Shown: piece after piece, positions 1 to 64,000 of the stretch
How the letters are laid out: every line of letters starts with the position of its first letter
Position numbering within the stretch: the stretch's first letter is position 1
NCBI RefSeq assembly: GCF_009914755.1
Contig: NC_060927.1
DNA from: the human T2T-CHM13v2.0 reference genome, Homo sapiens
Direction: 5' to 3' (one strand)
DNA length: 64,000 bases
Program-made: the position numbers and the translations under genes
Notes under the pieces: generated by a model
Told to the model about the DNA's origin: nothing
The model's database searches: none
Seen by the model: the letters and a program-made list of their open reading frames with translations, nothing else

Positions 1-1534
1 TACCTGAAAATCTAAAAGCAACTTTGGAACTGGGTAATGGCACAGGTTAGAACAGTTTGGAGGGCTCAGAAGAAGACAGGAAGATGAGGGAAAGTTTGGA
101 ACTTCCTAGAAACTTGTTGAATGGTTGTAACCAAAATGCTGATAGTGATATAAACAGTGAAGTCCAGACTGAGGAGGTCTCAGATAGAGATGAGAAACAT
201 ATTGGGAAATGGAGCAAAGGTCATTTTTGTTAATCTCTAGCAAAAAAGTTGGTCGCATTGTGCCCCTGCTCTACAGATCTGTGGAACTTTGAACCTGAGA
301 ATGATGATTTAGGGTATCTGGCAGAAGAAATTTTTAAGCAGCAAAGGATTCAAGGAACGGCCTGGCTGCTTCTGGCAGCCTAATGCCCATATTCATGAAC
401 AAAAAAATAACCTGAAACTGGAACTTATATTTAAAAAGGAAGCAGAGCATAAAAGTTAGGAAAATTTGCAGCTCGGCTGCATGGTAGAAAAGAAAAGCCC
501 ATTTTCAAAGGAGCAATTGAAGCTGGCTGTAGGCTGTTGAAATCTGCATAACTAAAAGGAAGGCAAGTCCTAAAGCCAAGACAATTGGAAAAAGGCCTTG
601 GAAGCATTTCAGAGACCTCTGTGGCAGCACCCTCCCCACCACAGCCCTGGAGGCCTAGAAGGAAAGAATAGTTTCATGGGCCAGGCCCAGGACCACACTG
701 CTCTGTGCAGCATTGGGACACTGGTCCTGGCATCGTGGCCACTCCAGCACCACCCATGGCTAAATGGTACAGCTTGGGCCATTGCTTTAGAGGGTGCAAA
801 CAAAAAGCCTTGGTAGCTTTCATGTGGCATTAAACCTGTGGGTGCACAGGGTACAAGAGGTGAGGTTTGGGAGCCTCCACCTAGATTTCAGAAGATAATG
901 GAATAGCCTGGGTGTCCAGGCAGAAGTCTGCTGCAGGAGCAAAGTCCTCATTGAGAACCTCTACAAGAGCCACGCAGAGGAGAAATGTGGGGTTGGAGCC
1001 CCCACACAGAGTCCCCACTGGGGCACTGCCTAGCAGAGTTGTGGGAAGGCCACTACCCTCCAGACCCCAGAATGGTAGATCCACCAACAGCTTGCACCAT
1101 GCACTTGGAAAAGCCACATATACTCAATGCCAGCCGTGAAAGCAGCCGCAGGTACTGAGCCCTGCAGAGACCCCGGGACAGAGCTGCCCAAGGCCTTGGG
1201 AACCCACCCCTTGCACCAGTATGTCCTGATTGTGAGATACGCAGTCAAAGGAGATTATTTTGGAGTTTTAAGATTTAATGACTGTCCTGCTGGTTTTCAG
1301 ACTGGCATGGGGACTGTACTTATATCCCCATTGTATCTTGGATGTAACTATCTTATTTTTAAGTTTACAGGCTCATAGGTGGAAGAGACTGGCCTTGTCT
1401 CAGATGAGGCTTTGAGCTATGAACTTTTGGGTTAATGTTGAAATGAGTTAAAACTTTGGGGAACTATTGAGAAGGGATGATTGTATATTGCTGTATGAGA
1501 AGGACATGTGATTTGGGAAGGTCCAGGAGCAGAA
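1..1534 (+). mobile_element. MaLR (MST/THE1-type) internal sequence, truncated by the window start
   Basis: Typical MST/THE1-int text (actttggaactgggtaatgg...gagggctcagaagaagacagg...). A purine-rich tract (gggaaggtccaggagcagaa) lies immediately before the LTR. Confidence 0.9.
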
Positions 1535-1917
1535 TGACATGGTTTGGATTTGTGTCTCTGCACAAATCTCATGTTGAATTGTAATTCCCAATGTTGGAGG
1601 TGGGGCTTGATGGTCAGTGATTGGATCATAGGGGTGGGTTTCACCCTTTGGTGCTGTTCTCATGATAGAGTTCTTATGAGATCTGGTTGTTTAAAAGTAT
1701 GTGGCACTTCCCCATCTCTCTTTTTTCTCCTCTCCTGGCCAGGTAAAGACATGCCTGCTTCCCCTTCACCTTCTGCCATGATTGCAAGTTTCCTAAAGCC
1801 TCCCCAGCCATGCTTCCTATACAGCCTATGGAACTGTGAGCCAATTAGACCTCTTTTCTTCATAAATTACCAGGTCTCAGACATTTTGTTATAGCAGTGT
1901 GAGAACAGACTAATACA
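1535..1917 (+). mobile_element. MSTA-like MaLR 3' LTR
   Basis: Starts TGacatggtttggatttgtgtc, ends gaacagactaataCA, and is contiguous with the internal sequence. Confidence 0.9.
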
Positions 1918-2599
1918 GAAGGAGAGGACAATACCTATCTCAAGAGACTCTGGGTCTAGTTCCCCTTTATAGGCTGAATATCCTCCTTAATACCATAACA
2001 TTCATTGTTTTTCTATGTTTTGAGAGGAATGGAAAAACAAATTATGACTTAAGTAGTCCCATTAAGATCTATGTGCACCTTTCTAAACAATGTGCATCCC
2101 ACAGCATTGTAGCAAATAGAACATGTAATATTTTCTAAATGAAAACTTGTGTTTCAATGTTGCTAGTATAGGAAAGAAAGAAAAATCTGACTACTCTCCC
2201 TATTTATGAGATGATGGGTTTACTGTTAGTGTCATCACCACAAATTGTACCTGCCTTCAGAGAGGCTATACCAAGGGTTGATGTATTCTCTCCCTTCGAA
2301 GCACATGTCTTGTTTTGAGAAAACTCTGTAACTACTTTATACAAAGGTTAGAGGTCTAAATCTGCTCCAATATCTAAGCGAGAAGTATATTGAAAAAAAG
2401 GCTGGAACTGAGGTGAATATGTGAATGTAAGGTAACATTACTCAAAGTCATGATGAATAAGGAATAGAATAACACCAGACTGGTCTCTAGCTCTCTTGAT
2501 AACCTAAAAGGTCTGCCTCATAGCTTATTATAAAAACAATACAAAACAAAACAAAAAATAAGTCTAACTCAGAGAGATGATCCATCCCTACATTGGCCA

Positions 2600-2880
2600 G
2601 CGTTTACACACATATACACTAAGCATCACCTCTCCTGGTTCGTCCTTCCTCTTCCTTTTAGAGATAGCAGTATCCACATGCTAATCCACCTGGTTACTTT
2701 CTTCAAAACTCAAGTCAAACATCACCATCACCATGAGGCATTTTCCAAAGTTAAAATGCTTTCTCATCAGGGTTCTTATTACAACCTGCATGCATCCTCC
2801 CGATAACCCCAGTTGCATTGTTTTTATCACAGTGCCTAGCACATGGTACTTAAGAGTTGTGTGGTAAATGAATAAGTCAA
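2600..2880 (+). mobile_element. L2 3' fragment (degenerate)
   Basis: cacagtgcctagcacatgg...taaatgaataa resembles the L2 3' terminus. Boundaries are approximate. Confidence 0.55.
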
Positions 2881-4573
2881 CCTTATCAAGTACCCTCTGA
2901 AGGCCATGTGATTGGACAGGGAGGACCTAATTCAAGAATCTCTTAGCATTATGACTTGCTAAATCAAATTATAGAATATTTCAAAACTTAAAATTTAAAC
3001 AAATACTATCAATTTCAGTAAAAATGGAAATCAACAGAACTAAATCTACCAAAGACTCTGTAGGAGCAGAATAGGAAATAAACTCTCCCTCCACAAGCAT
3101 GAAGAATACTATTTGTGGGATTATGACTATGATGATTTTTTTCCATTCATTTATATAACATGGTGTCTTAGCTGCATGCTGTCCAGTGGGCCTTGACACC
3201 AGCTTATCCATGTCTCCTTTCTGTTTATTGTGGTCTCCCCAACCCCATTCTGGTCAAATTATCTGTTGCAGGAATGCTTTCATGCTCTTTATAGCAGCAT
3301 TTGCATATTTTTTCATTTCCATAGAAACATCTCCACTGACTCAGAACTGCCTCTGTCCTCTTAAAACAGAGACATTTATCTTTCAAACAGTGGAATATGC
3401 ATGACATAAGACAGAAGGGAGTGCTTTCCCCGTAGTCCTCAACTTAGACTCTCCTCTTTAAAGGAATTTATAGTGGTCTGCCTTTAGGTTATTTATTTAT
3501 ATTTTGCTCCATGACTGCTTTTTCAGTAATGAGTTTAAATATAAGCAACATAAACCCATCTGGAAATAAAATTATGCTCAAGCTTCATGACAGAAGATAA
3601 TTACATTATAATCAAGCTGTCATTTTTGGAGGTAGTAGGAGATGAAGCATGTTGTAAACTGACATGAAAGTCTATACACTGTTCTTTTGAATATCCTCCA
3701 CTGTGGCTGGGAGTACAAAGATTCCTGGTGCATAATATCAGACTTCATAACTGGAAAATTTCTGGAAGTTACCAAACACTTATTTTCTGAGGGTAATGGC
3801 TACTAGTACCCAGAGGACCAGAATCAGAATTTCTGTGCTCTGAATTAGAACTCAGATTAGCTACAATAAAACCACTTGGATTGTGCTCAGTTTCAAAACA
3901 TGAGCCTCAATTTGTTCAAGTTTCTAACTTATCTTTATTCTTGGATTATTAATTTACTTCTTAGGTTGAAGTTATTTTTCACTACTCTGAGTTCAGTTTT
4001 CTCTTGCAACAATGAGATAGATTACTGGTTTTTCATGGATGAGAGGATTTTTTTCTCTTTCCTGAGCTTCAGATAGCTTCTATAAAAAAACAACAGTATA
4101 CTTCCAACTCTGTACTTGGCTATCCCATCAGGAGAGGATAAATGATATAACTGAGATATGAACAGAACAGAGATGGGCTTATCAGAAAAGGTGCTGCCAA
4201 TACTTGTCCCTTGTTATTGCCTCTGTCACAATGGAGAACACGTCACTTCAGAGGAAATCTATTGGTCAAGGAGTCCCAGGAGAGCAGCCTTCTGTTGTCT
4301 CCTTTCCTTGAGACTATCATTGCCCAAAGGGATCAGAGAATGCTTGTACTAGGGTACCATGACCCCGTAGTCCCAGGCTTCACCTCCTGGGACTCTGTAA
4401 GCCCCTGACTCACACTGACAGCACAGTCACTAACTATAAGTCACTTTGCATTCCCCAGCCTCTCTGAAGTCAAGGTACTAATATTTTCTAGTCCGCACTT
4501 ACCTTCCTTGCCTCTAGCTTTCACTCATATTTCTTGGTGAATTTCAAACAAGGCCAGCAGTATTTTTCTTTTC

Positions 4574-4729
4574 CAGTGGAAAGGTATGGTCCTCAGCCCA
4601 GCAGTATCATCTTCTGGGAGTTTGTTAGGCAGAATATAAACCCAGCCTCACATCTTCCCACAATCAGAATCTGTATTTTAAGAGGCTCATCAGGCAACGT
4701 ATATGCACACTGAAGTTTTAGATACACTG
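4574..4729. mobile_element. MER5A-like hAT-Charlie DNA transposon remnant
   Basis: cagtg...cactg termini with internal aatcagaatctgtatttta and tgcacactgaagtttta motifs. Confidence 0.7.
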
Positions 4730-5277
4730 TAATTAGTAGGTTCAAACTACTAGCTGGTGTGATTTAGCTTTGGCTTTGCTGCACCCACCCCCAATAGGCC
4801 AAGAATCAGGTATACATAGTATATGCCACTGTTTATTGGACTAGTCTCTGTATGTAGGACGTGCCCTGGATTTCTGCCACATCCAAAGCCCTACCCAGAA
4901 GCCCAGGCTCTGCTAGGGTCTATACTGCTTAGTTCCTATCACCATCACTGGTGATGTATTTGGTGGTGGAAGGCTAGACACTGTCTCTGATTTCTGGTTG
5001 TTTCTTCTCTCAATGGGCAGGTGATCAGAAACTATGACTGTCACGAAGCTGATGGCCACTAGCTCCTGCCATCTGTCCTTCTGTTCTGTGACCACTTCTC
5101 ACTGGACTGCCTTGTATATTGATGATGGCAGTTCAAACTAAGAATGACTTCATCTGTTCATGATATAGGACAGAAGTGCTAAGAAAGGCACTATTTCTGG
5201 TCATCATATGTTAATGGCCATGCCAGTATCTTCTAAATGTAATCATACTATCCCTGTTTTCTTCATTTTTTTCCTAG

Positions 5278-5367
5278 AGCCCAGTGCAGCTGAAATCCTA
5301 GAAGACCTCACAACTGTGTTAAATTTTCACAGCTGACCACTTAAAGGCAGTTCTCTTCAAATAAGAG
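5278..5367 (+). other. Candidate non-coding internal exon (90 nt)
   Basis: Acceptor ttttcttcatttttttcctag| and donor GAG|gtgaga. Stop codons occur in all three frames. Confidence 0.5.
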
Positions 5368-6189
5368 GTGAGAAGACCTGGAGTCTGGAGCAAACTGACA
5401 TATATTTATTTCCTCCTACTCTGGAAGGTTGGGCTCCCAGTCATCTTTTCTGCAAAATATTTGACTCAGTAGACCCTGGAAATGCAATATATGGGTATTC
5501 AACCTGTAGATCCTGAGAGGATTAATGGTTGAATAATGTGCAAAGCCTTAACTGAAAACAAAACAAGAATAAATAAGAATGACTATGAAGAGTATGATTT
5601 CCTTGTGGTTTCTTCATCATGAGACACAGACGAGGATTCTTTAGAAAATTAGGGTTGATTTCAAAAGGAAACTTCTCTTTCAAAAGGAAAATTATCTAAA
5701 AAACATCATAGGTTGAAAGTCAAGTGTGGGACACCTGATTCTTCTATGTTTGCTACATAGCAGAGATGGATCTGACTTGTACCTTGCAAAAGGGAATTAC
5801 CTAACATATTAATGTGTTCTAGAACCCTAGGATGGTTCCAAACATTGACCCTGGCCATGATGTTTCAGAGGGTTAGATTTGGCATGAAGGACAGAGCCAC
5901 ACAAGTTTGCTGTCATCCACTAAGCTATCAGAATTAACATGCTTTCTACATTAGCACCGGATGGCAAGCAACATTGTTGAGAAACATGCCTTTGATTACT
6001 ATTTGGTTTTCATAAATGTCTCTCCCTACTTTTGTCACCTATATTAGGATTTGGTTAATGATTAAAAAAAATTAACTAGAATAAGTAAAAAGAGAAAGAA
6101 GGAGGCTATGTTGGGCAAAACAAGCAGATGGGATTAAAAAACAAAGTCATTTAGACTGAAAGAACCTCAAAGAAAGACCCAATGATGAA

Positions 6190-6247
6190 ACACACACAAA
6201 CATGCACATACACATACACATACACATGCCCATGCACATATATACAT
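6190..6247. repeat. Degenerate (CA)/(TACACA)n simple repeat
   Basis: cacacacaaacatgcacatacacatacacatacacatgcccatgcacatatatacat. Confidence 0.8.
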
Positions 6248-6477
6248 CTACTTATAGGAACTAATTGTATATTAATTCCATGCCTCAGAACATGGAACAC
6301 ACCACTGAGTTATGGGCAAGGGTCCTGGAAGCAGCATCAGTGCCTCTGTTTAGATTTCTGCTCTCTTTGACATCTCTACATCTTGGAAACAGTATGTTAT
6401 AGAGTAATAATAATACCTAAGTTTATTGTGCACTTGTTATATTTCAGGCCTTGTATTGAACACTGTATGTGTATTAA

Positions 6478-6680
<203 letters not shown>

Positions 6681-6699
6681 GTAAGATCGTGGTTATGAA

Positions 6700-6860
6700 A
6701 AATGATTCAGATCTGAGTTCAGTTCCAGCTCCGTCACTGATTACCAGTGGGATTCCTCTGCATTTGTCAAATGCAGCATCCACATCATAGAATCACTGTA
6801 ATGATTAAATACTTTATATTCAATACTTAAAACATGGGAAATGATAAATGTTATTATATT
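6700..6860 (+). mobile_element. MIR (degenerate)
   Basis: gatctgagttcagttccagctccgtcact...atgattaaat...taaatgttattat. Confidence 0.5.
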
Positions 6861-6934
6861 AAATATTGTTATTAGAAAAGATATGCAATGCAGGAGATAC
6901 ACCAAGTTTATCTTTGAATTTTAATTTGTGCTGT

Positions 6935-7120
6935 TTTTGGGTAGACATAAATCCTAGCTCTACCTCTTACTGTGTGAACAAGTTATTTACCACCACCCCC
7001 CAGACTTCAGCACTCTCAGATTTAAAATGGTGACTACAATAATACCTACTCCATAAGGTTGTTGTAAGGATAAAATAACACATACAAATTACCTGGCACA
7101 GAGTGGGCACTTAAATATTA
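6935..7120 (+). mobile_element. MIR
   Basis: aaatcctagctctacctcttactgtgtgaacaagttattta...aataatacctactccataaggttgttgtaaggat...cctggcacagagt. Confidence 0.75.
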
Positions 7121-8424
7121 TTTAGAAATCAAAGCATGCAAAAATAGCTAATATTCTTCATGTGTCAGTTCCAGATACTCAGCTAATTAGATAAGACAAT
7201 TATGAGAAAAATTGAATAAATTTTATTTTTGGACCTTATTAAACTAAAAGTCCCTTTCTATCTTAAAAATTGCACTTGTGGAAGATGATCCCTTTGAATT
7301 ATAATTAAATAGACTCATCTAAATAATTAAACAATAGGGTATCTATGTATAGCAACTATTTGACAGTTTTTATCTATTTTAAAGACTTATGGGTGCATAC
7401 TATGCAAATGGATTTTCAGGGATTTTTATTAGCATAAATAGACTGCGCAATTTAAGTAACTTAAGCAGCACAGACAGTGTGAGTCACAGTATTTTCATTT
7501 TTCTTGAATACCTTGAGTTTTATGACAGCCTTGTTTCAGGAACCAGTAACAACGGGGCTTTTGAAGGATCCAGATCTTAAAACACGAATTGCACAGAGCC
7601 CTTGTTACCTCTCAGATGCTCAGAAACACGAGGAACACCCTCTCTCTGCCCACAGAGTTTAATGAAGATGAAGCAATGTTTTCCTATTTTGCATGATGAA
7701 CAAAACAGCAGGTTTGTCAGATGAACTGGAAACTGTACTTTCCTTGATACCAAGCCAGAGGTTTCTTGACTTAATCGACTAATATTTCATAGTCAGTACT
7801 TCTCACTGCAGAAATCATAGCTGTGGTCGGGATCAGAGAACAGAATCCAAGAGCAAATGAATCTTTTATTACAAATCAAAATAGCAAATTGACTGAGAAA
7901 CATAGTATCTTTGTACTCTTGAGTTCTATGTACCTTCTCACAGAAACAGTGAAACATGTGAGTTGTATGTTATGCATTTATTTAAAGGAAAAACTTCTCA
8001 AAACAAAACATGACATTCCTACCCTCAGGCTTTTTTTTTTTTTGTCTTTCATAGAATCAGATAAAGAGAAAGAACATAGAATCTTGGTATAAATCATTTT
8101 GTCTAGTTTGAAGCAGCAGCTATGAGAAATAACTATTTGAACACCCACACTCTCAGTCTCTCATTTGCTCTCTTCCACTTCTCTACACTGACCTAAAATC
8201 TCCATACCTATGCTATGGTCACACGTACAAGGGTCCAGGTCTTTATCATTTCTCATACTGTTAGCTCATCTTCACTCTGTTCCAACAAATGCAAGGGCAG
8301 CCACACCTTGAAATTTATCTTCAGGCCTCCATGCATCAACTTGTGTAACTTAGACTTCAAGCTTCTCTTTAATTGACTTTCTGTCTCTCCTTTCTCACTC
8401 CCATTGCTCTTTACCTTGACAGTT

Positions 8425-8600
8425 ATTGGAGAGTAGTGAAAAGGGCATGAACTGCATTATTAGACCCAAGTTTGAATGCTGGCCTCATACTTCTCTGATT
8501 GTTCGTAAGTTATCCAACCTCTCTACATCTCCATTTCTTCCACTTATAAAATAGTGATACTGTTGCATATCAGAATAAGTACACATTAAACATTAGCTTT
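8425..8600 (+). mobile_element. MIR
   Basis: agacccaagtttgaatgctggcc...aagttatccaacctctct...ttataaaatagtgata. Confidence 0.6.
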
Positions 8601-9335
8601 TCTCCGCTTTTCCTGTTCTTTCTTTCCTTCCCTTCTCTTCCCTTGTACCTTTCCCACAAAACCTCTGAATTTCTGGGCACTTCCATTTTGTCTTTAGTCA
8701 CTTCTAACTAAGTGTGTGTCTCAGTCTGGCCTGGACTCTGTGGTTCACATTTCAAATCTACACGCACTAGATCCTGAGGTTCTGTCCCCCTACTCTCTGC
8801 CATAATAATTTTGACAATTTTTGGCCATGGTTAATCCAAGCATCCATTTACTCTTGGTATTGAGTGTTGATGGCTCAAATCACACATCAATCCTTCATAC
8901 TGATTTTTAGTGGTGATTTCAGAGAATGTTCTATCATAACAGACTCTTTTATTGCAAGTGAGCCCTGACATACTTGGGTTGAAATAAACTAACATTCTCT
9001 TTTTGACTCATTTGTTGGTATGATGCAACTGACATTCAACTTGACTAGAAAAACATGTAGGAAATACAGGAAAAATGAGAGTTTTACAGCTGATCAAGTA
9101 GTTTACAGCAGAACTTTACTTAACGGAAAATTATGGCCCTACTGATGGCCCCCAAATTGCTCTCTCAGTAGAGCCCTAAAAATTGCCAATCTTTTCTTTT
9201 ATTGCCAGCTGACTCCTTATTTCACTCTTCAGCCCAGCATCTCTTCAAATCTCTTTCTACTCTTCATTAGCAGCCAACTCCACACCAGACTGCACTCCTT
9301 AATTTTAGCCATTCTGATAGGTTTGTAATAGTAAC

Positions 9336-9796
9336 TGTAATTATTTGCTAGGACTGTTATAACACAGTATTATAGACTAGGTGATTTAAACAATGGAAAT
9401 TTGTTTTTTCACAGTTACAGAGGCTGAAAGTTCAAGATTAAGGTGTTGGGAGGTTGTTTCTTCTGAGGCCCCATTCCTTGGCTAACAGATGGCTGCTTTC
9501 CCTCTGGCTCTTCACAAAGTTGCCCCCCTGTGCACATGTGCTCCTGCTGTCTCTATGTCCCAATCTCCTCTTATAGATAGTGGATTGGATGAAGGCCTAC
9601 CAGAATAGGTTTAAGTGGAATGGATTAAGGTCTACCAGAATGGCCTCATTAACCTTAATCACCTCTTTAAAGGCCGTATCTCCAAGCCTAATTATATTCT
9701 GAGATACGTGAGCTTTGTAAAGTATGTGACTGAGGTGTATGATGAGAGTTTTAACATATGAATTGGGGGAAGTGAGATGAAATTCAGCTGATAACA
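9336..9796 (-). mobile_element. MLT1A/B-like MaLR solo LTR
   Basis: TG...CA ends, with gaggctgaaagttcaagattaaggtgtt and ttttaacatatgaattggggga...ttcagctgataaca. Confidence 0.8.
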
Positions 9797-9809
9797 TTAT
9801 ATATTTTTG

Positions 9810-10255
9810 TTTTGTTTTATTTTCTGGAGGCAATTCCGCATGTATCTTTTGCATTTCTGAACAACTTTTGAGCAGAGGCACTGAGTGCACTTTTATTCTG
9901 GCCTATTTTTTTTTTTATAGCAAACAGTCTTGGAAGATAGAGAAGGCCTCCTGGTCAGTCATGCTTACTGTCCAGTATAAAGTATTTAAGTTTTCTAAGC
10001 TCAGAGTTCCTCAGTTTTGCTTCAAATAGACAAATTGCATAGGCAGTATCCACCATATCCCTTTCTCACCACCTTGTGGGACTTGCAGGAAAAGGGAAAC
10101 TGAACAAATGTTATATTTCTGCTACTTCCTGTGCCTTGATAAATACAATTCTTTGTATCTACTCAATCTTACATCTTCTGCCAAGATCCATGAAACAGTA
10201 ATAGGCTAGATTATTAGCATGCAAGTAAAGTCCCAGGCCCTTCACAGTCTATGAT
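9810..10255 (+). mobile_element. Old ERV solo LTR (subfamily not assigned)
   Basis: The 3' end tcttctgccaagatccatgaaac...ggctagattattagcatgcaagta...cccttcaca resembles old MER-type LTR U5 sequence. Confidence 0.5.
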
Positions 10256-10399
10256 TGCTTTAAATTTCATGTCCCTAAAGACTCATGATGTTAAGCAACT
10301 GCTCGTGTGCTTACTCGCAGTTCACATATCATTTTGATGCATGACTACTTGAATATTTTCTCCATTTTATTATTATCATTGAAATTTAAATGTTTTTTT

Positions 10400-11008
10400 G
10401 TATAGTGGTCCCCACTTATCTGTGGGTAATATGTTCCAAGAGCCCCATGGATACCTTAAACTATCATGCATAGTATTGAACCCAACTGCCATCATTTCTG
10501 TTCATGTCTTAACACCCCACAAATTTGATGCTTTTTCTATCTTAGCTAAATACTTATTGTGCACTGTGACCATAACTTTTACAGTTTGAGGCACAAGTTA
10601 AAAACTTTCACGTTTCTTTTTCCTTCTTCACAATTTCATGAATAGAACACTTGTTGTAGATATTAGCAACCTCAGAATACAATTATTTTCCTTATTAAGT
10701 TAAGAACTTCCACTTTTCACTTAAAGAAAGTACTTTCCTGCTTCTCTCTGAATATTTGAACCACCAGCATCACTACTCTTGCACTTTGGGACCATTATTA
10801 GGTAAAATAAGGATTACATGAACACAAGCACTGTGATACCATGGTGGTCAATCTGATAAGTGAAAAGGCTACTAAGTGATTAATGGGTGGGTGACAGAGA
10901 CAGAATGGACAAAAGGATGATTCATATCCTGGGCAGGTTGAAGTGGAACAATGTGAGATTTCATCATGCTACTCAAAAGGGCATGCAATTTAAAACTTAC
11001 ACATTTTG
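10400..11008. mobile_element. MER44 (Tigger, TcMar) DNA transposon, truncated
   Basis: TIR-like tagtggtccccacttatctgtggg...ttccaagagcccc and gagatttcatcatgctactca...gcaatttaaaactta. Confidence 0.8.
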
Positions 11009-11583
11009 GGGAACCTAATTAAACTTAAGAGCTTCTGCACCACAAAAATAAAACAAACAAACAAAAAAACTATCAACAGAGTAAACAGACAACCTATAGA
11101 ATGGGAGAAAATATTTGCAAACTATGCATCTAATAAAAGTCTAATATTTAGCATCTATAAGTGACTTAAAAATTTTTGCAAGAGAAAAACAAATAACTCT
11201 ATTAAAAAGTGGGTAAAGGAACATGAACAGACACTTTTCAAAAGAAGACATACATACAGCCAAGAAGCATATGAGAAGAAGATAAGTATCACTGATCATT
11301 AGGGAAATGCTAATCAAAACCACAGTGAGATACCATCTCACACCAGTCAGAATAGTTATTATTAAAAAGTCAAAAATAACAGATGTTGGTGAGGTCATGG
11401 AAAAAGGGAACACTTATACACTAATGGTAGGAGTGTAAATCAATTCAACCTTTGTGGAAAGCAGTGTTGCAATTTCTCAAAGAGCTAAAAACAATGCAAC
11501 CCAGCAATCTCATTACTGCGTATATACCCAGAGGAACAGAAATCATTCCACCCTAAAGACACATGTACATAGATGTTTATTGC
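11009..11583 (+). mobile_element. L1 (old L1PA/L1PB) ORF2 C-terminal fragment
   Basis: acctaattaaacttaagagcttctgcac...agacaacctatagaatgggagaaaatatttgcaaactatgcatc. The fragment is 3'-truncated. Confidence 0.85.
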
Positions 11584-11826
11584 CTCCTGAAATATGCAGA
11601 CATCAATGTAAAGATGTAATAGTTGTGAAAAATCAGGGAAATATTACACCACCAAAAGACTCTAACAAACCTCCAATGATGGAACCAGAAGAACTAAATA
11701 TCTATAAATGTCAGGCGCAGAATTCAGAATAATCTTCTTAAAAAGGTGAGGGAATCATAAGAAAATGAAAAGAAAAAAATAAATAAAATTTGAGAAACAA
11801 TCTATGAGCAAAATGAGAAATTTGAC

Positions 11827-11857
<31 letters not shown>

Positions 11858-11908
11858 TTAGAAATAAAGAATACAATAACTGAGGTGAAAAACTTGTTAG
11901 AAAGCTTC

Positions 11909-12285
<377 letters not shown>

Positions 12286-12848
12286 TTACAAGACTTATAA
12301 GACACCATCAAGTGAAGTAACCTACACATAATAGAAATCCCTGAAGGTAAGAGACAAAAAGAAGACCCAGAAAGCATATTTCAGGAAATAATGGCTGAAA
12401 AATTTTCAAACTTGGAGAAATATGACACCATCCAGGCACAGAAAGCTCAGAGGTCACCAATCAAATTCACCCAAAAATAAAATTCTTGAGGCACATCATA
12501 TTAAAATTAGCAAAAGTAAAATACAAAGAAATAACACTACTGGCATCAAAAGAAAAGAAACATATGACATTCAATGAGGCCCTAGTCTGGCTTTCAGTGG
12601 ATTTCTCAACAGAAGCCCTGCAGTCCAGGAGAGAGTGGGTTTCTATATTTAAAGTGCTGAAGGAAAAATACTGCCAACTAAGAATACTTTACCCAAAAAG
12701 CATGAAGGAGAGATGAATACTTTCCTGGACAAACAAAAGCTGAGGGAACTCAACAACACCAGATCTGTCTTATGAGAAATGCTAAAAGGAGTTCTTCAGT
12801 ATGAAAGAAGGGATGGTAATCTGTAACATGAAAACATCTGAAGGTATG

Positions 12849-13302
12849 GGCTGGGTATGGTGGCTCATGCCTGTAATCCCAGCACTTTGGGAGGCCAAGG
12901 GGGGTGGATCACGAGGTCAGGAGATTGAGAGAATCCTGGCTAACACGGTGAAACCCCATCTCTGCTAAAATACAAAAAAAAATTAGCCAAGCGTGGTGCC
13001 ATGTGCCTGTAGTCGCAGCTACTCAGGAGGCTGAGGCAGGAGAATCACTTGATCCCAGGAGGTGGAGGTTGCAGTGAGCTGAGATCCGCCACTGCACTCC
13101 AGCTTGGTGACAGAGTGAGACTCTGTTTCAAAAAGAAAAAAATAGTGATCAAGGCATGAGTAGTAATCATTTCCTTATAAGTATGAAGGAAAATGTACAT
13201 ATTCTATTTAAAGTCACTACTGCTATTCAAAGTTGTATAGTTTTTTGGAGGCCTGGGTGACAGAGTGAGACTCCATCTCAAAAAGAAAAAAAGAAAACAT
13301 CT
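12849..13302 (+). mobile_element. Composite Alu: full AluS(c)-like copy, 108 bp filler and a second Alu 3' end, inside one 16-bp TSD
   Basis: TSD aaacatctgaaggtat at 12832-12847 and 13303-13318. Confidence 0.9.
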
Positions 13303-14980
13303 AAACATCTGAAGGTATTAAACTCACTGGTCAAAAAACAATTCAGAATAGTCTATAATTGGGATAAATAACAAGTAACTTATAACTGAGAGGATTTGGA
13401 ACCAAGTCACTGAGGAGGAAAAGGCTCCCATCCCCGTGTGCCATCTGGCACCCTGCTGGACACAGGCAAGGGAGTGAGAGTGTCACCACTGTAGCTTCCA
13501 GAGAAGACAAGGACATCACTGCCTCAGCTGCCGCTACTGCCATTTTCACCTGCAGCCACTTGCCAGTGGATCATGGTGGACAGGAGGCAGGACTAGACTG
13601 CAGCTCAGACTTGGGCGAATTAAGCAGTGTGTGGAGGTTTGCATCATGAATTTTTGCCCCAGAAATGACTGCAGGAATAAATAAGGAAACCCTAGAGGAC
13701 CCACAGGCCCTCTGAAGAAAGCGGATTGTTCCTACAGGACCTGGGAGACACCCCAAATACTGTGGGTGCCCAAAATGTAGAAGTGGGAAAGGGAGATCAT
13801 CCACCCTTGAACACACACCCTCACTGGGGAAATGAAAGGTCAAGATTACAGGAGAAGATTCTGACCTTACCTGGAGCTGAGACAATTTAGAGAGCTGAGT
13901 GAAATTCAGGGGTAGAGGAAGCAGCAGGAGGAAGCCTGTGATCTTGCTCGTTCCCCTAGCAAACCATTTCTGCCTAGCTTCACAGACATCCATTGCAAAG
14001 GGAAAGAGGCACTGGGAAAAGGCCACAGAGAGGAGGAAATCTCCAGCTGAACTTTGTAACAATTTGAATTGATCAGGAAGTCTCCTGGCCAGAAGTCAAG
14101 GGAGGCTGTGAATCTGGCATGCGGACTCCACAGGCAGGGGAAGAAGAAGAAAAGCCATACTTGCTTTCACAGCTGGGAGGTGGGTAGCCTGGGGCAAGTT
14201 CTCAGCCCTGCTTGCTCACTGCCTGGAAACAGGCTCAGTGCTATTGTTGGGGAATGGTGGGAGTGAGACCGCATTTTGGATTCCGTGGGGGCTGGGTGAA
14301 GCCTGTGACTGCGGACTTTCCCCCACTTTCCTGACATCCTGCATGGCACAGTAGAGACAGCCATAATCCTTCTAAGAACATAACTCCATTGACCTGGGAA
14401 CCTCACCGCCACCCCCTCCAACAGCAGCCACAGCAAGACCTGCCCAAGGAGTCTGAGCTCGGATATGCCTAGCCCTGCGTCCACTCAATGTTCCTTCCTT
14501 ACCCACCCTGGCAACTGAAGACAAAGGACATATACTCTTGGGAGTTCTAGGGCTCCACCCACCACCTATTCCTCCCCATACTACCACAGCTGATGCTCTC
14601 TAGAAAGTGCCACCTCCAGAAAGGAAGCCAACCAGCACAAAAACAGCACATTAAACCACCAAAGCCAAGAACCCTCACAGGGTCTATTTCACTCCCCTGC
14701 AACCTCCACCATAACAGGTGTTGATATCCATGGCTGAGAGACCCACAGATGGTTCACGTTACAGGACTCTCTGCAGACAACCCCAAGTACCAGCCCAGAG
14801 CCTGGTAGACTTAGTGAGTGGCTAGATCCAGAAGAGATATAACAATCACTACAGCTCATTTCTCAGGAATCCACTTCCACAGGAGAAGGGGGAGAGTCAT
14901 CAAGGAAATACTCCATGGGACAAAAGAATCTGAACAACAGCCTTTAGCCCTAGACATTTCCTATGGCAGAGCCTACCCAA

Positions 14981-16003
14981 ATGAGAAGAAACCAAAAAAC
15001 CAAATCTGGTAATATGGAAAAACAAGGTCCTTTAACACATACAGATCACACTACCTCACCAGCAATGGATCGAAACCAAGAAGAAATCTCTGATTTACCT
15101 GAAAAAGAATTCAGGAGGTTAGTCATTAAGCTAATCAGGGAGGCACCAGAGAAAGGCAAAGCCCAATATAAGGAAATCAAAAAAAGATAGAAAAAGTGAA
15201 GGGAGAAATATTCAATGAAATAAATAGCATAAATTAAAAAACCATCAAAATTTCAGGAAATAATGACACACTTATAGAAATGCAAAATGCTCTGGAAAGT
15301 CTCAGCAATAGAATCAAACAAGTAGAAGAAAGAAATTCAGAGCTTGAAAACAAGGTCTTCAAATTAACCCAATCCAACAGAGATAAAGAAAAAAGAATAA
15401 GAAAAAATGAGCAAAGCCTCCAAGAAATCTGGGATTACATTTAATGACCAAACCTAAGAATGATAATAATAGTAAGTGTTCCTGTGGAAAAAGAGAAATC
15501 TAACAGTTTGAAAACATATTTGGAGAAATAATTGAGAAAAACTTCCCCAGCCTTGCTAGAGACCTAGACATCCAAATACAAGAGGCACAAAGAACAACTG
15601 GGAAAGTCATCACAAAAAGATCATCACCTAGGCACAGTGTCATCAGGTTATCTAAAACTGAAACAAAGGGGAGAATCTTAGGAGCTGTGAGACAAAAGCA
15701 CCAGGTAACCTATAAAAGAAAAGCTATCAGATTAACAGGAGATTTCTCAGCAGAAACCAACAAGTTAGAAGAGATTGAAGCTCTATCTTCAGCCTCCTCA
15801 AACAAAACAATTATCTGTGAATAATTTTGTATCCAGCAAAACTAAGCTTCATATATGAAGGAAAGATACAGTCTTTTTCATACAAACAAATCCTGAGAGA
15901 GTTTACCCCTACCAAACATGCACTTCAAGAACTGCTAAAAGCCGCTCTAACTCTTGAAACAAATCCTGGAAACACATCAAAACAGAATCTCTTTAAAACA
16001 TAA
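14981..16003 (+). pseudogene. L1PB ORF1 remnant
   Basis: MRRNQK...ISDLPEKEFRRLVIKLIRE, with multiple stops and frameshifts. Confidence 0.85.
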
Positions 16004-16081
16004 ATCTCACAGGACCTATAAAACAATGCAATTTAAAAAACAAAAACAAAAAACCAAGGTATACAGGCAACGAATAGTACA

Positions 16082-19000
16082 ATGAATGAAATGGTACCTC
16101 ATATCTCAATACTAACATTGATTGTAAATGTCCTGAATGCTCCACTTAAAATATACAGAATTGTAGAATGGATAAGAATTCACCAACCAATTATCTGCTG
16201 CCTTCAAGAGCCTCAGCTAACACATAAAGACTCACATAAACTTAAGGTAAAGAGGTGGAAAAAGACATTTCATGCAAATGGACACCAAAAGTGAGCAGGA
16301 GTAGCTATACCTACAACAGACAAAACAACCTTTAAAGCAACAGCAGTTAAAAAAGACAAAGAGGGACATTATATATGATAAAAAAGCCTTGTCAAACAGG
16401 AAAATATCACAGTTCTAAACATATATGTGCATAACACTGGAGCTCCCAGATTTAAAAAACAATTACTACTAGAACTAAGAAATGAGATAGACAGCAACAC
16501 AATAATAGTGGGGGACTTCAATACTCCACTGACAGCACTAGACAGGTCATCCAGACTGAAAGTCAACAAAGAAACAATGGATTTAAACTATATCCTGAAA
16601 CAAATGGACTTAACAGATATATACAGAATATTCCATCCAACAACCACAGAACATACATTCTATTCAATAGCACATGGAACTTTCTCCAAGATAGATCATA
16701 TTATAGGCAACAAAATTAGTCTCAATAAATTTTAAAAAATTGAAATTATATCAAGCACTCTGTCAGATCACAGTGGAATAAAACTGGAAATTAACTCCAA
16801 AAAGAACCTTCAAAACCATGCAAATACATGGAAATCAAATTACCTGCTCCTGAATGATCATTGGGTTAAAAATTTAAAAACTTATTTGAACTGAACAGCA
16901 ATAGTGACACAACCTAGCAAAACCTCTGGGATACAGCAAAGGTGATCATAAAAGGAAAGTTCATAGCCCTAAACACCTATATAAAAAAGTTGGAAAGAGC
17001 ACAAACAGACGATTTAAGGTCATACCTCAAAGAACTACAGAAACAAAAACAAACCAAACCCAAACCAAGCAGAAGAAAGAAAATAACCAAGGTCAGAGCA
17101 GAACTAAATGAAATGGAAACAACAACAATAACAACAAAGTGAAACATAAAGCTGCTTATTTGAAAAGATAAATAAAATTTCTAAACTATTAGCAAGATTA
17201 ACTAAGAAAAGAAGAGAGAAAATCTAAATAAGCTCAATAAGAAACCAAATGGGAGATATTACAACTGACGTCACAGAAATACAAAAGATCATTCAAGGCT
17301 ACTACGAACACCTTTACCCACATAAACTAGAAAACCTACAAGACATGGATAAATTCCTGGAAAGATACAACCCTCCTAGCTTAAATCAGGAAGAATTACA
17401 TACCCTGAAGAGACCAATAACAAGCAGTGATATTAAAATGGTAATTTAAAAATTACCAATGAAAAATGTCCAAGGCCAGAAGGATTCACAACTAAATTCT
17501 ACCAGACATTCAAAGAAGAATTGGTACCAATACTATTGATGCTATTCCACAAGATAGAGAAAGAAGAAACCCTCCCTAAATCACTCTATGAAGCTAGTAT
17601 TACCCTAATACCAAAACCAGGAGAGAACATAACCAAGAAAGAAAATTACAGACAAGTATCCCTGATGAACATAGATGCTGAAATCTAACAAAATACCAGC
17701 TAACTGAATCCAACAACATATCAATAAGATAATTCACCATGATCAAGTGGGTTTCATACTAGGGATGCAGGGATGATTTAACAGACACAAGTCAATAAAT
17801 ATGGTATGCTACATAAACAGAATTACAAACAAAAATCACATAATAGTCTCAATAAATACAGAAAAAGCATGCAACAAAACCCAGCATCCCTTTGTGATTA
17901 AAACTCTCAGCAAAATCAGCATAGAAGGGACATACCTTAATGTAATGAAAACTGTCTATGACAAACCCACAGTGAACATAATACTAAATGGGGAAAAGTT
18001 GAAAGCATTCCCTCTGAGAACTGGAACAAGACAAGGATTCCCACTCTCACCACTTCTCTTCAACATAGTAGTGGAAGCCCTAGCCAGAGCAATCAGACAA
18101 GATAAAGAAATAAAGGGCATCCAAATTGGTAAAGAAGACATCAAATTGTCACTGTTTGCTGACGATATAACTGTTTACCTTGAAAACCCTAAAGACTCCT
18201 CCAGAAAGCTCCTAGAACTGATAAAAGAATTCAGCAAAGTTTCCAGATAAAAAATTACATTACATTAGTACTTAAGTCATATAAGTCATATAGTACATAA
18301 TGTAATTACATTACATTAGTACATAAGTCAGTATCTCTTCTATACATCAAAGTAACCAAGCTGAGAATCAAATCAAGAACTCAACCCATTTTAGAATAAC
18401 TGCAAAAATAATAAAATACTTAGGAATATACCTAATCAAGGAGCCAACAGACCTCTACAAGGAAAACTACAAAACAGTGCTGAAAGAAATCATAGAAAAC
18501 AGAAACAGATGAAAACACATCCCATGCTCATGGATGGGTAGAATCAATATTGTGAAAATGACCATACTGCCAAAAGCAATCTACAAATTCCACGCAATTC
18601 CCATCAAAATACCACCATCATTTTTCACAGAATTAGAAAAAACAATCCTAAAAGTCATATGGAACCAAAAAATGGCCTGCATAGCCAAAGCAAGACTAAC
18701 CAAAAAGAACAAATTTGGCAGCATAACATTGCCTGATTTCAAACTATACGGTAAGGTCATAGTCAACAAAATAGCATGGTACTGGTGTAAAAACAGACAC
18801 ATAGACCAATGGAACAGAAGAGGGAACCCAGAAATAAACCAAAATACTTACAGCCAACTGATTTTCAACAAAGCAAACAAAATCATAAAGTGGGGAAAGA
18901 ACACCCTTTCAACAAATGGTGCTGAAATAATTGGCTAGCCACATGGAGGGGAATAAAACTGAATTCTCATCTCTTACCTTACACAAAAATCAACTCAAGA

Positions 19001-19939
19001 TGGATTAAGGTTGTAAATCTAAGACCTGAAGCTATAAAAATTCCAGAAGATAACACTGGAAAAACCTTTCTAGACATTGGCTTAGGCAAGGATTTCATGA
19101 CCAGAATCCCAAAAGCAAATGCAATAAAAACAAATGTAAATAGCTGGGACTTAATTAAACTAAAGACCTTTTGCATGGCAAAAGGAACAGTCAGCAGAGT
19201 AAACAGACAACCCACAGAGTGGGAGAAAATCTTCACAATCTATATGTCTGACAAAAGACTAATATCCAGAATCTACAATGAACCCAAACAGATCAGCAAG
19301 AAAAAGCCAAACAATCCTATCAAAAATAGGCTAAGGACATGAATAGATCATTATCAAAAGAAGGTATACAAATGGCCAACAAACATGAAAAAATGCTCAA
19401 CATCACTAATGATCAGGGAAATGCAAATCAAAACCATAGTGTGATACCACCTTACTCCCAGAAGAATGCCATAATCAAAAAAGCAAAAAACACTTGATGT
19501 TGGTGTGGATGCAGTGAAGAGTGAACACTTCTACATTGCTGGTGGGAATGCAAACCAGTACAGCCACATGGAAAACAGTGTGAAGATTCCTTAAATAACT
19601 AAAATTAGATCTAGCATTTGATCCAGCAATCCTACTCCTGTGTATCTACCCAGAAGAAAGTAAGTTATTACATGAAAGTTATATTATATTATAGCAGCCC
19701 ATTCACAATTGCAAAAAATGTGGTAACAAAACAAATGCTCATCAATCAATGAGTAGATAAAGAAACTGTGATATATTTATATATATATGATGGAATACTA
19801 CTCAACCATAAAAAGGAATGAATTAATGGCTTTCACAGCAACCTGAATGAGATTGGAGACTGTTATTCTAAGTGAAGTAACTCAGGAATGGAAAACCAAA
19901 CATCATATGTTCTCACTCATAAATGGGAGCTAAGCTATG
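16082..19939 (+). pseudogene. L1PB ORF2 (EN-RT) remnant
   Basis: [34 protein letters not shown] and LFADD motifs lie in broken frames. Confidence 0.9.
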
Positions 19940-20150
19940 AGCATGCAAAGGCATAAGAATGACACAATGGACTTTGAGGACAAAAGGGTAAAGGGTGGAA
20001 AAAGGGTGAGGGTTAAAAAACTACAAATAGGGTGCAGTGTACACTGCTTGGGTGACAGATGCACTAAAATCTCACAAATTACCACTAAAGAACTTACCCA
20101 TGCAACAAAACACCACCTGTTCCCCAGTAACCTATGAAAATAAATTTAAA

Positions 20151-20259
20151 ATAACCTAGGTGATGAGTAGGTAGGTGCAGCAAACTACCATGGCACGTGT
20201 TTACCTAATTACAAACCTGCATATGTACCCCAGAACTTAAATAAACAAATAAACAAATT
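20151..20259 (+). mobile_element. Short L1PA-type 3' end within the L1PB tail
   Basis: ggtgcagcaaactaccatggcacgtgtttacct...acaaacctgc...atgtaccccagaacttaaataaa. Confidence 0.8.
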
Positions 20260-21349
20260 AATTAATTTATAACTAAAGTATAGTGACTAAAAGACAAAAA
20301 CCTATTAAAAATAATAATAACTGGGGAGATCTGGCAAGATGGCGGAATAGGAACAGCTGTGGTCTGCAACTCCCAGTGAGACAAACGCAGAAGGCGGGTG
20401 ATTTCTGCATTTCCAAATGAGTGGTGCCTGGAACCCCAGTGAGAGAGAACCATTCACTCACTTGGAAAGGGGGCTGAAGCCAGGGAGCCAAGTAGTCTCG
20501 CTCAGCTGGTCCCACTCCCATGGAGCCCAGCAAGCTAAGAACCACTGGCTTGAAATTCTCACTGCCAGCACAGCAGTCTGAAGTCTACTGGGGATGATTG
20601 AGCTTGGTAAGGGGAGGGGCATCCACCATTACTGAGGCTTGAGTAGGCGGTTTTCCCCTGACAGTGCTAAGGAGACCAGGAAGCTCAGACTGGGCAGAAT
20701 TCAACACAGCACAGCAAAGTGGCTGTGGCCAGACTGCCTCTCTAGATTCCTCTTCACTGGCAGGGCAGTTCTGAAAGAAAGGCAGCAGCCTCAGTCAGGG
20801 GCTTATAGATAAAACTCCCATCTCCCTGAGACAGAGCACCAGGGGGAAAGGACGGCTGTGGGTGCCGCTTCAGTGGACTTAAATGTTCCTGCCTGCCAGC
20901 TCTGAAGACAGCAGTGGATCCTGACAAGAAGGGTTTTCCCAGCACAGTGATCAAGCTCTGCTAAGAGACAGACTGCCTCCTCTAGTGGGTCCTGGACCCC
21001 CATGCCTCCTGACGGGGAGAGACCTCCCAACACAGGTTGACAGACACTTCCCACAGGAGAGGTCTGGCTGGCATCAGGTTGGTGCCCCTCTGGGATAAAG
21101 CATCCAGAGGAAGGAGGAGGCAGCAATCTTTGCTGTTCTGCAGCCTCTGATGGTGATACCCAGGCAAACAGGGTCTGGAGTGGACCTCCAGCAAACTGCA
21201 GCAGACCTGCAGAAGAGGAGCCTGACTGTTAGAAGAAAAACTAACAAACAAAAAGCAATAACATCAACATCAGCAAAAAGTACACCCACATAAAAACCCC
21301 ATCCATAGGTCATCAGCCTCAAAGATCAAAGGTAGATAAATCCATGAAG

Positions 21350-22053
21350 ATGAGGAAAAACCAGTACAAAAATGCTGAAAATTACAAAAACCAGAATGCC
21401 TCTTCCCCTTCAAATGATCACAACTCCTCTCCTGCAAGGGAACAAAACTGGAATGAAGAGGAATGAGCAAAGCCTCCAAGAAATATGGGGCTATGTGAAA
21501 AGACAAAACCTGTGATGGATTGGGGTCCCTGAAAGTGATTGAGAGAATGGAACCAAGTTGGAAAACACAATTCAGGATGGTATCCAAGAGGACTTCCCCA
21601 GCATAGCAAGACAGGCCAACATTCAAATTCAGGAAATACAGAGAGCACCACTAAGAAACTCCTCGAGAAGAGCAACCTCAAGACACATAATTGTCAGATT
21701 CTCCAAGGTTGAAATGAAGTAAAAAATGTTAAGGCCAGCCAGAGAGAAAGGTCAGGTTACCTACAAAGGGAAGCCCATCAGACTTACAGTGGATCTCTCT
21801 GCAGAAACCCTACAGCTAAAAGAGAGTGGGGGCCAATATTCAACATTCTTAAAGAAAAGAATTTTCAACCCAGAATTTCATATCCAGTCCAGCTAAGCTT
21901 CAGAAGTGAAAGAGAAATAAAATTCTTTACAGACAAGCAAATGCTGAGGGATTTTGTGACCACCATGTCTGCCTTACAAGAGCTCTGAAGGAAGCACTAA
22001 ATATGGAAAGGAACAACCAGTATCAGCCACTGCAAAAACACATCAAAATATAA
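21350..22053 (+). pseudogene. L1PA ORF1 remnant with internal deletion
   Basis: MRKNQ start, junction at about 21452, then NEQSLQEIW-type sequence with stops. Confidence 0.85.
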
Positions 22054-22116
22054 AGAACAACGATACTATGAAGAAACTGCATCAACTAATGTTCAAAATA
22101 ACCAGCTAGCATCATG

Positions 22117-25909
<3,793 letters not shown>

Positions 25910-26128
25910 ACAATAAGAACACATGGACACCGGGAGGGGAACATCACACACCAGGGCCTGTCAGGGGGTTGGGGGAAAAGGGAGGGAGAGCATTAGGACA
26001 AATACTGAATGCATGAGGGGCTTAAAACCTAAATGATGGGTTGATAGGTGCAGCAAACCACCATGGCACATGTAAAACCTGCACTTTCAGCACATGTATC
26101 CCAGAATTTAAAGTAAAATTTAAAAAAA

Positions 26129-27360
26129 CTAAGGAAATGTGAATAAACTGTGAACCTTAGTAATATTGTATTAGTGTTATTCCATTAACAAAGTGAGAAA
26201 TGTAGGATGGTAATAATAGGGAATTCCTGGTTTTAACTGCTCTCTAAATCTAACACTTTTAAAAAGTGAAATATATTTTTTAAAGTTTGTAGCCAAAGAA
26301 TATAAGAAAAAATATAGAGAGATGTCAGATAGTTAATATTAAATATTTTTTTCTAAATTATGTGATGGTTTTGGAATTTCCCAGCTACTTAAATCTACAA
26401 TTTGTTGTAATTTTCTTTCTCACTTTAAATAAATATTCATTTTCATCCTTAATTCTATATATGCAATTTATATTCTATTTGTTTTAAAAGGGCTGCCAAA
26501 ATTATATGAGCTTCAGACACCACCCTACCTTTAAGTGATGGTTAGTTATTTGCAGTTCCTTTCTATTCACTGAATACTCCCCCATGCCTCTATATTTTTG
26601 CATGTTGAAATTTTCTCTAATTTTCAAGGTAAGTCCATCTTGAGTGACAGAGACAATTTATCCAAAAACAATGAACTCAGTATTGTAAACCTGGATTGTC
26701 CTCCTAAATCAAGCCTTGTTCAGTATTAGCACCAACTTTCAGAAGTCATTTAACTTCTTCCTATGAGGAATCCCATTTCTGCCATTTGCCAGTTCTATGG
26801 CCTTGGCTAGCTACTTAACAAATTAACACCTTAATTTGCTCATCTGTAAAATGGAGATAATAACACTATGCAAGGATAGGGTTATCTTACAGCTGGACTT
26901 GAGAGGCTCTGTGCTTATCTCCGGGGACACCCGGAAGTATGCTACTGACCCTTGGTCAAGATAAGAATGGGATGTTACAGCTAGTGATTTAGAACATGTC
27001 ATTTAGTTTAAAGTTCAAAACTCCCCTGGAGGCACTCCATGTTATCTTGTCTACACTGTTTAGGATATATGGATTCATGGTTTGCATCTGGTTTAACCTG
27101 TTACACAGCTTGGCTGTAGCGAAGTGACCAGTCAGGCGTAATAGGCCCTTCAGTAAACTTCCATTTGGACTATGCTGAACTTAGATACCCCATACATATC
27201 TGAAAAGTTCATAATCCAAAGATGAAATGCTTCATAAGCAACTGAGAAAAGACCTTGGGAGGACTGCACTGGGAGTTTTCAGACTTCCTATAATTGCCTG
27301 GACTTTTCTTCTCTTTGTGTGCCGTATTATTTGCAATTATTATAGCCTTACATGAGTGTA
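26129..27360 (+). other. Putative 3'-transduced flank: L1MC/MD 3' fragment, unique DNA, MIR (about 26765-26868) and an old LTR (26869-27360) truncated at its poly(A) site
   Basis: Lies between the L1PA7 tail and the point where the host L1MA resumes. It is followed by an A-run and a degenerate TSD. Confidence 0.7.
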
Positions 27361-28754
27361 AAAAAAAATAACAACAGCAATGGTTAAGAGATAGGCAATA
27401 TTAAAATATGTAAATTGAATCATCAATAAGTCATAATTTGGGGGGTATGGTATTAATGTGTAATTTGGTTTTGTTGCTTTTCTTTGCAATAAACCTTGTT
27501 TTATCAGTTTAAAATAACCTGTTATAATTATAAGATGTTTTCCACAAGCCTCATGGTAACCACAAAGCAAAACCCTATAATAGATACACTAAAAATAAAT
27601 AGCACAGAATCAAAACATACTATTATAGAAAAATACTTAATGACAAAGGAAGATAGTAAGAAAGGAAAAATGGAAAAATGATTTGCAAAACAACCAGAAA
27701 ACAAGCAACAATATCCTTACCTATGAAAAATAACCTTGAATGTAGGTGGAGTAAATTTTCCAATTAAAAGGCATAGAGTAGCTGAGTGGATAACAAGTAA
27801 TGCCAATTAGAGGCTGTCTACATGAAATGCAGTTCACCTATAAAGACATACACCAGCTAATAGTAAAAGGATAGAAAATGATATTCCATGCAAATAAAAA
27901 CCAAAAAGTGTAGAAGTAGCTATACTTATGATAGATAAAATAGACTTTAAGTATAGAATGGGGGGAAAAGGACAATAAAGTCGTTACATAATTACAAAGG
28001 GGTCAATATAACAAGAGGATATAACAATTGTAATTATATGCACCCAACACCAGAGCACCCAATTACATAAAGCAAGTATAAATAGACCTAAAAGGAGAGA
28101 TTGATTACAATACAATAATAGTAGAGGACTTCAATACCCCCACTGTCAGCAATGGACAGATTATTCTGATTGAAAATCAACAAAGAAATCTTGGAGTTAA
28201 ACTGCACTTTAGACAAAATGAACCTAGCAGGTATTTATAGAACATTTCACCTAACAGCTGCAGAACACACATTCTTTTCATCAGCACATGGAACATTCTG
28301 CAGGATTAACCATATGTCAGGAGACAAAACTTGCCTTACGAGATTTTTAAAAATGGAAATCATATTAAATATCTTTTCTGACCACAGTGGAATACAAGCA
28401 GAAATCGATAACAGAAGGAATGTTGGAAACTGGAGAAATTTATGACAATTAAGCAATATGCTCCTGAAATAATGAATCAACCAATGAAGTCATCAAAAAG
28501 GAAATTTAAAAATTTCCTGAGATAAATGAAAATAGAAACACAGCATACTAAAAGATATGTGATACAGCAAACACAGGTATAAGAGAAAAATGTATAGTAA
28601 TAAATGCCAAGATTGAAAAAGTAGAAAGACCTCAAATAAACAATCTAACAATGTACCTAAAGAAAACAGAAAAGCAAGAACAAAGAGAACTTGAAATTAT
28701 TAGAATGGGAGAAATAATAAAGATCAGAGCAGAAATAAATGAAGTTGAGACTCA

Positions 28755-31521
<2,767 letters not shown>

Positions 31522-33628
31522 AAAAAAAATTCACAAAAGATAATAAAATGAAAAGTTGGTTTCTTGAAAAGATAAACAAAATCATCAATCCTTTAACTAG
31601 ACTAAGAAAAAAAGAGAGAAAACCCAAGTAAATAAAATCAGAGACAAAAAAGGAAACATTACAAGAGACATGACAGAACAAAGGATTATTAGACACTATT
31701 ATGAACAACTATAGGCCAATAAATTGGAAAACCTAGAAGACATCGATACATTTTTGGAAACATGCAACTTACCAACATTGAATTATAAAAAAGTAGAAAT
31801 CTTGGACAGACCAACAATGAGTAATGAGATCAAAGCAGTAATTAAGTCTCCCATTAAAGAAAAGACTGGGACCTGATGGATTCACTGCTGAAATCTATTA
31901 TACAATTAAGAAAGAACTAATACCAATTCTATTCAAACTATTCCAGTAAAATTGAAAAGGAGGGAATAATTTTAAACTCATTCTTTGAGGCCAGCATTAC
32001 TCTGATACCAAAACCAAACAAGCATACAGCAGCAACAAAAAAGAAAATAACAGGCCAATATCTGTGATTAACAAACATACACAGATAATGAGCAAAATGC
32101 TAGCAAACCAAATTAAACAACACATTCGAAGTATCATTTACCATGATCAACTGGGATTCATCTCATGGATTCAAACATGGTTCAGTATATGCAAATCAGT
32201 AAATGTGATACATTAACGGAATCAAGGAAAATATGTGATCATTTCAATAGATGCTGAAAAAGTATTACTTAATACTTAGCACCCTATTATGATAAAAACT
32301 CTGAACAAACTGAGTTCAGAAGGAACATACATCAAAACAACACAGGCGATCTATGACAAACCCATGCCTACCATCATACTCAATGGGAAAAAAGTAAAAG
32401 TATTTCCCCTAAGATCTGGAACAAAACAAGAATGCCCATTTTCACTACTTTTATTCAACAAATTACTGGAAGTACCAACCAGAGCTATTAAGCAAGAGAA
32501 AGAAATAAAGAATATTCAAATTGGAAAGGGAGATATCAAAATATCCTTGTTTATGGATGACATAATTCTATATTTAGAAAAATCTAATGACTTCACTGAA
32601 AACATTAGGATGATAAAAACAAATTTAGTAAAGGTTCATAATACAAAATTAACATACAAAAATTAGTAGCATCTCTATATATTATCAGCAAGTAATTTTT
32701 TAAAATAAAAAAAGCAACCCATTTGCAGTAAGAAAACACAACAACAACAAACATGCCTAGGAATAAATTTAACCAAAGTATTAAAAGTTCTCTACAATAG
32801 AAATTATTAAACACTGATGAAATAAATTGAGGAGCACACCCCAAAATTGAAAGATACCATGCGCTAGTGTATTGGAAGAATTAATATTGTTAAAATGATC
32901 GTACTATCTAAAGCTATCTACAGATTCAATGTAATCTCCATCACAAGACTAAAATTCCCCACAGAGATAGAAAAAATAATCCTATAATTTGTTTGGAACC
33001 ACCAGAGGCCTGGATAGCCAAAGCAATCCTGAAAGAAAAGAACAAAGCTGGTGGTATCATACTTACTGGACTTCAAGATACACTAAACAACTTTAGTGAC
33101 CCAAACTGCATGGTACTGGCATAAAAGCAGACACATAGGACCAATGGAAGAGAATAGAAAACACAGAAATAAATCCATGCACTTATAGGAAACTTCTTTT
33201 TTTTTTTTTTTAAATACAAAAGCACCAAGAACTTACATTGCAGAATGCACAATCTCTTCAATAAATGTTGCTGGGAAAACTGGATATCCCATATCTAGTA
33301 CAATGCAGCACATTAAACTAGACTCCTATACCTCACCAGATACAAAAGTCAAATCAAAACGGATTAAAGCTGTAAATGTAAGACCTGAAACTGTAAAACT
33401 ACTAAAATGAAACATTGGGAAAACACTTGAAGACATTCATCTGAGCAAAGATATTTTAGGTGAGATCTCAAAAGCACAGGCAACAAAAGCAAAAATAGAC
33501 AAAGTGTATTACATCAAGCTAATTAGCTTTTGCATAGCAAAGAAAACAATAAATATAGTAAGGGAAAAACTACAGAACAGAAGAAAATATTTGCAAACTC
33601 TCCTTCTCAGGGATTAATGAAAATAATA

Positions 33629-34171
33629 TATAAAGGAGGTGGGAGACTGGCAGAACTTGTTCTCAGATCACAACGCTGCTGACTGAAACAGGATGTGGTC
33701 CAGACAGCATAAAGTGAAGAAACCAGCAGGAACCAGCAGATGGTGATGAAAGTAATCCCTAGCTGCCCTCATTGCGCATTGACATAAGACACTCCCATCA
33801 GTGCATGACAGTTTACAAATGCCATGGCAGTAACCTGAAGTTACCACTCCTTTCCATGGCAATGATCCAAAAGTTACTGCCCCTTTCCTAGAAAGTTATA
33901 TAACCTGCTCCTCAGTGTGCATTGACCTGTCCCTTAATTTGCATGTAATTGAAAGTAGGTTTAAGTAAGTATAAACACAGTTGCTAAGAGCCCATATGTT
34001 GCTTACTTTGGGTGAAATGGCTATGAGTTAGCCATGCTCCACAAGGAATAATACCATTCAATAAAAGATTGCTATCTAACACCTGTGACTCACCCTTGAA
34101 TTCTTTCTTGGGCAAAGACAAAAACCCTCCCAGGTTAAGCCCCAGTTTTGGAGTTTGCCTGTCCAGGAACA
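33629..34171 (+). mobile_element. MER41-family (MER41D/E-like) ERV1 solo LTR
   Basis: agacactcccatcagtgcatgacagtttacaaatgccatggca, aataaa and cccttgaattctttc. It interrupts the host L1 at aatatat|...|gaaactcaaacaactc. Confidence 0.8.
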
Positions 34172-34833
34172 TAGAAACTCAAACAACTCATTAGCAAAAA
34201 AAAAAAAAAAGAAAGAAAAAAAAAAGTAAAAAACAAACAAAAAATGAAACCCAAATAATCTATTTTAAATAAGGATATAATATGAATGGACATTTCATAA
34301 CAGAAGACATACAAATGGACAAAAAGTTTATCTAAAATTCTCAACATAAATAATCACTACAGAAATGCAAATCAAAACCACAATGAGATATCATCTCACC
34401 CCAATTAAAATGGCTTTTATCAAAAACACAGGGAACAACAGTTGCTGGTGAGGATATAGAGAAAGGGGTACCCTCCTCCACTGTTGAAAGGAATGTGAAT
34501 AAGTACAGCCACTATGAAAAGCAGTATGGAGGTTCTTCCAAAAACAAAATTGATCTACCCTATGGTTCGGCAATCCTGCTGCTGGGCAGACATATTGCAG
34601 CACTATTTACGATACCTAAGTGTTCATTAATGGATGAATGGATACAAAATGTGGTGTATATACACAAAGAAACACTATTTAGCTGTAAAAGAACAAAATT
34701 CTGTCATTTGTGGCAACATGGATGAAACTTGAGGACATTATATTAAGTGAACTAAACCAGGCACCAAACAACAAATATCATATGTTCTCACTCATGTGTG
34801 GAAACTATAAATGTTGATCTCATGAAGTTAGAG

Positions 34834-35037
34834 AGTAGAATGGTGGTTACCAAAGGTCAAAAACAATAGGAGAGAGAAGATAATGAAGAGAGGTTAGTTA
34901 ATGAGTACAAAAATTTAGTTAGATAGAATAAGTTCAGTAGAATGGTGGTTACCAAAAGCCAAAAACAGTAAGAGAGAGGAGATTATGAAGAGAGGTTAGT
35001 TAATGAGTACAAAAATTTAGTTAGATAGAATAAGTTC
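34834..35037 (+). repeat. 102-bp tandem duplication in the L1MA 3'UTR
   Basis: 34834-34935 versus 34936-35037, with 6 mismatches. Confidence 0.95.
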
Positions 35038-35240
35038 TAGCATTTGATATCACAGAAGAGTGACAATAATCAACAATAATCTATTATATATTTCAAAGTA
35101 GCTAGAAGAGAAGATTTGGAATGTTCTCAACACAAAACAAATGAAAAATGTTTGAGATGTTTAATATCCAAATTACTGTGATTCGATCATTACATATTGT
35201 ATCCATGTATTAAAATATCACATTATCCCATGCAATATTA

Positions 35241-35728
<488 letters not shown>

Positions 35729-35948
35729 TTAGCTTCACAGAAATATTATGAGAAAGGTACAAAGAGTTCTCATATACCCATCCCCCACCCCAAATGTAGC
35801 CTCCCTCATTATCAACATCCCTTTCCAAAGTGGTACATTTGTTATAATTAACAAACCGACATTAACACATCATTACCATTCAAAGGCCATAGTTTACACT
35901 AGGGTTGACCTTGTATATCCTAGGGGTTTGTATAAATGTATAATGACT

Positions 35949-36321
35949 TGCAACGGTGTGAATATTTGTGTCTCCCCCCCTCCAAATTCATAAGTTGAAA
36001 CCTAATCTCTAATGTGATTACATTAAGAGGTGGGGTCTTTGGGAGGTGGCTAACTAGGTCATAAGGACAGAGCCTCATGAGTGGGATTAGTCCTCTTATA
36101 AAAGAGGCCTCAGAGAACTGCCTTGTCCCTTCCACCATGTGAAGACACAGTGAGAAGGGGCCATCTATGACCAGAGAGAAATGCCCTCATGAAATATAAA
36201 TTCTGCAGATGCCTTGATCTTGGACTTTCCAGCCTTCAGAACTGTGAAAAATAAATTTCTGCTGTTCATAAGCCACCTGGTCTATGGTAATTTGGCATAG
36301 CAGCACAAATGGACTAAGAAA
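35949..36321 (+). mobile_element. MLT1A0-like solo LTR
   Basis: tgcaacggtgtgaatatttgtgtctccccc...ccttgatcttggactttccagcc...ggactaaga. Confidence 0.85.
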
Positions 36322-39300
36322 GACATATGCCCACAATTATAATAACATACTGAGTATTTTCAGTGCCATAAAAATCCTCTGTGCTCTGCTTGTTCATTTC
36401 CCCTGCCCCCAACCCCTGGCAACCACTGGTCTTTTGACTGTCTCTATAGTTTTGTCTTTTCCAGAATGTCAAATAATTGAAATTAAGGTGTGTAGCCTTT
36501 TCAGATTGATTTGTTTCACTTAGTCATATGCATTTAAGGTTCCTCCATCTTTTTTTTATGGCTTGATAATTCATTAATTTTTAGTACTAAATAATATTTC
36601 ATTGTCTGGATGTACCACAGTACATTTAGCCATTCACCTAATGGAATAATCTTGGTTTCTTCAAGTTTTAGTAATTATGAACAAGGCTGATATAAAATAT
36701 CCATATGCTGGTCTTAGTGTGGACATAAGGCTTCAGCTACCTTTTGCTAAACATGAAGGAACAAAATTTCTGGATCATATGATAAGAGTGTGTCTGTTTT
36801 TATAGAAAAATCACCTGTCTTCCAATGTTGCTGTATGGTTTTGCATTCCCACCAGCAATAAATGAGAGTTCCTGTTGCCCTACATCCCTGGTAACACTTG
36901 CTGTTGTCAGTGTCAGATTCTGGCCATTCTAAGAGATGTGTAGTGGTAGCTCATTGTTGTTTTAATTTGCATTTCCCTGATGACATATGATGTAATACAT
37001 CTTTTCATATGCTTATTGCCATCTGTATGTGGTGAGGTGCCTGTTAAGGTCTCTGGTACATTTTTTAATTGGGTCATGTAGACTTTTTCCTATGTTACAT
37101 TCTAGCGGTTTTATAGTTTTGCATTTTATGTTGAGGTCTGTGATCCATTTTGAGTTAATTTTGTGAAAGAGGTAAGGTCTGTTTCTAGATTCTTTTGTTG
37201 GTGGTGGGAGGATGTGGATGTCCAGCTGTTGCAGTACCATTTGTTGAAGACTACTTTTTTTCCATCAAATTTGATGCTCCTTTGTCAAAGATCAATTGAC
37301 TATATGTGAGTCTATTTCTACATTCTCTATTCTGTTCCATTTATCTATTTGTCTATTCTTTTGCCACTTACCATACTGTCTTTATTACTGTAGTTTTCTA
37401 ATAAGTCTTGAAGTCAGATAGTGTTCTTATTCTTCAGTCTTATGTTGGCCATTCTGTGTGTTTTGTCTCTCATATAAACTTTAGAATCAGTTTGTTAATA
37501 TCTGCAAAATAAATTTCTGAGATTTTCATTGGGATTGCATTGATTTAGGATAAAAATTTTAACTGTAGGTTTAAATATTTTAATAGATAAGGGCTACCCA
37601 GATTATCTATGTCTTCTTAAATGAGCGTTGGTAGTTTATGTCACTCCATAATTTTATTTATTTTACATAAGTTGTCAAATTTGTCGGTGCAAAATTGTTT
37701 ATTATATATTATTTTTAATATCTTATAGTCTATAGTAATATCTACTCTCTCATTCCTGATATTGTTAATTTGTGTCTTTTCTCTCTTTTCTCATTCTGAC
37801 TAAAGATTAATTAACTTCATTGATCTTAAAAACTAACTTTTGGTTTTATTAATTTTTTATAGTTTTTACATCTTTTAAAAATTTATGTTCTGATTTGTAT
37901 TATTTCTTTTTTCTTATTAATTTTTGTTTAATTTACTCTTATTTTTCTTATTTCTTAAAATATAAGCTCAGATCAGTGATTTGAAACCTTCCTTCTTTTC
38001 CAAGAAGAGGTATTTAGTGCTATATTCTCTCTCAATAGTGCTTTAGTTGCATTCCACACATTTATATTTTGTGTTTTTAACTCCTTTAAAGTACAATATA
38101 ATTTATCTTTTGATGTTTCTTTGCCTCATGAGTTGTTTAGAAGTGTCCCACTTAATTTCCAAATATTTTGGAGATTTTCCAGATATCTCTCAGTTGTTGA
38201 TATCTAAATTAATTTCATATGGTCAGAGAGCATATGTTGTATAAGTCAAACCCCTTTAAATTTACTGAAATATGTTTTATGACTAAAACATGATCTAGTT
38301 TGGAAAATGTTCCATGTGCACTTGAGACGAATGTATATGCTTGTTATTTGGGGGTGGCATGTTCTGTAAATGGCTATTAGATCATGTTGTTTGACAGCAC
38401 TTTTCAAGTCTTCTATATCCTTACTAATGTTCTATAATTTGTTGAGGAAAAGATATTAATTTTTACTATAATTGTTGAATTGTCTGTTTCTCTTGCAGTT
38501 CTATCAGTTTGGGCTTCATGTATTCTGAAGTTGTCATGAGGTGCATAAAAGTTTTCGATGGCTATGTCATCGTGATTATAGGACTATATATTATTATAAA
38601 ATAACCTTCCTCATCTCTAAAATTATCCCTAATATTCTTTGCTCCAATATATACTTCAGTTGATATTCATATAGCCATTTCATTTAACCTTTCTTTTAAT
38701 TATGATTACCATGGTATATTTTTTCCATCTTTCCACTTTTAATTTATTTCTGTCTTTATATTTAAAGTGAGTTTCTCATAGGCATCATATAATTGGTTCT
38801 TGCTTTTTAGTCCAACCAAACAATAGCATGTACTGTAATTACTAACATATTTGAGTTTAAATCTGTCATCCTCTTGTTTTCTATTTGCTCCACTTGTTTT
38901 TTGCTCCCCTTTTTTTCTCTTTATGCTTTGTTTTTGGATTAAGTGAGCATATTTTATAATTCCATTTTATCTCCTTTGTTGGTTTATTAGCTATACATTT
39001 TTATTATATTATTTTAATGCTTTCTTTAGGGTTCATGGTGTACAATTTTAATTTATTATACTCTACCTTAGAGTAATCTTATATAAAAGTTACACACTCT
39101 AAAGTTCAGAGCCTCAATAGTATACTTATTTTTCCCCTACTGGCCTTTTGGATATTATTGTCATACATTTTATTTCTATATATGTTATAAATTCTACAAC
39201 ATATTGCTATTACTTTAAATGGTAATTTTTTAACAGTGTGAAATAATTAGAAATGCATATTTTATATTTGCACGTAAAGTTATTTTTCTTTTGTTTATAT

Positions 39301-40032
39301 CTAGACTTCCACCTGGTACCATTTTTCTTTAGCTTGGGGAATTTCTTTAAAAATATTTATTTTAGTACAGGTCAGCTGGGGATGAATTCTTTCAACTTTT
39401 GTATGTTTGAAAAAGTTTTTATTTAACCTTTGATTTTGAAAATACTGTTTTGATGAGTTCTGAATTTTGTTATGGCAGTTGATTTTTTCTTGCCCTTCAG
39501 TAGTTTGAAGCTGCTCCACTGTCTTTGACTTACATTATTTTCAAGCGGAAATCGTCTGTAATCCTTACTGATCTTCATCTATACATAATGTTTATTCTGA
39601 TTGCTTTTAACATTTCCGTTTATAACTAGTTTTAAGTAAATTTTGAAAAATTTTGCAAATTTTTGTTTCAAGAATTTCTTTCTATTCTTAACTCTCCTCT
39701 TCCTCAATGATTCTAAGTACAAGTATATTAGGCAGATTGAATTTGTCCTACAGATCACTGATGTTATGTTTTCTGCCTTTTAAAAAATCTTCCCCACTTT
39801 ATTTATTTGGGATAATTTTCATTGCTATGTCTTAAAGTTCACTAATCTTTTCTTCTGCAAAGTCTAATGTGCTATTAATTTCACCCAGTAAAATCTTATC
39901 TCAAACATTATGTTTTTCATCTTTATAATTTTAATTTTTTTCTCTTATATATCTTCCATATTTTTGCTTAACTTGTTTATGATTTTCCCTGGCTTCCAAA
40001 TTATATCAAATGCAATTAAAGAAACAAGTTTA

Positions 40033-40412
40033 TGTATTAGTCCGTTTCCATATTGCTATAAAGAACTGTCCAAGACTGGTAACTTATAAAGAAAAGAAGT
40101 TTAATTGATCACAGTTAAGCATGGCTGGAGAGGCCTCAGGAAACTTAAAATCATGGTGGAAGTTGAAGGGGACCAAGGAATCTTCTTCACCAGGCAGCAG
40201 GAAGAAGTGCTGAGCAGTGCGGGGAAGAGCCCCTTATAAAATCATCAGATATAGTTGAGAACTCACTATCATGAGAACAGCATGGGGGAAACTGTCCCCG
40301 TGATTCAATTACCTCCACTTGGTCTATCCCTTGACACGTGGGGATTATGGGCATTATGGGGGTTACAATTCAAGATGAGATTTGAGTGGGGACACAAAGC
40401 CTAACTATATCA
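40033..40412 (-). mobile_element. THE1D/MSTA-like solo LTR with 5-bp TSD gttta
   Basis: tgtattagtccgttt...aactatatca, with gttta at 40028-40032 and 40413-40417. Confidence 0.92.
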
Positions 40413-43400
40413 GTTTATATCATGGTTTATTAATTTTATTATTTTTGTCATTTCTATGTCAGTTTTAATTTACTAATTTTTATTTCTCTAGCCCTGAGTA
40501 GTTTTCTCAAACACATTCACTGATTGGAAGACAAGAAGAGATATTCCGCACATCTCTGAAGTTCTCTGTCTGTGACCTTTCTTCTTTCTGATACTTTGCT
40601 TTAGTAATTCTTGCTATCTTTTGTCTTCCTGTACTCCCATCTCTATTTCTTCAATGCACAGAGACTCCTGGGATCCACTTGAGTTACGCTTTCAAGTGCT
40701 ATGGCCTAAAAACTCTCTTCATGCAATAAGATGGTAATCAGAGGACTCAACTCACTCATTTCCCATCTCTCATTATGACTCTTCTTTATTGCCCAATGTA
40801 AAATATTTTAAAAACCATTTATTAATATTTTGTTCAACGTTTTAGTTGTTTTACAGGAAGGCAAATCTCACTCCTGTTATTCCATCTTGGCAATTAGCAG
40901 AAGTTAATTATAACACCCTCCAAACTAACCATACTGTTCTAGTTTATTCTAATAAAAAGAAAATAACAATAACAGTAGCAACAACAAAATATGTATTGAG
41001 ACCTAAATTATGTTGGGAGAATGCAGGATATTTGTGACAAGAATATGAAGAACTCATAGGCTCATCTTTAAAATGATCAGAATTTATTCCTTTCTAAATG
41101 TGTCTTTGAATGGATGAATTTCTACAAAACAGTATAAGGAAAACCATCTTTCTAAAACCCATCTAGGATTATGCTATCTTCTAAAAACCTATAATGCCCC
41201 CACAAACTATTTATCATGGTATACAATGTCTTCTGTGAGCTGTGTTTCTAAGTAAACATCACAGCTTAGCCTCCCTCAGTGGGTTATTATATACAGGGTA
41301 TTTTTTACTATATTTCTGTAATATCTAGCAGAGTAGCTACATAAAATATAAGTTCACTAAATATTTGAGTGTATAAAATTACCCACTACAAAAAAATTAG
41401 AAAATAATCAATACAACAAGGAGAAATAATTTATTTTAAATTTAAAAAAATTCAGTATGAATTAAAGAATAAGGTGGCAATGAAAAAAATGAGATGGGCA
41501 AAACAGAGAGGAGTAGCTGGGTAGGTCACATTGGTCAAAAAAGATTGAAGAGGACAGAGTTGGAGCAAAGAAGGAGAATTATAAATAGGTGATGTGGATG
41601 AAATGAGAGAGAATGCCCAAAGTCTTGCAAAAAAACAAGACACGCAGACACACACACAAGAAAGGAAAAGGTAAAAAAAGAAAAAAAAAAAAAAAGAATG
41701 GGAAATCCAAGGAGATAAAGGCAAAGAAAAGAGAGAGCCCTGTGACGTAAATGATGATAGCAGAAGAAAACCAATGAACAAAAGTTAACATTTGTAACCA
41801 TCTTTAATAATGACATGTATTCGTTGCTATATATGACTAAGTTGGCTTACCAAGATTAAGGTCACTCTATGTTTTAGTGTTCCAGTTATAAAACAAAAGT
41901 CACAAAAATCATGCCCTTAGTCTTAAGAATTTAGTTGGTATTTTCTATAGCTTATGGGACAAAGACCAGAAAATGATTTATATTTCACAACCCAATTTCT
42001 GGTTTATCTCTGAAATTTGAATGTATTTTTGTGTTTTTGATTGTTTTTTCTTTTTGAAAAATATACTTCAGTTGAACAAAATTTAACCTGGGCCTTTTAC
42101 TCAAACACTTTAGAATACAGACTGTGTTGAAATTTGTGATATGATTAGCAATAGCAAAGCCACAACTCAATGACTGTGCTCATTGAAACATTAAGATTTG
42201 AATCAATAAAAGGCACAATTGAAAACGCATCTCGATAAGAATGAAGTTTAAAATTGCTTGAAGAGCTAATGGTGTGTGATTCTGAGAACGAAATGCCTTA
42301 AGAAATGTTCCACCTATTATTAATTTTAGGTTTGAATTTGGGACAAATACTCTAGATAGACAAGAGAAATTTTTGAAGAAAAAAAAATCTGAAAACACAT
42401 AAGGTTGTTTGAAGAATTGTCCTATGGCAGAACAACTGCTTTTCAGTTTGATTCCAAACAAAAATGACTTCCTATTTGTGGAAAGATGAGTTCATAGCAA
42501 TGGGTAAAATAATGTCTTTTGGGAATAACCTTGGCTACTTACGATTTCAGCCAAAAACACCCTCCTCCAAATGACCAGGCATATTGCGTGGGAAGGTGAA
42601 ATGACAGAGACAAGCCCTGGCCCTGAGCCTGCAAGTCCAGCCATATCCACACCTCCCTAAAATCTCCCTGGGAATTGAGCTGCTCTCTATTCAATCACAG
42701 ACACAGCATTATCTTTGAAGAACAACTTGGAGCTTAGCACTGCTCAAGAGGCCTTTGGGGACCTGGCTGAAGCCTACTCACCAAATATCCTTTCCCCTTC
42801 TTCCTTGGCCTTTACAATGTGTTATGTGCTCCTGTCATACTGAACTAAACTACTGCAGCACTGAAGAAGGCTGCACGCACATTTACAGACTTCGAAAACG
42901 GCACCACCTTGTTCTCTACTTAGAATTCCCTTCCCTTCTCCTTTCCTATCACCAGACAGGCAAACTTGAAATGTCCCTTTGAGACATCTCAAATGCCACT
43001 TCCTTTACACAGACTTTCTTCATATCAGCCTCAACTGCTCCTCTTCCCCAAAGATACCCTTACCAGGTAGGGCTCAATTAAGACTCTTGAGGGCCTGACC
43101 CATAAAACAACTATGCAGCATTCTTATGTATGGCAAAATATTACTAAATTAGAAAATAAACAGAAAGGAATTCAAACAAGTTATGGATTTTCCCAGATAA
43201 CCTCAACTCTTTTTAGAAAATGCATCACATTTATAAAGACCATGTCTTTTCTCTTCTTGTGTCTTACGGTATTTATCTAAGTGATGATTACATAGAAAGT
43301 GCTCAACAATGGCCTGTAGAGTAAAATAATGAAACATTACATATTTTTACCTGCACAATAATAGCCATTTTTCTTCTAAAAAACTGACATTTTATTAAAT

Positions 43401-43453
43401 CCAGCTGATCCTTAATTTTTTACAATTACATTTTAAGGTTTTTCTTTGATTCC

Positions 43454-43750
<297 letters not shown>

Positions 43751-43809
43751 CTTTATTACTATCTTTAATAGTAATAAAAGGCATAATAATTGTAAATATT
43801 TATAGGGTA

Positions 43810-46660
43810 CAGTGTGCTCTGATCTTTATTATTTCTTTTCTTGTATTAATTTTAGGCTCAGTTTGTTCTTGCTTTTCCAGTTCATTGTTAGGTTTTTTAT
43901 TTGAATTTTTTCTACTTTTTTGATGTAGGTTATTGCTATAAACTTCCCTTTTAATTCTGCTTTTGCTGTATTCTATAGGTTTTGGTATGTTGTAAACACA
44001 ACATACTTTCATTTTTTCAATGCATTTTAAAATTTTTCTTAAATTTCTTCATCAAACCATTGGTTGTACAGGTGATGTTGTTTAAATTCCATGTATTTGT
44101 ACAATTTTACAAGTTCCTATTGTTATTAATATCTGGTTTTATCCCACTGTGATCAGAAAAGATACTTGATACAATTGCAATTCTTTACATTTGTTGAGAC
44201 TTATTTTGTGGCCTGACATGTGGTCTATCCTGGAAAATTTTCTATTTGGTGATGAAAAGAATATGTATTCTGAACCCATTGAATGAAATGTTTTATAAAT
44301 TGTAAATTTATATTATAAATTTATAAATGAAATGTTTTATAAATGTACTGTTAGGTACATTTGGTCTAAAATGCATTGTAAATCCAATTTTTTTTGTTGT
44401 CATCAACGTTATTGTTATATAATAACCTTGTCTCTTTTACAGTTTTTGTCTTAAAGGCTGTTTTATCTTATATAAGCATAGCTACTCCTGCTTGCTTTTG
44501 GTTTTCATTTGTGTGGAATACCTTTTTTTTTTTTTGCATCCTTTTATTTTATGTGTCTTTACATGTAAAGTTTTGTGTTAGCAGCATATAGTTGGGTTAT
44601 GTTTTTTTCATCCATTCAGCTACTCTATGCTCTTTAAGGGGGGAATTTGATCCATTTACATTCAATGTTATTATTGATATATGAGAACTTACTCCTGTCA
44701 TTTTGTTAACTGTTTTCTGGTTGTGTTGTATATCCTGATTTAAAAATTTTTATTTCTTTTTTCATTGGTGCTTTTCTGTAGTTACAAGGTTTGATTATTT
44801 TCTCTTTTCCTTTTTGTATCTTCCCTATTAGTGAGTTTTATACTTCTGTGTGTTTTCATGATAGTGATTATCAATTCCAGATGTAGGACTCCCTTGAGTA
44901 TTTCTTGAAAGGCTGATCTATGGGGATGAATTCCTCCAATGTTTGTTTGCCAGGGGAAGGTTTATTTTTCTCTTATTTCGAAATAATAGCTTTGCTGGGT
45001 GCAGTATTCTTGGCTAACATTTTGTTTAGCACGTAGTATACATCATTCACATCTCTACTGGCCTGTAACACTTCTGTGGAGAAATCGGTTTAGTCTAATA
45101 GGGATTCCCTTAAATGTGTCTTGACACTTTTCTCTTGCTAGTTTTAGAATTCTCTTTGCCTTTGACTTTTGACCCTTTGATTATAAGGTTCCCAGAACAG
45201 ACATTTTTAGGTTCAATCTATTTGGACACCTTTAAACTTCCTCATTCTGGATGTTCATATCTCTCCCTAGACTTGGGAATTTGAATTTTTAGGTATTATT
45301 TCATTGAATAAGTTTCCTGTGTCTTGTCTCTTCTTCTGAAATTCCAATATGAATATTTGTTCACTTAATAGTGTTCCATAAGCCTTATAAACAGTCTTCA
45401 CTCTTTCTAAATCTTTTCTTTTCTTTTTCTCTGGCTGGATTATTTCAAATAGTCTATTTTAAAGTTTAGAGATTCTTCTGCTTGATCATATCTGTCTGCT
45501 GTTAAAGCTGTCTGTAGTATTTATTCTTTATTGAATTCTTCAGCTGCATTATTTCTATTTCTTTTTTATAATTTTTAGTTCTTTGTCAAATTTCTTATTC
45601 ATAAAACTGTTAATTTCTTTACTGATTTTCTTGAATTGTTTATCTATATTTTGTTGTATCTCATTGAATTTTCCTGAGGTCATTATTTTCAATTTATTTT
45701 CTGACAATTTTTTAATTTTTTCATTGGAATCTGTTATTGCAGAGTTATGTTCTTTTGGTGGTGTAATGTTTCCTTGTTTTTTCATGTTTTTGTGTCTCAG
45801 TGTTGATGTCTGTGCATCTAGTGAAACAATCATCACTTCCAAAATTTTCATAGTGGTTTTTATAGAAAAAGACTTTCACTTGCAGTTAGGTTTTAGTGTA
45901 CAAGTTGGGAAGGATATAGTGACATTGTTTCTGAATAGGTGCAGTGGTATAGTCTTCATGCAGCTTCTTCATCTGTGTTCAATATAAACAATAATTGTGG
46001 ACACTTCAGTGGTCTAGGCTGTAGAAATATGTGGCAGTGGCAGTGTTGGCTGGGTCATTAATTTCCTTGGTGTCAAGGACTTTTGAGGTCCTCCTATTCT
46101 TGTTTTCCCCACAACAGAAAAACTTAGCTAAGGGACTACCTCTTGATTTATACATGGCCTATGAGCAGCTTCAGCAGTGCTGGGCTCCAAATACGGATGT
46201 TCAAAGTAGCTGTGGGTCTGGGGTCCTAGGCTTAGACTCTAATTAATCTATTGTGGCACCTGACTCTTGGGGTACAAGTTCATTCCCTGTGGCAGGATTG
46301 AATGCAGGTTGCTCATAGAACCAGAATCTGTGATTCTGAGAGCCCCCTAGCAGCTTGGGCCCAGGAACCCAGTTACAGCTGTGATTCTATGCCTGGAATG
46401 TAGGATATAGCACTGGCCTGTCTCTGGGGCAGAAAGGGTGTTCTGGAGGTTTGGGCTCAGAGGGCAGGTATGTCTGTAGTTTTTGCAAGCTGAGCCAATA
46501 GAGTTTGATGGCAACTCAGGTCTTAGAGGATGAGGCACCATGTAGAAGGGACTCTAGACCCTGGGATGGAGGAGCTGATCAGTATCCTAGACTCTGTGAG
46601 GGAGAGGTATAGCAGCAGCAAGTACCCCAAGTACCCCAGAATGATGAAGCACAGCTGTTT
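43810..46660 (-). mobile_element. L1M (L1MA-type) 5' portion: 5'UTR, ORF1 and start of ORF2
   Basis: Minus ORF 45555-45851 KNMKKQGNITPPKEHN is the ORF1 N-terminus. LEKQEQTEPK at 43800-44012 is ORF2. Confidence 0.8.
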
Positions 46661-46664
46661 TGGG

Positions 46665-47880
46665 GCCTTTCATTTCTTATTCTTGAACTTTGCATTGAAT
46701 AGAGCCTCCAATACCATGTTGTATGGAAGTGGTAAGAGCAGCCATCTATCATTCTCATCTTAAAGGGAAAGCATGTAGTCTTTCAAGTAACATTAAGCAC
46801 AATGTTAGCTGTAGGATTTTCTTAGATGGTCTTCATCAGCTTGAGGAAGTTCCCTTCTATTCTTAGTTTGTAGACTTTTTTTTTTTTTTATCAGGGTTAC
46901 AGTATTATTTTGTTAAATCCTTGTTCTTTGTCTATCGAGAAAATAATATGGATGTCCTTTTTAGTCTGTTAACATGGTGAATTGCATTGATTGAATTTTA
47001 AATTTATTTCTGTATTCCTAGAATAAATCTTATTTTAATAGTATATTATATTTTTATAGATAGGTGAATTCAATTAGTTAAAATCATATAAGAAATTTTA
47101 GCATCTATATGAATGAGAAATACAGTTTTCTCTTGTGTAATACCTTTGGTTTTGGTAGCAGGATAATGCTGGCCTCATTAGATAAGCCTGGGGATTTTTC
47201 CTTCATCTTGGATTTTTTTGAGAGAATATGTATACAATAGGTATATTATTTATCTTAAATATTTGGTAAACTTCATTAATAAAGTTATTTGAGCATAGAG
47301 TTTTCTTTGTAATAGGTTTTTAAATTGCAAATTCAATTGCTTTAAGAGATACAGTGTTATTCAAGTTATTTCTTCTTAAATAAGCTTTGGCAGTTTGTGT
47401 CTGTCAAGGAATCTCATCTAAGCTTAAAAACGTATAGGCATAATTTCTTTATTCTTTCATTACTATTTAACATCTGTAGAATGTTTAGTAATGGCATATC
47501 CCTCATTCTTGATATTGATCATTTGTGTCTTCTTTTTCATCAATCTGAGTGGAAATGTATAAATTTTGTTGATCTGCTCTAACAACTAGCTTTTGCTTTT
47601 ACTATTGTTTCTCTGTTTTCTATTTCATTGATTTTTGCCCAATTTTACAATTTTGTGCTTTTCTGCTTACCATATAAGTTTAATTTTACCTTACTCTATT
47701 CTTAAGGTAGACATTCAGGTAATTTATTTGATAACTTTTTCTTGTGATACAAATTTCTAGTGCTATAATTTCCCCTTAAGTATTGTTAATACAGGTACTA
47801 CAATAAACAGGGGAATGCAGGTATCTCTTTGATATACTGATTTACTACCTCTTGGGTATATACCCAGCAGTGAGATTGCC
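46665..47880 (-). mobile_element. Old L1M ORF2 fragments
   Basis: ttgaggaagttcccttctattcttagttt and ggataatgctggcctcat are antisense RT-region motifs. Confidence 0.75.
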
Positions 47881-50800
47881 CACCACCTGATCCTAGGGCA
47901 AACTTGTATCCTCCCTATGAAACCACAGCTCATGAACTCTTGAAAGCACCTCTTCTTGGCTGGAGGTCAACCGACACAAAACCAGCACACTTAACAAAAA
48001 TACAACTAAGGACCCTCACAGAGTCCACTTCACATCCCTGCTACCTCCACCAGAGCAGGTGATGGTATTCAGGGCTGAGAGACATGAAGACAGACCATAT
48101 CACAGGACTCTTTGCAGACACTCCCCAGTACCAGCCAAAGCCAGTAGCTCACTGGGTGGTTAGATCCAGGGGAGAAATAACAATCACTGCTGTTTGGCTC
48201 TCAGGAAGCCTCATTCCTAGGGGAAATGGAAGAGGACTACATCAAGGGAGCACCCACAGGACAAAATAATCTGAACAGCAGCCTTTGAGTGCCAAATCTT
48301 CCCTCTGACATAGTCTACCTAAATGAGAAGGAACCAGAAAAACAATTCTGGTAATATGAAAAAACAAGATTCTTTAACACCCCCAACAGATTACACTAGC
48401 TCACCAACAATGGATCCAAACCAAGACAAAACCTCTGAATTGACAGAAAAAGAATTCAGAAGGTTGACTATTAAGCCAATCAAGGAGGCACCAGAGAAAG
48501 GTGAAGTCCAACTTAAAGAAATCAAAGAAATAATACAAAATATGAATGGAAAAATCTCAAGTGAAATAGATAGCATAAATAAAAAAAATCACAACTTCTA
48601 GAATGAAGGACACACTTATAGAACTACAAAATGCACTGGAAAGTACAATCAATAGAATTGAAAAAGTAGAAGAAAGAACTTCAGAGCCCAAAGATAAGGA
48701 TTTTGAATTAACTCAATCTGAAAAAGAAAATAAAAAAGAATTAAAAAAGAAACAAAGCCTCCAAGAAGTTTAGAATTATGTTAAACAACCAAACCTAAGA
48801 ATAATTGGTGTTCCCAAGGAAGAAGAGATATCTAAAAATTTGGAAAACCTATTTGAGAGAATAATCAAGGAAATCTTCCCTGACCTTGCTAGAGATTTAG
48901 ACATCAAAATACAAGAAGGTCAAAGAACACCTGGGAAATTCATCACAAAAACGTCATTGCCTAGGCAGATAGTCATCAGGTTATCTAAAGTCATGAAAAG
49001 AATCTTAAGAGCTGTGATGCAAAAGCATCGGGTAAGCTCTAAAGGAAAACCTATCAGGTTAACAGATTTCTCAGCAGAAAAGCTATAAGCTAGAAGGGAT
49101 TGGGGTCCTATTTTAAGCCTTCTTAAATAAAACAATTATTAGCCAAGAATTTTGTATCCAGTGAAACTAAGCTTCATAAATGAAGAAAAGATACAGTCCT
49201 TTTCATACAAACAAATGCTGAGAGAATTTACACTACCAAAACAGCACTGCAAGAACTGCTAAAAGAAACTCTAAATCTTGAAACAAATCCTTGAAAAACA
49301 CCAAAATAGAGTCTCCTTAAAGTGTAAATATTACGGGACCTATACAACAACAACACAATGAAAAAAAAAGTATTCAGGCAAGAAATAGCACCATGAATAG
49401 AATAGTGCCTCACTTTGTAATACTAAAATTGAATGTAAATGGCCTAAATGCTCCACTTAAAAAATACACATTGGCAGAATCAGTAAGAACTCACCAACCA
49501 AGAATCTGCTGTCTTCAAGAGATTCACCTGACACATAAGAACTCACATAAACTTAAGGTAAAGGGGTGTAAAAAAGATATTCCATGCAAATGGACACTAA
49601 AAGCAAGCAGGAGTCGCTATTCTTAAATCAAACAAAACAAACTGTAAAGAAACAGAAGTTAAAAAAGACAAAGAGGGGCATTATATAATGATAAAAGGAC
49701 TAGTCCAACAGAAAAATATCACAATCTTAAATATATATGCACCTAACACTGGACCTCCCAAATTTATAAAACAATTACTACTAGAATGAAGGAATTAGAT
49801 AGACAGCAACACAATAATAGTGGGGGACTTCAATACTCCAGACAGCACAAGACAGGTCATCAAGATAAAAAGTCAACAAAGAAAAAATGGACTTAAACTA
49901 TACCCTAGAACAAATGGACTTAACAGATATTTACAGAACATTCTATCTGACAACTTCATAATATACATTCTAATCATCAGCCATATGGAACATTCTCCAA
50001 GACAGACCATGTGATAGGCCACAAAACAAGTCTCAACAAATTTGAGAAAACTGAAATTAGAGCAAGTATTTTCACAGACCACAGTGGAATAAAATTGGAA
50101 ATCAACTCCAAAAGAACCCTCAAGATGAAAATTTAAAAATTCTTTGAACTGAATGATAATAGTGACACAACCTATCAAAACCTCTGGGACACAGCAAAGG
50201 TGGTGCTAAGAAGCAAGTTCATAGCATTAATCGCCTACATCAAAAAGTCTGAAATAGCACAAATAGATAATCTAAGGTCACACCTCAAGGAACTAGAGAA
50301 AGAAAAACAAACCAAATCCAAACCCAGCCGAAGAAAAGAAATGACCAAGATCAGAGCAGAACTAAATACAATTGAAACAAAAAATACAAAAGATAAAAGA
50401 AACAAAAAGGTGGTTTCCTAAAAAGATAAATAAAATTGATAGATTATTAGCAAGATTAACAAAAAAAAGAAAAGATCCAAATAAGCTCAATTAGAAATGA
50501 AACAGGAGCTATTACTACTGATATCACAGAAATACAAAAGATCATTCAAGGCTACTATGAACACCTTTACACACATAAACTAGAAGACCTAGAGGAGATG
50601 GATAAATTCCTGGATGTATACAACCCTCCTAGATTAAGTCAAGAAGAAATAGAAACTCTGAACGGACCAATAACAAGCAGTGAAATTAAAATGGTAATTA
50701 AAAACTTAACAAAAAAAAAAAAACAAAAAACAAAGGTCCAGGACCAGACAGAATCACAGTTGAATTCTATCAGACATTCAAAGAAAAATTGCTACTAATC

Positions 50801-53341
50801 CTATTGACACTATTTCAAAAGAAAGAGAAAGAAGGAATTCTCCTCAAATTATTCTATAAAGCCAGTATCACCCTAATACCAAAATGAGGAAAGGACATTA
50901 AAAAAAACTACAGACCAATATCCCTGATGAGTATAGGTACAAAAATTCTCAACAAAATACTACCTAACCAAATCCAACAGCATATCACAAAGACAATCCA
51001 TGATAATCAAATGGGTTTCATATCAGGTATGCAGGGATGGTTTAACATACACAAGTCAATAAATGTGATATACCACATAAAAAGAATTAAAAACAAAAAT
51101 CACATAGTCATCTCAATAAATGCAGAAAAGCGTTCAACAAAATCCAGCATCCTTTTATGATTAAAACCCTCAGCAAAATCAGCATAGAAGGGACATACCT
51201 TAATGTAATAAAGCCATCTATGACACACCCACAGCCAACATTATACTGAATGGGAAAAAAATGAAAGTATTTCCCCTGAGAACTGGAACAAGACAAGGAT
51301 GCCCACTTTAACCACGTCTATTCAACATAGTACTGGAAGTCCTAGCCAGAGCAATCTTACAAGAGAAAGAAATAAGGGGTATCCAAATTGGTGAAGAGAA
51401 AGCTGAACTGTCACTCTTTGCTGATGATGTAATTGTATACCTAGAAAACTCTAAAGAGTCATACAAAAAGCTCCTAGAACTGACAAAAAATTCAACAGTG
51501 TTTTAGAATACAAAATTAATGTATACAAGTCAGCAACACTGCTATACACCGACAGCAACCAAGCTCAGAATCAATTCAAGAACTCAACCTTTCTTACAAT
51601 AGCTGCAAAAAATAATATACTTAGAAATATATCTAACCAAGGAGGTGAAAGACCTGTACAAGGAAAACTACAAAACACTGCTCAAAGAACTTATATACAA
51701 CACAATTAGAAACACATCCATGCTCATGGATGGACAGAATCAGTATTGTGAAAATGACCATACTGTCAAAAGCAGTCTACAAATTCAATGCAATTCTCAT
51801 CAAAACACCACCATCGTTCTTCAGAGAACTAGAGAAAAACAATCCTAAAATTCATATGGAACAAAAAAAGAGTGCACATAGCAAAACAAGACTAAGAAAA
51901 AAGAACAAATCTGGAGGCATCACACTACCCAACTTTAAACTATAAGACCATAGTCACCAAAACAGCAATGTACTGGTATAAAAATAGGCAATAGACCAAT
52001 GCAACAGAATAGGGAATCCAGAAATAAACCCAAATACAATCAGCTGATCTTCAGCAAAGCAAGCAAAAACAGAAAGTGGGGATAGGACACCCTAATCAAC
52101 AAATGGTGCTGGGATAATTGGCAAGCCACATGTAGAGAATGAAACTAGATCCTTGTCTCTTACCTTATACAAAAATCAACTCAATATGGATCAAGGACCT
52201 AAATCAAAGCATGAAACCATAACAATTCTAGAAGATAACATTGGAAAAACCCTTCTAGACACTGGCTTAGGCAAAAACTTCATGACCAAGAACCCAAAAG
52301 CAAATGCAACAAAAACGAATATAAATAGATGGGACTTAATTAAACTAGAAAGCTTCTACACAGCAAAAGGAACAGTCAGCAGAGTAAACAGAAAAACCAG
52401 AGTGGGAGAAAATCTTCACAATCTATACATCTGACAAAGAACTAATATCCAGAATCTACAATGAACTCAAACAAATTAGCAAGAAAAAAATCAAACAATT
52501 CTATCAAAAAGTGGGCTAAGGACATGAATAGACAATTCCCAAAATAAGATATACAAATGGTCAACAAACATATAAAAAAATGCTCAGCATCACTAATTAT
52601 CATGGAAATGCAAATCAAAACCACAATGCAATACCACCTCACTCCTGCAAGAATGGCCATATTCAAAAAATAATAGATGTTGGCATGGATGTGGTAAAAA
52701 GGGAACAGTTTTACACTGCTGGTGGGAATGTAAACTACTACAACCACTATGGATAACAATGTGGAGATTCCTTAAAGAACTAAATGTGCATCTACCATTT
52801 GATTCAGCAATCCCATTGCTGGGTATCTAACCAGAGGAAAACAGGTCATTATATGAAAAATATACTTGCACACACATGTTTATAGCAGCACAATTTGCAA
52901 TTGCAAAAATGTGGAACCAACCCAAATGCCCATCAATCAAGTGGATAAAGAAAATGTGGCATATATATACCATGGAATACTACTCAGTCACAAAGGAATG
53001 ATATAATGGCATTTGCAGCAACCTGGATGGAATTGGAGACCATTATTCTAAGTGAAGTAACTCAGGAATGGAAAACCAAACATTGTTTGTTCTCACTGAT
53101 ATGTGGGAGCTAAGCTATGTGGACTCAAAGGCATAAGAATCATACAATAGACTCTGGGGACTCAAGGGAAGGGGTATGAGGGGTGTGAGGGATAAAAGAT
53201 TACACATTGGGTACAGTGTACACTGCTTAGGTGATGGGTGCACCAAAATCTCAGAAATCACCACTGAAGAACTTATTAATGCAATCAAACACCACCTGTT
53301 CCCCCAAAACCTATTGAGATAAATAAACAAATAAAAATAAA
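47881..53341 (+). mobile_element. Near full-length L1PB (5'UTR truncated), inactive
   Basis: ORF1 MRRNQKNNSGN at 48323, ORF2 from 49393 with CCLQE and GMQGWFN, and a 3'UTR ending aaacctattgagataaataaac. Confidence 0.92.
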
Positions 53342-53344
53342 GGT

Positions 53345-54225
53345 TTTTACTCTGGCTGAGGGGAACATAAATTATTCCCAGTCATGTGTGAGCTCCAGGG
53401 ATTACTTATACTCAGACTTTTGAGTAGATTTTTCTCCGTCATGGGTAGTATCTTCATAAAAATATGCTGCTTAATACTCAGGACCCTTGGCATATCCTCA
53501 GAACTCTTTCTCTATGCAGATCTCTCCTCTCAGGTATTTTAATTTTTAACTCTAGCCATGTTGACTCATCCAGTGTATTAGTCCATTCTCATACTTCTGT
53601 GAAGAAATACCCAAGACTGGGTAATTTGTAACCAAGGAAGGTTTAATTGACTCACATTTGCACATGGCTGGGGAGGCCTCAGGAAACTTACAATCATGAC
53701 AGAAGAGGAAGCAGGCATCTTCATCACAAGGTGGCAGGAGAGAGAGTGAGCGCGCAGGAACAACTGTCAAACACGTATAAAACCATCAGATCTTGTGAGA
53801 ACTCCCTCATTATCATGAGAACAGCATGGAGAAATTGCCCTCATGATCCAATCACCTCCCACCAGGTCCCTCCCTTGACACTTGGGGATTATAATTCAGA
53901 TTACAATTCAAAATGAGATTTGGGTGGGGACACAGAGCCAAACCATATCACCTAGACACCAATCTTCATCTTCTCCACTCAATGAGTTTGCTGGTTTCTG
54001 TGTGGCTTCCCTCTCTCCCTGTGCTTTAGTCCAGAAACTCTCTCCAGGAAGTAAGCTAGTGAAGTTATATGGCTCACCTATTTGTCCTTCTTCTCTCAGT
54101 GATCATTGCTCTGTGCCACCTGATGTTTGTTAACAGACGTTTCATGTATTTTGTCTATGTTTTTAGTTGGTTTGATGAGAGAATAAATCTAGCCACTATT
54201 ACTCAATTTTGCCTAGAAATAAGAA
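53345..54225 (-). mobile_element. L1MC/MD 5' end, interrupted by THE1D
   Basis: Homologous to 40490-40905 (aaactctctccagg...ctcacct...tttagttg). Confidence 0.6.
53574..53950 (-). mobile_element. THE1D-like solo LTR
   Basis: tgtattagtccattctcatac...gggtggggacacagagccaaaccatatca. Confidence 0.92.
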
Positions 54226-55852
54226 TCCCAATATTCTCTGTACTCTCAGATGTTACTTTTCACACAATTTAACACATTTTAATATGCATCTGACTATGAC
54301 ACAATTTTTAGTTTAATATCAGTTCCAAAATATAACCTAAGTTACCTAATATTCTTAGTCTAAATGGCCTCGTTTTTGTAAGTGATATGGTTGGACCACA
54401 TCAGTGGCATTCAACTTTCTATCTCCTCCAATAGATCTGAGTAATATTACAGAGATTCTCTCTGGGGGGATGATTCTCAGTATTTGGGGAGTGGATTGGT
54501 GTTCACTATCTTCATGAAATATAATAAAGGGGATTGTGTACTTTGGGAATATAAAGAAGTCTTTGGTGGGATGCATCTATTTCCTCAACTGACACTCTGA
54601 AGTAGATGATTCAATTCTAGGAACATCTATTGAACAACTTGAGTATTATATGAAACCATGTTCAGTTCCGTGAAAAAGGGAAATATTACTAAGACTGGTT
54701 TCATATCCCTAAATATTATATAATAAATAGTGGTAACCTCTAAAGTTCTGTTACTAAAAATGTCTGAAAATTATTATGAGAGTTGGGAAAATATATAATT
54801 GATATCAGAATACTAGAACTCATTGCATTAACAAAATTTGTTTCTAGTAGTCCAGATTTTTCAGATCACAAAAATGCAGAGGTACATGATGTGGTAGTCT
54901 GCATTGCCAACTAACATCTGGAAGAGTTCTTTAGGTCTCTGGTAATGGCCAAATAATCTAATCGATAGAAAACGATACATCATTTTGTATTTTTATGTTT
55001 TACAAATGTATTTTCAAATCTCAAACTCTCTAAGTCTCAAACTCCTCTAAATCTAAATTATAAATCTCAAACTCCTCTAAATATGTTAAAAAGATCCGTA
55101 TACTTGTGAAAATTCACAGCCAATGGTATTTATCTATAATTCATTGACTCAAACACAAGAGCTAATTTGTCTGTATTATGCTTTAGAGACAGTTAATCAC
55201 TGACACTATTTTTTTGCAATAAACTAGAATAGCTCAGTAATTTTCCCACTTAGTAGACTTTTTATTTCTTACCTACGTATCTAATATAATTAATGCATTT
55301 ATGGATTAACTGTCTCAGACTGTGAAACAGCTGGTGCAGAAAACCTACTAATCACTAATTACTGTAGATTCCTTCTGGAAAATAACTTTCAATGTGCAGA
55401 CCCAGGGGTTTCTAATCTAGTTAAAGGATTTCCAAGTGGGATGTGCAGCACTTCAGCCAATCTGTACAAACTAATTGCTATGTAGCTATGTAGCCTGAAA
55501 TGTAATCAAAATCATATGTGCATAAACCAGAGAGTTGCATATTTAAAAACATTTTCTGGATGTGAATAAAAAGAATTGTTCAAGTGTGAGCTGGCACCAG
55601 ACCAGCTTTGCAGTAAATCCCAAAATTCTGTTGCCATTTTCTTCCTTTCTCTGACTTTACTAAGAAAGGGTACAGTTTTCCCTATATCTTGATTCATGTT
55701 TTATATTTTCCAATTGTTATTTATAAGTGATACTTCTTACCTAATATAAAAGAAACACATTTTAGAATCTCAGGAGAAATAAGGGCAATTTTGTGCTGTG
55801 ATGATGGGTCAAATAAAGTTGTAGTACCAGGTAGTTGCTGTCCTACGACCAG

Positions 55853-56042
55853 TAGATAATTTTCAATCTTCAGTGTACATTTGAATTACTTAAAGAAGTT
55901 GTTAAATGCAGTTTCTCCATCTCTGTCTCAAGAGATTCTGATTCAGTAGGTCTGGGGTGAGGCCCAAGAACTTGCATTTTTAACAAACCTTTCCAGTAAT
56001 TCTGATGAAGATGGACTATAGAGCATTTTTAAACAATGACTG
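55853..56042. mobile_element. MER5A/B hAT-Charlie remnant
   Basis: agagattctgattcagtaggtctggggtgaggcccaagaacttgcatttttaacaa. Confidence 0.8.
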
Positions 56043-57143
56043 GAATAGCCATGAGTTTTCCAAATTCTCCTCCCTTCTCTGTATTAACCTTGTTTGAAAT
56101 TTAAATGTTTTCTTTTGTTAAAAACATGCTAGTACTAAATTTTGATATTTTAATTAATGAAAGGGGTTCATTCTCTTTTCCCTCATATTACACGCTCTCT
56201 TCCCACTGGTTTATTGGATTTAAGTTTTCCAACCCTATGGTATTACACAGAATTAAAAAAAAAAAATAGGCCAGTGGATGCTCCAGTAAAAAATAAGAAA
56301 AGCTTTAATCTTAATGCTATAGCAAAATACATCCCCCTCCCTACCCTCTGGATTCCATACAGTGAGAGCCCCCTGGAGATACACTTCTGGTATCTTTCTC
56401 TATTCCTAAATCACTCCTCCCCGAGAAGGCAGAGTGAAGTATCAGGTCAATAATGGACATGGGGTTATGTTTCTCAGTTGGGGGAAGATAATATATTCAA
56501 ACCTGTATGAAATGGTGTGTCAGTCTCCCTTCGTCTCCCATTCTCAGTGTAAAGCAGAAATTTGGGGTATGTGCAACTTGTCTACAGATTGACTTTTCCC
56601 TTGAGTGCTATGATTGGACTAGGAGTACAGGAAGAGAAAGTGCTTGCATGTCTAGTTGGTCTTCACACTAAGTCACATCCTCCCAATAACTTCATAAGCA
56701 ATAAAGGTAATATTTTAGAAATCCATATACCTGACTCCTGTTCTATATCTCTCAATGTTTCTGGACTTGGGTGTGGAAAAGAGTGTTATTTATTGATCCC
56801 TACCCCTTAGACCCCAGTTCTTGGCAGATTGAAGCATAATAGCACATTTTCCCTATCTCTCTTTACATGGGTATTTCTATCAGTCTATTTTTACCTATTT
56901 ACATGGCCTTTGTTTTTCATTTTCTTTTAATCTAATGCATTTTTTTCTAAAGTAAAAGACTCACAGAAATAAAGGAAAATAGGTTCCAAATCTGCTTCCA
57001 GCTCTACAGTTCCAGTTCTAAGCTTACCATCAAAATACGTAAATAGGACAAATCTGCATACCAGTTGGAGATAAAGAGTCAGTGTCTTTCCATGTTGAAA
57101 AACCAGAGGGACCCATGCAAGATTCAATCTTCAGGTCGTATCA

Positions 57144-57537
57144 TGTATTAGTTTCCAAGGGCTGCCATAATAAAGGATCACAAACTGGGTGCCTTACAAC
57201 ACCAGAAATGTATTCCTTCACAGTCTGGAGGCTGTGAGGGAGAATTTGTTCTATGCTTCTCTCCTGGTTTCTGGTGGTTGTCGGCAATCCTTGATTTCCT
57301 TGGCTTGTAGATGCATCACTCTCTGCCTTAATGGAGGTGATGGTATTCTTTCTGTGTGTCTGTCTCCAAATTTTCCTCTTTTTATAAGACACCAGTAATT
57401 AGATTAGAGCCCCTTCTAATCAATTACAAACTCTCTTAATTTGATTATAACTACAAAGACCTTAAGATAAAGTCATATTCACAGATATATTCACAGATGT
57501 GATTTTTGATGGGGGACACCATACAATGTAGTACCCA
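57144..57537 (-). mobile_element. MLT1B/C-like solo LTR
   Basis: tgtattagtttccaagggctgccataa...tccttggcttgtagatgcatcactc...gggggacacc. Confidence 0.85.
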
Positions 57538-59198
57538 GCACATTGAAGGAGGACTTGAGAGGTGATTATCATGGTTGTCTACCAAACATCCATCCTACCA
57601 CTGTGGATTAGCCCTCTGGCTTGGGTGGTACCATTCTCAAACCCAGCTGGTTATTTGTTTTCATTATTTATCCATTTACATGGTTTTATAAACTTGTTTT
57701 TTCTACCAAATTTTCCACTAATAAAGAAAAACATAAGCTATTTGAAGTCTGAATGAAAAAGAACATTTTGCCGTTTTAACACATACCAGAAAATGGCTCT
57801 AAACTATTTATTCGATATGCATGATTCTGCACACTGTACTTAGTACTTTCACTAAGCAATGGAAACAAAGGCATCAAACTTACCTTAACAAATTTTTGGT
57901 AATCTAAGAGAAAGAGAAACTTATATAGCATACTCTCATTTTTTTCTCTATGTTACACTTATAAAGCCAAGTCCAACATGAACAGACAAGAGCTGTGTTG
58001 CTTTGGAAGATGCAGAGTAGTCCCCAAACGAATCTCAATCTTTACTCACATCTTTTGAAAACATTTAAAGGGGTGTCATATAGTTGATCTATAACAACTC
58101 TTCTTAGTCTCTCTTGTGTCTAGCATTCCCACTTTGCAGAAACCTTCTTTTCTCGTAGCCTAGAACTTTCTCTTTGATAGCGTACCATCCCAGCCATCTT
58201 ACCCAGTGAACTCTCTCTCATCACTGTATCCTTTCAGTCCGTTGGCACGTTATATCCCGTGGCAGTTGTATCCCCTGTTGCAGTGTCCCTCAGGGTGTGG
58301 TTCACCTTTTCTGGTGATTTGCTTATGGATTTTGTTCTTTTTCTACTTGGAGTTCAGGAAAGGGAGATAAAAGCTAAGTAGGGAATATCAAGTGGTTTTC
58401 TTGGAGCAGGTAGGGGAACTGGTAGGAATCAGGTGAAGGTAGCAAGGAGGTGGGGGGAATATTATGAGCTTCTGAATTTTAGGTTTTTTGTTTAGTTTTG
58501 TTTTATCACTTTTGTACCATGGAAAATCACCAGAAAACTTTCTACATGTACCATATTATCACAGCTCTCCCTCTTCACAGAAAAGCTTTTATGGGTTGGG
58601 TATTTTAATGTTTGTGTTCACTTTTATGAAGCATGCAATATTTTATGAGGCTCCTAAATGAATATCTGTTCCTATGGTTTCAGACATTGCAGAAGAGGGC
58701 CTGGGAAATGGGAGTTGTCCACTGAATCTGGTTGATACAGCTCTAATGCTGCTGTGACTTGGTGAACAAAATAGATTTGAATCAACACTTTTCAGATTGG
58801 CTAGAAATTCTTTTGCAGAATCTGGATCCTTCTTCCATAACACATATATACTCTGTAAATGGAATGTGCAGATCACGTTTTTCTATGTTTCCTTCCTTAC
58901 ATGTTCTGACTTGCCTGCACGTTGAAAAGAAAATCAAGAAAAATGTTTCTTTGAGAATTTCCCCTTCTGAATATTTCCCCCACCCCAATAGCATCTACAG
59001 TGCTAGAAAATGTTCTTCCAGGGTTTTAAGAACACCAATTAGTTTCACAGTTGGAGGCAAAACACTTCCCTTGGAGAGCATTTCTTAACATACAGCAGAA
59101 TCCTTGGTTAGCCCCTGGCTGTGTTAAAAGGAGAGAGAAACAAAACTCACTTTTCTCCTCCTGTTCAGTCACATCTTTCTTCACCTCTTCTTTTCTAG

Positions 59199-59257
59199 CT
59201 ATATATCTTCTTTTACTTTGGGCTGTTGAGCTGTGAAGCTCTATGCCTCTCGTGATG
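59199..59257 (+). other. Candidate short exon (59 nt)
   Basis: Acceptor catctttcttcacctcttcttttctag| and donor ATG|gtaagt. Confidence 0.35.
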
Positions 59258-62200
59258 GTAAGTTTTGTTCAAAGACCCTGGAGCTGCAATTAGGGCTTAA
59301 GCACTGGTTTCTTCTTCTCTAAGCCAAAATGTACCGAACCTCTTGTGAAACCCAAAAGGGGAAGTAGTGTTGTAAATATCTATGCTTATCTACTGACCTA
59401 TCCAACTTTTCATATCAAGCACAAACCCATTTATGCAGCTACTCTCTTCAAATGCAGAGTTCCCTTGTTGTAAGCCAAAACTAGTAGCAGTTAGATCCAG
59501 CTTGTCACATAATCTCTTTTCCTAATTTTAAGGTGAAAGTATGGGAAATGGGAAAGCATGAACAAATATATGCAAGGAAGACAAGCTCTTATAATGTGAA
59601 GAACTTCTGGAATAATGATTTTTAAAATTTAGATGAGATTGTGATGATTACCATTGATTACCATGATATTTGTGCAAATTCTCATTTTGAAGCAGTTTGG
59701 TAATATAAACATTTTTATATCCTTAATATAACCCAGAGGGCAAAATGGAAGGTTATTCCTAGCTGAGGTTATTTTGTTTTAATAAATAAAAATAGAGCTT
59801 AATGACCCTTATCTGTATATGGTTTATAATATTAATATTTGTATACAGAATTTGGAACATGAAGCTGTTCACACTCCCCAAGACTCTAAAAGAGGTCTGT
59901 CCCAGGTGCATTGGGAAGGTAGTGGCATGGAATGGCATTTCTGAGATGTTTCGTGCGCCAGCAGCAGAGGTTTCTATCTTAAATTGTGTCTGTTTAAAAA
60001 TACCCTGCCTGGCCAGAAGAATTGCTATGGGGGTCAACTTACTTCCTCGTCCCTCCATATGAGTTTTACCTCCATTTTAACAAGAACTGTTATTTACAAT
60101 ACACCATGCCTTCTCTGGCAAGTAGATTCCACCCAAGAATGCTGCTTTATTTTTCTAAACAAAGTAATATATAAGAATGGAATTTGAAGAAACCTAAGAA
60201 TATGTATTTCTCAATGTGAGTGGAAATGCAGTGTTGGTGGTGGTACAGGTGGTGCAAGGAGGGCTCCAGGAGAGAAGCAAATTGGAGCAATGCAGGCTTG
60301 GCAATGCTGTGTAGAGGTGAAGAGGAAAGTTAAAAGAGACTGAGAAAGAGCCACCAGAGTGGGGAGAAAAAGAGAACTTAACTGGCCGAAAGAACTGGTG
60401 TAATATTTTAGGATGCAATGTGTGCAGTAATACTCTCCTCTACTTTTCTCAAAAGCTCTTGTAAAAATTTACATTTGGCTTTGAGTTCATAAAACTTCAT
60501 TTGTAAGTGTTTTGGGGAAGGGACTTGGCAGTGAGTTGCAGCAAAGTGCTGAGAATAGCCTTGGAGTAGGAGCAGGGCTGAAGCATAAGCTGCCTTAGGG
60601 AACACAGATATAATCCATGTACACTGACACCAAGATGTGTGTTTGTCCATTTAGCTACCTATTTATCTATTTAACACGAGTAAGAATGAATAAAGATATA
60701 AAAACTGAACTACAATAACATTTTTTGCTATTTACATACTATTTCAAAAGTAAGGATCTTAGAACAGTGAATATTAACCTATCAATCCATGATTTATTTG
60801 TAGTGAAAGAACCAGTTCAATTTCTTATTTGATTTATGGAATGGGTCTCTGGCATTAGGAGATCTATATCACTCACCCAGACAAATTTACTGCTTTTGTG
60901 AAGTTTTCCTTATTATTTGCTACATCCCTCCAGTTCATTAATAGACTCTGCAGCTTCCCTCTGCCTAAACATTTTACCTCTTTAATCAACAAAATATAGT
61001 CAAGAGTGTAGTTTTCTGGAGCAATGACATAGATTGAGATAGAGCTACAGACATTTCACAGGCTTCAATTTCAAAAGTTAGTATGTAAATCAGTTGTTTT
61101 GAACTGTGGTTGCATTTTTTCCATTGAAATTATAAGTTGTATGGAAGACTTCATAAATCTTAGACCTACAGACTCTCTAGAACATGTTCTATTTCTGTAG
61201 GGGAATGGGTTTTTTTTCTTCTAAACTTGGGATATCTTTAGCAAAGTTAGCTAAAATGGGTCTTTGGCAAGGTAACTCAAGCCCAGGACAGAGAGTCTAT
61301 TTAATAAAAGGACTTGGGTTAGAAAAAAAAAAAGTACTTCTTGGTAGTGCGAAAAGTCTTGTCTTATATAGTCCACCCCAATGTGAAATTAGACCACAGT
61401 ATGACTTTCCCATCAGTTTCCACTGCCCCTCACTTACAACTTGATGCAGACTGAATGAGAGGACAAGCAAGATATTGAAGAATGACAAGAGAAGCAATGA
61501 GGTTAAACAAATAACAGGTCATGAAGTTGGAAAAGAAGATAAGATCAAAAACGAAGAGATTTCCATGGTAACTGGATATGGATGGTGATATGAGGTGTAC
61601 CACTGGAGAGGTTTGCTCCTGAGCCCATCATCTCAGGGACAGACCCTGAGGGATGAACATAAAAGATAGAAAATCATGGACAATAGAGAATGGGAAGAAC
61701 TTTTAGCAGTAGCTGGGATTAGGTAACTTATATAAAAATTAACTTCATGGAACATTTCTGTGTGTCACACTGTAAAACCCCTAAACTAAACTTTACAAGA
61801 AAATTTACAGAAATGACTTTCATTCATCTCAAATGTGTCCAAACTCAGCTTTGACTGTGAATTTATGTAGACATTTGCCAGGTGAAGGCCCAGCATTTAT
61901 TAGGGTTACCAAGGCAGAAATAACCTATACCTGCCAGAAATTATTCTTTACCAGCTCTGGGGAAACAAAAATGAACAAATTTGATTATAAGTTAAATTTA
62001 TAAATAGAGCTTGGAACTTGTCACCACAATTGTTCATTGAAATTCTTCATACTATTTTCCAATTTTTTAAATGCTCCAAGATATGAGTAATTGTAGACAC
62101 AGTTTCAGTAAAAGCAATCTACAATTTCTATCAATAGACAAGCTGTTGAGAAAAATATTTAAGCCTGGGATTTCTCTGGAGCTGAGTTTTCAAACACCTC

Positions 62201-62468
62201 GAGTCTAGAAGCACCTGTTTTGGGGGTTGAAAGCAGAGACTGAGAGAGAGACTGAAAGGCTTTCCTGCAGTAAAGATCCATACATGTTAGGAAATTATTT
62301 TTTCAGTGGTTCAGAAGTAAGCAAAAGGGTATTTCTCAACTACGTTAGTGTTTTGTATTCACGGAACCCCAATTCTGAGTGTTATTACCATGGAAAATTC
62401 TCAGCAAGGCTTCCAGGTTGTTTCTTGAGCAAGGTAGAAATAACATACAATCTAATAAGAATGGCTGG

Positions 62469-62735
62469 GGCTGGGTGCAGTGGCTCACACCTGTAATCCC
62501 AGCACTTTGGGAGGCCGAGGCGGATAGATCACCTGAGGTCAGGAGTTTGAGACCAGCCTGGGCAACATGGTGAAACTCTGTCTCTAGTAAAAATACAAAA
62601 ATTAGCTGGGCATGGTGGCAGGCGCCTGTAATCCCAGCTACTTGGGAGGCTGAGGCAGGCGAAGCTTGAAGCCAGGAGGCGGAGGTTGTAGTGAGCTGAG
62701 ATCATGCCATTGCACTCCAGCCTGGGCAACAGAGC
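62469..62735 (+). mobile_element. AluSx/Sz lacking its 3' terminus and poly(A), with a 12-bp TSD
   Basis: TSD aagaatggctgg at 62457-62468 and 62736-62747. Confidence 0.92.
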
Positions 62736-63001
62736 AAGAATGGCTGGAAAATCAACTTGGTATAGACTTCCCTACAAGGATCATTATCACCTTCATTTAC
62801 AAAGGATAACATTTCTATTCCCCTGAGACCACCAATTTCTTCAATATCTACATAGAGTACTTCAGTTTTCCACCACACTTAACGTTGGAAAGCCTAGTGA
62901 TTTCTTCTAGACGGGCAATGTGAGATGTTGCTTATGTTCTATCAGTGGCTAACTTTCTGTCTTCCTTTTCTCTGAACTCTTCCTTCCTGTCCAACTCTCA
63001 G

Positions 63002-63042
63002 GCCACAACTGTGATATAAATGGTTATATCTTTTATGCCCAG
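63002..63042 (+). other. Candidate short exon (41 nt)
   Basis: Branch-point-like ggctaac (62947-62953), a long pyrimidine tract, ctctcag| and donor CAG|gtaagg. Confidence 0.35.
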
Positions 63043-63219
63043 GTAAGGAGAAACACTCCTGTTCTTTAGTTCCCAATGCTAGAGACTACCACAAAGCTCT
63101 TGTGATCATGATTTCACTGAAGAATTAGGAATAAAATTGAAATTACAGCTTCAAAAAGGAATTGTTTAAAATTAAATATCAGTATCTCTGTTCTTTAAAT
63201 TATTCATCCAACCCCGCAT

Positions 63220-63422
63220 CAAGAAGGTGTTGCAGATAAAACCCCAGGGAGAAGAATCTAAGGCAAAAATTAGCATGCCTGAGAGAAGTGCTCTTGGGAT
63301 CAAAACCAAGGAAGAGAAAGCAATGAAGCAGGATTAGACAAAAGGAGAAGTTGAGCTACAATGCAGTCTCAACAAAGGCCTTAGATGACTCCATGGGTAG
63401 TTCTGAAATTGAAATGGCCCTT
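63220..63422 (-). mobile_element. LTR16/LTR33-like ERVL LTR fragment
   Basis: gaagcaggattagacaaaaggagaagttgagctacaatgcagtc...aaggccttag...atggcccttca. Confidence 0.6.
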
Positions 63423-64000
63423 CATCTTACCTGATTGCAAACTATACTACAAGGCCATAGTCACCAAAACAGCATGGTACTGGTATAAAAACAGGCACAT
63501 AAACCAATGGAAAAGAATAAAGAACCCAGAAATAAACCGAAATACTTACAGCCAACTGATCTTTGACAAAGCAAACAAAAACATAAAGTGGGGAAAGCAC
63601 ATCCTTTTCAACAAATGATGCTGGGATAATTGGCTAGCCACATGTAGGAGAATAAAACTGAATTCTCATCTCTCACCTTATACAAAAATCAACTCAAGAT
63701 CGATTAAGGACTTAAACCTAAAACCTAAAACTATAAAAATTCCAGAAGATAACATTGGAAAAAACCTTCTAGACATTGGCTTAGGCAAAGGATTTTGTGA
63801 CCAAGAACCCAAAAGCAAATGCAATAAAAACAAAGATAAATAGCTGGGACCTAATTAAACTGAAGAGCTTTTGCACAGCAAAGGAAATTCAGCAGAGTAA
63901 ACAGACAACCCACAGAGTGGGAGATAATCTTCACAGTCTATACATTGGACAAAGGACAAAGGACTGATATCCAGAATCTACAATGAACACAAAGAAATCA
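63423..64000 (+). mobile_element. 5'-truncated L1PB ORF2 3' part, running off the window
   Basis: [28 protein letters not shown]. Confidence 0.9.

What the first reader, a model, noticed from the sequence alone, without database searches (positions are those of the whole stretch)
20400..20445. L1PA7-like element looks like a cDNA of a spliced L1 RNA using an acceptor outside the described set
Seen: ...gcatttccaaatgag|tggtgcctggaacccc... (junction 20421/20422), about 99 nt from the element's 5' end. Established: L1 has a 5'UTR splice donor at about +97/98 (tgag|GTacc), used in spliced integrated retrotransposed elements (SpIREs) described for younger L1PA families with acceptors near 622, 790 and 976. 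From my recall of the L1PA7/8 consensus, the right side tggcgcctggaac is preceded by ttttttttcataccccAG, a textbook acceptor. The missing ~0.3 kb would then be exactly GT...AG. Inference: a fossil of an older, subfamily-specific intra-5'UTR splice isoform that kept both ORFs but lost promoter sequence. It may define an unrecognised SpIRE class.
Basis: partly seen in the sequence, partly recalled or inferred. Interest (0 to 1): 0.8.

Follow-up and report, generated by a model that had tools for sequence, protein, structure and literature searches.

The report
Fossil spliced L1 copy, unlisted acceptor
This old L1 retrotransposon is a DNA copy of an L1 RNA that had an intron of about 315 bases spliced out of its leader, and fourteen other human loci carry the same junction, which a 2018 catalogue of such elements does not list.

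Summary
An L1 begins at window 20323, and 99 nt later ...CCAAATGAG joins TGGTGCCTGGAAC (20421/20422).

Intron-retaining relatives carry a median of 318 extra nt there (most 303-366). The segment starts GT in 31 of 37 copies. It ends in a T-rich tract plus CAG in 37 of 37.

Fifteen loci in T2T-CHM13 share the exact junction, against 1,701 hits for the unspliced acceptor context at the same tolerance, so under 1%. Their 5' flanks are unrelated, and three have unambiguous target-site duplications.

On a tree the spliced copies fall in at least two L1 lineages, and a single origin is rejected (AU p 1e-38). No marker is private to spliced copies.

So this is recurrent RNA splicing from the known +97/98 donor followed by retrotransposition: a SpIRE with a different acceptor. 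The acceptor is absent from 11 of 11 evaluable younger L1PA copies. That explains why probes based on the young element L1.3 could not find it.

Larson et al. 2018 list classes 97/622, 97/790, 97/976 and 97/853. Their supplements hold none of the three junction spellings I searched.

This is a new variant of a known kind, of moderate interest. I could not verify the subfamily name (L1PA7 or L1PA8), and the window copy's own target-site duplication is ambiguous.

The parts
20323..20421 (+). Exon 1 of the spliced L1 RNA: the first 99 nt of the 5'UTR, ending ...CCAAATGAG on the exon side of the known L1 +97/98 splice donor.
   Evidence: sequence; relatives continue with GT after CTGAG.
20420..20423 (+). 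Splice junction AG|TG. A median of 318 nt present in intron-retaining relatives is missing here.
   Evidence: All 15 junction loci show the same join with no added or lost bases.
20422..21349 (+). Exon 2: the remainder of the 5'UTR, starting TGGTGCCTGGAAC, up to the ORF1 start-codon position at about 21350.
   Evidence: Alignments.
21350..26128 (+). Decayed ORF1, ORF2 and 3'UTR, ending in a short A-run (26122-26128). Together with the parts above, the whole element spans 20323-26128.
   Evidence: 3' end sequence; longest open frame on this strand 173 aa; collinear with the other 14 spliced copies.
21450..21453 (+). Private deletion of about 318 nt inside ORF1, relative to all 14 other spliced copies. 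It is not GT/AG and sits at short GA/AATGA microhomology.
   Evidence: of 40 scored places, only the window matches across this junction.

Best explanation

Proposed sequence of events:
1. A full-length L1 of L1PA7/8 age was transcribed from its own 5' end.
2. The spliceosome removed an intron of about 315 nt inside the 5'UTR. It used the conserved L1 donor (CTGAG|GTACC, +97/98) and a lineage-specific acceptor (T-tract, CATACCCCAG|TGGYRCC).
3. The spliced RNA was copied into the genome by L1's own target-primed reverse transcription.

The same event recurred in at least two L1 lineages and left 15 copies in this genome, under 1% of copies that keep the acceptor.

What is shown: the exact GT...AG boundaries, the recurrence at independent loci, more than one origin, and minority status within each lineage. 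What is inferred: that the spliceosome did it (no RNA data), and that the copies lost promoter strength and were mostly dead ends, by analogy with the SpIREs assayed by Larson 2018.
For: - Junction and 5' start.
- GT after CTGAG in 31 of 37 and 8 of 10 intron-retaining copies; CAG after a tract that is 71-73% pyrimidine in 37 of 37 and 7 of 10; median intron 318 and 325 nt.
- 15 junction loci: one search gave 16 hits and 0 in the control, one of them a false hit that is an unspliced acceptor variant. Searches agree.
- Unrelated 5' flanks in all 13 copies aligned.
- Target-site duplications are unambiguous in 3 (L035, L041, L044) and probable in 3 (L031, L032, L034) of 13 examined. Most ends are A-rich.
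- Tree of 48 rows by 1,783 columns: 4 spliced copies sit in a 99%-supported clade with 12 full-length copies, and 11 sit elsewhere. Well-supported branches force at least 3 changes of state.
- The AU test rejects one clade of all 15 (p 1.1e-38).
- The four markers shared by 7 clustered spliced copies are each also found in 3-4 full-length copies, so none is spliced-only.
- Spliced copies are a minority in their own sub-lineage: 2 of 28 exact hits of an ORF1 marker, 5 of 100 listed hits of the 5'-start motif, and 0 of 10 newly fetched copies with that start.
Against: - There is no RNA evidence for this junction. Neither splice-site strength nor the branch point could be scored, and several AGs lie just upstream of the T-tract.
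- The window copy's own target-site duplication is ambiguous, because it inserted into the A/T-rich tail of another L1.
- Spliced copies are unevenly spread. Eleven of 15 are in the minority 'AACCCC' type, against about 10-14 of 100 sampled unspliced copies (Fisher p 5e-6). Seven cluster in one sub-lineage. Some could therefore be secondary copies of a spliced element rather than separate splicing events.
- Orthologous loci in other primates were not available.
Confidence: 0.87

Rival explanations
1. Splicing happened once or only a few times, and a spliced element then acted as a source. On this reading the window copy is a daughter of a spliced master, for example one driven by residual or upstream promoter activity, and not the product of its own splicing event.
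For: - Seven spliced copies, the window included, share four markers and sit together in a weakly supported group (87% SH-aLRT) with 4 full-length copies.
- Spliced copies are enriched about 17-fold in the 'AACCCC' type.
- The label is clustered on the tree: only 12 of 500 shuffles need as few changes.
- Passages of a 2025 preprint (10.1101/2025.02.02.635956) describe a 97/622-type SpIRE that regained mobility through a host gene promoter.
Against: - One clade of all 15 is rejected (p 1e-38). One clade of the 11 'AACCCC'-type copies is borderline (p 0.03), but that group was chosen after the tree was seen.
- Every marker of the cluster of seven is also carried by full-length copies.
- Spliced copies are only 2 of 28 and 5 of 100 within that sub-lineage.
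Confidence: 0.1
2. A DNA-level deletion arose after insertion, or reverse transcriptase switched template between the two short AG-containing repeats (CTGAG / CCCAG), without any splicing.
For: - The boundaries share a 2-nt AG microhomology.
- The same element carries a second, clearly non-splice deletion at microhomology in ORF1, so such events do happen.
Against: - Fifteen independent loci carry the identical breakpoints with no variation.
- The breakpoints coincide with a donor already shown experimentally to be used in L1 (Larson 2018, sections 7 and 16) and with a T-tract plus CAG.
- The ORF1 deletion junction, by contrast, is unique: 1 of 40 scored places.
Confidence: 0.02
3. The short form is ancestral, and the ~315 nt were gained later by the full-length lineages.
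For: None beyond the bare presence/absence pattern.
Against: - Spliced copies nest inside two separate lineages that both carry the segment, so the same precise gain would have had to occur twice.
- The first ~220 nt of the segment align with the 5'UTR of younger L1PA copies, so the segment is old, shared L1 sequence.
Confidence: 0.01

Closest known systems
SpIRE97/622 (Larson et al. 2018, PLoS Biol, PMC5860796; sections 7 and 16, passages and held supplements read)
   Same: The same donor, at the end of the first ~97-99 nt of the 5'UTR. An intra-5'UTR intron, with the ORF1/ORF2 architecture retained. Full-length 5' start, A-tail and target-site duplications. A small minority of copies: the paper gives about 1.8% of full-length L1PA1-6, against under 1% here relative to acceptor-retaining copies.
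   Different: A different acceptor, about 315 nt downstream, where 97/622 removes about 525 nt. The host lineage is older: the paper reports 97/622 in L1PA1-L1PA6 and 'none in older (L1PA7-L1PA17...)'. The acceptor lies in a stretch that 11 of 11 evaluable younger copies lack. Three spellings of the junction are absent from the paper's supplements.
SpIRE97/853 and SpIRE97/790 (same paper, section 16)
   Same: They are examples of the principle that structural changes in the 5'UTR create or remove acceptors, so that SpIRE classes are specific to subfamilies. The present class fits that principle.
   Different: Those acceptors lie near the 3' end of the 5'UTR and depend on the 129-bp ZNF93-site segment. 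This acceptor lies in the 5' half and depends on a different segment. Splicing has not been shown experimentally here.
Spliced genomic L1s of Belancio et al. 2006/2008 (97/790, 97/976). Known to me only through Larson 2018's account; the papers themselves were not held.
   Same: Retrotransposed copies of L1 RNAs spliced from the +97 donor.
   Different: 97/976 removes the ORF1 start. The present class is purely intra-5'UTR and occurs in older elements.

Membership tests
SpIRE (spliced integrated retrotransposed element) | The upstream breakpoint is the L1 5'UTR splice donor (G98U99 in L1.3 numbering). | tested here: met
   The element's nt 99 ends ...TGAG. Relatives read CTGAG|GT in 31 of 37 and 8 of 10.
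SpIRE (spliced integrated retrotransposed element) | The downstream breakpoint is an AG acceptor inside L1, so the missing piece is GT...AG. | tested here: met
   T-tract plus CATACCCCAG directly before TGGYRCC in 37 of 37 (20 of them chosen through the acceptor pattern) and 7 of 10 unbiased copies.
SpIRE (spliced integrated retrotransposed element) | Independent genomic copies share the junction. | tested here: met
   15 loci. Unrelated 5' flanks in the 13 copies aligned.
SpIRE (spliced integrated retrotransposed element) | Retrotransposition hallmarks: target-site duplication and a 3' A-tail. | tested here: inconclusive
   Window copy: a short A-run at 26122-26128, but only a weak flank match (13 columns, 2 mismatches, A/T-rich). 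Class as a whole: 3 unambiguous and 3 probable duplications among 13 examined.
SpIRE (spliced integrated retrotransposed element) | The spliced RNA is detectable, and promoter activity of the spliced 5'UTR is reduced. | not testable with these tools
   No RNA data and no reporter assay were available. Both points are inferred by analogy with Larson 2018.
Listed SpIRE classes (97/622, 97/790, 97/853, 97/976) | The junction sequence equals one of the four listed junctions. | tested here: not met
   Exon 2 here starts TGGYRCCTGGAAC. Three spellings of this junction occur 0 times in the held supplements, where the 97/622 junction string occurs 100 times. 'L1PA7' and 'L1PA8' occur 0 times there.
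   No repeat library or RepeatMasker was available. Two 5'UTR types were distinguished, 'AACCCC' and 'AAYGCC', but they could not be named. End branches have a median of 0.095 substitutions per site.

The most novel reading that the evidence does not exclude
The conserved +97 donor produced a succession of lineage-specific SpIRE classes through L1PA history, and at least two of them are absent from the 2018 catalogue: this one (15 copies) and a GAG|CAAACGGCACACC class (21 copies).

The ~180-column stretch that younger L1PA 5'UTRs lack removed this acceptor. The cost of self-splicing, and not only escape from KRAB zinc-finger repressors, may therefore have shaped how the 5'UTR was remodelled.

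The roughly 17-fold excess of spliced copies in one lineage would then mark a lineage that was splicing-prone or tolerant of spliced sources.
Probability: 0.2. Interest if true: 0.7.

Novelty: new variant of a known kind. Interest (0 to 1): 0.45.

Why it matters
SpIREs are used as a record of how often L1 RNA is spliced and of how 5'UTR changes alter that. The published catalogue was built with probes based on the young element L1.3, and it reports no 97/622 copies older than L1PA6.

This class shows that the same donor was already producing retrotransposed spliced copies in L1PA7/8-age elements, through an acceptor that younger families no longer have. It extends the record back in time, by a rough estimate from branch lengths that I did not calibrate.

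It also adds loci that annotation currently treats as full-length old L1s. And it suggests that a systematic, subfamily-aware junction scan would find more classes; one further candidate turned up here by accident.

Tried and rejected
- One search was mis-aimed. I took the wrong part of locus L002, so it sampled exon 2 only and said nothing about the junction. One search repeated it correctly.
- Loci L065-L071 were fetched in the hope that they were younger families. They turned out to be the same old type with GTACCTGG after the donor. Five of 7 kept the intron and acceptor; 2 diverge after about 150 nt.
A smaller request for 10 loci of 1.2 kb was granted, so the full-length sample of the window's sub-lineage is small.
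- Belancio 2006/2008 and Khan 2006 were not held. What I say about them rests on Larson 2018's text or on recall.
- The second deletion, in ORF1, was tested as a possible second splice and rejected. Its boundaries are not GT/AG and its junction is unique.
- Four partial rows (F_L045, F_L055, F_L027, F_L020) were left out of the tree, giving 48 of 52 rows.
- No splice-site scoring matrix was available, and a branch point could not be assigned by eye.
- Literature searches and passages of five further papers gave no description of this junction.

Full report
**Observation.** One search shows an L1 5' end at window 20323 (GGGGAGATCTGGCAAGATGG...). After 99 nt...TTTCCAAATGAG joins TGGTGCCTGGAACCCC at 20421/20422. 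The element runs to a short A-run at 26122-26128. It is heavily decayed: the longest open frame on its strand is 173 aa.

**What is missing.** The window's own genome (T2T-CHM13) could be searched.
- A 399-nt query across the junction (40 of 3,226 candidates scored) matched 14 loci contiguously, the window included. The other 26 scored places matched from about query 99 onward, and 13 further pieces covered the exon-1 part about 0.3 kb upstream in the same loci.
- In those intron-retaining copies the extra segment begins GTACC directly after CTGAG. It ends with a T-rich tract and CATACCCCAG directly before TGGYRCCTGGAAC.
- On one common alignment, GT is present in 31 of 37 copies and AG in 37 of 37, with a median length of 318 nt. 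Twenty of these 37 had been picked with a pattern that contains the acceptor, so their AG count is biased.
- In 10 further copies chosen only by their 5' start, GT is present in 8 and AG in 7, with a median length of 325 nt. The three failures are rearranged, truncated or point-mutated copies.
- The 20 nt before the AG are 71-73% pyrimidine.

**Recurrence.**
- A 110-nt junction probe gave 14 of 40 scored places spanning the junction.
- A fixed 30-mer at up to 3 mismatches gave 10 hits and 0 in the reversed control.
- A degenerate 30-mer that allows for CpG decay gave 16 hits and 0 in the control. One of them, C1:108553913, is an unspliced acceptor variant.
- The total is 15 loci.
- The unspliced acceptor context gave 599 hits with the fixed pattern and 1,701 with the degenerate one. 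Spliced copies are therefore 0.9-1.6% of acceptor-bearing copies.
- All 13 copies aligned have the same join, with no inserted or lost bases, and unrelated 5' flanks. The two loci found later show the same join.
- Of 13 elements whose 3' ends lay in the fetched DNA, three have unambiguous target-site duplications next to both ends: L035, L041 (12 of 12) and L044 (15 of 15). Three are probable (L031, L032, L034). Seven are unclear, the window copy among them, because it landed in the A/T-rich tail of another L1.

**One origin or many.**
- I built a tree of the 1.75 kb downstream of the junction for 15 spliced and 33 intron-retaining copies (48 rows, 4 partial rows dropped).
- Four spliced copies fall in a 99%-supported clade with 12 intron-retaining copies (type 'AAYGCC'). 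The other 11 fall in the remainder (type 'AACCCC').
- Well-supported branches force at least 3 changes of the label. The AU test rejects a single clade of all 15 (p 1.1e-38).
- For the 11 alone the test is borderline (p 0.03), and that group was named after the tree was seen.
- Seven spliced copies, the window among them, share four markers. Each marker is also present in 3-4 intron-retaining copies, and no column is private to spliced copies.
- Within that sub-lineage spliced copies are a minority: 2 of 28 exact hits of an ORF1 marker, 5 of the 100 listed hits (120 in all) of the 5'-start motif, and 0 of 10 freshly fetched copies with that start.
- This excludes a subfamily that naturally lacks the segment, and it excludes ancestral absence.
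- The distribution is still uneven. Eleven of 15 spliced copies are 'AACCCC' type, against 10-14 of 100 sampled unspliced copies (Fisher p 5e-6). Either a splicing-prone lineage or limited secondary copying from a spliced element remains possible. I give that rival about 0.1.

**Why the acceptor was not catalogued.**
- Twelve copies of younger L1PA families were sampled from 2,333 exact hits of the GTACCGGG donor motif.
- In 11 of the 11 that could be evaluated, about 180 alignment columns are absent. Those columns hold the last ~95 nt of the intron, with the T-tract and CAG, and the first ~85 nt of exon 2.
- The twelfth copy has a large unrelated deletion.
- The acceptor therefore does not exist in L1.3-like elements, and junction probes written in L1.3 coordinates cannot find this class.

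**Comparison with what is in print.**
- Larson et al. 2018 (PMC5860796; sections 7 and 16 and further passages read) define SpIREs and list 97/622, 97/790, 97/976 and 97/853. They state that 97/622 is found in L1PA1-L1PA6 'but none in older' subfamilies.
- Their held supplementary files contain 0 occurrences of 'L1PA7' or 'L1PA8'.
- They also contain 0 occurrences of three spellings of this junction, while the 97/622 junction string occurs 100 times. Long sequence runs in those files are cut, but the junction lies within the first ~100 nt of each listed element.
- Four full-text searches and passages of five further papers gave no description of this junction.
- Belancio 2006/2008 and Khan 2006 could not be read. 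A mention there cannot be excluded.

**Mechanism and limits.**
- Shown: exact GT...AG boundaries at a donor already proven to be used in L1; recurrence at independent insertions; more than one origin; minority status.
- Inferred: that the spliceosome did it, since there are no RNA data; and that the copies have weakened promoters and were mostly dead ends, by analogy with the assayed SpIREs.
- I could not score the splice sites or assign a branch point. I could not inspect orthologous loci.

**Verdict.** This is a further class of a known phenomenon, in older elements and with a lineage-specific acceptor: a new variant of a known kind, of moderate interest.

Noticed in passing
window 21450-21453: The window's L1 lacks about 318 nt of ORF1 (coiled-coil region) that all 14 other spliced copies retain. 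The boundaries are not GT/AG and sit at short GA/AATGA microhomology. The junction is unique in the genome: 1 of 40 scored places.
   Followed up: yes
genome places listed (e.g. G000:C2:186802091-186802124): A second junction from the same donor, CCAACTGAG|CAAACGGCACACC, occurs at 21 places (control 0). Two spellings of it are absent from Larson 2018's held supplements. A matching TTAG|CAAACGG acceptor is visible in 1 of 11 sampled younger copies (L075). It is possibly another uncatalogued SpIRE class. Flanks, target-site duplications and GT/AG status were not checked.
   Followed up: partly
loci L072-L083 against L015, L046, L049, L053, L058, L064: Younger L1PA 5'UTRs lack about 180 alignment columns that are present in the L1PA7/8-age type. 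Those columns hold the T-tract, the CAG acceptor and the start of exon 2. Whether this was a loss or a gain was not established, because no older outgroup was examined.
   Followed up: partly
genome-wide: Spliced copies are about 17-fold enriched in the rarer 'AACCCC' 5'UTR type over the commoner 'AAYGCC/AACACC' type (Fisher p 5e-6). No difference at the splice sites explains this. If anything, the commoner type has the more consensus-like base at donor position +6.
   Followed up: partly
window 20200-20321: The 3' end of another L1 (...CCTGCATATGTACCCCAGAACTTAAATAAA...) and its degraded A/T-rich tail lie directly upstream. The spliced element inserted into or beside that tail, which is why its target-site duplication cannot be read.
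   Followed up: partly
G000:C4:59179812-59179845; compare window 21130-21150: One copy joins the same donor to CCTCTGCTGGTGG. In the window that sequence follows TTGCTGTTCTGCAG at about 21143/21144, a strong acceptor near the 3' end of the 5'UTR. It may correspond to the published 97/853 class. This was not checked.
   Followed up: no
locus L073 (G000:C1:30286861-30287681): A young L1 copy with a large internal 5'UTR deletion. The deletion starts about 23 nt after the donor, not at it, so it is not a +97 splice product.
   Followed up: no

What the first reader, a model, noticed from the sequence alone, without database searches (positions are those of the whole stretch)
26129..27375. About 1.2-kb 3' transduction ending at an LTR's polyadenylation site
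Seen: the host L1MA breaks at ...cctatt/aaaaataataataac (20307-20321). It does not resume after the L1PA7 tail (26128) but at 27361, aaaaaaaataacaacagcaatggttaagag (degenerate TSD). The intervening block holds an L1MC/MD fragment, a MIR and an old LTR, families that I expect to predate the L1MA host, so direct insertion into it is unlikely. The LTR stops at catgagtgta followed by an A-run, just after its expected (now degenerate) poly(A) signal, and lacks U5. Inference: a read-through transcript polyadenylated at the downstream LTR. The flank tags the source locus of a spliced-plus-transducing L1 insertion.
Basis: partly seen in the sequence, partly recalled or inferred. Interest (0 to 1): 0.72.

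Follow-up and report, generated by a model that had tools for sequence, protein, structure and literature searches.

The report
L1 flank copy with vanished source
A LINE-1 jumping gene on human chromosome 3 carries a 1.2-kb copy of a stretch of chromosome 2, likely picked up when transcription ran past the end of its parent; no such parent LINE-1 stands at the chromosome 2 site, so the copy likely records an element later lost from our ancestors' genomes.

Summary
Confirmed, with one correction. Window 26129-27360 has one full-length paralogue, C2:189854140-189855367 (87% identity). C2 is the donor: the old L1M piece, the SINE and the LTR-like element all continue there and are cut here. The host L1M pieces either side of the insert are colinear in 15 of 15 paralogues, with a 13-19 nt overlap. 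The cut lies 15-16 nt after the position where 7 of 13 LTR paralogues carry ATTAAA or AATAAA. Block and L1 are of like age (non-CpG p 0.101 and 0.095). Correction: no same-strand L1 lies in 19 kb upstream on C2. The junction there is an unscarred T|AAAAA endonuclease-type site, so the source L1 was probably never fixed, or was lost. Template switching and two-step insertion remain rivals. The L1 lacks a GT-AG 5'UTR intron; at least 10 other copies share the junction, whose acceptor lies outside the SpIRE classes seen in Larson 2018. All mechanisms are known; this is a clean old example.

The parts
20258..20322 (+). Host old L1 (L1MA-type, recalled label), piece before the break; region between ORF1 and ORF2
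   Evidence: Colinear with 27361+ in 15 of 15 paralogues
20307..20321 (+). 5' copy of the target-site duplication, after a TT|AAAAA endonuclease-type site
   Evidence: Sequence; 13/15 to 27361-27375; register uncertain by a few bases
20323..26128 (+). Near full-length L1PA7-type element (label recalled), frames broken, ending in A7
   Evidence: 84-88% to other copies; longest ORF 173 aa; the same 3' end in 3 of 4 fetched copies
20421..20422 (+). Splice junction: a 5'UTR intron (GT...AG, 318 and 343 nt in two unspliced copies) is missing after base 99 of the L1
   Evidence: Alignment A1, intron ends, recurrence
21451..21452 (+). About 325-360 nt missing from ORF1; ends are not GT-AG; the C18 spliced copy does not share it
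26129..27360 (+). Transduced block, copy of C2:189854145-189855367; the A5 at 26124-26128 is also shared with C2
   Evidence: p 0.104 over 1217 columns, 12 gaps
26124..26520 (+). Old L1M 3' piece (approximate end), cut at its 5' side here and continuing upstream on C2
26752..26866 (+). Left part of a SINE (MIR by recall); its right part follows the LTR-like element on C2 only
   Evidence: 4 of 7 paralogues show both parts in order
26867..27360 (+). Old LTR-like element, lacking the last 30-50 nt that C2 has
   Evidence: Pairwise alignments to 19 distinct paralogues; family not identified
27339..27344 (+). ATTATA (ATTACA on C2) at the position where paralogues carry ATTAAA or AATAAA; 15-16 nt before the cut
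   Evidence: 7 of 13 paralogues covering the position
27360..27375 (+). A9 run (tail remnant plus start of the duplication) and 3' copy of the target-site duplication at 27361-27375
27376..28760 (+). Host old L1 resumes

Best explanation
The insert is an L1 plus a 1.23-kb copy of C2 DNA, likely made in one retrotransposition of a read-through transcript from a source L1 that likely once sat at the C2 junction and is absent there now. Steps: (1) inferred: a full-length L1PA7-type element inserted at C2:189854139|140 (T|AAAAA), its tail next to the block; (2) inferred: transcription passed the L1 end and an AATAAA 14 nt into the flank, and was cleaved 15-16 nt after the LTR-like element's signal; (3) shown as a sequence fact, inferred as splicing: a GT-AG intron of the 5'UTR was removed; (4) shown by hallmarks: the whole unit went into an older L1 on C3 at TT|AAAAA with a 13-16 nt duplication; (5) inferred: the source allele was never fixed or was precisely removed, leaving C2 empty. 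The age is that of the L1PA7-type wave, roughly 30-40 million years (dates recalled; Larson 2018 puts L1PA6 at about 27).
For: One full-length paralogue. Direction C2 to C3: three old repeats continue on C2 and are cut here. One duplication brackets L1 and block together, and the host is colinear across them. The cut follows the paralogues' ATTAAA/AATAAA position (7 of 13) and C2 has a T-rich stretch 20-35 nt after the cut; ATTACA and ATTATA are both listed as weaker signals in passages of PMC9684942. Ages agree: block non-CpG p 0.101 +- 0.009; L1 body against the C18 copy 0.095 +- 0.005. The 5' edge falls at T|A5, which occurs at 19 of 18,500 positions nearby, in the polarity a source L1 would need. 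Missing sources have precedent: 16% of transducing SVAs had none found (PMC12593883, passages).
Against: The source L1 is not there: no same-strand L1 in 19,139 nt, and no scar or leftover duplication at the site (17 of 18 paralogues span it without extra bases). An A-run at the junction is also what a template switch or an insertion into the L1 tail would give; 58 A5 runs lie in the same 18,500 nt, and a third of them follow T. A canonical AATAAA at 26142 (present on C2 too) had to be skipped, while the signal used is non-canonical in both copies. The tail is only A9 including the duplication. No sibling insertion with the same L1-flank junction was found (40 scored of 1790 candidates; 4 fetched). 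The age test cannot separate events a few million years apart.
Confidence: 0.75

Rival explanations
1. Template switch: reverse transcription began on a C2 transcript polyadenylated at the LTR-like element, copied 1.23 kb, and jumped at the A5 to the tail of an unrelated spliced L1 RNA. No L1 ever stood at the C2 junction.
For: Explains the scar-free C2 site and the A5 overlap. The antisense L1PA-type copy about 6.7 kb upstream has its 5'UTR facing the block, so an antisense promoter (recalled property) could supply a transcript. The same order, element 5' and cellular RNA 3', was proposed for SVA-CKS1BP (PMC12593883).
Against: The catalogued L1 chimeras put the foreign RNA 5' of the L1 (PMC13174262 section 10). 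It needs an abundant transcript of intergenic-looking DNA, not shown. Ordinary 3' transduction is common (183 high-confidence L1 cases in CHM13).
Confidence: 0.13
2. Two events: the spliced L1 inserted first; later the block came in on its own (retrocopy or orphan transduction) at the TTT|AAAA site in the L1 tail, with an all-A duplication.
For: The L1 end is itself an endonuclease-type site; A7 and A9 flank the block; orientation would be forced to match.
Against: Block and L1 ages agree within error. It needs two rare events at one spot, and an orphan transduction would need a same-strand source upstream on C2, which is also absent.
Confidence: 0.09
3. DNA-level duplication or repair-templated insertion of the C2 stretch, not through RNA.
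For: The block is unspliced and the tail is short.
Against: The 3' end sits at a polyadenylation position and is followed by an A-run and the duplication. The 5' end sits exactly at the L1 tail.
Confidence: 0.03

Closest known systems
L1-mediated 3' transduction (described in PMC9311842 and bioRxiv 10.1101/2021.07.12.451456; passages seen)
   Same: L1, then a unique flank in the same orientation, then an A-run, all inside one duplication; a single source locus on another chromosome; end at a downstream polyadenylation signal.
   Different: No source element at the origin. Older than most catalogued cases. At 1.23 kb it is longer than the 7-997 nt range given for polymorphic cases.
SpIRE (spliced integrated retrotransposed element; Larson 2018, PMC5860796; passages, section 8 and S1 Table rows seen)
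   Same: 5'UTR intron removed from the donor at about base 97-99; duplication, tail and endonuclease-type site; some SpIREs carry 3' transductions (705 bp in SpIRE97/622-13, 186 bp in SpIRE97/790-3).
   Different: The paper's classes (97/622, 97/790, 97/976, 97/853) are from L1PA1-PA6, and it found no 97/622 in L1PA7 or older. Here the acceptor lies only about 320-345 nt after the donor, and at least 11 copies share the junction.
Transductions with a missing source in SVA (PMC12593883; passages)
   Same: Origin locus traced, element absent, read as lost from the population.
   Different: Those are human-polymorphic SVAs; this is a far older L1 case in which the site can still be placed to the base.

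Membership tests
L1 3' transduction | Extra sequence between L1 tail and 3' duplication with a source elsewhere | tested here: met
   C2 paralogue, 87%
L1 3' transduction | One target-site duplication around L1 plus flank, at an endonuclease-type site | tested here: met
   13/15 match after TT|AAAAA; host overlap 13-19 nt in 15 of 15 paralogues
L1 3' transduction | 3' end at a polyadenylation signal followed by poly(A) | tested here: inconclusive
   Position fits the paralogues' ATTAAA/AATAAA (7 of 13), but the hexamer is ATTATA/ATTACA and the tail is A9 with the duplication
L1 3' transduction | Direction: the source is the ancestral, uninterrupted place | tested here: met
L1 3' transduction | Source L1 directly upstream of the flank at the origin | tested here: not met
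   None on the same strand in 19,139 nt; empty T|AAAAA site. Confirmed membership is therefore withheld; it is filed as working like one, with a lost source inferred
L1 3' transduction | L1 and flank arrive together across species | not testable with these tools
   No other primate genome is held; ages agree within error
SpIRE | Precise loss of a GT-AG intron starting at the 5'UTR donor near base 97 | tested here: met
   introns of 318 and 343 nt in two unspliced copies, GT...pyrimidine tract...AG
SpIRE | Recurrent identical junction at separate loci | tested here: met
   9 other loci of 40 scored span the 100-nt junction probe, plus the C6 copy; C18 and C6 checked by alignment
SpIRE | Acceptor is one of the published ones (622, 790, 853, 976) | tested here: not met
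   Intron only 318-343 nt; so a SpIRE in kind, but not of those classes. No direct alignment to L1.3 was made
SpIRE | Reduced promoter activity of the spliced 5'UTR | not testable with these tools
   Needs a reporter assay
LTR (old endogenous retrovirus type) | Dispersed family with TG...CA ends, internal polyadenylation signal, known family match | tested here: inconclusive
   Dispersed at 58-68% identity with shared start and signal; TG at the start on C2; no repeat library to name it

The most novel reading that the evidence does not exclude
The C3 insert is the only trace of a full-length, active L1 allele that stood at C2:189854139|140 some 30-40 million years ago and never reached fixation, and it belongs to an uncatalogued L1PA7-era class of spliced L1s (at least 11 copies) that used an acceptor which younger L1s no longer use. 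Old transductions with empty, endonuclease-type origins would then be a genome-wide fossil record of lost source elements.
Probability: 0.6. Interest if true: 0.5.

Novelty: new member of a known kind. Interest (0 to 1): 0.38.

Why it matters
Each ingredient is known: 3' transduction, SpIREs with transductions, missing sources. The value lies in the clean old case. If the source was lost, the insert places an extinct active L1 to the base, and counting such cases would test how often ancient source elements failed to fix. The shared splice junction extends SpIREs back to L1PA7-type elements with a different acceptor. No gene, ORF over 173 aa or Rfam family is involved; the insert lies in an intron of a predicted lncRNA.

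Tried and rejected
The antisense L1PA-type copy on C2 (189841094 to about 189847480) as source: rejected; wrong strand, 6.7 kb away, and more distant from the C3 L1 (non-CpG p 0.109 body, 0.139 5'UTR) than C18 (0.095 body) or C23 (0.090 5'UTR) copies. The ORF1 gap as a second splice: rejected; no GT-AG ends, not shared by C18. Sibling transductions: none among 40 scored; 4 hits that ran past the junction were A-rich chance; the C18 and C6 spliced copies do not carry the block. First SINE test on loci already held gave no hit for the right half; repeated on 7 new loci, 4 showed both halves. The comparison of C2 and C3 copies with paralogues is biased by the C2 query and was not used. The global alignments of the splice and ORF1 gaps were misaligned and were replaced. 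Rfam: 0 matches. Szak 2002, Pickeral 2000, Xing 2006 and the journal version of Hoyt 2022 were not held, and the Hoyt preprint's supplements are closed, so this locus may be listed in catalogues that were not seen.

Full report
Observation. A 15-mer at 20307-20321 recurs at 27361-27375 with 13 of 15 matches. By itself that is weak in A-rich DNA: 3 and 8 window positions match the two copies at that level. The host test is stronger. I searched with the resumed host and fetched 14 of the 39 other hits, adding one on C2 already held. In 15 of 15, piece 20258-20322 and piece 27361-27510 lie next to each other with a 13-19 nt overlap. A third piece, 13230-13388, aligns just upstream in most of them (13 of 15 with at most 1 of 100 shuffles as good). 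The host is one old L1, broken here by a duplication-bounded insert of about 7 kb. Contigs are numbered; I take C2 as chr2 and C23 as chrX because the window's C3 is chr3. Repeat family names are recalled labels.

The source. The block has one full-length match, C2:189854145-189855367 (87%, 1505 bits); the other 33 non-self matches are short repeat hits. The alignment runs from the A5 at window 26124 to 27360, with p 0.104 over 1217 columns. C2 is the donor. The old L1M piece continues upstream across the junction without extra bases in 17 of 18 paralogues; the 18th did not reach far enough, and all were found with a junction-spanning query. The LTR-like element continues past the cut: 11 of 19 distinct paralogues align 25 nt or more beyond it, 3 stop between L017 1820 and 1865, and 5 end earlier. 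The SINE that it interrupts has its right half on C2 only; 4 of 7 paralogues show both halves in order and 3 do not.

The 3' end. Of 13 paralogues that cover the position, 7 carry ATTAAA or AATAAA where C2 has ATTACA and C3 has ATTATA (27339-27344); the cut is 15-16 nt later. C2 has a T-rich stretch 20-35 nt after the cut. Both hexamers appear as less abundant signals in tables of PMC9684942 (passages). Which hexamer stood there at the time cannot be told. Against: an AATAAA at 26142, also on C2, was passed over, and the tail is only A9.

No source L1. No same-strand L1 match lies in 19,139 nt upstream of the C2 junction (five window L1 stretches as queries). The nearest L1PA-type copy is antisense and about 6.7 kb away, and is more distant from the C3 L1 than unlinked copies. 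The junction reads AGGT|AAAAAC, an endonuclease-type site in the polarity that would put an L1 tail against the block. T|A5 occurs at 19 of 18,500 nearby positions, any A5 run at 58. Since the rivals also need an A-run, this favours a lost source only modestly.

Age. Non-CpG distance of the block is 0.101 +- 0.009 (1202 columns); the C3 L1 body differs from the C18 copy by 0.095 +- 0.005 (3507 columns). Block and L1 are of like age. Larson 2018 dates L1PA6 to about 27 million years, and the Repeat Browser preprint places L1PA7 before the macaque-ape ancestor (passages). The 30-40 million year figure is recalled.

The splice. Against two unspliced copies, the L1 lacks a stretch of 318 and 343 nt that begins GT and ends in a pyrimidine tract and AG, at 20421|20422. 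A 100-nt junction probe is spanned by 9 other loci of 40 scored (946 candidates); one more hit reached partly across, and the other 29 break at the junction. The C6 copy comes, giving at least 11 copies. The C3 5'UTR is closer to an unspliced C23 copy (0.090) than to the two spliced ones (0.121, 0.115), which points to separate splicing events. A further gap of 325-360 nt in ORF1 is not splice-like and is private to this copy among those compared.

Mechanism. Best reading (0.75): one insertion of a spliced read-through RNA from a source L1 at the C2 junction, since lost. Shown: duplication, direction, bracketing duplication, end position, intron loss, empty origin. Inferred: the source element, read-through, single event. 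Rivals: template switch (0.13), two insertions (0.09), DNA-level copy (0.03). One genome cannot separate these; primate orthologues can.

Comparison with print. 3' transduction is common (183 high-confidence L1 cases in CHM13; Hoyt preprint, passages). SpIREs with transductions are listed in Larson's S1 Table (rows seen). Missing sources and a template switch in the same order are reported for SVA (PMC12593883, passages). L1 chimeras in PMC13174262 (abstract and section 10) have the foreign RNA 5'. Searches gave no listing that describes this locus or an L1PA7-type spliced class; Larson found no 97/622 SpIRE in L1PA7 or older, and its supplements hold no 'L1PA7'. Several older transduction papers and the Hoyt supplements could not be seen, so absence from print is not established.

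Verdict. Real; a new member of a known kind, with two twists (empty origin, uncatalogued acceptor). Interest 0.38.

Noticed in passing
G000 C18:59573573, C23:71808138, C14:23227304, C1:177605270, C23:56919355, C8:72619340, C23:93670727, C18:54007264, C14:48612997; C6:54664882: Ten other L1 copies that span the same 5'UTR splice junction: a likely L1PA7-era spliced class. Only C18:59.57M and C6 were aligned.
   Followed up: partly
L017 about 610-620 (C2:189854110-189854120): The old L1M piece on C2 lacks about 70-75 nt relative to paralogues, ending about 20 nt before the junction. It does not cover the junction, so it does not explain the missing source.
   Followed up: partly
window 13389-20266: A second full-length L1 interrupts the same host, with TTATAACT at 13380 and 20267 as likely duplication; a further L1PA-like 3' piece lies at 20153-20257.
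   Followed up: partly
window 28770-31510: Younger L1 with a 5' inversion (28770-29583 minus, about 29581-31510 plus) in the same host; ATTCACAAA at 28761 and 31529. A 19-nt unit repeated 2.5 times at 31501-31548 may be a local duplication or a very short transduction.
   Followed up: partly
window 33636-34170: An LTR-like insert (by eye) in the host L1; the host from about 11650 to 35280 has collected at least four large inserts.
   Followed up: no
window 34834-35037: Tandem duplication of 102 nt, 94% alike, in the host 3' end.
   Followed up: no
L076 and L059 (C18:59566800-59573800): The C18 spliced copy is followed by two matches to its 5' flank about 50 nt apart, so its duplication is ambiguous or it has a short extra 3' piece.
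   Followed up: no
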